A stretch of DNA of 64,000 bases from Ignavibacteriota bacterium (GTDB lineage: Bacteria; Bacteroidota; Ignavibacteria; UBA10030). The DNA is taken from NCBI GenBank assembly GCA_963727825.1, contig CAVSHO010000008.1, positions 130,675 through 194,674 on the forward strand, in the 5' to 3' direction. The translations under genes and the position numbers were made by a program. Numbering within the stretch: the stretch's first letter is position 1; each line of letters begins with the position of its first letter. Positions 1 to 64,000 of this stretch are shown here, piece by piece. Under the pieces are notes generated by a model. The model did no database searches. It was given only the letters and a program-made list of their open reading frames with translations, and had not been told where the DNA came from.

Positions 1-1
1 T

Positions 2-481
2 CCGATAGGAAAGGCGAAGGAACTTGAGTGGGGAGCGTTTGTGTACCTGTTTGGGTACCCTTCTGGATATCGGATCGTGACAAAAGCAATCGTCAGCAGT
101 CCTAACCGAGACAAATATGGATCATTCTTGACTGATGCTGTTTTCAGTAGAGGATTCAGTGGCGGCATTGTGCTTGCCATCCGCGATGGCGTTCCGAATT
201 TTGAATTGGTTGGATTGATGAAATTAGTTCCGGGACATCAACAATATTATTTGACTCCTGCTAAGGCAGGGGAACAGGTCGATTTTGATTCCAATATTCC
301 ATTCAAAGGCGATGTTTATGCCGAAAGCCGGATGGATATTATTTATGGCATAGCTCCGGCAATTCCAGCAGAATTGATTGTTGATTTTCTGCAAACAAAT
401 CAGCAGAAACTTATCGACGCAGGATATGATTTACGGTCTTTTCTCGAACGCCCGTCATTCGCAAAACCAGTAAATAAATGA
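2..481 (+). CDS. Trypsin-like serine protease, C-terminal part (5' truncated by window edge)
   Basis: Frame is open from position 2 (PIGKAKELEWGAFVYLFGYP...). It has the GYP motif and the DAVFSRGFSGG catalytic-Ser motif of trypsin-like peptidases. Confidence 0.65.
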   Translation, partial: PIGKAKELEWGAFVYLFGYPSGYRIVTKAIVSSPNRDKYGSFLTDAVFSRGFSGGIVLAIRDGVPNFELVGLMKLVPGHQQYYLTPAKAGEQVDFDSNIPFKGDVYAESRMDIIYGIAPAIPAELIVDFLQTNQQKLIDAGYDLRSFLERPSFAKPVNK

Positions 482-1791
482 ATTTTGTAGAAAGCATACG
501 CAAAGCTGGTGTTGTTGGATGCGGCGGTGCCGGATTTCCATCAGACGTTAAAGCTGCAACGAAAGTAGAGATTGTAGTTGCGAACGGGGCGGAGTGTGAA
601 CCGCTTCTTCACAAAGATTTAGAATTGATGATGCGTGAGCCGGAAGCAATAGTGAGTGGAATGAAACAGTTGATGTCTGTGACCGGTGCGCAACGCGGAA
701 TTATTGGTGTGAAAAAGAAGCATGAAGATAAATTAGATGGAATAAGATTAGCTTTGCACAGTACGAACATCACGTTGCAATTTCTTGGAGATTATTATCC
801 TACAGGCGATGAATATGTGCTTGTTTACGAGACGACGAGACGTCTTATTCCTCCACAGGGAATTCCTCTCGATGTCGGTGTTGTTGTAAACAATGTCGAA
901 ACTCTTCGGAATCTTCATCTCGCAATGCAAGATCATCCATTCATCACAAAATATATTTCCATAGCTGGCGCTGTTGTACATCCTTCCACATTTGAAGTAC
1001 CTGTTGGCATTTCATTCGCCGATGTTATTGAAGCGGCGGGCGGCGCTACAGTTCCTGATTATGCAGTGTTCGTAAGCGGAATAATGATGGGAAAACTCGA
1101 AACAGATCTGGCGCTTCCGGTCACCAAAACCTGCGCGGGATTAGTCATTCTTCCGATGAGTCATCGTCTTGTGCAGAGAAAAAGTTTAACGATGGATGCT
1201 ATGCTTCGTATTGGAAAATCAGCATGTGACCAATGCAGTTTCTGCACGGAGTTCTGTCCTCGCTACTTATTGGGTTACGGAGTTCAACCGCATAAAGTAA
1301 TGAGGAGTCTGTCATTTACAGCCACTGGGGATGATAATTGGAATCAATGGGCTCAATTATGCTGTGCGTGCGGTTTGTGCACATTGTATTCCTGTCCGGA
1401 AGATTTATACCCGAAGGAAGCATGCGATAAGGCAAAAAGTGATTTACTTGCAAAAAGAATAAAATGGAATGGCGACCGTGATGTTCACATTCATCCCATT
1501 TTTAATGGACGGCACGTCCCGTTAAAGAAACTGATAGAAAAACTGGGAATAGGAAAATATGATGTATCGGCGAAATTTGTTGAAAAAAAGTTTATCCCCA
1601 ATCAAGTTCGATTGCCCTTGTTGCAGCATCTTGGAACACCTGCAAAAGCATTAGTGTCCATCGGACAGCAGGTGAATGCCGGCGAAGTTGTAGCGGATAT
1701 ACCAGAAGGAAAACTTGGTGCATGTATTCATGCGAGCATCGATGGAAAAGTGGAAACAATAGATGGCGAGATTGTCATTGAACGAACTTGA
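478..1791 (+). CDS. pduS: PduS/RnfC-like Fe-S flavoprotein (SLBB + 4Fe-4S dicluster), BMC-associated
   Basis: AGVVGCGGAGFPS, NGAECEPLL, CDQCSFCTEFCPRYLLG and CCACGLC..SCP motifs, plus a C-terminal QHLG..A...V..G..V / IHASIDG sandwich domain. Adjacent to a PduT-like gene. Confidence 0.85.
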   Translation: MNFVESIRKAGVVGCGGAGFPSDVKAATKVEIVVANGAECEPLLHKDLELMMREPEAIVSGMKQLMSVTGAQRGIIGVKKKHEDKLDGIRLALHSTNITLQFLGDYYPTGDEYVLVYETTRRLIPPQGIPLDVGVVVNNVETLRNLHLAMQDHPFITKYISIAGAVVHPSTFEVPVGISFADVIEAAGGATVPDYAVFVSGIMMGKLETDLALPVTKTCAGLVILPMSHRLVQRKSLTMDAMLRIGKSACDQCSFCTEFCPRYLLGYGVQPHKVMRSLSFTATGDDNWNQWAQLCCACGLCTLYSCPEDLYPKEACDKAKSDLLAKRIKWNGDRDVHIHPIFNGRHVPLKKLIEKLGIGKYDVSAKFVEKKFIPNQVRLPLLQHLGTPAKALVSIGQQVNAGEVVADIPEGKLGACIHASIDGKVETIDGEIVIERT

Positions 1792-1810
1792 AAGATGAAA
1801 TGACTATGGA

Positions 1811-2362
1811 ATGGAAATGAACGCTATTGGATTAATTGAATTAACAAGTATTGCGGCTGGTTTCAATACTGCTGATGCAATGCTGAAAGCATCATCTGTT
1901 ACATTATTACTTTCGCGCAGCATATGTTCCGGCAAATATATTGTGCTTGTTGGAGGCGATGTGGCAGCCGTCCGTGCAAGTGTTGATGCAGGAAAAGAAG
2001 CAAGTAAAGGGATGATCGTGGATACATTTGTCATTCCCAATGTTCATCAGGATGTATTTCCGGCTATTTCTGGCACTGTACAAATTCAAATGCTCGAAGC
2101 ACTGGGTATTGTAGAATCGTTTAGTGTCGCTTCATTAATCGAAGCGGCGGATGCCGCCGTGAAAACCGCCCGCGTTAAATTGATAGAAATTCGTTTGGCG
2201 ATGGCGCTTGGCGGCAAAGCTTTTGTCACGATGACCGGTGATGTTGCTTCTGTTAAGTCGGCGGTAGATGCGGCGGCGGTGGTGTGTTCAGAACGAGGAT
2301 TATTAGTAAATAAAGTCGTTATTCCAAATCCATGTAAAGAATTGTTGAAAGAAATTGTCTAA
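1811..2362 (+). CDS. pduT: Tandem-domain BMC shell protein (BMC-T, PduT-like)
   Basis: Two BMC domains (AIGLIELTSIAAG..ADAMLK; ALGIVESFSVASLIEAADAAVK) and an ICSGKY pore cysteine as in PduT. Confidence 0.9.
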   Translation: MEMNAIGLIELTSIAAGFNTADAMLKASSVTLLLSRSICSGKYIVLVGGDVAAVRASVDAGKEASKGMIVDTFVIPNVHQDVFPAISGTVQIQMLEALGIVESFSVASLIEAADAAVKTARVKLIEIRLAMALGGKAFVTMTGDVASVKSAVDAAAVVCSERGLLVNKVVIPNPCKELLKEIV

Positions 2363-2406
2363 TTTCCCAAAATGAACTTTTTTCTATTTCCAACGTAGTA
2401 CTGTGC

Positions 2407-3558
2407 GTGAATAGAACATCAAAAACAAATACAATGCCTCCTCGATTGCCTCTTTTCCTTCAAAGCTTGCACAACATTCTTACCCGCGATCTAACGTGGG
2501 ATGATCTGAATAAGTCACTTAACGAAGACATGCGTGGAATGTACGAATTCTATGCACGCAGTATGAAATCCGTTGAGGGAGAACGAAATGGAATTAAACG
2601 ATCGATTAAATTCGTATGGCATCTCTTTGTTGCCTTCCTATTAAAACTCACGCCGCCGCGACGATTAATGTATGCCATCGCCTTTGTGTTTATTATTGTT
2701 GCAATGTCAGAGGGCAAGGCTGCATCCGCGATATATTCTTTTATCATCGTTACATTTTTATTGGCGATGGAACTTGCTGACAAACTAATTACAAAGGATG
2801 AGTTGAGTGTTGCACGAGACATTCAACTTAGTCTTCAGCCGACCAGTGACGTGAAGATTGCCGGATATGAACACGTCGCGCATAGCGAAGCGGCGAAGCA
2901 AGTCGGCGGTGATTATTATGATATTCTCAATCTTCCGGATTCCAGTACTTTGGCTATTATTGGAGATGTTTCCGGGAAAGGTATTTCATCGGCGCTTTAT
3001 GTGGTGAAGATGCAGACCGCTCTTCAGCTCTTTGCAACTGAAACAAACGATCCACGAGAATTGCTTATTCGGCTTAATTCGCATGTTTACGGGCAGCTTA
3101 AACGAAATTATTTCCTTTCACTATTCTTGGTAAAGCTGTATTCAGATGGAAATGTGGAATTGTGCCGCGCAGGTCATCCACCGGCGTTGTTGCGCAGAGC
3201 GGTTGATAATTCTGTTACTTGGCTGAAGCCAAATGGCATTGCTGTCGGAATGGCTCCCTCATCTAATGGCGGAGTTGACTCTCAACAGAAGATTACTTGT
3301 TTTAGTAGTTCACTTGAAACGCAGTCTATTAAATTGGAGCAAGGCGATGTTCTTTTCCTTTTTACAGATGGCGTGATCGAATCGGTTGATACAGACGGGA
3401 AAGAATATGGGCTGGATCGAATTGCTGAGTTGATAAAATATTGCTCAGGAGAAGCCATAGAACAAATGCGGCAATATATTATTACCGAACTTTCTCGATA
3501 TCGTGCAGGAACAGACCTGAGAGACGACACTACATTTGTGCTGTTAAAGCGGACGTAG
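2407..3558 (+). CDS. Membrane-anchored PP2C/SpoIIE-family phosphatase (RsbU-like)
   Basis: ARDIQ, VGGDYYD, IGDVSGKG, RAGH, FTDGVIE and DDTT motifs; N-terminal hydrophobic helices. Confidence 0.9.
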   Translation: MNRTSKTNTMPPRLPLFLQSLHNILTRDLTWDDLNKSLNEDMRGMYEFYARSMKSVEGERNGIKRSIKFVWHLFVAFLLKLTPPRRLMYAIAFVFIIVAMSEGKAASAIYSFIIVTFLLAMELADKLITKDELSVARDIQLSLQPTSDVKIAGYEHVAHSEAAKQVGGDYYDILNLPDSSTLAIIGDVSGKGISSALYVVKMQTALQLFATETNDPRELLIRLNSHVYGQLKRNYFLSLFLVKLYSDGNVELCRAGHPPALLRRAVDNSVTWLKPNGIAVGMAPSSNGGVDSQQKITCFSSSLETQSIKLEQGDVLFLFTDGVIESVDTDGKEYGLDRIAELIKYCSGEAIEQMRQYIITELSRYRAGTDLRDDTTFVLLKRT

Positions 3559-3562
3559 CTAA

Positions 3563-4285
3563 TTACGGATTCTTCTTGTCGGCGGAAGACTTGCCTAAAC
3601 CATTCTGTACCCTTAGTAATTCACTCACTTTCAAAAATATGAATCCTTTAGCGTGAAGTGCTTGAATAATTTCTGGCAATGCTTCGGATGTGTGCCAACC
3701 ACGACCATTCACGTGCATCACTATAATACTACCATTTCGCACACAAGAAACGACGTAATGAATAAGGCGTTCTCGCGAGATTGTAGAGTCTGGATCGCCG
3801 GATGCGAGATCGTACATCACCGTTGTGAGACCAATATTATTTACGATATTTTCTATTCGTTGATCTGTCTCACCATACGGCGGTCGAAATAGTTTTGACG
3901 AAGCTCCAGTAATATGTCTCAATAAAGATTCCGTTTGTTCCAATTCTTGCCTAATACTATCCTCAGAGATATTTAAACAGTGCGGATGCGAAAAACTGTG
4001 ATTGCCTAACTCAAATTCTGGCACTAATGCAAGTTTCTTCACCTCGTTTTTGTGTTTTATAATCCATTTGCCGCTTAGAAAAAACGTCGCAGGCACCCCA
4101 GAATCGACAAGAATTTGAACTATGCGTGCATCAAATCCGCCGTGTGTGGAAGAAGGGCATGCATCGAACGTCAGGGCAATTTTCTTTTCATGCCTGGAAC
4201 CATGAAATAGTGCTTGTGCATCGGCTTGTATAGATTGCAATAAAATAATGCCAAGAATAATGATAAAACGGGAAAACGGTATCAT
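3563..4285 (-). CDS. Polysaccharide deacetylase (NodB/CE4) with signal peptide
   Basis: IALTFDA, ATFFLSG, NHSFSHPH, LFRPPYG and IIVMH motifs. Confidence 0.9.
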   Translation of the reverse strand: MIPFSRFIIILGIILLQSIQADAQALFHGSRHEKKIALTFDACPSSTHGGFDARIVQILVDSGVPATFFLSGKWIIKHKNEVKKLALVPEFELGNHSFSHPHCLNISEDSIRQELEQTESLLRHITGASSKLFRPPYGETDQRIENIVNNIGLTTVMYDLASGDPDSTISRERLIHYVVSCVRNGSIIVMHVNGRGWHTSEALPEIIQALHAKGFIFLKVSELLRVQNGLGKSSADKKNP

Positions 4286-4308
4286 AAATTATAAAAGTTA
4301 GTGTATAT

Positions 4309-4337
4309 AAAAATGCCTCTTGTTAAATCAAGAGGCA
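4309..4337 (-). terminator. Rho-independent terminator downstream of the small ORF
   Basis: Minus strand TGCCTCTTG-ATTTAA-CAAGAGGCA followed by TTTTT. Confidence 0.65.
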
Positions 4338-4364
4338 AGTATTTAGTTCAATATATATTCATGT

Positions 4365-4538
4365 CTAATGAAATGAATGTCCTCCTCGAACATGACCTGC
4401 CGTAACACTCAAGCCAATGCGTTGTCGGTTCGTTATTTGATTTTTGAGTTTTAACTTGAACTCTGTGCTTCCCAGTCTATGCTGGAGCATTTTGTTGTTT
4501 TTTTGCTCCTTTGGCGTCTGTAAGTTTGTAGATTTCAT
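4365..4538 (-). CDS. Small basic hypothetical protein (57 aa)
   Basis: ATG preceded by a strong SD (AAGGAGGAGTTA-ATG) and followed by its own terminator. No recognisable family. Confidence 0.5.
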   Translation of the reverse strand: MKSTNLQTPKEQKNNKMLQHRLGSTEFKLKLKNQITNRQRIGLSVTAGHVRGGHSFH

Positions 4539-4643
4539 TAACTCCTCCTTATGTTTATAAAAGAATGAACTAATGAATTTAGTTATCTGCAAAATGATAC
4601 TGACTTGCTAACTAATTGTCAAGTGATTGCATATAATTTATAT

Positions 4644-4672
4644 TTGCTCGGCGGACACTTTTTCTCTATATT
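4644..4672 (+). promoter_or_regulatory. sigma70-like promoter of tRNA-Thr
   Basis: TTGCTC-17 nt-TATATT about 20 nt upstream of the tRNA. Confidence 0.55.
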
Positions 4673-4691
4673 TCAATATGGAATGATAAGC

Positions 4692-4763
4692 GCTGAAGTA
4701 GCTCAGTGGTAGAGCAGCGGTTTCGTAAACCGCAGGTCGTGGGTTCAACTCCCACCTTCAGCT
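4692..4763 (+). tRNA. tRNA-Thr(CGT)
   Basis: GCTGAAG/CTTCAGC acceptor stem, anticodon arm GCGGT-TTCGTAA-ACCGC, T-arm GTGGGTTCAACTCCCAC. CCA not encoded. Confidence 0.97.
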
Positions 4764-4892
4764 CTAAATCTCGGTTACTTAAATTCAACTATCTTTCAAA
4801 GGCGGTCATTTTTCTTTGACATTATTAGGTATTACAACTTTGCAACTTTCCTTACAACCGAATTATCTTTCCAATAAATGAGGATTGGCACT

Positions 4893-5258
4893 ATGGTAAC
4901 AACAATTCTGGTCGTTGACGACGAAGATGCTGTCCGAAAATCAATCGCCTTTGCATTGAAACAAAAAAGAGGATTTGATGTCCTTGAAGCTGGAGATGGT
5001 CTTGTTGGCCTTGAACTCGCCAAAAGGCAAAAACCAGACCTTATAATTAGCGATGTGATCATGGATAATTTAAATGGATTTATGATGTTGGAATCATTGC
5101 GTGAGGATCCAGAGACTGCCCAGATTCCGGTTATTATGATGACAACTCCTGCCCTAGGCGCAGGAGCTTGGAAATCCGGTGTTGCAACAGAATATCTAGA
5201 GAAAGGATTTACCTTAGATGAACTTCTCGTTGTTGTTGATAAAGTCTTAAAGATTTAA
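4893..5258 (+). CDS. Single-domain response regulator (CheY-like receiver)
   Basis: ILVVDD, PDLIISD (phospho-Asp), IPVIMMT and conserved Lys. Confidence 0.9.
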   Translation: MVTTILVVDDEDAVRKSIAFALKQKRGFDVLEAGDGLVGLELAKRQKPDLIISDVIMDNLNGFMMLESLREDPETAQIPVIMMTTPALGAGAWKSGVATEYLEKGFTLDELLVVVDKVLKI

Positions 5259-5422
5259 TCTACTCACGGAGTAAGCTGTTCTTGATATATTTAGGGGTTT
5301 TTGGAAACTAAAGAAAAATTATAATTCAAATCTTAACTTCTACCTTCATATAAACATGAATTTATTATCAATCCGCCACAGGCGGTTTATTTTTGTCTTT
5401 TATAATAAAATGATTATTCACA

Positions 5423-5986
5423 ATGTCATTTTTTGAAATTATTCTTATAGCGCTCGGTTTAGCGGCGGATGCATTTGCGGTTTCAATAGCTGCCGGAGCA
5501 ACAGGTGCAATGCGCGGGCATCGCGCTATGCTGCGATTATCGTTTCATTTTGGACTTTTTCAATTCATAATGCCCATTCTTGGTTGGTTAGTAGGTCTCA
5601 GTATTGAAAGATATGTCCAATCATTCGATCACTGGATTGTGTTTGGACTGCTTACCTGGGTTGCTGTCCGAATGATTCGATCTGCACGAGCAGACGAGAA
5701 AAGCGTTTTTCGACAAGATCCAAGTCGGGGAACGATGTTAATAGTTCTTTCGGTAGCGACAAGCTTGGATGCGTTGGCGATTGGATTGAGTTTGGCGCTT
5801 TTGCGAGTCTCCATCTGGTATCCCTCAGCTGTGATCGGTGTTGTTACTGGTGCGACATCATTCATCGGTATTTTGCTTGGTCAAAGATTTTCAAAAAAAT
5901 TCGGTAGAAGGGCAGCAGAAGTGGGAGGTGCGTTACTTATTGCTATTGGCGTCAGAATTCTTTTAGCTCACATTTTTTCTCTCTGA
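5423..5986 (+). CDS. mntP: Manganese efflux pump MntP
   Basis: LAADAFAVS, FQFIMP, DHWIVF and ATSLDALAIG motifs of the DUF204/MntP family. Confidence 0.9.
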   Translation: MSFFEIILIALGLAADAFAVSIAAGATGAMRGHRAMLRLSFHFGLFQFIMPILGWLVGLSIERYVQSFDHWIVFGLLTWVAVRMIRSARADEKSVFRQDPSRGTMLIVLSVATSLDALAIGLSLALLRVSIWYPSAVIGVVTGATSFIGILLGQRFSKKFGRRAAEVGGALLIAIGVRILLAHIFSL

Positions 5987-6022
5987 ATCCTGCTGTCGCT
6001 AAAAGAGTATACAAGAAAAAAT

Positions 6023-6133
6023 GGTAGTGTCTCAGTTTCGTGCGGTCAGGACTTACGTCCTGACCGATCCTGTTGGATGTCAGGAGGAAACTCCTGACAT
6101 CACTCGCCATTAACATTAAATTGAGACACTACC
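6023..6133. mobile_element. 111-bp MITE (IS1-like ends) with 8-bp target-site duplication and two internal hairpins
   Basis: TIRs GGTAGTGTCTCAGTTT / AAATTGAGACACTACC (15/16 match). Flanking direct repeat GAAAAAAT at 6015-6022 and 6134-6141. No ORF. Confidence 0.85.
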
Positions 6134-6195
6134 GAAAAAATGATTGATTGTGGTGGCATCTTTTCATAATTTAATTTGGCTTTATAGTTTTTTGA

Positions 6196-7614
<1,419 letters not shown>

Positions 7615-7616
7615 TT

Positions 7617-8027
7617 ATGGCAGATAAGACTTTCCATTTGGAAATTGTGACACCAAAACGTATTGCGTTCAAAGGTGAAGTCGTAAGTTTTAGTGCGCCG
7701 GGCGTTGACGGTGGATTTCAAGTCCTTCATAGTCATGCACCATTACTTGCATCCGTGAAGATTGGAAAAGTAAAGATTATCGAGACTAGCGGAACTGAAT
7801 CTCACTATGCTATTTCAGGTGGGTTTGTTGAAGTGAGAGAGAACAACGTAATTCTATTGGCAGAAACGGCTGAGCGGACGGATGAAATTGACGTAGAGCG
7901 AGTGAAAGCGGCGCGCGATCGTGCATTGAAACGGTTAGCTGAAAAATATCCCAATACCGATATTGAACGTGCAAAACTGGCTCTTTATCGTGCCCTAAAC
8001 CGTTTAAAGATTGCCGACGCAAATTAA
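7617..8027 (+). CDS. atpC: F1 ATP synthase epsilon subunit
   Basis: LEIVTP, G.FQVL..HAPL, SGGFVEV; follows atpD. Confidence 0.97.
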   Translation: MADKTFHLEIVTPKRIAFKGEVVSFSAPGVDGGFQVLHSHAPLLASVKIGKVKIIETSGTESHYAISGGFVEVRENNVILLAETAERTDEIDVERVKAARDRALKRLAEKYPNTDIERAKLALYRALNRLKIADAN

Positions 8028-8031
8028 CTTG

Positions 8032-8063
8032 AAACCCACCGAGAAATTCAGTGGGTTTTATTT
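8032..8063 (+). terminator. Terminator after atpC
   Basis: AAACCCAC...GTGGGTTT hairpin followed by a T-rich tract. Confidence 0.6.
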
Positions 8064-8091
8064 GTTAGAAATTCCGGTATAGGAATCAGAA

Positions 8092-9243
8092 ATGATTGCG
8101 GGAATTGAAACCTATAAGAACAGGCCTACGCGTGCAGAAATATCATTTGAAAATTTGCGCAATAATTTTTCTATCGTCAAATCATTAATAAACAAAGATG
8201 TAAAAATAATGGCGATGGTGAAGGCAAATGCGTATGGGCATGGGCTTTATGAAATTTCCAGCGAGCTTTTAAACCAAGGCGTTGACTATTTAGGGGTAGC
8301 AGTTCTCGAAGAGGGAGTATATTTACGAGAACGTGGAATTACCGCCCCAATTCTTGTGCTTGGGTCAATCAATGTAGACCAAATTGCTGATTTTATTACT
8401 CATGACATTGAAATTACAAGCTCATCAATTGACAAATCGATTGCCATTGCCGCTGTGGCAAAAGAGATGCGGAAAGCCGCATCGGTTCATTTAAAAATCG
8501 ATACCGGAATGGAACGAATCGGTGTACATTGGTATAATGCCAAACAATTCATCGAAAAATCATACGAGTTGGAATCAATCAAGATAAAAGGTATATTCTC
8601 GCATCTGGCAAAGGCAGAATCGGATGCCGATTTTACGGTACAACAATTGAACCGCTTTGAATCGGTATTAAATAGCATGGAGAAAAAGGGGCTTCTCCCC
8701 GAGCTCGTTCACCTTGCCAATTCTGCCGGGATCATAAATTATAAGGATTCGCATTATTCGATGGTGCGGCCGGGAATTATGTTGTACGGATATAACCCGA
8801 ACGGGTATCTGCCAGATGTTACGTTTAACGGGGAAAAATTGAAGCCGGTGATGACGCTGAAAACAAAAGTTTCTTTTTTTAAGGTAGTTCCTGCACATAC
8901 AGGAATAAGTTATAACCATACTTACATTACGAATGATCAAACGCGTATCGTTACGCTTCCCGTAGGATATGGAGACGGATATTTTCGTCTGCTTTCGAAT
9001 AAAGGCGTGGTTATTATTCGTGGAATAAAATATCCAGTGGTAGGATCGGTGTGCATGGATCAATGCATGGTAGATATTGGTATGAGTGGAACTGCGTATA
9101 ACGGCGATGACGTTTTGCTTTTTGGTAATATGGATAACTTTACGATCCCGCTTGAATCCCTCTGCGATAAAATCGGGACGATCACATATGAGTTTCTATG
9201 CGGGATCAGTTCACGTGTTCCACGAATCTATAGGACAATATGA
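8092..9243 (+). CDS. alr: Alanine racemase
   Basis: MVKANAYGHG PLP-lysine motif, HLKIDTGM.RIG, GYGDG and CMDQ. Confidence 0.97.
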   Translation: MIAGIETYKNRPTRAEISFENLRNNFSIVKSLINKDVKIMAMVKANAYGHGLYEISSELLNQGVDYLGVAVLEEGVYLRERGITAPILVLGSINVDQIADFITHDIEITSSSIDKSIAIAAVAKEMRKAASVHLKIDTGMERIGVHWYNAKQFIEKSYELESIKIKGIFSHLAKAESDADFTVQQLNRFESVLNSMEKKGLLPELVHLANSAGIINYKDSHYSMVRPGIMLYGYNPNGYLPDVTFNGEKLKPVMTLKTKVSFFKVVPAHTGISYNHTYITNDQTRIVTLPVGYGDGYFRLLSNKGVVIIRGIKYPVVGSVCMDQCMVDIGMSGTAYNGDDVLLFGNMDNFTIPLESLCDKIGTITYEFLCGISSRVPRIYRTI

Positions 9244-10106
9244 GCCGCACTCAGCAATACATCTCCATTCTTCTCGAGCGTTTGCCAAAATATGAACTTC
9301 GCTCGTACGAACATCAGACTACTCTTGATCGAATTCGTGATCGAGTTTCGTCCACTTCAGATATTCATGCAGAGCTTCTAAAACTGTATCAAGTAAAGGG
9401 CTGTGCTGATTTTGCCCTTAGTTTAATGTGGATTGCGGACAAAGTAGAGAAGGATTCTACTAAAGAAGAATCAACGATCGATGAAGAGACGCTCGTGTTT
9501 TCTAAGTTCCGACAGGCAGTTGGAGATGTATCAACCCCGGAGCAAGAATCGAATTCTGACGGAACGACATTTGACACTCCTGGTTCGCAAGAATTTGGAT
9601 CGATACCGTCATCTGAGCCAAAATTAGAATTCGATCTTTCATCACCGCCGGAATTTGGATCAATTCCTGCACCGGAGCCGACAATAGATGCGATTTTTGG
9701 TACGGCAGAACAAGCTCCTGAAATAACACAGTCGACGAGTGGCGGTTCAACTTCTGAAAATAAACAAGAACTTAGTTTTGCACTCTTGCTGGAACAATTT
9801 TTAGAAGCCGTACAAAGCGGCAATGATGTCCGAACAAAGTTGTTATCTGATATTTTAAGCGAATGCAATACAGTACTTGCCTCTGGCTCTGAACCAGAAG
9901 ATTACAAGCAGTTTTGTAAGTTGCTTACGGAATTTCTTCAGTATATCTCAAATAACCAATACCTCGATGATGTCCGCGTGATGAATATCCTTTCCAATAT
10001 TCAAGATCCATTCGCTCAATGGGCACGAAGCAAACCAAACGATCGAACTGGCGTCTTGGATTCGGTAAATGATATTCTCCGCGATTTTAAAACAATGTTT
10101 GAATAG
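9240..10106 (+). CDS. Hypothetical protein with acidic low-complexity linker
   Basis: 288-aa ORF overlapping the alr stop. Internal EFGSIP..EP repeat. Confidence 0.7.
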   Translation: MSRTQQYISILLERLPKYELRSYEHQTTLDRIRDRVSSTSDIHAELLKLYQVKGCADFALSLMWIADKVEKDSTKEESTIDEETLVFSKFRQAVGDVSTPEQESNSDGTTFDTPGSQEFGSIPSSEPKLEFDLSSPPEFGSIPAPEPTIDAIFGTAEQAPEITQSTSGGSTSENKQELSFALLLEQFLEAVQSGNDVRTKLLSDILSECNTVLASGSEPEDYKQFCKLLTEFLQYISNNQYLDDVRVMNILSNIQDPFAQWARSKPNDRTGVLDSVNDILRDFKTMFE

Positions 10107-10111
10107 GGAAT

Positions 10112-11203
10112 ATGAATCAACCTAATATCTACGCAGTAATAATGGCGGGTGGTGTCGGATCGCGTTTCTGGCCTCAAAGTCGTGAACGATCACCCAAACA
10201 AGTTCTCGAAATTGTCGGTTCTGGTTCCATGATTTCCAATACCATTGCGCGCATTCAGCCGTTGGTTCGAGCAGATAAAACATTGGTTGTGACGAATAAG
10301 CTTCAAAAAGATATCATCCACAAACAAGTGCCTTCATTACCTCTGCAAAACGTGCTTACTGAACCACTTGGAAGGAATACAGCGCCTTGTATCGGACTTG
10401 CCGCGAAATGGATTAACCACTATGATCCAGACGCTATTATGGTAATTCTTCCAGCAGACCATATAATTCGGGACACGGAAGAATTTTTACACGTGCTCCA
10501 ACGTGCTATTCACGTAGCACAGGAAAGTGACGCGTTGGTGACTATAGGTATTAAACCAACACACCCAGAAACGGGATATGGTTATATCCAGTTTGAAGAT
10601 TCTTCAGAAACGAATCCGTATACAGCAGATGGCATTTACCGGGTGAAGACATTTGCAGAGAAGCCAAATCTTGAAACAGCAGAAAAGTTTCTAAAGAGCG
10701 GCGACTTTCTTTGGAACAGCGGGATGTTTATCTGGAAGACGAGTGTAATTTTGCAGGAAATTGAAAAACATATTCCAGAACTTGGCGAACAGTTGACAAA
10801 GTTAGAACATGCAATTGGCACAGAGACTTACCAAGCGACTCTTGAACGCGTATACGGAGTCATTCGCAGCATCTCCATCGATTATGGCGTAATGGAAAAA
10901 GCATCGAAGGTTTTTGTGGCAAAAGGAGATTTCGGATGGAGTGATGTCGGTTCGTGGGATGAAGTGGTTCGCCTAACACCAATCGATGGGGAGGGCAATG
11001 CACTACGTGGGACAGTTATTGTAAAAGACTCACATCGAAATTATATTGACGCAGGCGACAAAGTGGTAGCTACGATTGGCATTGAAGATGTCATCGTGGT
11101 AGCGACAGATGACGCTGTGTTGATCTGTAAAAAAGGAAGATCACAAGATGTTAAGGAGGTTGTGGATTTCCTCCGGCGAAAACAAATCAATGGACTGTTG
11201 TAG
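10112..11203 (+). CDS. manC: Mannose-1-phosphate guanylyltransferase
   Basis: IMAGGVGSRFWPQSR..PKQ, RNTAPCI, ETGYGYI, FAEKP, WNSGMF and WSDVGSW. Confidence 0.93.
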   Translation: MNQPNIYAVIMAGGVGSRFWPQSRERSPKQVLEIVGSGSMISNTIARIQPLVRADKTLVVTNKLQKDIIHKQVPSLPLQNVLTEPLGRNTAPCIGLAAKWINHYDPDAIMVILPADHIIRDTEEFLHVLQRAIHVAQESDALVTIGIKPTHPETGYGYIQFEDSSETNPYTADGIYRVKTFAEKPNLETAEKFLKSGDFLWNSGMFIWKTSVILQEIEKHIPELGEQLTKLEHAIGTETYQATLERVYGVIRSISIDYGVMEKASKVFVAKGDFGWSDVGSWDEVVRLTPIDGEGNALRGTVIVKDSHRNYIDAGDKVVATIGIEDVIVVATDDAVLICKKGRSQDVKEVVDFLRRKQINGLL

Positions 11204-11669
11204 ACAATGGGTGATTTGGGTTCTGTGCTGTGCAACAACCTTTCTGCTTGTTAGCTGCACTTCAACACCGAGATTTGCGGGGCGAGGTGAACAGCAATAC
11301 GGCGAACGCAAACCGACGGCACAAACTGAACAACCTATTCATCACGATTCGGGGAAAATTCTGCTAACGATCGAAGGAATTGCTTCCTATTATGCAAATG
11401 ATTTTAATGGCAAGCAGACCTCGAACGGTGAGATCTTTGATATGAATGCACTCACCGCTGCGCATCGGACATTTCCATTCGGGACAAAAGTGCGAGTGAC
11501 AAATTTGGAGAATAATAAAATCGTTGTGGTACGTGTCAACGATCGCGGGCCCTTTAAGGAAGGGCGAATGATGGATTTATCGATGGCCGCAGCTAAGGAA
11601 ATAGATTTAATTGGTACTGGTACTGCGCGTGTGCGCTTGGAAGTGCTGGAATGGGGAAATGGACAATAG
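11190..11669 (+). CDS. rlpA: Septal ring lytic transglycosylase RlpA-family lipoprotein
   Basis: Lipobox LVSC; GIASYY, TAAHRT.PFG and VRVNDRGPF. Confidence 0.92.
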   Translation: MDCCRQWVIWVLCCATTFLLVSCTSTPRFAGRGEQQYGERKPTAQTEQPIHHDSGKILLTIEGIASYYANDFNGKQTSNGEIFDMNALTAAHRTFPFGTKVRVTNLENNKIVVVRVNDRGPFKEGRMMDLSMAAAKEIDLIGTGTARVRLEVLEWGNGQ

Positions 11670-11675
11670 AATACC

Positions 11676-12350
11676 TTGAAACGTCCTTTGATTACTGAAC
11701 GAGATGTGGTTGATGCTGCAAGGCTTGGAACAAAGGTACTTAAGATCCAACCAAATTCTATCATAACTGCCGCCGCTAAAGAAAAAGCCCAGAGATGCAA
11801 CATCGAGTTCTCCGTCCAGGCACAAAGCATAAAAATTTCATCAGTATCTAATCAAAAGACAATTTCCGAGATACAATCTCAGATATCTCGAAAAAAACCG
11901 ATGACGATTGCAATTGGTTCTGATCATGGCGGTTTCGCGATGAAGGAAGCTCTCAAAATATATCTCGCGGAACAAGGGAATCAAATTATCGATGTGGGGA
12001 CAGATTCCGAACAACCGTGCGATTATCCTGATTTTGCCTATGCCGTAGCATCTCTTGTTTCTTCAAACAAAGCTGAACGCGGTATTATGATTGATAGCGT
12101 CGGTGTGGCATCGGCAATTGTAGCCAATAAAGTGCCTGGCGTGCGTGCGGTTCCTTGTTACGATGAGTTTGTGGCGCGCAGTAGCCGTGAGCATAACAAT
12201 GCTAATATTCTTACACTTGGCAGTAAAGTTTTAGGAATTGAAATGGTGAAATCAATCGTCAATCTTTGGTTAGATACTCCTTTTGCCGGTGGTAGGCATT
12301 TACCCAGAGTGAATAAAATCGGTGATGTTGAAAAGCGATTTTTTAAGTAA
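11676..12350 (+). CDS. rpiB: RpiB/LacAB-family sugar-phosphate isomerase with N-terminal extension
   Basis: IAIGSDHGG, DYPDFA, ANKVPGVRA, HNNANIL and F.GGRH..RV motifs. About 75-aa N-terminal extension (LITERDV...IITAAAK). Confidence 0.88.
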   Translation: MKRPLITERDVVDAARLGTKVLKIQPNSIITAAAKEKAQRCNIEFSVQAQSIKISSVSNQKTISEIQSQISRKKPMTIAIGSDHGGFAMKEALKIYLAEQGNQIIDVGTDSEQPCDYPDFAYAVASLVSSNKAERGIMIDSVGVASAIVANKVPGVRAVPCYDEFVARSSREHNNANILTLGSKVLGIEMVKSIVNLWLDTPFAGGRHLPRVNKIGDVEKRFFK

Positions 12351-12380
12351 TTCCAATAGGAAATATCCTATAAATTCTAG

Positions 12381-12412
12381 ACCGCATAACCTTACATTGA
12401 TGCGGTTTTTTT
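12381..12412 (+). terminator. Terminator after rpiB
   Basis: ACCGCAT...ATGCGGT followed by a T run. Confidence 0.6.
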
Positions 12413-12432
12413 ATTAAATTTAGAGTAATGAA

Positions 12433-12654
12433 ATGAAGTTCAAAATTACAGTCAAACCGAATGCAAGAAAGAACGAAGTTATACGAATCGCCGATGGCAC
12501 ACTCGTTGTTCATGTTGCTGTGCCGCCAATTGAAGGGAAGGCAAACGAGAAAGTGATAGAAGTTTTATCAGAATATTTAAAAAAGCCCAAGCGATCCATT
12601 TCTATTGTTTCTGGTTTCAGAGGAAGAGACAAAATTATTGAAATCGAGGGATGA
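12433..12654 (+). CDS. DUF167/YggU family protein
   Basis: VKPNARK, PP.EGKAN and I.IVSG..GR.K pattern. Confidence 0.9.
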   Translation: MKFKITVKPNARKNEVIRIADGTLVVHVAVPPIEGKANEKVIEVLSEYLKKPKRSISIVSGFRGRDKIIEIEG

Positions 12655-12825
12655 AGATAAAACTTATTGTGGCGAAAATTGGCAAAAAACGCACATCTAT
12701 TTCTGAACATACCAACCGTTATTGATTCAAGCAATAGAATTGGCTATATTGGATTTGCAATGGAACGCAAATGGAAAATTGAGCGTTCTTAGAATAACGG
12801 ATGTTAAACAACTTCGGAAGACTTA

Positions 12826-13587
12826 ATGACTATTGCTGAAAATGGGAAAGGGCTGAAATTTTGCAGTCCTTTAGTGGCATTTTTTTTAATTCTAAGTTCG
12901 TTTATGCTATTTGGGTGTTCGCAGCAAGTAACGAGCGCGAAATTTGTTCAAAAAGCCGGAAGCTCCATTGAAGATATAACCGAAAGCACTATCCCTTCAC
13001 AGCCATCTCCATTTGCATCGATGAGTACAGCTGGTTTGAATCAATATATTCCATTGGTAAAAAAATACTCAGAAGAGTATAAAGTCGATTGGATATTGGT
13101 TCTGGCTGTAATGAAGCAGGAATCAAGATTTGACAATGAAGCAGTTAGCTATAGAGGCGCATATGGATTGATGCAAATCATGCCCCTAACGCAAATTGAA
13201 ATTGCAGAAAAGATAGGCGTAGATGAAGCATCTACACCGCGTAATAATATCAAGGCAGGCATCTATCATTTGAAATCGCTCTTTTCTATGTTTAAAAATA
13301 TACAAAGGGAAGATAGAATTTGCCTTACTCTTGCTGCGTATAATGCCGGACTTGGACGCGTGCAGGATGCTCAGAAGATAGCTGCCTATATGGGAAACGA
13401 TCCTCATAAATGGTCTTCCATTAGCACAGCACTTCCATTTCTATCGATAAAGAACTACACTTTGCATAACCGTATTTGGAGTACGGGCTGCCCTCCTAAC
13501 GGATATTTGCACAGCGCGCGGCAGACAATTGAATATGTTGATAACATTATGAGTTGCTATGACCGTTACAGTTTGGCATTAAAGTAA
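12826..13587 (+). CDS. Lytic transglycosylase (SLT, MltF-like catalytic domain) lipoprotein
   Basis: QESRF, GAYGLMQIMP and LAAYNAGLGRV.DA motifs; lipobox LFGC. Confidence 0.9.
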   Translation: MTIAENGKGLKFCSPLVAFFLILSSFMLFGCSQQVTSAKFVQKAGSSIEDITESTIPSQPSPFASMSTAGLNQYIPLVKKYSEEYKVDWILVLAVMKQESRFDNEAVSYRGAYGLMQIMPLTQIEIAEKIGVDEASTPRNNIKAGIYHLKSLFSMFKNIQREDRICLTLAAYNAGLGRVQDAQKIAAYMGNDPHKWSSISTALPFLSIKNYTLHNRIWSTGCPPNGYLHSARQTIEYVDNIMSCYDRYSLALK

Positions 13588-13751
13588 CATTATAAAAATC
13601 AACACAATTCTTTACTTTCCATTTGAGGTTCCTGTATTAATAAACAATTCCATTGGACTGCGCCGTTTGTTATGCAATACCATCTTTGTTGTTTTTCTCG
13701 TGTTCTTGTCTCTTTCATAGAGATCGATTTCTAGAAACCACAAGAAACAGC

Positions 13752-13780
13752 TTGACATTTAGGCGTGGTAGATATATATT
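13752..13780 (+). promoter_or_regulatory. sigma70-like promoter upstream of OMP pseudogene
   Basis: TTGACA-17 nt-TATATT. Confidence 0.65.
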
Positions 13781-13861
13781 TTTCATTATCTTCGACTGAC
13801 AATTTCATGTATGGATTAAACCACAATTTCTAATTTCACTAACCTAATAAGGAGATATACA

Positions 13862-14469
13862 ATGAAACACATTCTATAGTATTTCGCGATTGCATTGTTA
13901 GCTTCGTTTGCACTCAGCGCAATCAGTTTGGGGACAGATCGCCTATAAAGTCAGCTGGTGGTCAGGTGTAGAACTTGCTTTACCAATAGGTGATTGGGTT
14001 GATGCGTTTAGGACGGGTTCATCATCATGTTTACGGTTTATTCCTGGCAAAATATGGCTAAATCAGAATATTTTCGTTGTAGGTCAATTGGGATATACAA
14101 TGTGGCAGTTAAAAGACTATGCAGCTGGGTATTCCGGAAGGGTTCAACATTCCTTTGAAATTGCTAAATGGACGTAAAGTTATATTATTATTGAGCAAGC
14201 AAGTGCTCATGTCTTTTATGAGCTTGGTCCAAATTGGAATTCATTCCGTATAGCACAACAACTACTTGGATCTGCAATTCCTTCAGTTACTTATTTTGAA
14301 TTCTATCCCCGGTACTGCTGTGGTGATGTGACAAGTAGCGCTAGCAAATTTGTCATTAATCTTGGTGTTGGTTATCAATTTTCCCAATTTTGATGCTACA
14401 TGTGAAATATGCATTAATGGCGATATAAGCTATCTTGCCATTAATGTGGCATATGTAGTTCCATTGTAA
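13862..14469 (+). pseudogene. Disrupted outer-membrane beta-barrel protein gene
   Basis: SD AAGGAG then MKHIL*YFAIALLASF (signal-peptide-like, stop at codon 6). Frameshifted fragments GVELALPIGDW and SKFVINLGVGYQF, and a terminal beta-strand YLAINVAYVVPL*. Confidence 0.7.
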
Positions 14470-14498
14470 TTTCTTAGTAGCCATCGAATAGCGAAGAC

Positions 14499-14535
14499 AA
14501 GGGAGAAAATCGAAAGGGTTTTTCTCCCTTTTTTT
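14499..14535 (+). terminator. Rho-independent terminator
   Basis: AAGGGAGAAAA...TTTTCTCCCTT followed by a T run. Confidence 0.8.
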
Positions 14536-14544
14536 ATCTCCATA

Positions 14545-14590
14545 ACCTTGTCAAGGTCACAATGGTTAATCAAAGAAACCTTGACAAGGT
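14545..14590. repeat. Palindrome doublet (REP-like), copy 1
   Basis: ACCTTGTCAAGGT-N20-ACCTTGACAAGGT. Confidence 0.7.
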
Positions 14591-14645
14591 TTCCAAGGTT
14601 TCGGTTTTTGGAAGGCTGCTTTTTATTTTGTATCTTACATTTACC

Positions 14646-16172
14646 ATGAAAGAATTCGCTATCGCAGAAGGAAAGCCACGCTGTCATTGCGGCGTTTTTG
14701 GAGTGTTCGGTCATCCAGAGGCATCTGTATTTTGTTACTACGGCTTGCACGCCCTTCAGCATCGTGGACAAGAGGCGGCAGGAATTGTTTCCAGCGAGTG
14801 GCCTGAGGATCCCATCGTAGGGGATGCAGAACAGCGGCAAAAGAAGAAAAGACACTTCAATATTCAAAAAGGCATCGGGCTTGTTGCAGATGTTTTTAAG
14901 GATGAAGACATCCTTCGCAAAGATCTTAAGGGCAATGCCGCGATCGGACACAACAGGTATTCCACAACAGGTTCTTCTGATAACAAATCTAATATTCAGC
15001 CCTTTGTGGTGAACTACAAGACAGGTAATCTTGCACTCAGCCATAATGGGAATCTGACCAATTACCGAATACTCCGCCATCAGCTTCAAGAAGATGGAAC
15101 GATTTTCCAGTCAACTTCTGATAGCGAAATCATCTTACACCTCATTGCTCACAGCAAACAAAAAGAGCAAATTCTTCAAATTAAAGAAGCTCTGGATGTT
15201 GTGGAAGGCGCTTATTCACTTGTCATTCTAACGGATGATAGTTTGATTGCTGCGCGCGACCCTCACGGATTTCGCCCTCTCGCACTTGGCAAAGTAGATG
15301 GAGCGTACGTCGTTGCTTCAGAAACTTGCGCTTTCGATATTAATGGTGCTGAATACTTACGCGATATTGCACCCGGCGAAATTGTGGTGATAGATAAAGA
15401 TGTGGTCGCGACAGGAAATGTTAAGTCGTACTGGGTTTCCAAGAAATCTTCACAGCCGCATCATTGTATTTTTGAATATATTTATTTTGCGCGTCCGGAT
15501 AGTAAAGTTTTCGGGGTCAATGTTGATAAAGTGCGTCGCAAATTAGGAAAACTTCTTGCCAGCGAAAATCCGATAATACAAGAATCTGCTGATGATAAAA
15601 TAATCGTTATTAGCGTTCCTGATTCCAGTAATACCTGTACTCTTGGATATGTTTCCGAAAGCAATAAGCAAGGATTAAAAGTAAAATTAGAACTTGGCCT
15701 TATCCGCAATCACTATGTTGGGCGCACCTTTATACAGCCGCAGCAGAATCATCGCGAGTTGAAAGTGAAGGTGAAATTCAACACTGTGAAGGGAGTGTTG
15801 AAAGATAAGAAAGTCGTAATTGTTGATGATTCAATTGTTCGAGGGACAACATCAAAATTGTTGGTGAAGATGATTCGAGAGGCGGAACCTAAGGAAGTGC
15901 ACTTTCGCATTTCCAGTCCACCTATAAAATTTCCATGTTATTACGGAATGGATTTTCCAAGCCGCGAAGAATTAATTGCAAACAGATTAAATGGTGACAT
16001 CGAAGCCATTCGGCAGGAATTAGGTGTCAACAGTCTTTCCTATCTGCCGATGGAAAAACTTCTTGCATCAGCTCCGACGGAAGAAGGCAAACATTATTGC
16101 ACGGCTTGTTTCAGCGGCAACTATCCAGTGCCTATAGATCCGGAAGCGGAAAAGAACGAAAACGATCAGTGA
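14646..16172 (+). CDS. purF: Amidophosphoribosyltransferase
   Basis: Propeptide then CGVFG; LQHRGQE, GHNRYST and VDDSIVRGTT. Likely start is ATG 14646. Confidence 0.97.
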   Translation: MKEFAIAEGKPRCHCGVFGVFGHPEASVFCYYGLHALQHRGQEAAGIVSSEWPEDPIVGDAEQRQKKKRHFNIQKGIGLVADVFKDEDILRKDLKGNAAIGHNRYSTTGSSDNKSNIQPFVVNYKTGNLALSHNGNLTNYRILRHQLQEDGTIFQSTSDSEIILHLIAHSKQKEQILQIKEALDVVEGAYSLVILTDDSLIAARDPHGFRPLALGKVDGAYVVASETCAFDINGAEYLRDIAPGEIVVIDKDVVATGNVKSYWVSKKSSQPHHCIFEYIYFARPDSKVFGVNVDKVRRKLGKLLASENPIIQESADDKIIVISVPDSSNTCTLGYVSESNKQGLKVKLELGLIRNHYVGRTFIQPQQNHRELKVKVKFNTVKGVLKDKKVVIVDDSIVRGTTSKLLVKMIREAEPKEVHFRISSPPIKFPCYYGMDFPSREELIANRLNGDIEAIRQELGVNSLSYLPMEKLLASAPTEEGKHYCTACFSGNYPVPIDPEAEKNENDQ

Positions 16173-16724
16173 TGCATCGCTATTTCACAATTTCTAATCT
16201 TCTTAGTGCAAGCCGCATCTTTTTGGTAATCCCAATGGGATATTGCCTTGTCTTGGATTTTCCGTCTCATCGTTTGTGGACCGCAGGAATTATTGTTATC
16301 GCAGTTGCAACAGATTTTCTTGATGGATTTCTTGCAAGGAAATTGCACCAAGTAACCGACCTTGGCAAAGTTCTAGATCCTGTGGCAGATAAAATTGGAA
16401 TTGGTATTTATGCTGTGTTGATTGCATGGACAGGCGACGTACCAGTGTGGTTTGTGGTATTTGTTCTTCTGCGGGACCTTTTAATATTTAGCTGGTGGAT
16501 TATACATACATCGAGCGAAAAAAATTATACCGCAATCCAATTGGCCCGGCAAAATTGCTGTCACACTTATTGGATTAGTTTTTTTCTTGGGTACAATTCA
16601 AGTTGGTGCACTGAGTCACCTTTTCATCTATACGCTTTGCGCAAGTGTTGTTATGATGTTATGGTCGATGGTGAGTTATGCGCAGAGGTTATTTATTGGC
16701 AGGAATATTGAGGTGATGAAGTAA
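16172..16724 (+). CDS. CDP-alcohol phosphatidyltransferase (PgsA-like), one frameshift near 16487-16489
   Basis: TDFLDGFLAR...GKVLDPVADK signature. The C-terminus LAGGLYI...SNWPGK...IEVMK* continues in the +1 frame and ends 2 nt before the ftsY ATG. Confidence 0.85.
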
Positions 16725-16726
16725 CC

Positions 16727-17668
16727 ATGGGACTTTTTACTACACTCTCCAAACTTAAAGCCGGACTTGCTAAGACGAGGGATTCGATCGTCAACAAAGT
16801 GCAACAACTTGCCGCGACAAAGAGCACGATCGACGATGAAATGTTAAATCAATTGGACGATATTTTAATAGCCGGTGATGTTGGCGTGCAGACAACGAAT
16901 GTTATTTTGTCTCACTTGGAGCGACGCGTAAAAGAAGATAAGTACGAATCTGCATCTCAGCTTATTTCTTTATTGAAGGAAGAAGTAGAAGCAATTCTGC
17001 ACGTTGACGAGGGAAAAGAGTTTTCCTTGAAAGTGCTGCCTATATCGACAAAGCCGTTCGTTGTGATGGTTGTTGGGGTGAATGGTGCAGGAAAAACGAC
17101 GACTATCGGCAAGATGGCATATCAGTACCGCCAAGCAGGCCATAAAGTTGTGATAGGAGCAGCGGATACTTTTCGTGCGGCGGCGAATGAACAACTCGAA
17201 ATCTGGGCGCAGCGTGCCGGTGTAGATATTATTCAGCAATCACACGGTGCAGACCCGGCGTCAGTCGCATTTGATGCAATTAACTCGGCACTATCGAAGC
17301 AGGCAGATGTTGTGATCGTAGATACAGCTGGGCGCCTACATACAAAAACAAATTTGATGGAAGAGTTGAAGAAGATAAAACGAGTGATGGCAAAACGTTT
17401 ACCCGGTGCTCCGCATGAAGTATTGTTAGTACTTGATGCAACGACTGGACAAAACGGCTTACAACAAGTGAAGCATTTTACCGAAGCCGTCGAAGTAACC
17501 GGATTAGTGCTGACAAAGCTTGATGGCACAGCAAAAGGAGGGATTGTGCTTGCCATCAACAATGAGATGAAGATGCCCGTGAAGTTTATTGGCGTTGGCG
17601 AAAAAATTGACGATCTTCAAGTATTTAACTGCCGTTCATTTGTCGATGCGTTGTTTGAAGGAAACTGA
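16727..17668 (+). CDS. ftsY: Signal recognition particle receptor FtsY
   Basis: GVNGAGKTTT, DTFRAAA, DTAGR and TKLDGTAKGG. Confidence 0.97.
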   Translation: MGLFTTLSKLKAGLAKTRDSIVNKVQQLAATKSTIDDEMLNQLDDILIAGDVGVQTTNVILSHLERRVKEDKYESASQLISLLKEEVEAILHVDEGKEFSLKVLPISTKPFVVMVVGVNGAGKTTTIGKMAYQYRQAGHKVVIGAADTFRAAANEQLEIWAQRAGVDIIQQSHGADPASVAFDAINSALSKQADVVIVDTAGRLHTKTNLMEELKKIKRVMAKRLPGAPHEVLLVLDATTGQNGLQQVKHFTEAVEVTGLVLTKLDGTAKGGIVLAINNEMKMPVKFIGVGEKIDDLQVFNCRSFVDALFEGN

Positions 17669-17749
17669 ATTGAAGATAGAAAGTAGAAGGAATTAGGTAA
17701 TGGGTTGAAATTGTATTATCATTTTTAAATTTTCATTTATAATTCAAAC

Positions 17750-19618
17750 GTGCCTCTTAAAATTCACATATTATCACCTGAGTTATCCAACAAAATAGCC
17801 GCAGGTGAAGTAGTGCAACGTCCATCAGCTGTCGTCAAAGAGTTAATTGAGAACTCCCTTGATGCTAAGGCGACACACATCAGCATTATTGTCAAAGATG
17901 CAGGTAAAGCATTAATCCAAGTAGTGGATGACGGCGAAGGAATGTCTGAACAGGATGCATCGCTAGCATTCCGGAGGCATGCCACGAGCAAGATCCATTC
18001 GGAAAGCGATCTGGAAGAAATTCGGACGCTCGGATTTCGCGGCGAAGCGCTCGCTTCTATAGCGGCGGTTGCACAAGTAGAATTAAAAACTCGGACAGAT
18101 TCTGATGATCTTGCAACGCATATTAGGATTGAGGGCAGCGAGAATATAGAGAAATCCAAGTCAGCGCTGGAACGCGGTACAAATATTACAGTTCGCAATT
18201 TATTCTACAATACTCCGGCGCGGCGCAATTTTCTAAAAACACGACATACCGAGCTTAAGAACATAACCGATGTTATTGTTAGAATGGCAATTGCCTATCC
18301 TGAAGTTGAATGGTTTTATAAAAGTGACGATGAAATCATACTCGATTTGAAATCGCAAACTATTGAAGGGCGAGTGAAAGAAGTATTTGGTAAGTCACAA
18401 TTTGAGTCAATGTTCAAATTTGACGATACTAACGAATTAATGACGGTGAACGGATTCCTCGGCAAACCGGATTTCGCACGTAAAAGCCGCGTAGAGCAAT
18501 TTGTCTTTCTAAACCGAAGATTTATTTTCAGCAGAATGATTAATCATGCGGTTTTTCAGGCATATGAACATATGTTAGAGAAAGGATCATTTCCGTTCTT
18601 TATCCTAAATCTTACAATTGATCCCAGAAAAATTGATGTCAATGTCCACCCATCGAAGATGGAAGTAAAGTTTGAAAACGAATCGAATGTCTATCGCATT
18701 ATACTCTCTGTTGTGCGAAAGGCACTTGCGGCAAATGATTTAATTCCATCGATGGCGTTTCGTGACGGAAACGCAGTTTCGCCGTTTGATGCTAAGTTCC
18801 AATTTAGTGAACAAGCGTGGAAACGAGGAGCTATTGACCAAACTAGCGCACCGGTGTTTCCACTTCGACCCGATATTCGGTCTAGTGAGCAATCATTGCC
18901 GATAACGCCTAATATAATTGGCCTTGAAGATATTCGATCTTCTGATCCCAACCCGGAATCTCCGTTGCCGTTCGATATGCCTGCCTCGTCATCCTCAATC
19001 AATCGTATCCTTGCGCAAAGATCGGCGCTGGATCAATCGCAGATGCCGGAGAGCAAGCCGATTTGGCAAGCGCACAATAAATATATTATTTCACAGATTC
19101 ATAACGGATTGATGATTATTGATCAACACGCTGCGCACGAACGGATTCTTTATGAGCACGTGATGGCGAATTTCGAGAACACTTTGCCATCGTCGCAGCA
19201 GCTTCTTTTTCCAGAAACAGTTGATCTGGGCGCAGGCGATTATTCGTTGGTAAAAGAATTAATGCCGGATCTGTTGCGTCTTGGATTCGACATGCGGCTA
19301 TTCGGGAAAAATACGGTTGTAATAGACGGTATTCCTGCAGATGTAAGAATTGGGAAAGAAAGAAAAATCTTGCAGGAGGTGCTGGATGAATTCAAAAACA
19401 ACGAGCACTCCGGTATGAAAGATGTACGCGACAATCTGGCAAAATCTTTTGCATGCAAAGCGGCGATTAAGGCTGGAGACAGATTAAACGTGACAGAGAT
19501 GGTTGTGTTGATCGAACATTTATTTCTTGCTAAAATGCCGTACGTATGTCCACACGGTAGACCGGTGATTGTGAGAATTCCATTGGAAGAACTCGACAAG
19601 CGATTCGGAAGAACGTAA
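17750..19618 (+). CDS. mutL: DNA mismatch repair endonuclease MutL
   Basis: IAAGEVVQRP, GFRGEALASI, DQHAAHERILYE and CPHGRP. Confidence 0.98.
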   Translation: MPLKIHILSPELSNKIAAGEVVQRPSAVVKELIENSLDAKATHISIIVKDAGKALIQVVDDGEGMSEQDASLAFRRHATSKIHSESDLEEIRTLGFRGEALASIAAVAQVELKTRTDSDDLATHIRIEGSENIEKSKSALERGTNITVRNLFYNTPARRNFLKTRHTELKNITDVIVRMAIAYPEVEWFYKSDDEIILDLKSQTIEGRVKEVFGKSQFESMFKFDDTNELMTVNGFLGKPDFARKSRVEQFVFLNRRFIFSRMINHAVFQAYEHMLEKGSFPFFILNLTIDPRKIDVNVHPSKMEVKFENESNVYRIILSVVRKALAANDLIPSMAFRDGNAVSPFDAKFQFSEQAWKRGAIDQTSAPVFPLRPDIRSSEQSLPITPNIIGLEDIRSSDPNPESPLPFDMPASSSSINRILAQRSALDQSQMPESKPIWQAHNKYIISQIHNGLMIIDQHAAHERILYEHVMANFENTLPSSQQLLFPETVDLGAGDYSLVKELMPDLLRLGFDMRLFGKNTVVIDGIPADVRIGKERKILQEVLDEFKNNEHSGMKDVRDNLAKSFACKAAIKAGDRLNVTEMVVLIEHLFLAKMPYVCPHGRPVIVRIPLEELDKRFGRT

Positions 19619-19678
19619 GAGATGCAATCTTTGCGGTGGATATGAATCACCTTTCAATAGATTAAGGAGAGAGGTGCA

Positions 19679-20584
19679 GTGAAAAAGAAAATTATCGGCG
19701 CCTTTAATTTATTACGACCTGCCCAATGGCTGAAAAATGCTTTTCTCTTCGCCCCGCTTATTTTCTCGAAGCATTTATTTGAGGCTACATACTTCTGGCG
19801 GGAAACGCTTGCATTCTTTGGTTTCTGTCTTGTCTCCAGTATCGTGTATATTATCAACGACATTGCAGATAACGAAGCAGATAAACTCCATCCTATTAAA
19901 AAAAACCGTCCCCTTGCATCTGGGCTTCTTCGTCTGTCTGATGCTGTTTGGGTTGTTCTGATTTTACTTCTTTTTGTCATCTATTTAATTCCATATTTGA
20001 ATTTGCAGTTCTGGTACACAATTATACTCTACGGATTTTTGAATTTTGCTTATTCGTTCTGGTTGAAACAAATTGTTATAGTAGATGTGTTTATAGTCGC
20101 GGCCGGATTTATGCTGCGTGTTCTTGCCGGTGTTTTTGCTATAGAAGTCGAGATTTCTTCATGGTTAATATTGTGTACACTCTTTGTCTCAGTGTTCCTT
20201 GCGATCTCCAAACGACGCGGCGAATTGATGCTTAGTGCCGCAACCGATTCTTATACTTCGCGTCCGGTGTTGAAGCAGTACGATGTATCATTCTTGGATC
20301 AAATTATGACAGTGGCAGCGTCTGGAATGGCTATTTCGTACGCCCTCTATACTGTTGCCGAACGAACAGTGACGATTTTTGGAACAGAAAATCTTATCTT
20401 CACTACGGTGTTTGTATTATTCGGTATTTTTCGGTACATATTTCTTATGCGAAGTCGAAAAACAGATGATAACCCGATGCACTTGTTGCTAAGCGATGTA
20501 CCGTTGATCGTAAACATTCTGTTATGGTTCATTATCTGTGTATTAATAATTTATTATCACGATACAACCAGATGGATTTTTTAA
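19679..20584 (+). CDS. UbiA-family prenyltransferase (decaprenyl-phosphate phosphoribosyltransferase-like)
   Basis: RP.QWLKN, NDIAD..AD..HP.KK.RPLASG and KRRGEL; multiple TM helices. Confidence 0.88.
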   Translation: MKKKIIGAFNLLRPAQWLKNAFLFAPLIFSKHLFEATYFWRETLAFFGFCLVSSIVYIINDIADNEADKLHPIKKNRPLASGLLRLSDAVWVVLILLLFVIYLIPYLNLQFWYTIILYGFLNFAYSFWLKQIVIVDVFIVAAGFMLRVLAGVFAIEVEISSWLILCTLFVSVFLAISKRRGELMLSAATDSYTSRPVLKQYDVSFLDQIMTVAASGMAISYALYTVAERTVTIFGTENLIFTTVFVLFGIFRYIFLMRSRKTDDNPMHLLLSDVPLIVNILLWFIICVLIIYYHDTTRWIF

Positions 20585-20585
20585 T

Positions 20586-21728
20586 ATGAAATTACCGGAA
20601 CCGAAATCTCCAAAGAGAATTACCAATCTTCCAACTTGCACACCGAAAGTAGCTGTTGTTAAAACGACGCCTCAGACAATTCTGGAAGATATTCAACGTG
20701 CAATGGAACTTGCCGGAATAAAGAATGCACTGGAACCCGGCACAACTACAATTCTGAAAGATAATATCTCATGGCATTTCCCCTTCCCCAGTGCAAATAC
20801 AACGCCATGGCAACTTGAGGGGACAATTCTTGGTTTGCAAAAAAATGGTTTTAACGAAGTTGTGTGTGTGCAGAACCAAACAGTTGTAACGGATGCATTC
20901 AAAGGTGAAGATCTGAACAAATATATGCCGTTGTTCAAAAAATATCAGATTCCAGTTCTCTTCAACTTCAAAGATGGTGATATGAATTGGGTTGATTATA
21001 AACCAAAATCACCTATGCTTATTCTCGATCAAATCTATCGTGACGGAATTCGTATCCCTGATTATTTTTTTAATAAAAATATTCTTCATTTACCCACCAT
21101 AAAATGTCATATTCATACAACAACCACTGGAGCGATGAAAAACGCATTTGGAGGATTGCTCAATACTTACCGTCATTATACGCATACATGGATTCATGAA
21201 ACACTTGTGGATTTATTGGCGATACAAAAGGAGGTACACTCTGGAATATTTGCTGTCATGGATGGCACGACGGCCGGCAATGGTCCTGGACCTCGGACTA
21301 TGATTCCTGTAGAAAAAAATGTTATCCTCGCGAGTGCTGATCAAGTAGCGATCGATTCCGTTTCTGCAAAAATGATGGGATTTGATCCGCTTTCTATTAA
21401 ATACATCAATCTTGCAAATCAATGCGGGTTGGGTTGCGGTGATCCACGGGAAATTGAACTTGTCGGAGATGACATCTCTAACACGAATTGGAATTTTTCT
21501 GTCGGCACAAATGCTGTAAAAATTGCGGCTGCAATATTCTGGTTTGGTCCATTAAAACGAATACAGAGTTTTTTCTTCCGAACACCTGTTGTTCATCTAT
21601 TCATTCTAGGCTCGGAAATCTACCATGATTATTACCGATGGATGCTGATTGATCGACCTGTTTATAAGAAGTGGCTGAAACAGTCGCAGTGGGGAAAACT
21701 TTTTGCATCATACCCGCCAATCGGATAA
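20586..21728 (+). CDS. DUF362 domain Fe-S-associated protein
   Basis: LKDNISW, PTIKCH..TTTTGAMKNAFGG, DGT.AG.GPGP and D.VAID.V.AKMMGFDP. Confidence 0.8.
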   Translation: MKLPEPKSPKRITNLPTCTPKVAVVKTTPQTILEDIQRAMELAGIKNALEPGTTTILKDNISWHFPFPSANTTPWQLEGTILGLQKNGFNEVVCVQNQTVVTDAFKGEDLNKYMPLFKKYQIPVLFNFKDGDMNWVDYKPKSPMLILDQIYRDGIRIPDYFFNKNILHLPTIKCHIHTTTTGAMKNAFGGLLNTYRHYTHTWIHETLVDLLAIQKEVHSGIFAVMDGTTAGNGPGPRTMIPVEKNVILASADQVAIDSVSAKMMGFDPLSIKYINLANQCGLGCGDPREIELVGDDISNTNWNFSVGTNAVKIAAAIFWFGPLKRIQSFFFRTPVVHLFILGSEIYHDYYRWMLIDRPVYKKWLKQSQWGKLFASYPPIG

Positions 21729-21734
21729 TGATTT

Positions 21735-22631
21735 GTGAGTGAAATGCAGCTGACATCCCGAACACGCGCAGAATCATATCTTTTTTCCTTAACCATCATC
21801 TGGGGCAGCACTTTTGTTCTGACTAAATTCATTCTCGAGAATGCTTCTCCTTTTGTATATGTCGCCATTCGTTTTTTTATAGCATCACTTTTGTTTATCG
21901 CACTCTTCTTCCAAAGACTGCGAACAATTTCGAAAGATGGAATCGCTAAAGGTTTGATTCTTGGTGTGTTGTTGTTTCTAGGCTTTATGCTGCAAACAAT
22001 CGGGATGAAATTTACGACTGCTTCAAAATCTGCATTTGTCACAGGGCTAATGGTTGTTTTCACGCCAATATTTCAGCTCGTCATCGAGCGCAAGGCGCCA
22101 AAAACAGGAAATATTATCGGCGTTGTGATAGTTGCCATTGGTTTATATCTGTTGACGTCTCCTAAAGGATCAGAGTTTAATATTGGTGATGCGCTGACTC
22201 TCGTTTGCGCTGTTTTGTTCAGCATTTACACCGTTTATCTCGGTATCTTTGGCAAAGAACATGACCCCGCACATTTGACTTTCATACAGTTTGCTTCAAC
22301 GACGATTTTGGCTGCCATAGCGATTCCGTTTTTAGAAATAGCGCGTTTAAATCTGACTTTCAATTTTTCATTAAACCTTGCATATTTAGCGATAATGCCG
22401 ACTGTTGTTGCGTTATATATAATGGCAAAATATCAAAAGTACACTACACCGACACGGAGTGCAATTATCTATTCGATGGAACCGCCAATTGCAGCAATAT
22501 TTGCTTTTTTTATTATTGGCGAACAAATTGGAATGATTGGAGTCATTGGAGGTATGCTGATTCTATCCGGTTTGATAGTATCGGAGTTATCGGATGTTAT
22601 TTTTACACGCAAAGAAAAAGAATTACGTTAG
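21735..22631 (+). CDS. DMT/EamA family transporter
   Basis: IWGSTF..K start, about 10 TM helices, and EP..AA.FAF motif. Confidence 0.92.
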   Translation: MSEMQLTSRTRAESYLFSLTIIWGSTFVLTKFILENASPFVYVAIRFFIASLLFIALFFQRLRTISKDGIAKGLILGVLLFLGFMLQTIGMKFTTASKSAFVTGLMVVFTPIFQLVIERKAPKTGNIIGVVIVAIGLYLLTSPKGSEFNIGDALTLVCAVLFSIYTVYLGIFGKEHDPAHLTFIQFASTTILAAIAIPFLEIARLNLTFNFSLNLAYLAIMPTVVALYIMAKYQKYTTPTRSAIIYSMEPPIAAIFAFFIIGEQIGMIGVIGGMLILSGLIVSELSDVIFTRKEKELR

Positions 22632-22758
22632 AATTTTTCGGTTAATTCAGCCTATAGAAGAATTTAGTGACATGTGTCAAGTAAAAGAATGGGTTCTATG
22701 GAAAAATAGTTTATTCAGTACTTGCGGATTTCAAAACCGAAAAGTATATTAAGCAGGT

Positions 22759-23184
22759 ATGAAATCGAGGCGGTAAATATTTTTTCCTGATAATTCATTC
22801 TGGTGAGTATTTAGCAGGACTTTGCTATTTGCGCAAAATTATCCACTCCGCGTATCACTGGGGTTCAATCTGTGCAAAACGATTGTATTAGGGTCTTATT
22901 AGATTGGACAATCGGGTCAGGGAACGGTATTAGTTCTTATGAAATATATAGAAGCACTGGCAGTGATCGAGTTTTCAGCCATATAGGCGATACGTTAAAA
23001 GGGGGCATTATATTTCATCGATAATAACAGACTTATATAAAACAACAGATACAATTTTTGCTATAAAGTAACAGCAATTGGTTCAAGTGATTCACGAACA
23101 AGTGACGTTGTGGGTGTATCTTACAACAGCACAAGTTCAGTGGGAAAACGCACATGGGGCAGCATCAAGGCGATGTTCCGCTGA
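22759..23184 (+). pseudogene. Disrupted small secreted Fn3/Ig-like protein ending in KRTWGSIKAMFR
   Basis: Fragments in different frames: IRVLLDWT..SYEIYRST and CYKVTAIG...SSVGKRTWGSIKAMFR*. Upstream TTGCGG-17-TATATT (22722-22750) and a downstream terminator. Confidence 0.65.
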
Positions 23185-23213
23185 AGTTTTTGATTCGGTA
23201 TAGATTTTTTATC

Positions 23214-23240
23214 AAGCGATCGTTCTGCATCGCTTTTTTT
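23214..23240 (+). terminator. Rho-independent terminator
   Basis: AAGCGAT...ATCGCTT followed by a T run. Confidence 0.6.
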
Positions 23241-23255
23241 GTTTTAGGCGGTTCA

Positions 23256-23855
23256 ATGAAACCTTTGATTCTTGCATCTCAATCACCACGAAGAAAAAAT
23301 CTGCTAAAGCAAATCGGGATGAAGTTTCGTGTTATTCCAAGCCGAGCAGCAGAAGTTTTCTCTTCTCGTCAAAGTCCGGGTGAAAACGCTCAACGCATTG
23401 CTCTGGAAAAGGCGACAGATGTTGCTGTTCGTCTACGAAGAGGAATTGTAATTGGCGCGGACACGATTGTTGTTCTCGATCATCATGTTCTCGGTAAACC
23501 GAAATCCAAAGACGATGCAAAACGGATGCTAAGATTGTTAAGCGGGCGCGAGCATTCGGTCTTTACTGGATTTGCGTTGAAAGATGTGGAAAGTGGAAAG
23601 TATACAGCAGGAGTTGAAGAAACAAAAGTCCGCTTTCGAAAATTGAACGAGAAAGAGATTACTGATTACGTTAATAGCGGTTCACCTATGGATAAGGCAG
23701 GTTCATACGGAATTCAGGATGATTTTGGAGCTGTCTTCATCGAGCGGGTGAACGGATGTTTCTATAATGTTGTTGGATTCCCGCTTGCGCGTTTTTATTC
23801 AACCTTCCAACAATTTACAGCTGATTTGAAAACTTTTTCGGAAAGAAAAATATAA
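23256..23855 (+). CDS. maf: Maf family nucleoside triphosphate pyrophosphatase
   Basis: LILASQSPRR, GADTIV, GKP and DKAGSYGIQ. Likely start is ATG 23256. Confidence 0.95.
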   Translation: MKPLILASQSPRRKNLLKQIGMKFRVIPSRAAEVFSSRQSPGENAQRIALEKATDVAVRLRRGIVIGADTIVVLDHHVLGKPKSKDDAKRMLRLLSGREHSVFTGFALKDVESGKYTAGVEETKVRFRKLNEKEITDYVNSGSPMDKAGSYGIQDDFGAVFIERVNGCFYNVVGFPLARFYSTFQQFTADLKTFSERKI

Positions 23856-23883
23856 AATCAAAAAAGGAAGTGGAAGAATTAGT

Positions 23884-23917
23884 AAAAAAACCCGTCGAGA
23901 AATACTTGACGGGTTTT
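23884..23917. terminator. Bidirectional terminator between maf and csp
   Basis: A7-CCCGTCGAG...CTTGACGGG-TTTT between convergent genes. Confidence 0.75.
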
Positions 23918-23934
23918 GCATTGTTGAAGATTTC

Positions 23935-24138
23935 TTAAGCAGGTTTTACAACTTTTACCGCCTGTAATCCTTTGGGGCCCTGTTCAACTTCGAACTCTAC
24001 TTTATCGCCTTCGTTAAGCGTTTTGTAGCCGTCTCCATTGATGGACTTGTAATGCACGAATACGTCTTCACCGCTTTCCCGTTTGATGAAGCCATACCCT
24101 TTTGTATTATTGAACCACTTTACTGTACCCTGTTCCAT
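23935..24138 (-). CDS. cspA: Cold-shock protein
   Basis: GTVKWFN..KGYGFI, DVFVHY and GPKGLQA. Confidence 0.97.
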
Positions 24139-24386
24139 ACGGGTTCATCCCCTCGATGCATTTAACATCACACCGTAACTTTGTCTCTCACTGAAAAAGA
24201 TGTAACGAATGCCTCACACCTCTCTTGCTCAGCTTACAGGCATCGGAGCCACATAATAGAATTAATAACTGGCGACGCGACAGCTAAAACAAATGGCGAC
24301 AAAACAAAATCGGTGCAGTGAACTACGATTAAATATTACAATTTCGTGAATTAAAATGCAAGTGGTAGCATGGTCTTTCGTTTTGT

Positions 24387-26738
24387 TTACTCTTCATCTG
24401 ACAGCCAGATATTATATTCCTCAATTTCAGATTTGGTTTCTGCTGCTTCCGGTGCAATTTTTCGAGTTAGAATATGGATGCCTTCGTCAGAAAAACCAAA
24501 CATTTCATCTAAAGTGAAAATTCGTTCAAATGCCGCCGATTCAAAAAACTCTCGGAATTTGCCAGCAGCTTCGTGCAAACGAGCTAAATAATAAGCTGTA
24601 TTTTCGTCCGGCTGATTAGGATTCCATTCATCAACTAAACGAGAGGAATGAGTGAGCGTGGCACCCGAATCGTTTCCGGTAACATAATAAGAGATTTTTG
24701 AATTTGCTTTGACGAAGAGACTTGAACGCACTACAGCTTCCATTGCTGGCGACGTGGCGATTTGGCCGGAAAGCATTTCTTTCTGGTAAGTTTCCGTGTC
24801 TATGCGGACAATATCTGTGCGGCAGAAATCTATTGGTGTCCATTTATGCTGCGTCACTTGTGTATGTGCCGTAGCATATGCATGGTGCATCCGTTTTAAG
24901 TCGTTTGTCAGTAGACATTCAATCATCCGCTGAATAAATACTCTCAGGAAACGCTCCATCCCGCGAGAAATAAGGTTATTTCCCTTGATAAAAACATTGT
25001 TGTTCTGATCCAGTAAGGCATAATTATTTTTTCGATAGCTAAACATTTGTTTGTAGCAGTATGATAATACAAGCTTGGTTCTTTCCGGCAAAGTATTTGA
25101 TAACCGTTCAATAAAGTTCTTCTGATTTGATTCACCGACAATATTATTTGGCGGTAGAAAAAAAAGACCATTGCCGTCAGATTGGATTATTGTTGCGTTA
25201 AAAAGTTCAATTTGGTGTAGAATTTCTTCCATAATCTGACGACTTGAGGTCAGGGCAATTTCAGCTTGTTCAGGATCGTTGAACAAGCCGCGAGCAGAAC
25301 CGATGTAGAGATAAAAAGAATCAATGAGACGTTTAACTGCTTTCAACTGAGATAGCGAATCTTTGGACTCCAGTGTCTCGCTTTTCATAAGACCGGTCTT
25401 GTCTTGCTGCAAAACTGAGAGACATGTAAGAAGGTGAAGAAAAACATTTAACTCATCTGTCTTTGGCTTGATATTCTGACGTAACAATATGGAAGAATGG
25501 ATCCCAGCTAATTCAACATACATAACATCGGAGAAAACGCCTGTATGGAATATTTCCGAAGAGATTGTCATTGAGCGGGAATTATCGTTCGCTCTGGGGA
25601 CTGAGTGTCGTTGACGAACGTATTCTCTTAACATCAGAGATTCAATTCGTGAGGCTGCGCTAAGTTGAGTTAACATTCGATAATTGAATGGACACATTTG
25701 TGCAAGATAGAACAGCGGCGGCGAGAGAGAGTCATAAAGATCGCGTGCAATGCGTACATTGCGTAGAGATTGATTTATAATATTCTCCGGCCGATGATTC
25801 CATTCCTCAAATATCCTCTGTGCAGGAATAGTTTTCTCTGTGCCGATTGTAATACCAAAATGTTTTGCCAATGAAGTGAGCGTAAACGACTGTTCAATTC
25901 TTTTAGCATCAATTTCCGATTCTGCCAATGTTAGAAGATCAACCAAATGCCTGCCGAAAACATCAAAAGAGAACCATTCACTTTCTCCTGCATTGGTGGC
26001 ACTATATCCAGTCGGTGTTCGCATGTCACTGCCATCTCTACCTATCGCTAGCGGGATTTGTGAACGTTCGCAGGCGCGGTTGAGTGCTGGTAAAATTGTT
26101 CCAAACAAATCATATCCGTCTATGACATCGGGGTTAATCGTGTTGATGTGTTGTATACAACGTTCTAACACATTTCGTTCATCGTGCTTTTGAGTGCTGA
26201 ATGTATATTCGCTTCCATCGCTTGCAGCGAGAGTGATAACAAGAATTTTTTCTCCAGAAATTTTCCTGTTCCGTTTTTTCCCGGCTGCGGTTGCGAATTG
26301 AATGTCCACATGAAGCCGCACGAGTTCTTCGAACTTCATTCCTTTGAATAATGTGATACCGGATTGCAGAAGGAACTGGCGCACTGCGTCTGCGCGAACA
26401 AGAATTTCTCTAAATTCCTGATAAGATAAAATGCGCGGCGAATGGTCTTTGTTGTATTGACGCAGAATGAAATGTACCGCTTCCCACATCTCGCTCCAGC
26501 GCGTGAAAGCAGCTATATAACGATAGTAGTTCCTGCCGGCAAGCTTTTTCAACCAGAATTTTTTTGGGAAATCTTTGATAAGTGCTTCATCGGAAAGAAA
26601 AAAGAAAGGGAAGAATTCCACATCCTGATGCAGAACCTTCCCCTCAACTCGTTTGTATAGTCTGATTGTCTGATCGTTCAGCTGTTGGACAGCGACGATG
26701 CGCTCTTCGGTATTATATCCATAGAGCAGATTGTCCAT
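24387..26738 (-). CDS. Family B DNA polymerase homolog, predicted catalytically inactive
   Basis: PolB domain order is recognisable, but motifs read DIQ (ExoI), GYDLFGTILP (ExoII), ELAGIHSS (motif A), KRLIDSFYLYIG (motif B) and SDGNG (motif C). Confidence 0.85.
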   Translation of the reverse strand: MDNLLYGYNTEERIVAVQQLNDQTIRLYKRVEGKVLHQDVEFFPFFFLSDEALIKDFPKKFWLKKLAGRNYYRYIAAFTRWSEMWEAVHFILRQYNKDHSPRILSYQEFREILVRADAVRQFLLQSGITLFKGMKFEELVRLHVDIQFATAAGKKRNRKISGEKILVITLAASDGSEYTFSTQKHDERNVLERCIQHINTINPDVIDGYDLFGTILPALNRACERSQIPLAIGRDGSDMRTPTGYSATNAGESEWFSFDVFGRHLVDLLTLAESEIDAKRIEQSFTLTSLAKHFGITIGTEKTIPAQRIFEEWNHRPENIINQSLRNVRIARDLYDSLSPPLFYLAQMCPFNYRMLTQLSAASRIESLMLREYVRQRHSVPRANDNSRSMTISSEIFHTGVFSDVMYVELAGIHSSILLRQNIKPKTDELNVFLHLLTCLSVLQQDKTGLMKSETLESKDSLSQLKAVKRLIDSFYLYIGSARGLFNDPEQAEIALTSSRQIMEEILHQIELFNATIIQSDGNGLFFLPPNNIVGESNQKNFIERLSNTLPERTKLVLSYCYKQMFSYRKNNYALLDQNNNVFIKGNNLISRGMERFLRVFIQRMIECLLTNDLKRMHHAYATAHTQVTQHKWTPIDFCRTDIVRIDTETYQKEMLSGQIATSPAMEAVVRSSLFVKANSKISYYVTGNDSGATLTHSSRLVDEWNPNQPDENTAYYLARLHEAAGKFREFFESAAFERIFTLDEMFGFSDEGIHILTRKIAPEAAETKSEIEEYNIWLSDEE

Positions 26739-26741
26739 TCA

Positions 26742-27506
26742 TCATTTCTTGAGCTTATCTACGTTTAAAAACGGCGTCAATAAATCGATAGGCACGGGAA
26801 AGATTGTCGTGGAATTATTTTCTGTGGCGATCTCACGAAGCGTCTGCAGATAGCGTAATGTCAGTGCACTGGGTTGTTCGGCGAGCACTTTTGCTGCATC
26901 GGATAACCGCTGTGATGCCTGAAATTCTCCTTCTGCTGCGATAACTTTCGAGCGGCGTTCACGCTCTGCTTCCGCCTGTTTTGCCATTGCTCGCTGCATT
27001 TCTTGTGGTAAATCGATTTGTTTCACTTCGACATTGGAAACCTTTACGCCCCAGGGTTCCGTATGACTGTCGATAATTTGCTGGAGTTTCTGATTAATTT
27101 TGTCACGCTGCGAAAGAAGATCGTCCAGTTCGGATTGTCCCAATACGCTTCGCAATGTGGTTTGCGAGAGCTGAGAAGTAGCAAACAAATAGTTTTCGAC
27201 TGATACGATGGCCTTCTCTGGTTGCATAACGCGGAAGTAGACGACAGCATTCACTTTTAGGGAAACGTTATCCTGTGTGATGATATCTTGCGGCGGTACA
27301 TCCATCACTACAGTCCTCAGACTCACTTTTACCATTCTTTCAATAAATGGCCACAACCAAATGAGACCAGGCCCGCGTACACCGACCATTCGTCCGAGCC
27401 GGAAAACAACACCACGCTCATACTCACGAAGGATTTTAACCGAATTTGCAATAACAATTACTGCGAAAACAATGAGAACAAAGAATAAAACACCTGTCTG
27501 TTCCAT
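26742..27506 (-). CDS. SPFH/band-7 slipin (stomatin-like)
   Basis: [21 protein letters not shown] and [14 protein letters not shown]. Confidence 0.95.
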
Positions 27507-27515
27507 AAGAACTCC

Positions 27516-28805
27516 TTATGTTGATGACTTGACTTGTTCAACCCTGAGTTTCAGGTTTTGAATTTCTACGACACGAACACGCTCACCTTTAGCTATTTTA
27601 CCGCTTGTAGATTCTGCATCCCAGAGTTCACCCTGCACGCGGATGGTGCCTTCCGGATTAAGCAAAGAAAGTGTTTCACCAATTTCACCAATTATTCCTT
27701 CTTTTCCGGTAGTTGGTTTATTCCGCTGCACTTTTAGGCCTAATCCCAGCAAGAAGACAAAAAAGAATGTCGTGATGGCCACGCTGGCTACAATAACGAC
27801 CCATGAGATTTCAACAAATTCAAGAACACTTGATGTACGAATGAGCATAATAGACCCCAAAAAAAGTGAAACAGCGCCGCCTATAGCGAGCATACCATGG
27901 CTTACGATTTTTATTTCGAGCAGAAAGAGGATGATACCAAAAATTATTAGTGCAAGTCCGGCGTAGTTAATTGGCAAAGTATGCATTGTATAGAATGCGA
28001 GCACCAAACTAATAACGCCAACAATGCCGGGGAAAATAGAACCCGGATTGTACAATTCGAACATCAATCCATAAACGCCGAGCATAAATAAAATATAGGC
28101 GATGTTTGGGTCACTGAGAATGTCGAGCATTTTTTCCGCCCATCCCATTTCCATGGGTTCAATCCGCGCACCTTTGGTATGTAATGTCACAATTCCACCT
28201 ACTGTTTCGACTTTTTTACCGTCAATCTGAAAGAGCAGATCATCGAGATTCTTCGCAATGAGATCGATAACATTTGTGTCAAGTGCTTCGGTTTCGGTAA
28301 TAGCTTGACTTTTACGGACAGCATCTTCTGCCCATTTCAGGTTGCGGTTTCGTTTTTCGGCGATCGTGCGGATGAATGCAGCCGCATCATTTGTGACCTT
28401 TTCAGCCATTACCGAATCCATTTTACCCTGCATATCTACCGGATGAGCAGCTCCGATATTTGTTCCTGGTGCCATCGCGGCAATGTGCGCTGCCATAGTG
28501 ACAAACACTCCTGCAGAACCCGCATGTGCACCACTAGGAGCAACATAGACAACGATTGGAATTTTTGAATCTAGGATAGCGCTTACTATATTTCTGGTAG
28601 ATTCAAGCAATCCGCCTGGTGTATTCATTTCTATGATGAGACATTCAGCGTTTTTATCTGCGGCGCTTTCGATGCCGCGCTCGATAAATGCGGCCGACGC
28701 TGGATTGATTGCCCCATCGATTTTCAGCAAAATAACACTTTGCGAAAAAATGATAGTGGGGAGGATAATAATGAAAACTATAGGAATAAATAAACGGTGG
28801 AACAT
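27516..28805 (-). CDS. nfeD: NfeD family membrane serine protease (long form)
   Basis: MNTPGGL, AGSAG, GTNIGAAHPV, TM domain and C-terminal OB (GELWDA). Likely start is ATG 28805. Confidence 0.93.
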   Translation of the reverse strand: MFHRLFIPIVFIIILPTIIFSQSVILLKIDGAINPASAAFIERGIESAADKNAECLIIEMNTPGGLLESTRNIVSAILDSKIPIVVYVAPSGAHAGSAGVFVTMAAHIAAMAPGTNIGAAHPVDMQGKMDSVMAEKVTNDAAAFIRTIAEKRNRNLKWAEDAVRKSQAITETEALDTNVIDLIAKNLDDLLFQIDGKKVETVGGIVTLHTKGARIEPMEMGWAEKMLDILSDPNIAYILFMLGVYGLMFELYNPGSIFPGIVGVISLVLAFYTMHTLPINYAGLALIIFGIILFLLEIKIVSHGMLAIGGAVSLFLGSIMLIRTSSVLEFVEISWVVIVASVAITTFFFVFLLGLGLKVQRNKPTTGKEGIIGEIGETLSLLNPEGTIRVQGELWDAESTSGKIAKGERVRVVEIQNLKLRVEQVKSST

Positions 28806-28909
28806 TTTAATATTCCTCCATCCGGTGCAGGTGTTAGTTGGACTTGCTTTTTTCGATGAAAAAGAAATAATACCGCTGCCGGAATAAATTACTACAATAG
28901 CGACATCAG

Positions 28910-28981
28910 TGCGGAGAGAGTGGGATTCTCCCAAAGGGATTCCTCAAGAAACTGAAAGTTTCTTGAGGAAGAACCCACGGT
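28910..28981 (-). repeat. Duplicate of the tRNA-Ser(GGA) 3' end, interrupted by a 42-bp palindromic insertion (28929-28970)
   Basis: TGCGGAGAGAGTGGGATTC|insert|GAACCCACGGT is identical to 29229-29258 once the insert is removed. Confidence 0.9.
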
Positions 28982-29226
28982 TATTGGATTATTCCTTCAT
29001 TCCTTAACCATCGATAACCGGAAATTGACTTATAGAAATTCTCTCTCTGAATGGCTTCAGCCCTTGTTAAAAATTCTTCACTGTAATGCAAGTTGTATGG
29101 TCGATGGCCTTTTGTATATCGAACCTTACCATTATTGTGTTGATTTAAACGATGATTGATATTTTCAGCTGAGCCATAGTAATATGTTCCATCTTTCTGG
29201 CTTCGCAATATGTATGAATAATACAT
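28981..29226 (-). CDS. Small GIY-YIG nuclease (UPF0213-like)
   Basis: YYSYILRS..DG.YYYGS, RL.QHN.G, YTK..RP and EA..RE...K. Catalytic Tyr/Arg/His/Glu appear intact. Confidence 0.93.
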   Translation of the reverse strand: MYYSYILRSQKDGTYYYGSAENINHRLNQHNNGKVRYTKGHRPYNLHYSEEFLTRAEAIQRENFYKSISGYRWLRNEGIIQ

Positions 29227-29230
29227 TTTG

Positions 29231-29317
29231 CGGAGAGAGTGGGATTCGAACCCACGGTACCCTTACGGATACACTACCTTTCCAGGGTAGCCAATTCAAC
29301 CACTCTTGCATCTCTCC
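29231..29317 (-). tRNA. tRNA-Ser(GGA)
   Basis: GGAGAGA acceptor, anticodon arm CTACC-CTGGAAA-GGTAG, long variable arm, T-arm GTGGGTTCGAATCCCAC. Confidence 0.97.
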
Positions 29318-29372
29318 AAGTGATCAAATATCCTAATCTATTATCTCATTTCCAAATAATAGCTGGAAAAAG

Positions 29373-29459
29373 CGGAGAGGGAGGGATTCGAACCCTCGAT
29401 AACCTTGCGGCTATTCCGGTTTTCGAGACCGGTCGATTCAACCACTCTCGCACCTCTCC
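29373..29459 (-). tRNA. tRNA-Ser(CGA)
   Basis: GGAGAGG acceptor, anticodon arm CCGGT-CTCGAAA-ACCGG, long variable arm, T-arm GAGGGTTCGAATCCCTC. Confidence 0.97.
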
Positions 29460-29583
29460 GAGTTTGGTCTCTATGGTTGAAATATACAGAAAAGAGGAAA
29501 GAATTCAAAGATGATGAAACCTTCTTTGCCGTAAGAATGTTCTTATATTTGAATTCACAATGAAAAAATAGGAGGATATCAAT

Positions 29584-30048
29584 ATGGCAATCAATGTTGG
29601 AAGTAAAGCGCCAGAATTCACTTTATTTGACGAAGATAAGAAATCCCGCTCTCTCTCTGAGTTTCTCGGAAAGAAAGTTGTTCTCGCTTTTTTCCCCGGT
29701 GCGTTTACAGGAGTATGTACTAAAGAACTTTGTGCGTTCCGTGACTCGATGTCTAATTTTAATAATCTTAATGCACAGGTAATTGGAATCAGTGTTGACT
29801 CACCTTTTGCAAACAAAGCATTTGCAACGCAAAACAATCTACAGTTTCCTTTGCTGAGTGATTATATGCGCGTGGTGAGCAAACAATACTGCGGTGTGTA
29901 TGAAGATTTTGCCGGGATGAAAGGATACAGCGCTTCGAAACGTGCAGTATTTATCGTTGATGCGAACGGCAACGTGAAATATGTTTGGGTATCAGAAAAT
30001 CCAGGTGTGGAACCGGATTACAATGCAATCACTCAAGCACTTAAGTAA
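29584..30048 (+). CDS. Peroxiredoxin (AhpE/BCP-like)
   Basis: FFPGAFTGVCTKELC peroxidatic motif; SD AGGAGG. Confidence 0.92.
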   Translation: MAINVGSKAPEFTLFDEDKKSRSLSEFLGKKVVLAFFPGAFTGVCTKELCAFRDSMSNFNNLNAQVIGISVDSPFANKAFATQNNLQFPLLSDYMRVVSKQYCGVYEDFAGMKGYSASKRAVFIVDANGNVKYVWVSENPGVEPDYNAITQALK

Positions 30049-30113
30049 AAAAATCTTAAGAATCTCTTTTGAATTTTAATCAGATTATCCCTATTCTATG
30101 ATAAGGAAAAGTT

Positions 30114-30566
30114 ATGCTCAAGATTGGTCAAACGGCACCTGACTTCAAACTTGCGTCTGGCGGTGGAAAAACAATTAGTCTGAAAGATTTTGCCGGCAAG
30201 AACATCGTTCTTTATTTCTATCCGAAAGATAATACTTCCGGCTGTACAAAGGAGGCGTGCTCATTCGAGAGTAATCTTAAAGCGATTAAAAAAAGAAATG
30301 CAGTTGTTATCGGCGTAAGCGCGGATAGTGTTGACTCGCACGTGAAGTTTGCCAAGAAGTATGGGTTGAGCTTTCCATTGCTCAGTGATGAGAAAAAAGA
30401 AACGATTAAAGATTATGGTGTGTGGAAAGAAAAATCAATGTACGGCAAAAAATATTTTGGCATCGAACGTACAACCATAGTAATCGATGAAAAAGGAATT
30501 GTTCAGCAGATCTTCAAAAAGGTGAAGGTGGACGGCCACACCGATGAAGTACTATCGGTATTATAA
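30114..30566 (+). CDS. bcp: Thioredoxin-dependent thiol peroxidase Bcp
   Basis: YFYPKDNTSGCTKEAC, KSMYGK and GIERTT. Confidence 0.95.
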   Translation: MLKIGQTAPDFKLASGGGKTISLKDFAGKNIVLYFYPKDNTSGCTKEACSFESNLKAIKKRNAVVIGVSADSVDSHVKFAKKYGLSFPLLSDEKKETIKDYGVWKEKSMYGKKYFGIERTTIVIDEKGIVQQIFKKVKVDGHTDEVLSVL

Positions 30567-30583
30567 AAAAAGGATGATAACTT

Positions 30584-31000
30584 ATGGCAAAGATGTACCT
30601 CACTCGAAGAGAAGTTTTTAGTGCCTCGCATCGTCTTTGGAATCATGAATTATCAGACGCCCAGAATATCGAATTGTTCGACAAGTGTGCAAATCCAAAT
30701 GGCCATGGACATAATTTTATTCTCGAAGTTACTGTTGCTGGAAATGTGAAAGGCGAGAGCGGTTTTGCAGTTGATTTTAGAAAACTTAAAGACCTTCTGC
30801 GAACAGAGATCATTGAAAAGGTTGATCATAAACATTTAAACTACGATGTCGATTTTTTGAAGGGAACAATTCCAACTGCGGAAAACATAGTTCGTGCTTT
30901 TTGGCGTGTGCTGGAATTAAAGATTGGTGAGGAGATACTTTATTCCATCCGCCTGCACGAGACAGAAAATAATATAGTAGAATATCGAGGCGAAGAATGA
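30584..31000 (+). CDS. queD: 6-pyruvoyl-tetrahydropterin / 6-carboxytetrahydropterin synthase
   Basis: [24 protein letters not shown] and PTAEN. Confidence 0.88.
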
Positions 31001-31575
31001 AGATTGGACATAATGGTCGGAAAGAAACACTTATCAAAGAGTTGCTCGTTGAACTTGGTGAAGATCCGCAACGTGAAGGATTGATAAGAACTCCGGATCG
31101 TGTCGCGAGGATGTACGAATATTTGATGAAGGGATATCAGCAAAATATTGACGAAGTCATGAACGACGCTGTCTTTGAAGAAAAATACAGCGAGATGGTG
31201 ATTATTAAAGATATCGATTTCTTCTCAATGTGCGAGCATCACCTCATTCCATTTTTTGGTAAGTGCCATATTGCTTACATTCCAAATGGCAGTATTGTGG
31301 GTCTTAGCAAAATGCCGCGCATTGTAGAAGTGTTTGCGCGACGTCTGCAAGTTCAAGAAAGAATGACACAACAGATTGCCGATACACTGTATCAGTATCT
31401 TAAACCGATGGGTGTTGCTGTAGTGATGGAGGCACAGCATTTATGTATGATTATGCGTGGTGTCGAGAAACTCAATTCCATTGCGACTACAAGCGCAATG
31501 CTCGGCGCGTTCCGTAATGATGTGAAGACACGAAGCGAATTTCTCACACTCATCAGCAGAAACTCATTAGGCTAA
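30997..31575 (+). CDS. folE: GTP cyclohydrolase I
   Basis: [26 protein letters not shown] and HLCM.MRGV. Confidence 0.97.
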
Positions 31576-31723
31576 TGGAGGCAGAATAATTCTTTGTTGC
31601 TGTTTTACAGTCTCGGCCTGCCTGGTTAATAATTTTATTAAACCACCTGGGTAGGTATTTTTAGTTTGAAGGTCATGTCAGTGCATCTTGATACACTGAC
31701 CACCATTTAATATATTGTTAGCA

Positions 31724-34009
31724 ATGAAGAAACACTTACACTACGTCCGATTCTGCCTAATTTGCCTTTTTCTTGTGGCGGCATTTTTCTTTAGCGGTTG
31801 TTCTGTCTTTTCTTCTATAGGCGATACGATCTCACAGGGGTACGAAAACATGGTTTCGTACTTTAATGGATATTATAATGCCAAAAATCTGTTTAACGAT
31901 GCGGAAGATGAAATCAAAACGGCGGCACTCCTTGCACGAGGAAGAGCAGACTCATCAGGACAGGCTAATCAAATTCCGGGAACAGCGAAACAGAAGCTGG
32001 GGCAGGTAATTGATAAGTGTTCCAATATTCTCGCGTTTCATCCTTCCAGCAGTTTAGTGGATAATTCGCTCTTCCTCATTGGGAAGTCTTTTTTCTATCA
32101 GATGGAGTATCGAAAGGCGGAACGAAAATTTGCCGAATTGTTGGCACAGTTTCCAAACAGTTCATTGGCATTGGAGGCACAACTTTGGTACGCGCGAACA
32201 GAAGAGAAATTGGGGAAATTTAATGACTGCATTCGTTTGAGCGAGGCTACTATATCGGCTGCACAAACAAGTCATGAAAACGAAATCGAAGCTCAAGCCC
32301 ACAAATTGCTCGGCGTGCTCTATCGCCGGATGAGCCAAACAGATAAATCAATTGCTGAATATGAAAAAGTAATTTCTGTTTCATCTGATGATGCAACTAG
32401 AGGTGATGCGCAAATAAGTCTTGGGGATATCTACTTCACAAACGGTCAGTATAAAGAGGCGGCTGAGGTTTATCTCCGAACTGAAGATTACACCTCTGAT
32501 ATTTATTCAAATTATTACAGTAAGTTGCAGGCGTCAATCGCTTATCGTGAAATTGGAGAGCTGAAAAAAGAATTAACTCTGGTTAATGCAATGATTGATG
32601 ATTTTCATAATAGGGAATATTTGTCAGCAATACTCTTTGAACGGGCTAATAACTATATCGCAAGCGGCAGGCGAGATGATGCGATTAACGAGTATATTAT
32701 TATAGACACTTCTTACGCTCACACTGAATACGCCATGCGCTCAGCTTATAAACTTGGAAAGATTTTTGAGACGGAACTTGGACTTTACGATCGGGCACTG
32801 AAATATTATTCGGAAATAAATGTTGCCACAGGACCGAATATTGTAGCAGATGGTCGACGAAAATTCATGGCAATCACGCGCTATTTTGGTGCTCGGCATC
32901 AATTGGATATTGCGGATAGTTTATTATTGGTTCTTAGTGATACAACACGTAAAATAATTCCCGATACGCTTAAAACCATAGCCATTGATTCAATACATCA
33001 AAGGACTACGCAAGTTGATTCGCTCTCTATGATTTCCAATATTGATTCACTTAAAGTGAAGAGCCCTATATCGGATACAACACAACATAAACCTGCCCAA
33101 GTTACTATACATCCCGCGCTCCCGAGCTCTTCACTCTCCGTGACTTCCAATATTGATTCACTTAAAATAAAGAACCATGTTTCGGATACTACACACCATA
33201 AGCTTGCCCAAGATACTGTCCAGGCCACGCTCCCGAGCGCTGATTCGCTTCGTATACTCAAGTCTATTGCCGCGCAGGAATTGGGTGATATTTTTTATTC
33301 AGAAGTTGTGGAACCTGATTCGGCGTTCTATTGGTATAATCGTTCTCTTTTATGGAATTATAAAAATTCCCGCAGCCCGCGTATTCTATTCATACTCGCA
33401 GAGCTTTCTAGAACTAATCCTGATAAGAAATTTCCTGCTCCCGAAGAATACTATTCGCGTCTTGATCATGATTTTCCTGAATCGATTTATGCAGAGGAAG
33501 CGCGTCGATTCCTTAATAAAGCAACCGCTGTGATGAAAACTGATACCGCGTTGGAATACTATGCACAATCCGAAAAACAAATTGATGCAAGACAATATGA
33601 AAAAGCAATTGAAACTCTACGCTCTATTGTTCAGTCATTTCCAAAATCACCCGTAGCGGCTAAGAGTGAATATGCGATTGGATGGATTATGGAAAATCGA
33701 CTTGCACAACCGGAAAGTGCAATGGTGCAATATAAGCGGGTCGTGAAGAATTACGCAGGTACAACATACGCACTTGCCGCATCAAGAAGATTTGATGAAG
33801 TTATACGGCCTGATACAGTAAAAACGGATACAGTAAAGATGAAAAATAATTTACAGATCCGGAAATCGGTTATTCAAGATAGTGTTCAAAGAAATACAAG
33901 TGGATTGGAAAAGGATACGGTGAAACAGTTGCCGATTTCTCCACGGAGTGATATTGAGAATGAACAAAAGAAAAAGGCTGCAACGAAGCCGAAGGTTCTC
34001 GACTATTGA
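31724..34009 (+). CDS. TPR-repeat lipoprotein (PorW/SprE-like)
   Basis: Lipobox FSGC, YFNGYYNA segment, multiple TPRs and D(S/T)-rich linkers. The T9SS-component assignment is tentative. Confidence 0.7.
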   Translation: MKKHLHYVRFCLICLFLVAAFFFSGCSVFSSIGDTISQGYENMVSYFNGYYNAKNLFNDAEDEIKTAALLARGRADSSGQANQIPGTAKQKLGQVIDKCSNILAFHPSSSLVDNSLFLIGKSFFYQMEYRKAERKFAELLAQFPNSSLALEAQLWYARTEEKLGKFNDCIRLSEATISAAQTSHENEIEAQAHKLLGVLYRRMSQTDKSIAEYEKVISVSSDDATRGDAQISLGDIYFTNGQYKEAAEVYLRTEDYTSDIYSNYYSKLQASIAYREIGELKKELTLVNAMIDDFHNREYLSAILFERANNYIASGRRDDAINEYIIIDTSYAHTEYAMRSAYKLGKIFETELGLYDRALKYYSEINVATGPNIVADGRRKFMAITRYFGARHQLDIADSLLLVLSDTTRKIIPDTLKTIAIDSIHQRTTQVDSLSMISNIDSLKVKSPISDTTQHKPAQVTIHPALPSSSLSVTSNIDSLKIKNHVSDTTHHKLAQDTVQATLPSADSLRILKSIAAQELGDIFYSEVVEPDSAFYWYNRSLLWNYKNSRSPRILFILAELSRTNPDKKFPAPEEYYSRLDHDFPESIYAEEARRFLNKATAVMKTDTALEYYAQSEKQIDARQYEKAIETLRSIVQSFPKSPVAAKSEYAIGWIMENRLAQPESAMVQYKRVVKNYAGTTYALAASRRFDEVIRPDTVKTDTVKMKNNLQIRKSVIQDSVQRNTSGLEKDTVKQLPISPRSDIENEQKKKAATKPKVLDY
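33035..33238 (+). repeat. In-frame tandem duplication, period 111 bp (37 aa)
   Basis: SNIDSLKVKSPISDTTQHKPAQVTIHPALPS versus SNIDSLKIKNHVSDTTHHKLAQDTVQATLPS. Confidence 0.85.
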
Positions 34010-34797
34010 ATATGACTCCAATGAGCAGGATGATTCAACAATTATGCAAAGTGCAATCTTGTCTTGAAGTCGCGGCGAAAACTTTTCTACTCCGATTTAA
34101 TTCGCCGGAGATTGCAGCTTTAGCGAAGCCGGGACAATTTGTCAACATACTTGCCGTTAAAAATGGCGAAGCACCGCTCTTACGAAGGCCGTTTAGCATT
34201 TCTCGTGTTGAGGACGACATTATTGAATTAATTTTTCACGTTGTTGGGATTGGCACAAATCTTCTTTCTCAGAAAAAAAATGGAGATTGGATCGACGTTA
34301 TTGGTCCGCTCGGTCAGCCCTTTCATGGAAATGCCGAGTACGACACCGCGCTGCTCGTTGCCGGTGGAATCGGTGTAGCGCCGTTTCCTTTTCTAACAGA
34401 CAATTTATTAGAACGAGGTAAGCGTATTGAAACATTTGTCGGATACAGAAATGCTGGACAGGTTTTTACTGAGCATCTACAAAATGTCAGGATAGCGACA
34501 GATGATGGAAGCAATGGATTTCATGGAAATGTTATTCAACTTCTTGAGTCATCTCTTTATCAAGACAGTTTTGGCAAAGCGAAAATATTCGCTTGCGGTC
34601 CTACTGTAATGTTGAAGGCGCTCACCGAACTTGCTAAACGCAAGAACATCTGTTGCGAAATGTCATTGGAAGGACAAATGGCTTGCGGTTATGGTATTTG
34701 TCAAGGCTGTGCAATAGAACGCGCGGATGGCCCGGCAAAATATGCTCTCGTATGTAAAGATGGACCGGCGTTTCTTTCAACGGAAGTGAATTTATGA
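34006..34797 (+). CDS. pyrK: Dihydroorotate dehydrogenase electron transfer subunit
   Basis: LRRPFSI, GGIGVAP, ACGP..ML and MACGYGICQGC...CKDGP. Confidence 0.93.
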   Translation: MNMTPMSRMIQQLCKVQSCLEVAAKTFLLRFNSPEIAALAKPGQFVNILAVKNGEAPLLRRPFSISRVEDDIIELIFHVVGIGTNLLSQKKNGDWIDVIGPLGQPFHGNAEYDTALLVAGGIGVAPFPFLTDNLLERGKRIETFVGYRNAGQVFTEHLQNVRIATDDGSNGFHGNVIQLLESSLYQDSFGKAKIFACGPTVMLKALTELAKRKNICCEMSLEGQMACGYGICQGCAIERADGPAKYALVCKDGPAFLSTEVNL

Positions 34798-35762
34798 AGA
34801 CATTGTCAATGTCAGGCGGAATAAAAACATCATTCACAATTCGCGGTGTTGAATTTAAAAATCGTGTGTTTGTCGCTTCCGGTACATTTGGATACGGTGA
34901 TGAGATTTGCGATTTGGTCGATGTGAATCGGTTAGGTGGGATTTTTACTAAGTCGCTCTCGTGGAAGCCGCGTCCCGGCAATCCTCCACAGCGTATTGTT
35001 GAAACAGCGAGCGGCATGCTCAACTCAATTGGACTTGCTAACATCGGAGTCCAGGCGTTTATCGAACAAAAACTTCCTTTTCTACGCACAATTAAAACTC
35101 GCATTATTGTGAACATAGCTGCAAGTTCTCTTAAGGAATTCTGCGATGTTCTTAGTTTGTTGGAAGGGCAAGATGGAATTGCCGGTTACGAAATTAATGT
35201 TTCATGCCCGAATGTGAAAGAGGGCGGGTTGAATTTCGGAACCGATTGTAAAATGACCGCGGAAATTACTTCAAACCTTCGCAAATTGACGAATAAACCT
35301 CTTATCATCAAATTAACGCCAAATGTAACACATATTTCAGAATTTGCGCGTGCTACAGAGTCGGCTGGTGCGGATGCAGTGTCAGTTATTAATACGCTCA
35401 TCGGAATGGCGGTTGATATTAAAACACATAAACCGAAACTTTCTACTGTGACCGGCGGTCTTTCTGGACCAGCTATTAAGCCGGTTGCCTTGGCGAAAGT
35501 TTATGAAGTTGCCAAAGCAGTGAAAATTCCAATTTTTGGTGTTGGTGGAATTGCCAATATCGAAGATGCAATCGAGTTCTTGCTCGTGGGTTCAACTGCG
35601 GTGCAAATCGGTACAATGAACTTTATCGATCCGGCAATTTCTGTAAAGATCGCAGACGGTTTGGAAAATTATGCCCGCGAAAATAAAATCTCAGACATCA
35701 ACTCGCTTATTGGCGCGCTTGAAGCCGATATAAAGTTCTCAGTTCTTCAATCATGGTTGTGA
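34794..35762 (+). CDS. pyrD: Dihydroorotate dehydrogenase 1B catalytic subunit
   Basis: ASGTFGYG, NVSCPNV, KLTPNVT and GGLSGPAIKP. Confidence 0.96.
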   Translation: MKTLSMSGGIKTSFTIRGVEFKNRVFVASGTFGYGDEICDLVDVNRLGGIFTKSLSWKPRPGNPPQRIVETASGMLNSIGLANIGVQAFIEQKLPFLRTIKTRIIVNIAASSLKEFCDVLSLLEGQDGIAGYEINVSCPNVKEGGLNFGTDCKMTAEITSNLRKLTNKPLIIKLTPNVTHISEFARATESAGADAVSVINTLIGMAVDIKTHKPKLSTVTGGLSGPAIKPVALAKVYEVAKAVKIPIFGVGGIANIEDAIEFLLVGSTAVQIGTMNFIDPAISVKIADGLENYARENKISDINSLIGALEADIKFSVLQSWL

Positions 35763-35805
35763 CATATTAGAAAATCACATCGCTTATTTTCTGTATAACA
35801 ATACA

Positions 35806-37107
35806 TTGACATACACTGAATCTATCAAATTTCTCTATGGTCTCCAGAAGTTCGGGATGAAATTCGGATTGCAGGGGATCCGAACATTGCTCACTTCGCT
35901 TGATCATCCGGAAAAACAATTTTCTTCAATTCACGTTGCCGGAACGAACGGTAAAGGTTCCACTGCTTCGATGATAGCCGCAATATTTACGGCTGCAGGC
36001 TACAAAACAGGTCTTTATACTTCGCCGCATCTTGTCAGTTTTAATGAACGAATCCGAGTTAATGGTAAGGAGATTTCTTCGCGAGCAGTATCTCGGCTCG
36101 CAACTGCAATCTATCCTGAAGTTAATAAAAACAACTTTACTTTTTTTGAAACTGTGACTGCGATGGCGTTTAAATACTTTGCCGAGGCTAAGGTAGATAT
36201 CGCTATTGTAGAAACCGGTTTAGGCGGCAGATTAGATGCTACAAATATTCTTCGGCCGCTAGTCTCTGTTATTACGACTATCGGATTGGAACACACACAG
36301 ATTCTCGGTGCGAATCTGGAAAAGATTGCCTTCGAAAAAGGAGGCATTATAAAGAAAGGAGTTCCTTGCGTCATAGGAGTAAAATCACGAAAGGCAGTTC
36401 GAGTTTTAAGTAATATCTGTGTCGAAAAGAAATCGCGATTGGTTCGAATCAATCCGAATAGAATTTTTATTCGTCATTCTTCACTCTATGGACTTATGAC
36501 GGATTTTTATATTAAGAGGGAAAAGATAAAAAATGTGCGAGTGTCGCTGGCAGGTGAACATCAAGCGATGAATGCGCTTCTCGCTATTTGTGCAGCTGAA
36601 ATTACTGCCCAGCGGAGTGATTTCAAAATAAATAATAAAGCAATTCGTGAAGGATTAGCACATATTCAGCTATTATCGGGAATTCAAGCACGCTTATCGA
36701 TTGTTCGGAAAAATCCTCTTGTCCTTGCCGATGTTGCACATAATCCAGAAGCAATGCTCACTCTTTGTGAGTCACTTAAACAATTAAACCTTGTAAAAAT
36801 TCATATTGTTTTTGGTCTGATGCAAGATAAGAATTATCTGATTATTATCTCAGCACTTCGCCAGATTGCAAAGAGTATTTACGTTGTAGAAGCACGAACT
36901 GAACGATCTCGACTTGCTGCTGAATTGGCTCGGGTAATTCGTCAGGAAGGGTTGGCTGTGAAAGAATTTCATAATGTTGCTGATGGCGTTTCAGCAGCTC
37001 TCAGGCAAAGTGATGGTACTCCTATACTTATTACCGGTTCTCATTTTGTTGTTGGAGAAGCACTCGCTTTCCTAAATAACGAAAAATACTTGACAATAAA
37101 CCAATAA
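35806..37107 (+). CDS. folC: Folylpolyglutamate/dihydrofolate synthase
   Basis: HVAGTNGKGS, YTSPHL, ETGLGGRLDATN and DVAHNP. Confidence 0.96.
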   Translation: MTYTESIKFLYGLQKFGMKFGLQGIRTLLTSLDHPEKQFSSIHVAGTNGKGSTASMIAAIFTAAGYKTGLYTSPHLVSFNERIRVNGKEISSRAVSRLATAIYPEVNKNNFTFFETVTAMAFKYFAEAKVDIAIVETGLGGRLDATNILRPLVSVITTIGLEHTQILGANLEKIAFEKGGIIKKGVPCVIGVKSRKAVRVLSNICVEKKSRLVRINPNRIFIRHSSLYGLMTDFYIKREKIKNVRVSLAGEHQAMNALLAICAAEITAQRSDFKINNKAIREGLAHIQLLSGIQARLSIVRKNPLVLADVAHNPEAMLTLCESLKQLNLVKIHIVFGLMQDKNYLIIISALRQIAKSIYVVEARTERSRLAAELARVIRQEGLAVKEFHNVADGVSAALRQSDGTPILITGSHFVVGEALAFLNNEKYLTINQ

Positions 37108-37118
37108 TCGAGTATCAT
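37090..37118 (+). promoter_or_regulatory. sigma70-like promoter of rho (about 170-nt leader)
   Basis: TTGACA-17 nt-TATCAT overlapping the folC end. Confidence 0.6.
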
Positions 37119-37295
37119 TGAAGTGCAAGTTGGTAGAGAAATTTTCATTTCCTATTTACCCAACCAAGGTTACTTCAAAAAATTTGTTCCAATCTAATTT
37201 ATTTATTAAAAATATTGTACTCTCGTTTTATAATATTATCAATGGAAACAATTTTTCTTCTCTTACTATCTAACTAACATCGAGGTATATTTTCC

Positions 37296-38549
37296 ATGCC
37301 AATGGACATAACTGAATTAAAAACAAAAAAGATTGCCGAGCTGAACACAATTGCCAAGGAACTCAATATCACGGGCTACAGCGATCTTCGTAAACAAGAT
37401 TTGATTTTTAAAATCCTTGAAGCACAGACCCAGAAAGATGGGTTGGGATTTAGTAAAGGCGTGCTTGAGGTGCTTCCAGACGGATACGGGTTTCTCCGTT
37501 CGGTTGATTATAATTATTTACCGTCGCCCGATGATATTTATGTATCGCCATCGCAGATTAAGAAGTTCGGACTGCGTACGGGCGATACAGTAAGCGGCCA
37601 AGTCCGCCCACCAAAAGAAGGCGAACGGTTTTTTGCGTTGCTTCGTGTTGAAGCGGTGAATGATGATCATCCGGATTTGATTCGCGAACGTGTATTATTT
37701 GAAAACCTAACGCCGATGTATCCGGCACAGAGGATCAAGTTGGAAACCATTCCCGGTGAATATGCTATGCGCATTCTCGATCTACTCGCACCGGTGGGAA
37801 AAGGTCAACGCGGTATGATCGTATCTCCTCCAAAAGCAGGCAAGACGATCCTTCTACAAAAGATGGCAAATAGCATCACACGCAATCATCCGGAAATAAA
37901 ATTGATTGTTTTACTAATCGATGAACGCCCGGAAGAAGTGACGGATATGGAACGCTCAGTAAGCGCAGAAGTTGTAAGTTCCACATTTGATGAACCGCCG
38001 GAGCGGCACGTGCAGGTTGCCGACATGGTATTGGATAAAGCTAAACGGCTGGTTGAAGCAAAAAAGGATGTTGTTATTCTTCTCGATAGCATCACACGCC
38101 TGGCACGAGCTCACAATACGGTTGTTCCGCACAGCGGCAAAATTCTTTCCGGTGGTGTAGATGCAAATGCATTGCATCGTCCGAAACGATTCTTCGGCGC
38201 TGCAAGAAATATTGAAGAAGGCGGAAGTCTTACCATTATTGCTACTGCGCTTGTCGAAACTGGAAGTAGAATGGACGAAGTGATATTTGAAGAATTCAAA
38301 GGTACTGGCAACATGGAAATTGTGCTGGATCGCGGTCTAAGTGATAAGCGTATCTTCCCTGCGATCAATGTAAATCGATCTGGCACGCGCAAAGAAGAGA
38401 TACTTTTCGAACCCGATGATTTAAACCGTGTCTGGATTCTTCGCAAGTTCTTGAGCGATTTGGAACCGAACGAGGCAATGGAACTATTGCTTGATAAAAT
38501 GCGAGGCACTAAGACAAACAAAGAATTCCTAAAGGTGATGAATAGCTAA
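37296..38549 (+). CDS. rho: Transcription termination factor Rho
   Basis: [23 protein letters not shown] and [11 protein letters not shown]. Confidence 0.99.
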
Positions 38550-38555
38550 AATTTG

Positions 38556-38599
38556 TGAGTCCCGATATTCCCCGGAATATCGGGACTCAGTTGTTTTTT
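38556..38599 (+). terminator. Long perfect hairpin / terminator after rho
   Basis: TGAGTCCCGATATTCC-CC-GGAATATCGGGACTCA followed by GTTGTTTTTT. Confidence 0.7.
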
Positions 38600-38697
38600 G
38601 GGAAGATTATTGTTCTTAATCAGAAATCCTTTTTCAAAGATAGGTAAAAAGTTTAATTTCCCATTTATCATTACTCGTTGAACGCTGTGCCATTGAC

Positions 38698-39075
38698 TTA
38701 GCATCCATCTGCATCACGCATTTCACATTTTTCTTTGAGATATTTTACAAATTGATTTTTACTATCGACGAGAATGTTGATAGGTTTTCTGGGGCGATCC
38801 GAAATCTGAAACGACATAATAATTACTTCATCGCCTTTGTGTACAAGATGGGCAGCTGCGCCATTTATTCCGACGACACCGGAGTCCTTCTTTCCCTTAA
38901 TGACGTAGGTCTCGAGCCTTTGGCCGTTCGTATTATCAACGACGAGCACTTTTTCATATTCACTCAAATCGGCAAGCTCCATTAATCGCTCATCGATTGT
39001 GATAGAACCAACATAATGGAGATCTGCGTTTGTTATTGTGGCTTTATGAATTTTTGAACGAAGGTAAATACGCAT
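38698..39075 (-). CDS. panD: Aspartate 1-decarboxylase
   Basis: [15 protein letters not shown] (G-S cleavage site), NGQRLETY and NGAAAH. Confidence 0.96.
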
Positions 39076-39225
39076 AGATTAATTCCTGTCCTATTATTCA
39101 CTGCAAAGTACTTACAAGTCGGCATATTTGCAAAGGGCACTAGCCATTGTTTGCATTTCTTGTTTTTGGCACGAAGATTTGGTACAATAACATAAGGTTT
39201 AATCGAAATTTTAAGGAGTGAATAT

Positions 39226-39831
39226 ATGAGCAAGGGACTGATTATTGGCTTATCAATTGTAGGTGGACTGATACTGGTAGTTGCTTTAATTATTGGATGG
39301 GCCGTTGGTGATTATAATAAAATTGTTGCAAAAAATGAAGGTGTGAAAAGTGCCTGGAGTCAAGTCGAAAACCAGTACCAGCGTCGTTACGATCTGATAC
39401 CAAATCTTGTTGAGACAGTTAAAGGTTATGCAAAGCAGGAAAAAGATGTACTCATTGGAGTTACAGAAGCACGCGCGAGTGTTGGACAAATGAAAGTGAC
39501 TCCTGAAGTATTGAATAATCCACAAGCGTTCCAAAATTTTCAAAAAGCACAAGATGGATTGGGTGCGGCATTGTCGCGCTTAATGGTCATCGTGGAAAAA
39601 TATCCCGATTTAAAATCCAATCAAAATTTTCTTGAACTTCAATCACAATTGGAAGGTACTGAAAATCGCATATCTGTCGAACGGCGTAGATTCAATGAAA
39701 TAGTACAAGATTTCAATACTATGATCAAAAGTTTTCCAATAAATATTATTGCGAACTTTGGTGGATTTCATGAAGCACAATATTTCCAATCCATTGCAGG
39801 GTCTGAAAAGGCGCCGCAAGTAAAATTCTGA
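39226..39831 (+). CDS. lemA: LemA family protein
   Basis: WSQVENQYQRRYDLIPNLVETVK, YPDLKS and GTENRI. Confidence 0.96.
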   Translation: MSKGLIIGLSIVGGLILVVALIIGWAVGDYNKIVAKNEGVKSAWSQVENQYQRRYDLIPNLVETVKGYAKQEKDVLIGVTEARASVGQMKVTPEVLNNPQAFQNFQKAQDGLGAALSRLMVIVEKYPDLKSNQNFLELQSQLEGTENRISVERRRFNEIVQDFNTMIKSFPINIIANFGGFHEAQYFQSIAGSEKAPQVKF

Positions 39832-39839
39832 GTATACCT

Positions 39840-40613
39840 ATGAAAAAATTTCGCTGGGTTGTTCTTTTGCTAGTGACCCTCATGTGCAGTGTCCATGGTG
39901 CAGCAGAAACAAAAATCCCAAAGCTTGAACAGCGTGTATCGGATTTCACAAATACTTTGAGCTTTCAGGAATGGCAGCAGTTGGATCATTTACTGAAGAG
40001 CTATGAGGATTCAACCTCTACACAGGTTGTTGTTCTTATAATTAATTCCTTAGATGGAGAAAGTGTCGAAGATTACGCTAATAAAGTTTTTACGGAAAAT
40101 AAGATTGGCCAAGTAAAGAAGGATAACGGCGTACTGCTCATGATCTCCAAACAAGATCATGCAATAAGAATAGAAGTTGGCTATGGATTGGAAGGTGTAC
40201 TAACTGACGCTATTACATCACAGATCATCCGCGAGGAGATTGTTCCGCACTTTAAAGCCGATAATTATTTCGGTGGCATCGTAACTGGTGTTGATGCAAT
40301 TATGCGCGCAACGGCCGGCGAGTATCATGCGGATAACAATGGGAAAAAAGCGCCTGCAACCTCAGCTGGACTTGTGACTTTAGTTATTATCTTTGTCGTT
40401 TTCGTTCTAATGCCGATGATGACTTCACGACGACGGTCGATTATTGGATCAGGCGGTCATAGCTATTATTCCGGTTGGGGTTATGGTGGTGGTTTTGGCG
40501 GCGGCGGATTTGGTGGAGGTGGATTTGGAGGTGGAGGTGGATTTGGAGGTGGAGGTGGATTTAGCGGCGGTGGCGGAATGTCCGGCGGCGGCGGTGCCTC
40601 CGGTAGCTGGTAA
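39840..40613 (+). CDS. TPM domain protein (YgcG-like) with Gly-rich C-terminus
   Basis: DNGVLL, RIEVGYGLEGVLTD and a C-terminal GGGF repeat ending GGGGASGSW. Confidence 0.93.
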   Translation: MKKFRWVVLLLVTLMCSVHGAAETKIPKLEQRVSDFTNTLSFQEWQQLDHLLKSYEDSTSTQVVVLIINSLDGESVEDYANKVFTENKIGQVKKDNGVLLMISKQDHAIRIEVGYGLEGVLTDAITSQIIREEIVPHFKADNYFGGIVTGVDAIMRATAGEYHADNNGKKAPATSAGLVTLVIIFVVFVLMPMMTSRRRSIIGSGGHSYYSGWGYGGGFGGGGFGGGGFGGGGGFGGGGGFSGGGGMSGGGGASGSW

Positions 40614-40643
40614 AAAAAGAGTAGAAAGTAAAATGAGTGGCAT

Positions 40644-41318
40644 ATGAGTAACGAAACAATACGAGTGCTCTATGTAAATGGGACCGAGCGAGATGTTCAA
40701 TCTATTAGTGAAGGTCTTTCAAAATTTGGTGGTACACAATTTGAATTTATATGGCAGCAAAGTGCTGAGAAAGCAATAACATTTCTTGAGCAACAAAATG
40801 CTGTTGATGTTATCGTGACAGAAGATGTTCTTGAGGGAATGAATGGCGTTGAATTCATGAACAAATTGAAAGACTTGAAATACGACATTCCTGTTGTGTT
40901 TCTTACAACAATCAAAGATGTGAGTTTTGCTGTTGAAGTTATGCGTATGGGTGTGAAGGACTATTTGCTTAAAGACGATGTTACTACACATGTTTTTCCA
41001 CAAACGCTTCTCAGGGTCGTAGAGAAGGGCCATCTTAAACAAGAACAGGATAAATTGGAAATTAAAAGGAAACGCTTAGAAGCAATGCAGGAAATTGTTG
41101 TTGGTATTTCCGATAAGATCAGTGAACCGCTTGAAGATATGAATAAGATTGTCAGTGAACTTGAACAGAACCCGCTTCCTGAAAAAGCAGTGAAGTACTT
41201 GCAAATGATCAAAGACAATGTGGAACGGATGCAGCTGAAGTTAGAAAAACTTCGGAATTTGAAAGAAGACAAAACAGTAAAGTACATTAAAGATATTAAG
41301 ATGATTGACCTATCGTAG
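40644..41318 (+). CDS. Atypical (pseudo-)receiver protein with His-less DHp-like C-terminus
   Basis: Receiver fold (GMNGVE, IPVVFLT, MGVKDYLLK) lacking the acidic pocket and phospho-Asp. The tail GISDKISEPL resembles HisKA without His. Confidence 0.75.
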   Translation: MSNETIRVLYVNGTERDVQSISEGLSKFGGTQFEFIWQQSAEKAITFLEQQNAVDVIVTEDVLEGMNGVEFMNKLKDLKYDIPVVFLTTIKDVSFAVEVMRMGVKDYLLKDDVTTHVFPQTLLRVVEKGHLKQEQDKLEIKRKRLEAMQEIVVGISDKISEPLEDMNKIVSELEQNPLPEKAVKYLQMIKDNVERMQLKLEKLRNLKEDKTVKYIKDIKMIDLS

Positions 41319-41332
41319 CGGAGTAGAACCGC

Positions 41333-41788
41333 ATGAAAAACCTTGTAAAACAAATGTTCACAAAAGAAGATCTTGCCGTAATTGCATCGGCGATTGGCGA
41401 GGCGGAAAAAACAACAGCAGGAGAAATCCGCGTCAGTATACGCCAGAAGCGAAAGTGGCGTGAGAGAAAACGTACAATCGAAGAAATAGCACGGCAAGAA
41501 TTTCATTTACTGGGAATGAATAAGACAAAAGATCGCACGGGTATTCTGATCTTCCTCCTGCTTGAAGATAAAAAATTTTTCATCCTTGCTGATGATGGAA
41601 TCCATACTAAAGTTAAAGATGGTACCTGGGACGAGATTGCAAAAGAAATGTCTAATCATTTCTCGCAGAAGAATTATCGAACCGGCATTGTTCACGGTGT
41701 CCATTCGGTCGGCATGGAACTTTCAAAATATTTCCCAAGAAAAGCTGACGATACAAATGAGCTGCCTAATGAAGTGCACGTGCAGTAA
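41333..41788 (+). CDS. TPM domain protein (short partner)
   Basis: AEK.TAGEIRV, RTGILIF, ILADDGIH and NELPNEV. Confidence 0.92.
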   Translation: MKNLVKQMFTKEDLAVIASAIGEAEKTTAGEIRVSIRQKRKWRERKRTIEEIARQEFHLLGMNKTKDRTGILIFLLLEDKKFFILADDGIHTKVKDGTWDEIAKEMSNHFSQKNYRTGIVHGVHSVGMELSKYFPRKADDTNELPNEVHVQ

Positions 41789-41824
41789 AACTTCGGAAAT
41801 TCATATCCCTTCTTTTTCACAGCG

Positions 41825-42673
41825 ATGAAATGTAAATCTGCCATAGCGCAAATTGACTGCCGCGTTGGAGCGTTCGATCAAAACCTCAAACACCATTTTG
41901 AATTTATCGATCACGCTATTACTGAAGGAGCACAGCTCGTCCTTTTCCCGGAATTAAGTCTTACAGGTTATACATTGCGGGATTTGGCATGGGATGTTGC
42001 CATCAATCCTTTTCAAAATAAAATCATTGCTCCATTGCTTGAAAGAAGCCGTAAGATTTCTATTGCTGTAGGATTTGTCGAAAGCGGTACACACTACGGC
42101 ATCTACAATAGTGCGATGTTTTTAGAAGATGGTGAAATCAAACATATCCATCGCAAAATATATCCGCCGACTTACGGAATGTTTGAAGAGGGCAGATACT
42201 TCGGTGTAGGAAAAAACATTGCGGCTTTCGATTCAAAACTTGGCCGATTAGGTATGCTCATCTGTGAAGATCTCTGGCATGTATCATTGCCGTACTTGCT
42301 AGCACTTGATGGCGCCGAAGCTGTTTTATGCCTGACCGCAAGCCCGACCCGGCTTTCCGGTGAAGGAACTCAATTTGATAATCAAGTAGTGAATTATGAA
42401 CATCACCGCACATTTGCAAGGCTGCTCAACATATACATTCTTTTCAGCAATAGAGTAGGATTTGAAGATGGTGTGAACTTCTGGGGTGGTTCCAATATCA
42501 CATCCCCCGGCGGGGAAATGATTTCTACCGCAAAGTTGCAGGAAGAATGCTTGATTTATGCCGAGCTTGATTCCAACGAGGTGCAGCGCGCAAGACGATT
42601 CTCGCGTCACTTCCTTGATGAGCGCCCGGAATTGGTTCTTGAGACGCTTCGCCGCCAGTTGAAACGAAGATAG
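41825..42673 (+). CDS. Nitrilase-superfamily carbon-nitrogen hydrolase (NAD-synthetase glutaminase-like)
   Basis: E-K-C triad in FPELSLTGY, HRKIYPPTYGMFEE.RYF and LICEDLWH. Confidence 0.9.
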   Translation: MKCKSAIAQIDCRVGAFDQNLKHHFEFIDHAITEGAQLVLFPELSLTGYTLRDLAWDVAINPFQNKIIAPLLERSRKISIAVGFVESGTHYGIYNSAMFLEDGEIKHIHRKIYPPTYGMFEEGRYFGVGKNIAAFDSKLGRLGMLICEDLWHVSLPYLLALDGAEAVLCLTASPTRLSGEGTQFDNQVVNYEHHRTFARLLNIYILFSNRVGFEDGVNFWGGSNITSPGGEMISTAKLQEECLIYAELDSNEVQRARRFSRHFLDERPELVLETLRRQLKRR

Positions 42674-42692
42674 ATATTCCTTCTGCTTTGTA

Positions 42693-42738
42693 ACCTTCGT
42701 AAGGTTGCTGAGTTTATCTAAAAGAGCCTTACGAAGGT
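42693..42738. repeat. Palindrome doublet (REP-like), copy 2
   Basis: ACCTTCGTAAGGT-N20-GCCTTACGAAGGT. Confidence 0.65.
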
Positions 42739-42843
42739 AATAATTCCTCTCGTTATTCTCCCATCGCTCAAGTTGAAAATCCGCACACTTTTTCGTAGCT
42801 TTCTATCGGTTCACTCTGAAAATGTTTTGAAAGGATACTGAAA

Positions 42844-43701
42844 ATGACAAATTCACTGAAAACGATTCTGCTGATGGCTTTGATGATGGGCTTGCTGCTG
42901 TTTATTGGAGATTGGCTTGGCGGTCAACAGGGTCTGTTTATGGCATTTATATTCTCATTACTGATGAACTTTGGGATGTATTGGTTTTCCAGCAAGATTG
43001 TGCTGATGACTTACGGTGCAAGAGAAGTAACTGAAGCAGAAGCGCCGCGTTTGACTGGAATTGTGAGTCGTCTTGCCGCACAAGCTCAATTACCGATGCC
43101 AAAAGTGTACATTATTCCAGGTGATTCGCCGAATGCATTTGCAACCGGACGCAATCCGGAACACGCTGCTGTTGCAGCGACCGAAGGAATTCTTCGTATG
43201 CTTTCGGATGATGAGTTGGAAGGAGTTATTTCACACGAGTTGGCTCACGTTAAACATCGAGATATTTTGATTGCAACGCTTGTGGCGGCAATGGCTGGAA
43301 CGATCACATTCGTTGCCCGGATGGCGATGTATGCTTCAATCTTCGGCGGTGGAAGCAGAGACAGGGAAAATTCGAACCCTCTCGGTCAAATTCTTCTTAT
43401 CGTTCTTGCTCCTATTGCGGCGATGCTTATTCAATTTGCGGTTTCGCGTTCACGGGAATTTGCTGCAGACGAAGGCGGCGCAAAAATTTGTCAACGACCA
43501 CTGAGTCTTGCCAACGCGCTGCGCAAACTCGAGAAAGGTGTACAACAAATTCCAATGGAAAATGCAGGCACAGCGACTGCACATATGTTTATTGTAAGTC
43601 CATTATTTGGCGGCGGAATTACTAAATTGTTTTCCACACATCCACCGACGGAAGAACGCATCGCACGGCTTGAACATCTTGCGATGGGTGGTATTAGTTA
43701 A
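42844..43701 (+). CDS. htpX: Zinc metalloprotease HtpX
   Basis: [24 protein letters not shown] and LFSTHPP. Confidence 0.97.
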
Positions 43702-44311
43702 AGGTATCTACTTGATATTCTATACGCGATCAGTCTGTTGTGCCGTATTGATGATAATTTTGGTAGGATCAAATGCAGTATCTTTTACAAATGATTCCAC
43801 TGGAGTCAGCAGTACGTCCGTTATGCGATCACAGTTGCAAAGTATTGCCGATGAAGTTGTTGATTCTGCGAAGCTCGATATAAATGGTCGCATTGCTGTT
43901 TTAGTGGAGGGTGAAGGGCCTAAGACTTTGGCAGAGAATGCGTTCATCGAAGCGCTTCAGAAACGGAATTACATTTCAATGGTCATCAATACTGCGGCGA
44001 TAAATCAAATGCTCCACGTGGTTTTTCTAAACTCTAAAATTGAAGTACGGAATTTGGATGCGAAGTCATCTGAACGGAATATCCAAACAACTCTAGAAGT
44101 GAGAATAACAAAAGGCGCCGAACGCGAAGCGCGTATACTCGGTTCATTCCATAGGGAAACGAAAGATACAGCGCAAGCATTCACGACAGGATTCCTTCCG
44201 ACAACTCAGAGGAATGATGAAACGGGAATTCTTCAGCGAATGTTGACACCATTTATCGTAATTGGCGGTGCGATCGTGATTGTATATTTGTTCTTTACGG
44301 TGAGAAGTTGA
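43688..44311 (+). CDS. Hypothetical exported protein with C-terminal TM anchor (start uncertain)
   Basis: Hydrophobic N-terminus and C-terminal [20 protein letters not shown]; fits operon spacing. Confidence 0.65.
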
Positions 44312-45366
44312 AATTTAGATTCGTACCGTTGATTATTGTTATTGCGTTAATTATTCAGCCGATGCCAAGAGCGCTCGCGCAGAATTGTGATTCTGTGATG
44401 AGTGTATCGCTGCTTGCCTTGGGTGATATTAATCTGGGGCGTACTGTCGGACAGGAAATTCTAAAAGGTAAGATAGATTTTCCGTTTGAGAAATTTGGTT
44501 CTGTTTTAGCGCGTGCTGAAGTCGTATTTGCGAATCTTGAATGTCCCGTCACAGATCATAATGGCGAGACTCAAAGTCCAAAATCAAATGTAATTTTTTG
44601 TGCACCGCCGGATGCAGGAGCAACGTTAAGACGCGCTGGTATAACAGTTGTGTCAACAGCGAACAATCACGCATTTGATTATGGTTTGAAAGGGCTTCGC
44701 GAAACAATCAAGTTTCTAAATAGAGACAGCAATCAGTTTGCTGGAACGGTAATGAATGCTGGAGAAGAGTTTAATCCGGCCATTATTTTACGAAATGGAA
44801 TAAAATTTGGTATCTTAGCGTACACACAAACCGTCAACATTCACCGAGGATGGAAAGGATTGATTTCTGTCTTTGATTCAGCAAGAGCATTGCATGAAAT
44901 TCATGCATTGAAACCACGGGTGGACTTCGTAATTGCGAGTTATCATGGCGGAGATGAGTATAAAGATGTTCCCGGTGAATATGCAGAAAGGGAAATGAAA
45001 CTTCTTGCAGAATTTGGCGCTGATTTTGTTTTTGGGCATCATCCACACGTGCCAAATGGTATTGAAGTATATAATGGATGCTGGATATTTCATTCGCTTG
45101 GTAATGCGGTCTTCAATCAGCCGCAGCGGTTCTGGACGCAGAGGTCATTTGCCGCACTTTTTAAAATTCAGAAGAGGAACGGCCAGAAAAATATTTCGTC
45201 TATAGAATTGATTCCTTTCCACGCCGGGTATCAACCAAGCGCAGATTTAAATACGGACGAAGCTCAGGAATTAATGAATCGGATTCAAATGTTATCAACA
45301 GTTTCTATCACACACACAGAGCGAGGTTACTTTGTTAAACCGTCTGTTGGAAAAGCATCTCAATAA
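44308..45366 (+). CDS. CapA family metallophosphatase (PGA_cap)
   Basis: GDINLGR, ANLECP, ANNHAFDYG, HGGDEY, GHHPHV and SLGN. Confidence 0.92.
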   Translation: MKFRFVPLIIVIALIIQPMPRALAQNCDSVMSVSLLALGDINLGRTVGQEILKGKIDFPFEKFGSVLARAEVVFANLECPVTDHNGETQSPKSNVIFCAPPDAGATLRRAGITVVSTANNHAFDYGLKGLRETIKFLNRDSNQFAGTVMNAGEEFNPAIILRNGIKFGILAYTQTVNIHRGWKGLISVFDSARALHEIHALKPRVDFVIASYHGGDEYKDVPGEYAEREMKLLAEFGADFVFGHHPHVPNGIEVYNGCWIFHSLGNAVFNQPQRFWTQRSFAALFKIQKRNGQKNISSIELIPFHAGYQPSADLNTDEAQELMNRIQMLSTVSITHTERGYFVKPSVGKASQ

Positions 45367-46192
45367 CAAATTCATTCTTTTTTCTTTAATTATACTCTCA
45401 ACATTAATTGTTGGATGTGGCTCTGAAGAAGCAACAAAGCAATTTAGCGCTGAGGAGCGGTACGAACTAGGTATGAAAGCATTTAAGAATGAAGATTATT
45501 TAACAGCAATCGAAGAATTTAAAGTTGTGTCACTGCAGTACCAAGGAAGCAGGGTTGCCGATTCGGCACAGTTCTATATGGCAGAATGCCGGTACTTTCG
45601 AGAGGAATACATACTTGCCGCATTTGAATATGATGTCTTGCTGCGCACAATGCCATCCAGTATCTTTGCATCTCGTGCACGTTTTAGGCGCGCAACGTGT
45701 TTTTATGAGCTTTCGCCAAATTCTATTTTGGATCAAAATTATTCGCGAAAAGCGATTGATGAGTATCAAGCTTTCTTGGAATACTATCCTACCGATACGC
45801 TGGTTTCTTTGGCAGAACAAAGAATTAATGAGTTAAACACAAAGCTGGCGCAGAAAGATTTCGAGAACGGCATGACGTATATGCACATGGAATATTACAA
45901 GGCCGCGACTTATTATTTCGATGTTGTGTTGGATAAGTACCATGACACGCAATATGCCGAGCCGGCATTGCTTAAGAAAGCTGAAGCATTGACAAATCGC
46001 AAGAAATATGCTGATGCAAAAGAAGCACTGGAGAAGTTCCGCGAGAAATATCCATCGAGTATTTTGAAGCCGGATGCCGATAAGTTAAATTCTGAGATTG
46101 AAATAGGACTGCGTGACGAGAAAACGAAGAAACCAAAAGCGCCGGCGCCAATTAAAGATACCAGCAAGCAAGTTCCTCAATTTGGACAATAA
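45332..46192 (+). CDS. bamD: Outer membrane assembly lipoprotein BamD
   Basis: Lipobox IVGC, TPRs, LSP...LDQ..SRKAI..YQ.F...YP and KLA.K. Confidence 0.9.
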   Translation: MLNRLLEKHLNNKFILFSLIILSTLIVGCGSEEATKQFSAEERYELGMKAFKNEDYLTAIEEFKVVSLQYQGSRVADSAQFYMAECRYFREEYILAAFEYDVLLRTMPSSIFASRARFRRATCFYELSPNSILDQNYSRKAIDEYQAFLEYYPTDTLVSLAEQRINELNTKLAQKDFENGMTYMHMEYYKAATYYFDVVLDKYHDTQYAEPALLKKAEALTNRKKYADAKEALEKFREKYPSSILKPDADKLNSEIEIGLRDEKTKKPKAPAPIKDTSKQVPQFGQ

Positions 46193-46193
46193 A

Positions 46194-46673
46194 ATGCAAC
46201 GACTGAAAACAAAACTAGTCACTGCCTCACAGGTAGAAATGACTGAGTTAGTTATTCCAAATGATACAAACCGGCTGGGGAATCTTCTTGGCGGACGATT
46301 GATGCATTGGATTGATATCGCAGCCGCAATTGCTGCATCCCGGCACACTAATCGTGTCTGTGTCACTGCATCGTTGGATGAATTGCATTTCCATCATCCG
46401 GTCAAACAGGGCGAAGTCGTGATATTGCAAGCATCGGTTAACCGGGTGTTCCGTACGTCGCTTGAAGTTGGAGTGCGTGTCACAAAAGAAAATCTTCTTA
46501 CAGGTGAACGGCAACACACAAATAGCGCATATCTGATGTTCGTTGCAATCGATAATGATGGACGGCCCGTGCCCGCAAATCCTGTGAAACCGATTAAAGG
46601 TGTCGAAAAACGGCGTTACCGGGAAGCTGGTCATCGCAGGAAGTTGCGATTGTTACATCATCAGCGAGGTTAA
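46194..46673 (+). CDS. Acyl-CoA thioesterase (hotdog, YciA-like)
   Basis: PNDTN.LGNLLGGRLMHWID, VTAS.D and TSLEVGV. Confidence 0.93.
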   Translation: MQRLKTKLVTASQVEMTELVIPNDTNRLGNLLGGRLMHWIDIAAAIAASRHTNRVCVTASLDELHFHHPVKQGEVVILQASVNRVFRTSLEVGVRVTKENLLTGERQHTNSAYLMFVAIDNDGRPVPANPVKPIKGVEKRRYREAGHRRKLRLLHHQRG

Positions 46674-46741
46674 TTATCATTCCGTGGAAAGACAACACGT
46701 CCGATTGCAGCGTTCCTTCTCAGTGCCATCGTTTCGCGCAC

Positions 46742-48910
46742 TTGCTCAGTTCTACGTCTTTTTTTTTCTGGCTTACAATTCGCACAGCCTCGGCGCAGAC
46801 TAATGAGTCTGCTTTTGGAGAAGTACGCATCTTCTCGCTTCCTGCAAAATTTGAAAAGACCACTCTGGTCTCATCAGATTACCATGGGGTTACTAAACTT
46901 GCAGCGTGGTCCAGACATCGCAATGAAATTCTATTAGCAACATTTGATTCAACGCAGACATCTGTTACATACAACTTGAAACACACGGCAGTTCAGTTTG
47001 ATAATTTATATGCCGCGGATTTTAATGGCGACGGCCTGCCGGATTTGATGTTGGTAAATAAGCATGAGAAATTGATTTCATTTGTGCTGAATCTGAGACC
47101 GGATTCTCTTCAAGTAACAAGTACAATTAAGATTCCATTTGAGCCAGAGCAAATATTAATTGGCGATTACAACAATGATAAACACGTCGATATCTTGGTG
47201 TATTCGCGTAAGACTCCTGGCATTCTTCCCCTCGTTGGAAATGGCAAAGGTAACTTTACAATGGGAAAAGTTATCGCACAGGATAATGCTGTTGGAGCCG
47301 CTGATTTTGCTCATTTGAACAACGATAATCTAATAGACATTGTTCTTTGGGATTGGGTAAAGAGTGAACTCCATATTCTTTATGGCGCCGGGAACGGAAA
47401 ATTCATAGACCAGAGCATATTTCCTGTGCAAGGTGAAGTGGAATCACTTAATGCGATATCTCTTATTCGCGGTCATGCAACTGATTTAATGTTGAAAATG
47501 ACTAAACCGTCCGAGTTTCAAGTCTGGGAAGGAAACGACTTCGGTGACTTTCAATTAAAATATCATATTCCTATTGAAGAACACGTAACGGATTTCTGTT
47601 TTAATGATGTAAATAATGATGGGTTAAATGACATCGTTATGTCAATGAGCCCTGCATCTTTGCAAGTTATTTTCAATAATGATGCGGATGCATTTACTGA
47701 TCGCATTGAGTATGCCGCTGGAGATGCTCCCCAGGACATTGTTGTTACATCTCAAGGAAATTGTCTGGTTTTTGACGGAGGAAATAATCAGTTCCTTGTT
47801 TACCAGAATACTGCGAAGTCAAGTTCAATGGCGGATTCTATCCAATTCGCTACTGGCGTTTCTCCGACTGAAATCATTGTAGGTGATTTCAATCGAGACA
47901 GTGTTGCGGACATTGCACTGCTCAACACAAAAAGTCAATCTGTTTCGCTCTATTGGGGTCAAAAAGGTACTGCTCCTTTTGGACCAATTTCGTATCCATT
48001 GACTGGTGAGCCAAGCCACCTAGCGTTCCATTCATCAACGGATACCACGTTACAACTTGTGCTTACGTTTCCGCAAACTCATCAAATTTCATATTTTACG
48101 CTTGACGCTGCAAATCATTCTGTCTCAAATGCGTTCATCGGATGCGAGGGAGATGCTCAACTGATCTCGGCCTCTGTAAGTCAAAACCATCGAGCACAAT
48201 TTGCTACATTAAATACAAATTCGCCAGAAGGAAATTCTTTGAGCTTCTATGAACAACTTGGTTCGACAACATTTATTGAACGCACTTTTCGCCTTCCGCC
48301 ACCTGATGATTTATTAGGAGCTTCGATTGCAGATTTGAACCATGATGGATTCCCAGGCATTGTCTATGTGTACCGTGCCGGTGATAATTTGATGGTAGAA
48401 CTCGGTGTAGCGTTTGGTGACTCGACCTATTCCATGAAACGTCGCATTGTCTCTCGGGAGTTTGCACTTCCAGAAGTCAAACAAGTTTTCATTTGGCTAG
48501 TCGATTTTGATAATAACGGTGTTCTCGATTTTTTGATGTTGGCAGGAGATCCGGTGAATTATTTATTGATTGCTAAAGGGGAGGGAAATGGCTCTTTTCG
48601 TGATCCTAAAATTATTACAAGTGGTTTGTCGATTGAAGAGAGGTCGGATTTACAAATTGTTGATGTAGATGGCGATGGTTTTCCCGATATTGTCATCGGT
48701 TCAAAGAAGCTTGGGCGTGTGGCATGGTTTCGCAATCGCGGCGATTGCAATTTCGACGCCGATCAAACATTGGTGGTGCAACATGACTTGAGCCATTACG
48801 CTATTGGCGATGTCGATGCTGATGGTATAAAGGATTTAGTAATGACACTTGGGAATATGGGTGTTTTGAAAATTATCAATGGCAAGCAGCTTCCTTTTCG
48901 AGCAAAATAA
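46742..48910 (+). CDS. FG-GAP/VCBS repeat secreted protein (true start possibly GTG 46684)
   Basis: Many DFNGDG.PD / DVDGDG..D repeats. Confidence 0.88.
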   Translation: MLSSTSFFFWLTIRTASAQTNESAFGEVRIFSLPAKFEKTTLVSSDYHGVTKLAAWSRHRNEILLATFDSTQTSVTYNLKHTAVQFDNLYAADFNGDGLPDLMLVNKHEKLISFVLNLRPDSLQVTSTIKIPFEPEQILIGDYNNDKHVDILVYSRKTPGILPLVGNGKGNFTMGKVIAQDNAVGAADFAHLNNDNLIDIVLWDWVKSELHILYGAGNGKFIDQSIFPVQGEVESLNAISLIRGHATDLMLKMTKPSEFQVWEGNDFGDFQLKYHIPIEEHVTDFCFNDVNNDGLNDIVMSMSPASLQVIFNNDADAFTDRIEYAAGDAPQDIVVTSQGNCLVFDGGNNQFLVYQNTAKSSSMADSIQFATGVSPTEIIVGDFNRDSVADIALLNTKSQSVSLYWGQKGTAPFGPISYPLTGEPSHLAFHSSTDTTLQLVLTFPQTHQISYFTLDAANHSVSNAFIGCEGDAQLISASVSQNHRAQFATLNTNSPEGNSLSFYEQLGSTTFIERTFRLPPPDDLLGASIADLNHDGFPGIVYVYRAGDNLMVELGVAFGDSTYSMKRRIVSREFALPEVKQVFIWLVDFDNNGVLDFLMLAGDPVNYLLIAKGEGNGSFRDPKIITSGLSIEERSDLQIVDVDGDGFPDIVIGSKKLGRVAWFRNRGDCNFDADQTLVVQHDLSHYAIGDVDADGIKDLVMTLGNMGVLKIINGKQLPFRAK

Positions 48911-49001
48911 ATGTACGATGAAAAATATTTCAGGAGGTTGCAAAAAAGGACGAGTAGAACTAGTCTCTTCGCATCAGTTAAATAATATTTTTAAGAAAAG
49001 C

Positions 49002-50687
49002 ATGATCAGCCGTTGGCTCAAATACTTATCGCTTGTTGTTTTGCTCTTTTCTACAGCAACAGCGTTGGTTATAGCGAAAGATAGAGGAACTTCAAAGCGG
49101 CTTACGACCGATCAGCTTATTAATTCTCTACGTTCAATCAAGAATCCTTCTCTTCAACATGTGGAATCCGGTGAACCGGCGCAAGATGTGAAGTGCGGGT
49201 TCGGGATTCGAGCCTCGGTTCATAATCGATGGCAAGAATTTACAGGTCTTCAAAAAGCTGAAATTATAAATTTACTTCAGGTCGAATCTTTTGAGAAAGA
49301 TACTGTAATAGGGAGGTTTCATATTTTTTATGATGTCTCAGTTGATAGCGTAAATACGCCTGCTCTGCTTGCTTCTGACAACAGCCGGATACCTAACACA
49401 GCTAAACAATATGTAGATTCGGTCGGAAGAATTTTCAATGATGTGTATCATATTGAGGTGGAACAACTTGGTTACGATCCACCGCCCTTCGAATCTGGTG
49501 AAACTTCTTATCGTGTCTTCATCGTGAATATGTCGGACTATGGATATACGGATTGGGATGTTTCTCCACTGAATCCCGGAAATTCAGCCCCAAGGTATCC
49601 ATGCTTTGTACATATTCACAATGATTTCAGTCCGTTTTATACTAAAGGAATGAATGCGCTGAAAGTAACGGCAGCGCATGAATTCCATCATGTTATTCAA
49701 GTCGGATCCTACGGCTTTTGGGCAAACGCTGTGTATGCTCATGAATTAACATCGGTATGGTTTGAAGATGTTAATTATACAGATGTGAATGACTATTACC
49801 AATACTTAACGGATTATTTTGTAGGATTCAGTGATGGACGTTCCTTCAATTATGATCCTTATGAAGGTGGGTACGAGCGGTGTGTCTGGGCACATTTTAT
49901 AGCAAAGCAATTTAGTATAAACATGATGCGAAAAATATGGGAAGAAATGCGCACCAAGACTTATCAAGAGAATACAGATGTTTTTTTAGAAAGTAACGAT
50001 GCAATAATTACTGATTCTGGAATGACTCTCCAAACAGCGTTTGCAGAATTCACAAAGTGGAATTATTACACAGCGGATCGTGCTGATACGGTGAAATATT
50101 ATCCTGAGGGAAATCATTATCCACGGTTCCAGCCGCTTCAGACAATACCTTTTAATACTACAACTACAACAAACGGCAATGTAGAACCGCTTTCAACGTC
50201 AATGTACGAGTTTGATATGCAGCAGGATACAATTACTGCTGTAATTGCAAATGTGGATGTGAATAGTGCGATTAATAGAAATACGACACAGCAACAGATT
50301 GATATTACTCTATCTTCTGGGTTGCAAACTAATATTTCTGCCGAGAATTTGTCTCTTTGGAGCTCATTTTTTATAGAATCTTCAACTCGGACAGATATTC
50401 CGCATTTGCAATCTAATGCCGCACCGAATCCTTTTCGACTTGCGGAAGCACCATGGTTGAAACTTCCAATCAATCAAGACGCGGCAAAAACAGCCGAAGT
50501 ATTTTTCTTTACTTCGTCGCTTCAATTGGTTTACTCTGGATTTCTCAGCGTAAACGATGAAGATGGATTTAGGGCAATTGTTGTTCCGGCATCAGAAGTT
50601 AAATCCAAACTTTCTTCCGGAATATATTTCATTTTAGCTAAAACTGCGAATAGTGATTATAAATGGAAGGTTGCAGTCATCCGATGA
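49002..50687 (+). CDS. Secreted zinc metalloprotease (MXAN_6640-like) with T9SS-type C-terminal domain
   Basis: Signal peptide, KCG, VTAAHEFHHVIQ (HExxH), and a C-terminal PNPF...SSGIYF...K.AVIR. Confidence 0.8.
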   Translation: MISRWLKYLSLVVLLFSTATALVIAKDRGTSKRLTTDQLINSLRSIKNPSLQHVESGEPAQDVKCGFGIRASVHNRWQEFTGLQKAEIINLLQVESFEKDTVIGRFHIFYDVSVDSVNTPALLASDNSRIPNTAKQYVDSVGRIFNDVYHIEVEQLGYDPPPFESGETSYRVFIVNMSDYGYTDWDVSPLNPGNSAPRYPCFVHIHNDFSPFYTKGMNALKVTAAHEFHHVIQVGSYGFWANAVYAHELTSVWFEDVNYTDVNDYYQYLTDYFVGFSDGRSFNYDPYEGGYERCVWAHFIAKQFSINMMRKIWEEMRTKTYQENTDVFLESNDAIITDSGMTLQTAFAEFTKWNYYTADRADTVKYYPEGNHYPRFQPLQTIPFNTTTTTNGNVEPLSTSMYEFDMQQDTITAVIANVDVNSAINRNTTQQQIDITLSSGLQTNISAENLSLWSSFFIESSTRTDIPHLQSNAAPNPFRLAEAPWLKLPINQDAAKTAEVFFFTSSLQLVYSGFLSVNDEDGFRAIVVPASEVKSKLSSGIYFILAKTANSDYKWKVAVIR

Positions 50688-51313
50688 ATTCGATTTCCAT
50701 TACAGTAAATGGATTATCGAAAGATTTCAATCGAAGTGCGATCTTTAAGGATATTTCGTTTTCTCTGTCCTCACCGGCATCGCTGTCGATTACAGGAAAA
50801 AATGGCGCAGGGAAATCGACGCTTTTAAAAATTCTTGCCGGTTTGTTAAGTTCAACGCGGGGATCTATTACCTATTCAGTAAATAGAAAGCAAACTGGAA
50901 TCGAAGAGATCAAACATCACATTGGATTTGTTTCTCCATACTTAAATCTGTACGACGAGTTCACTGCATTAGAAAATCTTCAATTTCTTTCCCGCATTCG
51001 ATCATCAACTTATCATAATAATGAAAAGATAAAGGAGCTGCTGATACTTGTCGGATTGTGGAATCGTCGAGACGATGTAGTTAGTACGTTCTCTTCGGGA
51101 ATGAAACAGCGTTTAAAATATGCATTTGCTCTATTGCACAATCCGGCTGTTTTAATCCTCGATGAGCCGACCAGCAATCTTGATGATGAAGGCATTGAAG
51201 TAATAAAGCAAATTATAATAGAGCAAAAGAATGAAAATATTTTGATTATCGCAACGAATAACAAAGAAGAAGCTAATTGGTGCGTACAACAAATTCAAAT
51301 CGGGAAAATATAA
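50684..51313 (+). CDS. ccmA: Heme export ABC ATPase CcmA
   Basis: GKNGAGKST, FSSGMKQR and ILDEP; first gene of the ccm cluster. Confidence 0.88.
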   Translation: MNSISITVNGLSKDFNRSAIFKDISFSLSSPASLSITGKNGAGKSTLLKILAGLLSSTRGSITYSVNRKQTGIEEIKHHIGFVSPYLNLYDEFTALENLQFLSRIRSSTYHNNEKIKELLILVGLWNRRDDVVSTFSSGMKQRLKYAFALLHNPAVLILDEPTSNLDDEGIEVIKQIIIEQKNENILIIATNNKEEANWCVQQIQIGKI

Positions 51314-51347
51314 CTGGAATTGATTCTCTAATATTTATTAAAGAACT

Positions 51348-52019
51348 ATGAGTTTTATTTCAAGCACATTGGCTGTCGTCTCGAAAGATGTTCGTTCTGA
51401 ACTACGAACACGTTATGCAATGAACGCACTTCTGATGTTTGTTGTTACATCGGTGGCAACAATTTTGTTCGCTCTTCAAGATGATGAAGTAAGCACAGAT
51501 GTTTTCTCCGGAATGTTCTGGGTAGTTATTTTCTTTACAGCGATGTCGGGCCTTTCTCGAATATTTGTCAGTGAAGAAGAACGAGGGACAACGATGACGC
51601 TTCAGCTTGTTTCTTCACCTTCTGCAGTTTATTTTGGGAAATTGATATTCAACTGCGGTCTGACACTTGCACTCTCATTAACGGTGACTATTTTATACCT
51701 AATAGTTTTTCCAATGTTTGTTATCAAGTCAATGGCAATCTTTATATTGACAATTATTCTGGGAAGTCTTGGATTCGCTGCCGCCGCAACTATTATTGCG
51801 GCTATCGTCGCTAAAGCGAATACGAAAGGGACTTTGTATCCGGCGCTTTCATTTCCAATTCTGATTCCATTGCTGATAACAGTGATGAAATCAACTACTC
51901 GAGCATTAGATGGTAATGTGTTTACTGCTGCCCTGGGCGAATTCCAGATCCTTGTTTCGTATTTGATGGTAATTACTGCTGGCTCGTATCTTTTATTCGA
52001 TTATGTATGGAAGGAATAA
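51348..52019 (+). CDS. ccmB: Heme exporter permease CcmB
   Basis: KD.RSELRT, F..EEERGT...L and L.P.L.FPILIP. Confidence 0.93.
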   Translation: MSFISSTLAVVSKDVRSELRTRYAMNALLMFVVTSVATILFALQDDEVSTDVFSGMFWVVIFFTAMSGLSRIFVSEEERGTTMTLQLVSSPSAVYFGKLIFNCGLTLALSLTVTILYLIVFPMFVIKSMAIFILTIILGSLGFAAAATIIAAIVAKANTKGTLYPALSFPILIPLLITVMKSTTRALDGNVFTAALGEFQILVSYLMVITAGSYLLFDYVWKE

Positions 52020-52021
52020 GC

Positions 52022-52726
52022 ATGCGGTTTATTAAATACTCATCAATTGCATTTATCACGTTTGTGATTGTTGCAGGCATCGCGATACCAATGATTCCGC
52101 AGCCGCAAAGTTGGCTGGAATTTCCCATCATTCCCGGGCTCGAAGATAAGGCGCGAAGTATTTTCTTTCACGTGCCAATGGCGTGGGCCTCGATGCTTGG
52201 TTTTTTATCCGCGTTGTTTTACGGATTTCGATATCTACAAACAAAGGATTTCGATTACGATATCAAATCAGTTTCTTCAGCAGGACTTGGAATGATGTTC
52301 TGCGTACTCGCGACTGTAACGGGTTCTATTTGGGCTAAGTTCAATTGGGGTTCCTTCTGGAATTGGGACCCGCGTGAGACTTCCATCTTTATTCTTCTTC
52401 TAATTTACGGAGCGTACTTTGCGCTTCGTTCAGCGCTCAGCTCAAATGAAATTCGCGCTCGTCTCTCAGCAGTATATTCTATTCTTGCAGGATTGTCAGC
52501 TCCATTCTTTATATTTGTTATGTCACGCATCGTTGGCGGATTGCATCCCGGCGCAAAAGGTGATACAGCAGGTTCTACACCGATGATACAGCTTCAAATG
52601 CCGCCGAATATGTATTTCGTGCTTTTTATCGGAATTATCGGATTCAGTCTATTATTTGTCTGGCTTCTGAATATGCGCGTTCGTGTTACACGGATAGAAT
52701 ATCAACTTTCAAAAAAAGAGAATTGA
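52022..52726 (+). CDS. ccmC: Heme exporter CcmC
   Basis: FFHVPMAW, WWD-like GSIWAKFNWGSFWNWDPRET and LHP. Confidence 0.94.
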   Translation: MRFIKYSSIAFITFVIVAGIAIPMIPQPQSWLEFPIIPGLEDKARSIFFHVPMAWASMLGFLSALFYGFRYLQTKDFDYDIKSVSSAGLGMMFCVLATVTGSIWAKFNWGSFWNWDPRETSIFILLLIYGAYFALRSALSSNEIRARLSAVYSILAGLSAPFFIFVMSRIVGGLHPGAKGDTAGSTPMIQLQMPPNMYFVLFIGIIGFSLLFVWLLNMRVRVTRIEYQLSKKEN

Positions 52727-52733
52727 GGAAGTT

Positions 52734-52871
52734 ATGTACGAATTCTTAAATCAAAACCAGATGTATATCGTCCTTGTTATATCACTGCTGATCTGGTCCG
52801 GTATAATTTGGTATCTAGTGCGGATAGATAAAAAGATTGGACAGATAGAAAAGCGATTGAAGAAGGATTGA
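52734..52871 (+). CDS. ccmD: CcmD family small membrane protein (absent from ORF track)
   Basis: MYEFLNQNQMYIVLVISLLIWSGIIWYLVRIDKKIGQIEKRLKKD*: one TM helix plus a basic tail, between ccmC and ccmE, with SD GAGG. Confidence 0.85.
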   Translation: MYEFLNQNQMYIVLVISLLIWSGIIWYLVRIDKKIGQIEKRLKKD

Positions 52872-52875
52872 CAAA

Positions 52876-53256
52876 GTGAATGTAAAAGTTATAGTCGGTG
52901 GTGTGATTATTGTCTTTGGTATTGTGCTTGGAGCGGTTAATTTCTTCGATTCAAATATCGAGTATGGCGACTTTGCTCAGGCGAGGAAAACACAGAAAAA
53001 AATTCAAGTAAAGGGCGAATGGGTGAAAGACCGTGAGAGTTCTTTCGATGTGGAGAAAATCCAATACACTTTTTACCTGAAAGACGACAGCGGAGAGATT
53101 CTCAAAGTTGTTTTAGATGGTGCCAAACCGAATAACTTTGACATTGCACCAAGCGTAGTTGTAAAGGGTAAGTATATGAACGATCACTTCCATGCAACAG
53201 AAGTGTTGACCAAATGCCCCTCAAAGTATGAAGGCAAAACTGGTGTGATGAAATAA
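52876..53256 (+). CDS. ccmE: Heme chaperone CcmE (CxxxY type)
   Basis: VVVKG...FHATEVLTKCPSKY. Confidence 0.93.
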   Translation: MNVKVIVGGVIIVFGIVLGAVNFFDSNIEYGDFAQARKTQKKIQVKGEWVKDRESSFDVEKIQYTFYLKDDSGEILKVVLDGAKPNNFDIAPSVVVKGKYMNDHFHATEVLTKCPSKYEGKTGVMK

Positions 53257-53264
53257 ATGCCACT

Positions 53265-53294
53265 TGTAGAGACGTTCAATTGAACGTCTCTACA
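53265..53294. repeat. GTAG-type REP palindrome
   Basis: Perfect 30-bp palindrome TGTAGAGACGTTCAATTGAACGTCTCTACA between convergent genes. Confidence 0.75.
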
Positions 53295-53299
53295 TAAAC

Positions 53300-54337
53300 C
53301 TACTTGAGTATTACACCCCATTCCGTAATAACAAAACCAATCCGTTTGAACTGAGGAATTAATGGAGCAGGAAGCGTTTCGCCAAAATCGTTTCTTCCTT
53401 GTATAACATAAAACAGGCGAAGCATATTGTCAGGCGACTCCGAGATTTTTAGTTTGATTGTTTTTCCAATTTCATTAGCAAATTGTGGATAAATGATATA
53501 ATATGGATAGTCTACTAACCGCGGAATCCAGTATTCGATAAAATCGTTTTTCTCACGTTCACTAAAACCAGCAAGAAGAAGATTGTTTGTGAAAAATGAT
53601 GAGAGTGTGTCTCTACTAACGACCCAACCGGAATCATATTGATATGCATCTGGATTCTTGCTCTCATAAAAAAGATAATCATACTGATGATTAATTCTGC
53701 CGGATGGTTCTACTGAAACATTCCAACCATTGGAATACAAGGGCACTGATTGAAGAATGGATCCTCCCAGCGGAAATTCCAATGTAACGGACAGATCGCA
53801 TGCAGCTTTCGGATAGAGATAAATATTAGGTTTATAAACAACGACTTGATGTGTATCGATAATAGTTATTTGAATACGTTGAGGGTGTTCAATTTCCACA
53901 TTATCAAAGCGCGCATTAATGAATACATCCGCGACATAATTGCCGGAACTTAAAGCAGCCACAGAACTCAGAGGATTGAATGGTCCAAGCCATCGATTCG
54001 TTAAAGTGGAATCGGCTTTGAGTACACCGGGAAGAACTACCTGTGGCCACGCGTAGCCATAATATTGTCGGGAAATAATTGTATCGTTCCGGGTAATATA
54101 GATTTCCGAAACGGGCCCGGTCCATGTGTAGTTCTGATCTATGCCGGTCTTATTAGTCATCTGGAAAACCAAGTAGAACGGCTTGCCTTTCCGGAAGACG
54201 GTGCTAAGATTTCCAAGCGTGTCGGTGGTTGAGAACGATGTCGAGATGACTTGTCCCGAAATCGGTTGTGTTGTTTCATCTTTCTTGCATCCCATCAACA
54301 CACTTGCAACGAAGAGAGCTATGATGATGTTCCTCAT
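53300..54337 (-). CDS. Hypothetical lipoprotein with C-terminal KPNIYLYP domain
   Basis: SD GGAGG, lipobox LMGC; KPNIYLYP, YLFYE, FIEYWIPRL and EWG motifs. Confidence 0.8.
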   Translation of the reverse strand: MRNIIIALFVASVLMGCKKDETTQPISGQVISTSFSTTDTLGNLSTVFRKGKPFYLVFQMTNKTGIDQNYTWTGPVSEIYITRNDTIISRQYYGYAWPQVVLPGVLKADSTLTNRWLGPFNPLSSVAALSSGNYVADVFINARFDNVEIEHPQRIQITIIDTHQVVVYKPNIYLYPKAACDLSVTLEFPLGGSILQSVPLYSNGWNVSVEPSGRINHQYDYLFYESKNPDAYQYDSGWVVSRDTLSSFFTNNLLLAGFSEREKNDFIEYWIPRLVDYPYYIIYPQFANEIGKTIKLKISESPDNMLRLFYVIQGRNDFGETLPAPLIPQFKRIGFVITEWGVILK

Positions 54338-54525
54338 AGATACCTCCATCAGTTACTTCTAAAACAAACCTACAATCTTCCGGTCAACAAATCAACCCGT
54401 GATTTTCACCTAAGCGAAGCCGTTCTATAAAAAATTATCAAATAAATGATCACTGGTTTGCCGTTTGTTATATGAAATCATAGATCCATTTTGTATAGCC
54501 AAAGATGCGGGAAAGGAGTTCCTCT

Positions 54526-55326
54526 TTATTCTGTTATTTTTAAACAAACAGCAATACTTTCAATCGTTATGGTTTCAGGCATACAAAATGGAATTGCAAC
54601 TTTGTCAGTTTTTGATAGTGTCAATGCTGGTTCGTTCTTAAAATCAATAATACTAAGTCTTGCCTGTAGTTTATTTTCAATAATCCAAGAATGAGATGAA
54701 ATGTTCTTCAATTTGAGAGTGCAAACCTCACCAGGTTCTAACGAATATAATCGAAGAAAAATAATTTTATTTCCTTTACCATCAGTTCCATTAAACCTAA
54801 GAATATCCGTTGAAATATTTACCTTTCCACAATTCACAGTAAGTTCATTTTTTGGTTTTACCATTTCAATAATAACTTTATTAAAATGCAAATTAGATAC
54901 ACTAAATTCTATTTTAATATATATTTCGTAAAATGCCTCATTTGTTTTATTATTTACTTTTATCAATGTTTGAGAATCCCACTCATCTGACGCCAAATTG
55001 ATATTCTGAGGAGATACTGAAATTGGTTCTTTTTGAAGAGGTGAAGATGGATTTTTTTCACACCAAGTAAACCACTCATCCCTATGTCTGCGTAATTCGT
55101 TAGGAGAGTACTTATTGCCTATCGGATGTTTTGAGTTATAATGCCCCGCTTCTCCATGACAACGTAGACATAGAACTATTGCGTTTTCAATTTCATTTAA
55201 GCCCCCATCTGCTTCCTGTATAATGTGATGAACATTGGTGTATCGTCCGGCAAACTCATGACAGATACAACAACAGCGTCTAGCCTTTACGAGAGAATCT
55301 TCTTTAACGATTTCAGGAAATGGCAT
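54526..55326 (-). CDS. HNH endonuclease with uncharacterised C-terminal domain
   Basis: RCCCICH...VHHII..ADGG.N.IENAIVLC.RCH; visibly AT-rich. Confidence 0.88.
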   Translation of the reverse strand: MPFPEIVKEDSLVKARRCCCICHEFAGRYTNVHHIIQEADGGLNEIENAIVLCLRCHGEAGHYNSKHPIGNKYSPNELRRHRDEWFTWCEKNPSSPLQKEPISVSPQNINLASDEWDSQTLIKVNNKTNEAFYEIYIKIEFSVSNLHFNKVIIEMVKPKNELTVNCGKVNISTDILRFNGTDGKGNKIIFLRLYSLEPGEVCTLKLKNISSHSWIIENKLQARLSIIDFKNEPALTLSKTDKVAIPFCMPETITIESIAVCLKITE

Positions 55327-55544
55327 ATAACACACTCCCTCAAGATATAAGATTGAGATTATTTTTATTCAAGACCCTATGGAAGAGGGCTACTAATCCT
55401 ATCGAAGCAAACTTTAACTCTATAATTTAATGTAACTCTGGTAATAACACATTGCGCATATCCAACTAATCTGATTAGCAAAAACAAACAATGCTACATT
55501 AAATCGCTGTGAACTCATCCCAATTATTCTTCTCGAATAAAATC

Positions 55545-55609
55545 CTATCCTCTATTCACAATAAAGTCGAAAAGATTTTCAATCCCGAGTGACCATTTTG
55601 ATATAAACG
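55545..55609 (-). repeat. Diverged 65-bp duplicate of the bshB1 3' end (other copy 55813-55877)
   Basis: Encodes FISKWSLGIENLFDFIVNRG* versus FISKWSLGIENPFNFIVNRG*. Confidence 0.9.
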
Positions 55610-55803
55610 TCATGCTTGCTGTTCAAGACGCTCGAGAGCATCCACACGCATAATTCTGTAAAAGCGTAGGGAATTTTCCATGTACCGCCCCATCTTGATA
55701 TTCCAATTTGGAACATCAAGTTATCGAACTCTTCTTGGCTATGTGGTCACAAATTGTGACCACATCATTTTTCGCTTCCTCCGTAAGCCCGGACATAAAG
55801 TCT
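55610..55803 (-). pseudogene. ORF6N (KilA-N-like DNA-binding) domain remnant
   Basis: DFMSGLTEEAKNDVVTICDH, then in another frame EEFDNLMFQIGISRWGGTWKIPYAFTE..V.MLSSVLNS. Matches the ORF6N DFMF.L / PYAFTE.GVAMLSSVLNS pattern. Confidence 0.8.
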
Positions 55804-55812
55804 GCATAAATC

Positions 55813-56542
55813 TCACCCTCTATTCACAATAAAGTTGAAAGGATTTTCAATCCCGAGTGACCATTTCGAAATAAACGGTTCGCCGTATTTTACGCCAATC
55901 TTAGAACCGAAATATCGGCATCGGGTTTCGATCACTTCTAAAAAGTCAGGCCGGCTCAACTTTGTCTCGCTTTCTTTGCTTTCCGGATTGAAAAATTGCG
56001 AGGCATGAGCGCGCACGGACTTCATTTTCAAATCAAATGAACCGCTGATATCAACAATAAATGACGGCTCAAACTCCATCCATTGCATAAACTCGAAATA
56101 GTGATGCGGGCGGTGGCGTTCCTGAACTTTACCGTTGAGTTTTGTTTTCATTTTTTCCAAACCGCTGTAGTTACCATGCCTCACGGCAAAGTTCGCTTGT
56201 GTGCACGTGGTCCGGATGCCGTTCAACACCATAAGGAATAATAAGGAGAGCAGGACGAAGCTCGCGAATGAGTGTGATGATCTTTAATAGATTATTTTTA
56301 TTTACTTCAACATTTCCGTCGGGGATTTGTAGATTCCGTCGTGTTACGGCGCCAAGTAATTTTGCCGCTTGCCGCGCTTCTTCTCTTCTAATCTCCTTTG
56401 TGCCGCGTGTGCCAAGCTCGCCCTGCGTCAGGTCGCAGAGAGCAACTTTATATCCTTGCTGGACAAATTTAGCGACTGTTCCACCGCAGGCAAGTTCAAT
56501 ATCATCAGGATGTGCGCCAATAGCTAATACGTCGATGTGCAT
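55813..56542 (-). CDS. bshB1: Bacillithiol biosynthesis deacetylase BshB1 (PIG-L family), one frameshift near 56171
   Basis: GAHPDDIEL, GELGTRG, RHPDH, VDIS and H.SQF. TGG-TAAC-TAC reads W-Y-Y-S-G-L if one A is removed. Confidence 0.9.
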
Positions 56543-56680
56543 TGTTTTTCCTCGAATTGTTGATGTTAATATAAACAAGAAAAATGAAAAATGGTAAACG
56601 GCTGAGAGTATTAAGATATTCTAATTTTCCAGAGTTGAATGTGGTGCCAACATTCGGTAATTTGGGATTGGAGTTACTGC

Positions 56681-57877
56681 ATGGCAATCGAAAAAAATGT
56701 AATTACCATTACCGAACTAACGCGGCAAATTAAATTCTCGCTGGAATCGAGTTTCCCACGTGTATGGGTTGAAGGTGAAATTTCCAATTTCAAACAGCAT
56801 ACTTCCGGGCATTTATATTTTACGTTAAAAGATGAAGGCGCTCAGATTTCTGCGCTTATGTGGCGGAGTCGCGTTGCTAATCTCACCTTTCAACCGGAAG
56901 ATGGAATGAAGGTAATCGCCCGCGGTTCAATTACCGTGTATCCGCCGCGCGGGAATTATCAACTTGATGTAGAGCAGATTCAGCCACTTGGACTTGGAGA
57001 ACTTCAGCTTGCGTTTGAGCGTCTAAAGCAAAAGTTAGATAGAGAAGGATTGTTCGATGCTGAACATAAGAAACCAATTCCAGAATTTCCCGAATGCATA
57101 GGTCTTGTCACGTCGGAAACAGGAGCGGCATTACAGGATATTCGAAGTGTGCTTTCGCGCCGCCATCCATCCGTTGAAGTAGTCCTTGCTCCGGTGCGCG
57201 TGCAAGGGGCAGGCGCGGCAGAAGAAATTGCCGATGCGATCAAATATATGAATCAATATGGCGGAATAGATGTATTGATTATTGGACGCGGCGGCGGTTC
57301 GCTGGAAGATTTGTGGGCGTTCAATGAAGAAATTGTGGCTCGTGCTATTTACGCATCAAAAATTCCGACTATAAGCGCTGTTGGGCACGAAATTGATTTT
57401 AGCATTGCGGATTTTGTAGCGGATTTGCGTGCGCCAACACCCTCGGCGGCAGCAGAATTAGTTGTTCATGACCGTTCAGAACTTCTTGAAGATATTGGCA
57501 ACTTATGCTATACTATGCGCGGCGCACTCGATAATCAATTGTCTGGACTTCGTACGCAAACGACAAGTTTGGTGACGAGTTATTCTTTCAATCGTCCCAG
57601 AGATTTGGTCAGAGAATTCTCTCAGCGTGTGGATGAATTTGAACGCAGTATTGGAATTTCTTTTGCTCATGCCGCACAGACAGTGCATCAAAAATATAAT
57701 TCGCTTCAGCTGCAATTGCAGGCGTTGAATCCGGGCGGCGTGCTCAAACGCGGTTATGCAATTGTGAGGAAGAAAGGGCGAATTGTTTCGAGTGCGGATT
57801 TGCTTGATTATGGCGACGAAGCTGATATTCAATTTCACGATGGCACTATCGGTGTGAAAGTAGAAAAAGGACATTAA
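56681..57877 (+). CDS. xseA: Exodeoxyribonuclease VII large subunit
   Basis: WVEGEISNF, SGHLYFTLKD, RGGGSLEDLW.FNEE and RAPTPSAAAE. Confidence 0.97.
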   Translation: MAIEKNVITITELTRQIKFSLESSFPRVWVEGEISNFKQHTSGHLYFTLKDEGAQISALMWRSRVANLTFQPEDGMKVIARGSITVYPPRGNYQLDVEQIQPLGLGELQLAFERLKQKLDREGLFDAEHKKPIPEFPECIGLVTSETGAALQDIRSVLSRRHPSVEVVLAPVRVQGAGAAEEIADAIKYMNQYGGIDVLIIGRGGGSLEDLWAFNEEIVARAIYASKIPTISAVGHEIDFSIADFVADLRAPTPSAAAELVVHDRSELLEDIGNLCYTMRGALDNQLSGLRTQTTSLVTSYSFNRPRDLVREFSQRVDEFERSIGISFAHAAQTVHQKYNSLQLQLQALNPGGVLKRGYAIVRKKGRIVSSADLLDYGDEADIQFHDGTIGVKVEKGH

Positions 57878-57879
57878 TC

Positions 57880-58119
57880 ATGACGGCAAAGAAAGCAGTG
57901 AAGAACTCATTAGAAAGTTCTCTTAAGCGACTTGAAGAAATTGTGGAAACGCTAGAGCGCGGTGATGCATCGTTAGATGATGCGATGAATTTATACGAAG
58001 AAGGTGTTCAGATTTCAAAACAGTGCGCTGAGAAACTGAAAGCCGCTGAATTGAAAATAAAAAAATTATCTAAAGAGATTGATGGGCAATTTACAATAAA
58101 TGAGTCTGATGAAGCATGA
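57880..58119 (+). CDS. xseB: Exodeoxyribonuclease VII small subunit
   Basis: LE.IV..LE.G..SLD.AM.LYEEG...C...L..AE.KI. Confidence 0.95.
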   Translation: MTAKKAVKNSLESSLKRLEEIVETLERGDASLDDAMNLYEEGVQISKQCAEKLKAAELKIKKLSKEIDGQFTINESDEA

Positions 58120-60050
58120 GCGATTTTAATTTTCAATTTCTTGATTCTATTAATCTTCCGGAAGATTTGCGCAAATTGAATGTTCAAGAACTCAGAACAG
58201 TCTGTGCTGAGGTACGAGAGTACCTGATCGATTGTGTCTCGAAAACAGGCGGCCACCTTGGCGCCGGACTCGGCGCGGTGGAGCTTACCGTAGCACTTCA
58301 TTATGTCTTTAATACACCGGAAGATAAACTTGTATGGGATGTCGGACATCAAGCATATCCGCATAAAATTTTAACCGGACGAAAAGACAGGATGGAAACA
58401 ATCCGTACATTGGGCGGATTGAGCGGTTTTTTAAAGCGTTCAGAAAGCGAATACGATACATTTGGTGCTGGGCACGCAAGTACGGCAATCTCGGCAGCGC
58501 TAGGTATTGCAGCGGCTCGTGATTTAGAAAAGAAGAATTTCAAAGTAGCAGCAATTGTCGGTGATGGCTCGATGACAGGCGGGATGGTGTACGAGGCGAT
58601 GAACAACGCCGGCGTGCTGAAGAAAAATCTTATCGTAGTACTCAATGACAACCAAATGGGTTCGCTTTCATCGATAGAACCGAGTGTTTGGTCATTCCAC
58701 AATTATTTTACAAAGATGCTGACACATCCTACATACAACAAATTCAAAGCGAATGTTTGGGATTTGACAGGTAAATTGGACTCGTTCGGCGATCGACTTC
58801 GTATGGTTGCGCAACAGATGGAAAGAGGAATTAAGGCGGTGGTAACACCGGGCATGCTTTTTGAAGCGCTTGGCTTTCGGTACTTTGGTCCGATCAACGG
58901 GCATAATGTTGTAAAGCTGGTTGAGATATTCAGGCAAGTCAAGGATCTCAATGGTCCTATTCTCATTCATGTGATTACTGAAAAAGGAAAAGGATATGCG
59001 CCGGCGGAGTGCGAGGTAACGCGTTTGCACGGAGTGACGCCATTCGATAAAATTACCGGTATCTCTCCAAAGAAAAATGGTCAACCGCCGGCTTACACGG
59101 ATATTTTCGGTAAAGCTCTGGTGGAAATCTGTAAACAGAATACAAAAGTCGTCGGTATTACTGCTGCAATGTCGGATGGAACAGGCTTAATTCAACTCCA
59201 CGAAGAAATGCCTGAGCGGTTTTTTGATGTTGGTATTGCCGAACAACATGCTGTAACCTTTGCGGCAGGCATAGCAACGGAGGGATATATTCCGGTTGTC
59301 GCAATCTACTCTACTTTTATGCAGCGTGCATTCGATCAAGTAGTGCACGACTGTGCGATTCAGAAATTGCATATCGTTTTAGCGATGGATCGCGGCGGAT
59401 TAGTCGGTGCCGATGGTGCTACGCATCACGGTGCATTAGATTTTTCTTTCTTACGTTGCGTTCCCGGTATGGTTATAATGGCGCCGAAGGATGAACAGGA
59501 ATTACGCGATATGCTCTTTACCGCTGTTGAGTATAAGCATGGACCTATTGCTCTTCGGTATCCGCGTGGTCATGCGCTTGGAGTTCCTGTGCGTGATGGA
59601 TTTCAGAACCTGGAAATCGGCAAAGCCGAAACAGTACGCACCGGTAAAGACATTGCTATTCTTGCCATCGGAAATATGGTGCCAAATGCACTCAAGGCGG
59701 CAGAATTGTTAAGCAATGATGGCATTGAAGCAGAAGTCGTGAATATGAGGTTTGCGAAACCGATTGATGAAGAATTATTGAAGTCGTTAGCCCAGCGAAT
59801 CAATACATTCCTTACCGTTGAAGAAAATGTTATTCGCGGCGGATTCGGGGCTGGAGTGTTGGAAGCGCTGAGCCATTGCGGTATTTCAAATGTTTCTGTT
59901 AAGATACATGGATTGCCGGATGAATTCATAGAACAAGGTTCTCCTGACGAGTTACATCGGATTGTCAAGCTTGATGCTGATGGGATTGCTGAAGTGGTGA
60001 GAGAATATTTGAAAATCACACGCGAAAATTCCATATTACATACTACTTAA
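58116..60050 (+). CDS. dxs: 1-deoxy-D-xylulose-5-phosphate synthase
   Basis: WDVGHQAYPHKILTGR, GDGSMTGG, DVGIAEQHAV and DRGGLVGADG.THHG. Confidence 0.98.
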   Translation: MSDFNFQFLDSINLPEDLRKLNVQELRTVCAEVREYLIDCVSKTGGHLGAGLGAVELTVALHYVFNTPEDKLVWDVGHQAYPHKILTGRKDRMETIRTLGGLSGFLKRSESEYDTFGAGHASTAISAALGIAAARDLEKKNFKVAAIVGDGSMTGGMVYEAMNNAGVLKKNLIVVLNDNQMGSLSSIEPSVWSFHNYFTKMLTHPTYNKFKANVWDLTGKLDSFGDRLRMVAQQMERGIKAVVTPGMLFEALGFRYFGPINGHNVVKLVEIFRQVKDLNGPILIHVITEKGKGYAPAECEVTRLHGVTPFDKITGISPKKNGQPPAYTDIFGKALVEICKQNTKVVGITAAMSDGTGLIQLHEEMPERFFDVGIAEQHAVTFAAGIATEGYIPVVAIYSTFMQRAFDQVVHDCAIQKLHIVLAMDRGGLVGADGATHHGALDFSFLRCVPGMVIMAPKDEQELRDMLFTAVEYKHGPIALRYPRGHALGVPVRDGFQNLEIGKAETVRTGKDIAILAIGNMVPNALKAAELLSNDGIEAEVVNMRFAKPIDEELLKSLAQRINTFLTVEENVIRGGFGAGVLEALSHCGISNVSVKIHGLPDEFIEQGSPDELHRIVKLDADGIAEVVREYLKITRENSILHTT

Positions 60051-60069
60051 ATATCATATCGGACATTGT

Positions 60070-61074
60070 ATGGAAAAAGCACGTATTGGTATAGTTGGAC
60101 TTGGGTCAATTGCTCAGACAATTCATCTCCCGATCCTCAATAAGTTTCCAGATGTCGAAATTGTAGCGGTTTGCGATCTCGACCGGGCAAAGGCGCAATT
60201 TGTAGCAGATAAATTCAAAGTGCGACGTTACTATAACAACTTCGAGAAAATGCTGGCGATTGAACGAGATCTCGATGGAATAGATATTTGCACTCCGACG
60301 ATATTGCATAAAGACATGGCGATTGCGGCATTGGCGGAAAAGAATAATGTTCTCATAGAAAAACCATTAGCACGAACCGCAATAGAAGCAGAAGAAATTG
60401 CCGCTGCAGCAAAGAAATACCATCATACATTGATGGTTGGAATGAACAATCGCTTCCGCCCGGACGCTATGATTCTTAAAAGTTTTATAGAAGATAAAGC
60501 ACTTGGTAAACTCTTTTATGCCAAGGCAGGATGGTTCAAAAAATTGAATGCGGAGAGTGCATGGCTAACTAAGAAAACACAATCCGGCGGCGTAGTACTC
60601 GACCTTGGCATCGTCATGCTTGATCTTGCTTTCTGGATGATGGGATTTCCAGAGGTTCGAGAAGTTTCAGCAACAAATTATTCGCATCATACAAAGGATG
60701 TAGAGGATTCATCGGTAGCGTTCCTCAAAATGAAAAACGGCTCCACATTAACTATTGAAGCAAGTTGGTCGTTTGAGTCCACCTCAGACTTTTTCTACTG
60801 CGATTGTTTTGGTACGGATGGAAGCGGTTCACTCAATCCATTTCGAATCGTCAAACGTATGCACGATAATCTTGTCAATTTCGCACCTGCTTCTATTGAA
60901 ACGCCGCAGAGTCTTTACCGTAAATCATACGAGAACGAGCTTAAACATTGGATTGGCTCATTGCGCGGATTGCACTCGGTTATTTCTAACGGCGATGAAG
61001 CTGTGCAACGAATGAAGATTATAGATTTAATTTACAAATCTGCTAAACGCGGCAAAGCGGTAGCAATAAAGTAG
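60070..61074 (+). CDS. Gfo/Idh/MocA family oxidoreductase
   Basis: IGIVGLGSI, EKP and GGVVLDLG. Confidence 0.92.
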   Translation: MEKARIGIVGLGSIAQTIHLPILNKFPDVEIVAVCDLDRAKAQFVADKFKVRRYYNNFEKMLAIERDLDGIDICTPTILHKDMAIAALAEKNNVLIEKPLARTAIEAEEIAAAAKKYHHTLMVGMNNRFRPDAMILKSFIEDKALGKLFYAKAGWFKKLNAESAWLTKKTQSGGVVLDLGIVMLDLAFWMMGFPEVREVSATNYSHHTKDVEDSSVAFLKMKNGSTLTIEASWSFESTSDFFYCDCFGTDGSGSLNPFRIVKRMHDNLVNFAPASIETPQSLYRKSYENELKHWIGSLRGLHSVISNGDEAVQRMKIIDLIYKSAKRGKAVAIK

Positions 61075-61092
61075 CTATAAGCAAGAATTTCT

Positions 61093-61905
61093 GTGGCTCA
61101 TTCGACAAATCGAACTCCGCAAATAATTGCACTTCTCACTGACTTCGGATTACAGGATCAGTATGTGGCATCGATGAAAGGAGTGATGTTATCTATTAAT
61201 TCAGCGCTGAATATAATAGATATCACTCACGAAATTCAGCCGTATATAATTCGTCAGGCTGCGTATGTGCTTTGGTCGGTGTACAATTATTTTCCGAAGG
61301 GTACAATTTTTGTAAATGTAGTTGATCCTGGTGTCGGTAGTGGAAGACGTATTATCGTGATGAAAACAAAGAAATATACATTTGTTGCTCCTGATAACGG
61401 ATTATTGGATTTTGTTTTATATCAAGAAAAAGCTATAACAGCGGTTGAGGTGACACAATCATCTCTAAAAAATAACGCCATAGGTGATGTATCATCAACA
61501 TTCCATGGGCGTGATTTGATAGCGCCGCTTGCTGCTTATATTTCCAACAACGTACCAATAAAGAAATTCGGTATCCCTTATTCGCTGCCTGAAATTCTTT
61601 CACCTTTTGTGAGTTCTCGGACGGATGTGGTATCGATGAGTATCCTACATATTGATAACTATGGAAATATCATTACAAATCTTCGGTCTTTTGAAGTAGA
61701 AAAAAGCATGAAGCAAATACAAACCATATCAATAGGCAGTAATATGGTGAGCAAGTGGATTCGGTTTTATGATGAGGCACCGGAAAATACTCCGTGTCTC
61801 ATCGTAGGCAGCAATGGTTTGGTAGAGATATCTGCAAAAAAAAATAGTGCTGCACATCTCCTGAGAGCTACGCTGGATTCTAGATTGAGAGTTTATTGGC
61901 GATGA
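61093..61905 (+). CDS. SAM hydroxide adenosyltransferase / chlorinase-fluorinase family (DUF62)
   Basis: LLTDFG..D.YV, VVDPGVGS.R, PDNG, STFHGRD and D.YGN.ITN. Confidence 0.93.
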   Translation: MAHSTNRTPQIIALLTDFGLQDQYVASMKGVMLSINSALNIIDITHEIQPYIIRQAAYVLWSVYNYFPKGTIFVNVVDPGVGSGRRIIVMKTKKYTFVAPDNGLLDFVLYQEKAITAVEVTQSSLKNNAIGDVSSTFHGRDLIAPLAAYISNNVPIKKFGIPYSLPEILSPFVSSRTDVVSMSILHIDNYGNIITNLRSFEVEKSMKQIQTISIGSNMVSKWIRFYDEAPENTPCLIVGSNGLVEISAKKNSAAHLLRATLDSRLRVYWR

Positions 61906-63002
61906 AGGCATTCAACGAAAATATAATCATGCAACGTTGTCTTGAACTTGCACAGAAGGGCGGAGGTACGGTCAGTCCCAACCCGATGGTAGGATGTGTA
62001 ATCGTGCGAAACAGCAAAATTGTGGGAGAAGGATTCCACAAAAAATTTGGCGGGCCGCATGCTGAAATTTACGCGCTAAAACATGCTGGAAATAAAGCTA
62101 AAGGTGCAACCTTATATCTCAATTTAGAGCCATGTGCACATTTTGGCAAAACACCGCCTTGTACTTATGCAATCATTCAATCTGGAATTTCTCAGGTGGT
62201 GATTGCATCGAAGGATCCCAATCCTCTGGTAAGCGGAAAGGGAATACAACGATTGCGCCACGCAGGCATTCAGGTGAAAGTTGGATTGCTTGAGGAAGAA
62301 GCTGAAGAGCTAAATGAAAAATTTTTCAAATATATGGAAACTGGTTTTCCTTTTGTCGGCATCAGGCTTGCACAAACGCTCGATGGAAAAATTGCCGATG
62401 CTGCAGGAAAATCAAAATGGATTACATCTGAAACTGCACGAAAAGAAGTGCATCGCCTGCGCAATGATTATGATGCGGTGTTGGTTGGAGCAAATACCGT
62501 TCTACAGGATAACCCGGAATTGACAGTCCGGCTTGTAAAGGGAAGGAATCCGGTGCGCGTTGTAATTGATGGACGTCTTTCACTTCCGACATCTCGCGCA
62601 ATCTTCGATACGTCTGCTGCGCCAACATGGCTAATGACATCCGCAAAGGCTGTAAAAATAAATATGCGAAAAGTGCAAAAGCTTATTTCGCAAGGTGTGC
62701 GGGTGCTTCCGGTTTCGTCTGCATTCAGTATCAATGCAGAACCAATACTCCACATACTTGCAGCTGAAGGTGTCTCTTCTGTACTCATAGAAGGCGGTGC
62801 AAAGACTGTGGATCCGTTTATCAATCAATCGTTTGCTGATAAGCTTTTTCTGTTTGTCGCACCCAAAATTTTTGGGAGCGGCGTGGATGGTTTCTGTTTT
62901 GACTCTCCGAGACTCCTACGTAAACCAATTAACCTGACGATAACAAAAGTCTCGCCCGTTGGAGAAGATATACTTGTTGAAGCAAAGTTTATTCACAAAT
63001 GA
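61902..63002 (+). CDS. ribD: Riboflavin biosynthesis deaminase/reductase
   Basis: PNPMVGC, HAE, LEPC.H..KTPPC, TLDGKI, SKWIT and IEGG. Confidence 0.97.
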   Translation: MKAFNENIIMQRCLELAQKGGGTVSPNPMVGCVIVRNSKIVGEGFHKKFGGPHAEIYALKHAGNKAKGATLYLNLEPCAHFGKTPPCTYAIIQSGISQVVIASKDPNPLVSGKGIQRLRHAGIQVKVGLLEEEAEELNEKFFKYMETGFPFVGIRLAQTLDGKIADAAGKSKWITSETARKEVHRLRNDYDAVLVGANTVLQDNPELTVRLVKGRNPVRVVIDGRLSLPTSRAIFDTSAAPTWLMTSAKAVKINMRKVQKLISQGVRVLPVSSAFSINAEPILHILAAEGVSSVLIEGGAKTVDPFINQSFADKLFLFVAPKIFGSGVDGFCFDSPRLLRKPINLTITKVSPVGEDILVEAKFIHK

Positions 63003-63015
63003 GAGAAGAAAAAAT

Positions 63016-63622
63016 ATGTTCACTGGATTAGTTGAAGAGACTGGAACCATCAAATCAATCAAACAAAAAGGTGGAAGTGTTATCTTCACTATTCAAGGTA
63101 AAAAAACTGTCAAAACTTTGCGCGTCGATCACAGCATTGCGGTGGAGGGTGTTTGTTTGACTGTTATTAAAAAAACATTGAATACATTTGATGTGCAAGC
63201 GGTGGAAGAGACCTTAAAGAAAACAACACTTGGAAATCTGGTGGCAGGTAGCCCCGTTAATCTGGAACGCCCATTGTTGCCTTCGGACCGGCTTGGCGGG
63301 CATTTTGTTCTTGGGCATGCGGATGGGCTTGGCAAAGTAATGGCATTGGAATACCGCGAAAGCAGTTGGATATTCTGGATTCGAGTGCCGAAGAAATTAG
63401 TACATCATCTTGTACCTGTCGGTTCCATTGCCGTCAACGGCGTAAGTTTGACGATGGCAGAAGTGAAAAGTAATTCTTTCGCTGTTTCCATCATTCCCAT
63501 ACTATGGAAGTGACAACATTCAAATTGCTTCAGCCTGGAGCAGCAGTAATCTTGAATTTGATGTTCTTGGCAAGTATGTGAAACGCCTGTTTGAGGTAAA
63601 AGGGATTTCGATAAAGAAATGA
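63016..63622 (+). CDS. ribE: Riboflavin synthase (alpha chain), two apparent single-base deletions near 63496 and 63548
   Basis: MFTGLVEE, GVCLT, VNLER and GGHFVLGH. The conserved tail IIPHT...VNLEFDVLGKYV is recovered only by adding one C and one A in homopolymers. Confidence 0.92.
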
Positions 63623-63728
63623 TAGTAAACTAATTTTCGTTCTTGCATTTTGAGCCATTTTTCCCTATAATAAAACTTGCAAACCCCCACAGTTGGTGGG
63701 GATTTTTTTAGCTTGAGGAACGACGTCA

Positions 63729-64000
63729 ATGTATACATTTGCAGACATTATAGAAATCATAATTGGAATTCTATTGATGCTCGCTATTCTAATGCAGTCG
63801 AGCAAAGGTGGCATTGGCTGGAGGTTTCGGCGGTTCCAACATTGGTACTGTCTTTGGAGTCCGGCGCACTTCGGATTTTCTCACTAATTTAACACAATGG
63901 CTGGCAGGCTTCATGGTTCTTGCTTTGGTTATCAACTTATGGTTATTGCCGCGCGGTGAGATGAAAAAAGAGAGTGTCATTCAATCTGGTCCTCCCCCAG
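63729..64000 (+). CDS. secG: Preprotein translocase SecG, frameshift near 63812, truncated at window end
   Basis: MYTF...ILMQSSKGG, then in another frame LAGGFGGSNIGTVFGVRRTSDFL. Confidence 0.88.

What the first reader, a model, noticed from the sequence alone, without database searches (positions are those of the whole stretch)
28910..29317. Integrase-free GIY-YIG cassette exactly bracketed by the tRNA-Ser 3' end
Seen: the 30-mer TGCGGAGAGAGTGGGATTCGAACCCACGGT (T-arm plus 3' acceptor strand of tRNA-Ser-GGA) occurs at 29229-29258 and again at 28910-28981. Between the copies there is essentially only an 81-aa GIY-YIG ORF. Its ATG is 4 nt after the tRNA discriminator (no room for an SD or promoter) and its stop codon overlaps the second repeat by 1 nt, giving a 277-bp unit. 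Known: tRNA 3' duplications normally mark kb-scale integrase islands. Inference: a minimal selfish element in which the nuclease drives insertion or tandem amplification at tRNA T-arms. tRNA 3' processing would release a nearly leaderless mRNA. The second 3' end could also pair with the tRNA 5' half and loop the ORF out. I know of no mechanistic description of this.
Basis: partly seen in the sequence, partly recalled or inferred. Interest (0 to 1): 0.85.

Follow-up and report, generated by a model that had tools for sequence, protein, structure and literature searches.

The report
Integrase-free nuclease cassette on tRNA genes
A 319-base cassette, one tiny nuclease-family gene plus a spare, hairpin-split copy of the end of a serine tRNA gene, sits behind that tRNA, is missing from the closest relatives examined, and belongs to a large family at many tRNA genes that likely spreads by its own nuclease instead of an integrase.

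Summary
Real, but misdescribed. The second tRNA-Ser(GGA) 3' end (28910-28981) is split at the T-loop centre by a 42-bp double hairpin, so the unit is 319 bp, not 277. The 81-aa GIY-YIG gene is under purifying selection. This tRNA end is filled in 5 of 17 related loci and empty in the closest genome. A near-identical cassette sits in a more distant host (synonymous difference 0.19 against 0.67 for nfeD), and a close variant sits on tRNA-Ser(TGA): lateral spread and retargeting. Of 116 homologous loci, 102 lie at tRNA genes; across all sets 24 tRNA types, both ends, always co-oriented, arrays up to 14 units. Nuclease clades track tRNA identity. A nested sister clade forms 280-345-bp inverted-repeat units that interrupt genes. 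Closest known: phage SegB and Ssn/NTS; it is a member of neither. Nuclease-driven spread is inferred, not shown. The scan noted this family before on other DNA.

The parts
29230..29317 (-). Intact tRNA-Ser(GGA) gene (host gene; its 3' 30 nt, 29229-29258, are the first repeat copy)
   Evidence: ARAGORN; Rfam RF00005 55.7 bits
28981..29226 (-). 81-aa single-domain GIY-YIG nuclease gene, Slx1/UPF0213-like fold, no DNA-binding domain, no own ribosome-binding site
   Evidence: PF01541; model pLDDT 94; best folds 1zg2 and Slx1, none at E<=0.001; dN/dS 0.04-0.22
28971..28981 (-). Spare tRNA copy, 5' piece (T-stem 5' strand and TTC), overlapping the stop codon by 1 nt
   Evidence: sequence; alignment A2
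28940..28970 (-). Insert hairpin 1: 14-bp perfect stem, 3-nt loop (loop inverted relative to the otherwise identical insert of L044)
   Evidence: fold; covariation; alignment
28929..28939 (-). Insert hairpin 2: 4-bp stem, 3-nt loop
   Evidence: fold; double-hairpin parse
28910..28928 (-). Spare tRNA copy, 3' piece (T-stem 3' strand, acceptor 3' strand, discriminator)
   Evidence: exact 19-nt repeat D4
28910..29228 (-). Whole 319-bp unit, absent at the empty alleles
29205..29231 (-). Predicted RNA hairpin that buries the AUG (lead only)
   Evidence: -8.4 kcal/mol, 7% of synonymous variants fold as well; 6 of 11 homologs at or below 7.3%
28823..28909 (-). Shortened spacer to nfeD: 87 nt against 195-215 nt in four empty relatives; remnant of a small membrane-protein ORF
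29372..29459 (-). Upstream tRNA-Ser(CGA) gene, no cassette (context; likely same transcription unit, inferred)
   Evidence: promoter-like matches one search are near chance level

Best explanation
The 319-bp unit is a minimal selfish cassette, a conserved 81-aa GIY-YIG gene plus a hairpin-split spare copy of the tRNA-Ser 3' end, whose patchy and host-discordant distribution points to lateral spread, and it likely spreads because its nuclease nicks or cuts the T-arm of its cognate tRNA gene so that host recombination would copy the cassette in while rebuilding the tRNA end. Shown: boundaries, filled and empty alleles, host-discordant similarity, retargeting between tRNA-Ser genes, purifying selection, clade-to-tRNA fidelity, tandem arrays. 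Inferred: the enzyme is active; it recognises the arm as a DNA hairpin (single-stranded or cruciform), as its sister family Ssn recognises its own hairpins; the cut falls a few bases 5' of the T-stem, which would set the ORF/repeat junction 9-12 nt before the T-loop centre; expression is low read-through from the tRNA promoter; arrays come from unequal recombination between the repeats. The double hairpin is a separate 22-45-bp insertion type that lands in tRNA loops, is tolerated only in spare copies, and splits the T-loop motif there.
For: Filled in 5 of 17 loci that held tRNA-Ser(GGA), empty in the closest genome G013. L043: cassette ORF synonymous difference 0.19, flanking nfeD 0.67, while empty G013 has 0.22-0.47 in four flanking genes. 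L044: 83% identical protein and the same insert but for an inverted 3-nt loop at tRNA-Ser(TGA), a site that is empty in G000. dN/dS median 0.09 in 33 of 55 computable pairs. 102 of 116 homologous loci at tRNA genes (98 by ARAGORN, 4 by eye); 150 of 150 ORFs co-oriented with the tRNA; 105 of 134 units repeat >=15 nt of the resident tRNA (mean 30.9 nt against 0.46 for other tRNAs). The window's clade is 35 of 35 at tRNA-Ser (FastTree 0.979; 3 labelled by eye), and 26 of 27 new phylum-wide loci were Ser or Ser-type. First insert lies 9-12 nt from the inner repeat end in 23 of 49 3'-type units. Arrays of 14 and 7 units. A nested sister clade interrupts unrelated genes with no other ORF. Precedents: SegB recognises GGTTCRANTCC, homes and amplifies (PMC2330249, PMC13096335); SsnA cuts ssDNA a few bases 5' of its hairpin (PMC11893778).
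Against: No activity data. The filled allele keeps an intact T-arm, so classical homing immunity is missing. Both tRNA-derived pieces of the spare copy match the resident tRNA even after a switch to tRNA-Glu (L221), while ORF and insert are separated by host-type bases, which a single integration step does not explain. Fidelity to one tRNA type could also come from selection for a compatible tRNA end. No circle or excision joint was seen (contigs only). Versus G001, G004 and G009 the ORF is as diverged as flanking genes, which fits vertical descent with losses there. No close homolog on plasmids, phages or viral contigs, so the vehicle is unknown. Trees rest on 81 columns.
Confidence: 0.55

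Rival explanations
1. Passenger kept for the host: the cassette moves only by ordinary homologous recombination anchored on the tRNA gene, and the nuclease is retained because it restricts incoming single-stranded DNA that carries tRNA ends or hairpins, as SsnA modulates transformation.
For: Purifying selection; sister relation to Ssn-like proteins; SsnA lowers integration of transforming DNA (PMC11893778, results read); absence from plasmids and phages.
Against: Eight separate loci with different paralogs in one genome, 2 of 10 broken; patchy presence; arrays of near-identical units; gene-interrupting sister clade.
Confidence: 0.18
2. The nuclease is mainly the mover of the small double hairpins (a REP/RAYT-like pair); hairpin hits on tRNA genes are survived only where the gene end was duplicated, and the nuclease gene collects at those scars.
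For: 87 of 102 alignable spare copies carry a hairpin insert; 37 of 118 inserts parse as two-fold symmetric double hairpins with GAA/AAA then TTC/TTT loops; ORF-less units exist (own tRNA-Ala, L004); insert stems covary.
Against: The same double hairpin accompanies unrelated nuclease clades and also lies away from tRNAs; the ORF is never between the two hairpins in the loci examined; some arrays lack a T-loop insert (L115); covariation in perfect palindromes can arise by template switching (recalled).
Confidence: 0.17
3. Remnant of an integrase island, or a satellite moved in trans by an island integrase that uses T-loop att sites.
For: Repeat limits resemble T-loop att sites (recalled); a serine-recombinase-like ORF lies 3' of tRNA-Ser(GGA) in one distant genome, G040.
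Against: Same boundaries in 11 close homologs at three isoacceptors; 24 tRNA types and both gene ends; tRNA abuts a small ORF and nfeD in empty relatives; no tyrosine-recombinase motif in 10 regions where more DNA lies near this tRNA (motif test only).
Confidence: 0.05
4. RNA-level system: the protein acts on tRNA or the transcript switches between two acceptor pairings to regulate tRNA-Ser.
For: Minimum-energy fold pairs the tRNA 5' strand with the second copy; strict co-orientation.
Against: Alternative form has a 42-nt T-loop insert; 49 of 136 units are 5'-type; SsnA does not act on RNA (PMC11893778); best folds are DNA nucleases.
Confidence: 0.05

Closest known systems
SegB of phages T4/T6 (free-standing GIY-YIG homing endonuclease; PMC2330249, PMC13096335)
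   Same: GIY-YIG gene inside a tRNA transcription unit; target is the T-loop motif that the insert splits here; homing and segmental amplification; poor translation start.
   Different: SegB has a C-terminal DNA-binding part, is phage-borne, favours no tRNA isotype and brings no duplicated tRNA end; this protein is 81 aa, chromosomal, tRNA-type-faithful, with no PHROG match.
Ssn nucleases with NTS/SRM repeats (cd10448; PMC11893778)
   Same: Single-domain GIY-YIG next to DNA hairpins; cognate pairing of enzyme and hairpin; authors note an IS-like NTS-ssnA-NTS layout.
   Different: No SRM in the flanks; NTS-flanked proteins form another branch and are 27-42% identical; the paper's main text has 0 hits for tRNA.
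Standalone Slx1-like / UPF0213 proteins (YhbQ type; 1zg2, 1ywl; PMC1564403)
   Same: Minimal GIY-YIG fold; best sequence and fold matches.
   Different: UPF0213-like genes in the survey have no tRNA or repeat context and branch apart.
Fungal mitochondrial mobile endonuclease ORFs with a duplicated gene end, and Allomyces double-hairpin elements (recalled; named in earlier scan notes; only a reference-list entry seen)
   Same: Endonuclease gene plus a copy of the gene end that keeps the host gene working; double hairpins that appear mobile.
   Different: Organelle protein genes, long endonucleases, diverged (immune) replacement end; here the functional tRNA end is unchanged.
tRNA-targeting integrase islands (recalled)
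   Same: Direct repeat of the tRNA 3' end starting near the T-stem.
   Different: No recombinase, 0.3 kb, both tRNA ends used, tandem arrays.

Membership tests
GIY-YIG superfamily | PF01541 domain above cut-off with conserved Tyr/Gly/Arg/His/Glu | tested here: met
   52.8 bits, cut-off 22.6; Y5, Y16, Y17, G18, R26, H30 invariant and E62 nearly invariant in 24 homologs; catalytic roles recalled
Ssn (cd10448) | Single domain under 150 aa | tested here: met
   81 aa
Ssn (cd10448) | SRM/NTS repeats in the flanks | tested here: not met
   Published SRM pattern: 0 hits in the flanks of 195 surveyed ORFs (it also missed the NTS-like flank of L162), 0 of 8 genome hits within 700 nt of a tRNA
Ssn (cd10448) | Falls in the Ssn clade | tested here: not met
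   Three NTS-flanked stand-ins group apart (SH-aLRT 95; tRNA plus inverted-repeat class 90). Neither SsnA itself nor the CDD model was available
Ssn (cd10448) | Site-specific ssDNA cleavage beside the hairpin | not testable with these tools
   needs assay
SegB-type homing endonuclease | N-terminal GIY-YIG plus C-terminal DNA-binding (NUMOD3) region | tested here: not met
   81 aa, one domain; TIGR01453 14.5 bits against cut-off 56; SegB layout from PMC2330249 discussion
SegB-type homing endonuclease | Located in or beside tRNA genes | tested here: met
SegB-type homing endonuclease | Cuts dsDNA at the T-loop motif and is inherited non-reciprocally | not testable with these tools
   comparative signs of lateral spread only
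tRNA-integrated genomic island | Recombinase gene inside the repeats | tested here: not met
   only the 81-aa ORF lies between the repeats
tRNA-integrated genomic island | Direct repeat of the tRNA end and empty alleles | tested here: met
Insertion sequence / MITE | Terminal inverted repeats and target duplication | tested here: not met
   none around the window's unit; inverted repeats are present only in the sister clade
Insertion sequence / MITE | Excised or circular intermediate | tested here: inconclusive
   no such joint in 8 runs held as contigs

The most novel reading that the evidence does not exclude
Single-domain, 80-aa GIY-YIG nucleases are the mobilising enzymes of a previously undescribed class of minimal mobile elements: one branch homes into and amplifies at tRNA genes, each clade reading one tRNA arm as a DNA hairpin; a derived branch has become a free, 280-345-bp inverted-repeat insertion element with no transposase; and the same enzymes move the 22-45-bp double hairpins.
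Probability: 0.3. Interest if true: 0.92.

Novelty: new variant of a known kind. Interest (0 to 1): 0.76.

Why it matters
If the nuclease drives spread, these are among the smallest autonomous selfish elements, they give a function to a very large unannotated protein group (14,867 50%-identity clusters match at E<=0.001, context unknown; 157 of 401 sampled genomes of the phylum have a match), they explain the partial tRNA copies that are usually read as integrase scars, and they offer a natural panel of 9-kDa nucleases with predictable, tRNA-type-specific targets. The pairing of clade and tRNA makes the mechanism directly testable with oligonucleotides.

Tried and rejected
Rfam: nothing but tRNA at the repeat or at 20 loci without a called tRNA (one group I intron, one partial tRNA). 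PHROGs no match; NCBIfam below cut-off. Plasmids 6 of 72,556 and phages 18 of 50,697 records, all at 32-43% identity; viral contigs none. Reads: 8 of 21 listed runs laid, all contigs; no circle, excision or RNA cover of the ORF, which proves nothing. Promoter and terminator scan: 6 promoter-like sites against 2.9 +/- 1.6, no terminator. AUG-burying hairpin: inconclusive. Decayed island: rejected (see rivals). Exact ends and target site of the inverted-repeat sister class could not be fixed to the base. Literature: 10 searches found no description of this layout; subscription journals are largely missing, 2 of 14 supplement files of PMC11893778 were not searched, and the cyanobacterial SDR paper named in earlier notes was not held. 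The ESM Atlas look-up did not complete.

Full report
1. Observation. tRNA-Ser(GGA) lies at 29230-29317(-). An 81-aa ORF at 28981-29226(-) starts 4 nt after the discriminator and its stop overlaps a second copy of the tRNA 3' end by 1 nt. That copy is not a contiguous 30-mer: it is 11 nt + 42 nt insert + 19 nt, the insert lying exactly at TTC^GAA of the T-loop without target duplication. The period is 319 bp. The insert folds as a 14-bp and a 4-bp hairpin on top of the T-stem. Rfam gives no family for it. A public contig reproduces 28820-28974 without a difference, and a related one spans the ORF end, insert and repeat.

2. Protein. PF01541 at 52.8 bits; model pLDDT 94; best fold matches are UPF0213 (1zg2) and Slx1 catalytic domains (TM-score 0.65-0.71 by query length, none at E<=0.001); sequence matches in the PDB are 1zg2 and 1ywl. 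Residues recalled as the GIY-YIG active site are conserved in 24 homologs. dN/dS against the window is 0.04-0.22 in 7 of 10 pairs (3 saturated), median 0.09 in 33 of 55 pairs overall; 13 of 195 surveyed ORFs have an internal stop.

3. Own genome. PF01541 finds 14 places: 10 short ORFs at 8 tRNA loci (Ser twice, one with two tRNAs, Gln, Asp, Pro twice, Leu twice), 2 short ORFs flanked by NTS-like or other palindromes away from tRNAs and 2 long proteins. All 10 are within 400 nt of a tRNA gene, a zone that covers 1.1% of the genome. Two mirror layouts occur: tRNA-ORF-spare 3' end, and spare 5' end-ORF-tRNA; an ORF-less spare copy follows tRNA-Ala(CGC).

4. Filled and empty alleles. Of 30 loci returned for the neighbourhood, 17 held tRNA-Ser(GGA); 5 are filled at the 3' end (G000, G001, G004, G009, G024, the last with a stop codon) and 12 are empty, among them the closest genome G013. 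In five empty genus members the tRNA is followed directly by a small ORF and nfeD. Ten regions with more DNA near this tRNA showed no tyrosine-recombinase motif; one distant genome has a serine-recombinase-like ORF there. Two results point to movement. In metagenome locus L043 the cassette at the same site differs by 0.19 per synonymous site while nfeD differs by 0.67; empty G013 differs by only 0.22-0.47 in four flanking genes. In L044 a cassette with 83% protein identity and the same insert, but for an inverted 3-nt loop, sits on tRNA-Ser(TGA), whose 3' end is empty in G000. Against this, the ORFs of G001, G004 and G009 are about as diverged as their flanking genes, compatible with vertical descent.

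5. Family survey. The protein matched 182 places in 37 of 41 genomes; 150 were listed. I fetched all listed places but one 533-aa frame. Of 116 loci, 98 have a called tRNA within 500 nt, 4 more show tRNA pieces at contig ends or a gap, 11 are an inverted-repeat class (9 by pattern, 2 by eye), 2 are UPF0213-like and 1 is NTS-flanked. With the loci added and 15 duplicates dropped, 150 of 150 tRNA-linked ORFs are on the tRNA strand; 136 units (87 3'-type, 49 5'-type) cover 24 tRNA types; 105 of 134 with enough flank repeat at least 15 nt of the resident tRNA, mean 30.9 nt against 0.46 for non-cognate tRNAs. Among 102 units with an alignable spare copy 87 carry a hairpin insert; of 118 inserts 46 are in the T-loop, 25 D-loop, 16 anticodon loop, 31 elsewhere; 37 parse as double hairpins, first loop mostly GAA/AAA (19 of 33), second TTC/TTT (25 of 35), so the element is two-fold symmetric. 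In 12 close homologs the insert keeps 99.3% of pairs with changes on both sides in 6 of 25 pairs. Arrays: 14 units of 297-299 bp in G002 and 7 of 305 bp in G019. Kin are not independent, and the sample is chosen by similarity to the query.

6. Phylogeny. On 81 columns, nuclease clades track tRNA identity. The window's clade (0.979) has 35 of 35 members at tRNA-Ser, four isoacceptors, both sides; other Ser-linked lineages exist elsewhere in the tree. As a forward test, the 27 new best loci of a 401-genome phylum search gave 23 with tRNA-Ser within 500 nt, 1 at 525 nt, 2 contig ends with Ser-type repeats and 1 at tRNA-Glu; the Glu case nests in the Ser clade and its spare copy is Glu-type. In a 67-row IQ-TREE subset the three NTS-flanked proteins (95) and the three UPF0213-like proteins (85) branch apart from the tRNA plus inverted-repeat class (90). 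The inverted-repeat clade (0.995; 99) consists of 277-345-bp units between the repeat cores whose only ORF is the nuclease; in 9 of 11 the two flanks read as consecutive parts of one gene (integrase-like, RAYT-like and others, named from recalled motifs).

7. Mechanism. Shown: a conserved, intact nuclease gene; host-matched tRNA repeats; gain, loss, retargeting and amplification; no recombinase. Inferred, 0.55 overall: the enzyme nicks or cuts its cognate tRNA arm, host recombination copies the cassette in and rebuilds the tRNA end, the old end becomes spare and collects hairpin inserts, and the repeats then amplify. The spacing of 9-12 nt between repeat end and insert (23 of 49) fits a cut just 5' of the T-stem. 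Open problems: no immunity of the filled allele, host-type bases between ORF and insert, unknown vehicle, no circles seen.

8. Known systems. SegB recognises the T-loop motif, homes, and amplifies tRNA segments (PMC2330249: abstract and first part of the discussion read; PMC13096335: abstract and sections 9-10 read), but is a two-domain phage enzyme without isotype preference. Ssn proteins are single-domain ssDNA nucleases cutting 5' of cognate hairpins (PMC11893778: parts 1-3 of 11, passages, 12 of 14 supplement files searched; one supplement passage calls SLX1-like proteins the sister clade, sparsely characterised in bacteria). PMC1564403 (passages) describes standalone Slx1-like proteins without this context. 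PMC3787672 (passages) only cites double-hairpin elements. Mitochondrial mobile ORFs, island att sites and cyanobacterial SDRs are recalled or taken from earlier notes. Ten searches found no description of this layout. Earlier scan notes report the same family in other genomes; they supplied the Ssn and SegB leads and are not counted as support.

9. Verdict. Observation partly confirmed, interpretation partly supported. It works like a homing-endonuclease element with a gene-restoring duplication, is a member of neither SegB nor Ssn, and is best filed as a new variant of a known kind, interest 0.76; the bolder reading, a new class of GIY-YIG-mobilised minimal elements, has probability 0.3.

Noticed in passing
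L082, L108, L109, L111, L116, L118, L131, L135, L138, L144, L145, L009: Sister clade of small GIY-YIG genes bounded by about 16-bp terminal inverted repeats, 277-345 bp, inserted inside other genes, with short ORF-less derivatives in L111 and L116: insertion-sequence-like units with no transposase.
   Followed up: partly
G000:C7:171193-171411 and G000:C9:23052-23273 (L196, L198); G000:C14:46550, G000:C1:104743: Two Ssn-like genes flanked by inverted NTS-like or other palindromic repeats, plus ORF-less NTS pairs, in the same genome.
   Followed up: partly
G000:C8:62922, C11:97353, C11:100389, C11:81663, C9:246864: Double hairpins and a 20-bp GC-rich palindrome also lie away from tRNAs, nested in other hairpin repeats; a TCCCG...CGGGA hairpin pattern has 256 strand hits against 32-42 in shuffles, 42 near tRNAs.
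   Followed up: partly
G000:C10:74900-75500 and G000:C7:252440-252670: Near-full spare copies of tRNA-Gln and tRNA-Ala in which the anticodon arm is replaced by a hairpin and the T-loop carries a double hairpin.
   Followed up: partly
L115 (G002:C2:365027-369130), L159 (G019:C9:1492226-1494256): The longest arrays (14 and 7 units) are in assemblies with 6 and 9 contigs; short-read assemblies may collapse such arrays.
   Followed up: no
window 28823-28909: About 110 nt of a small membrane-protein ORF upstream of nfeD are missing right after the spare copy; L043 shows a similar-sized loss with apparently different ends.
   Followed up: partly
L214:4114-5719: Serine-recombinase-like ORF (N-terminal motif recalled) directly 3' of tRNA-Ser(GGA) in G040.
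   Followed up: no
L167, L169: Long tandem arrays of composite hairpin repeats between tRNA-Ser and a GIY-YIG ORF.
   Followed up: no
window 33019-33240: Two 111-bp tandem copies (81% identical) inside the 764-aa ORF 31715-34009.
   Followed up: no
L012:482-691: Group I intron match just downstream of a GIY-YIG homolog, apparently inside a tRNA gene of a Patescibacteria contig.
   Followed up: no
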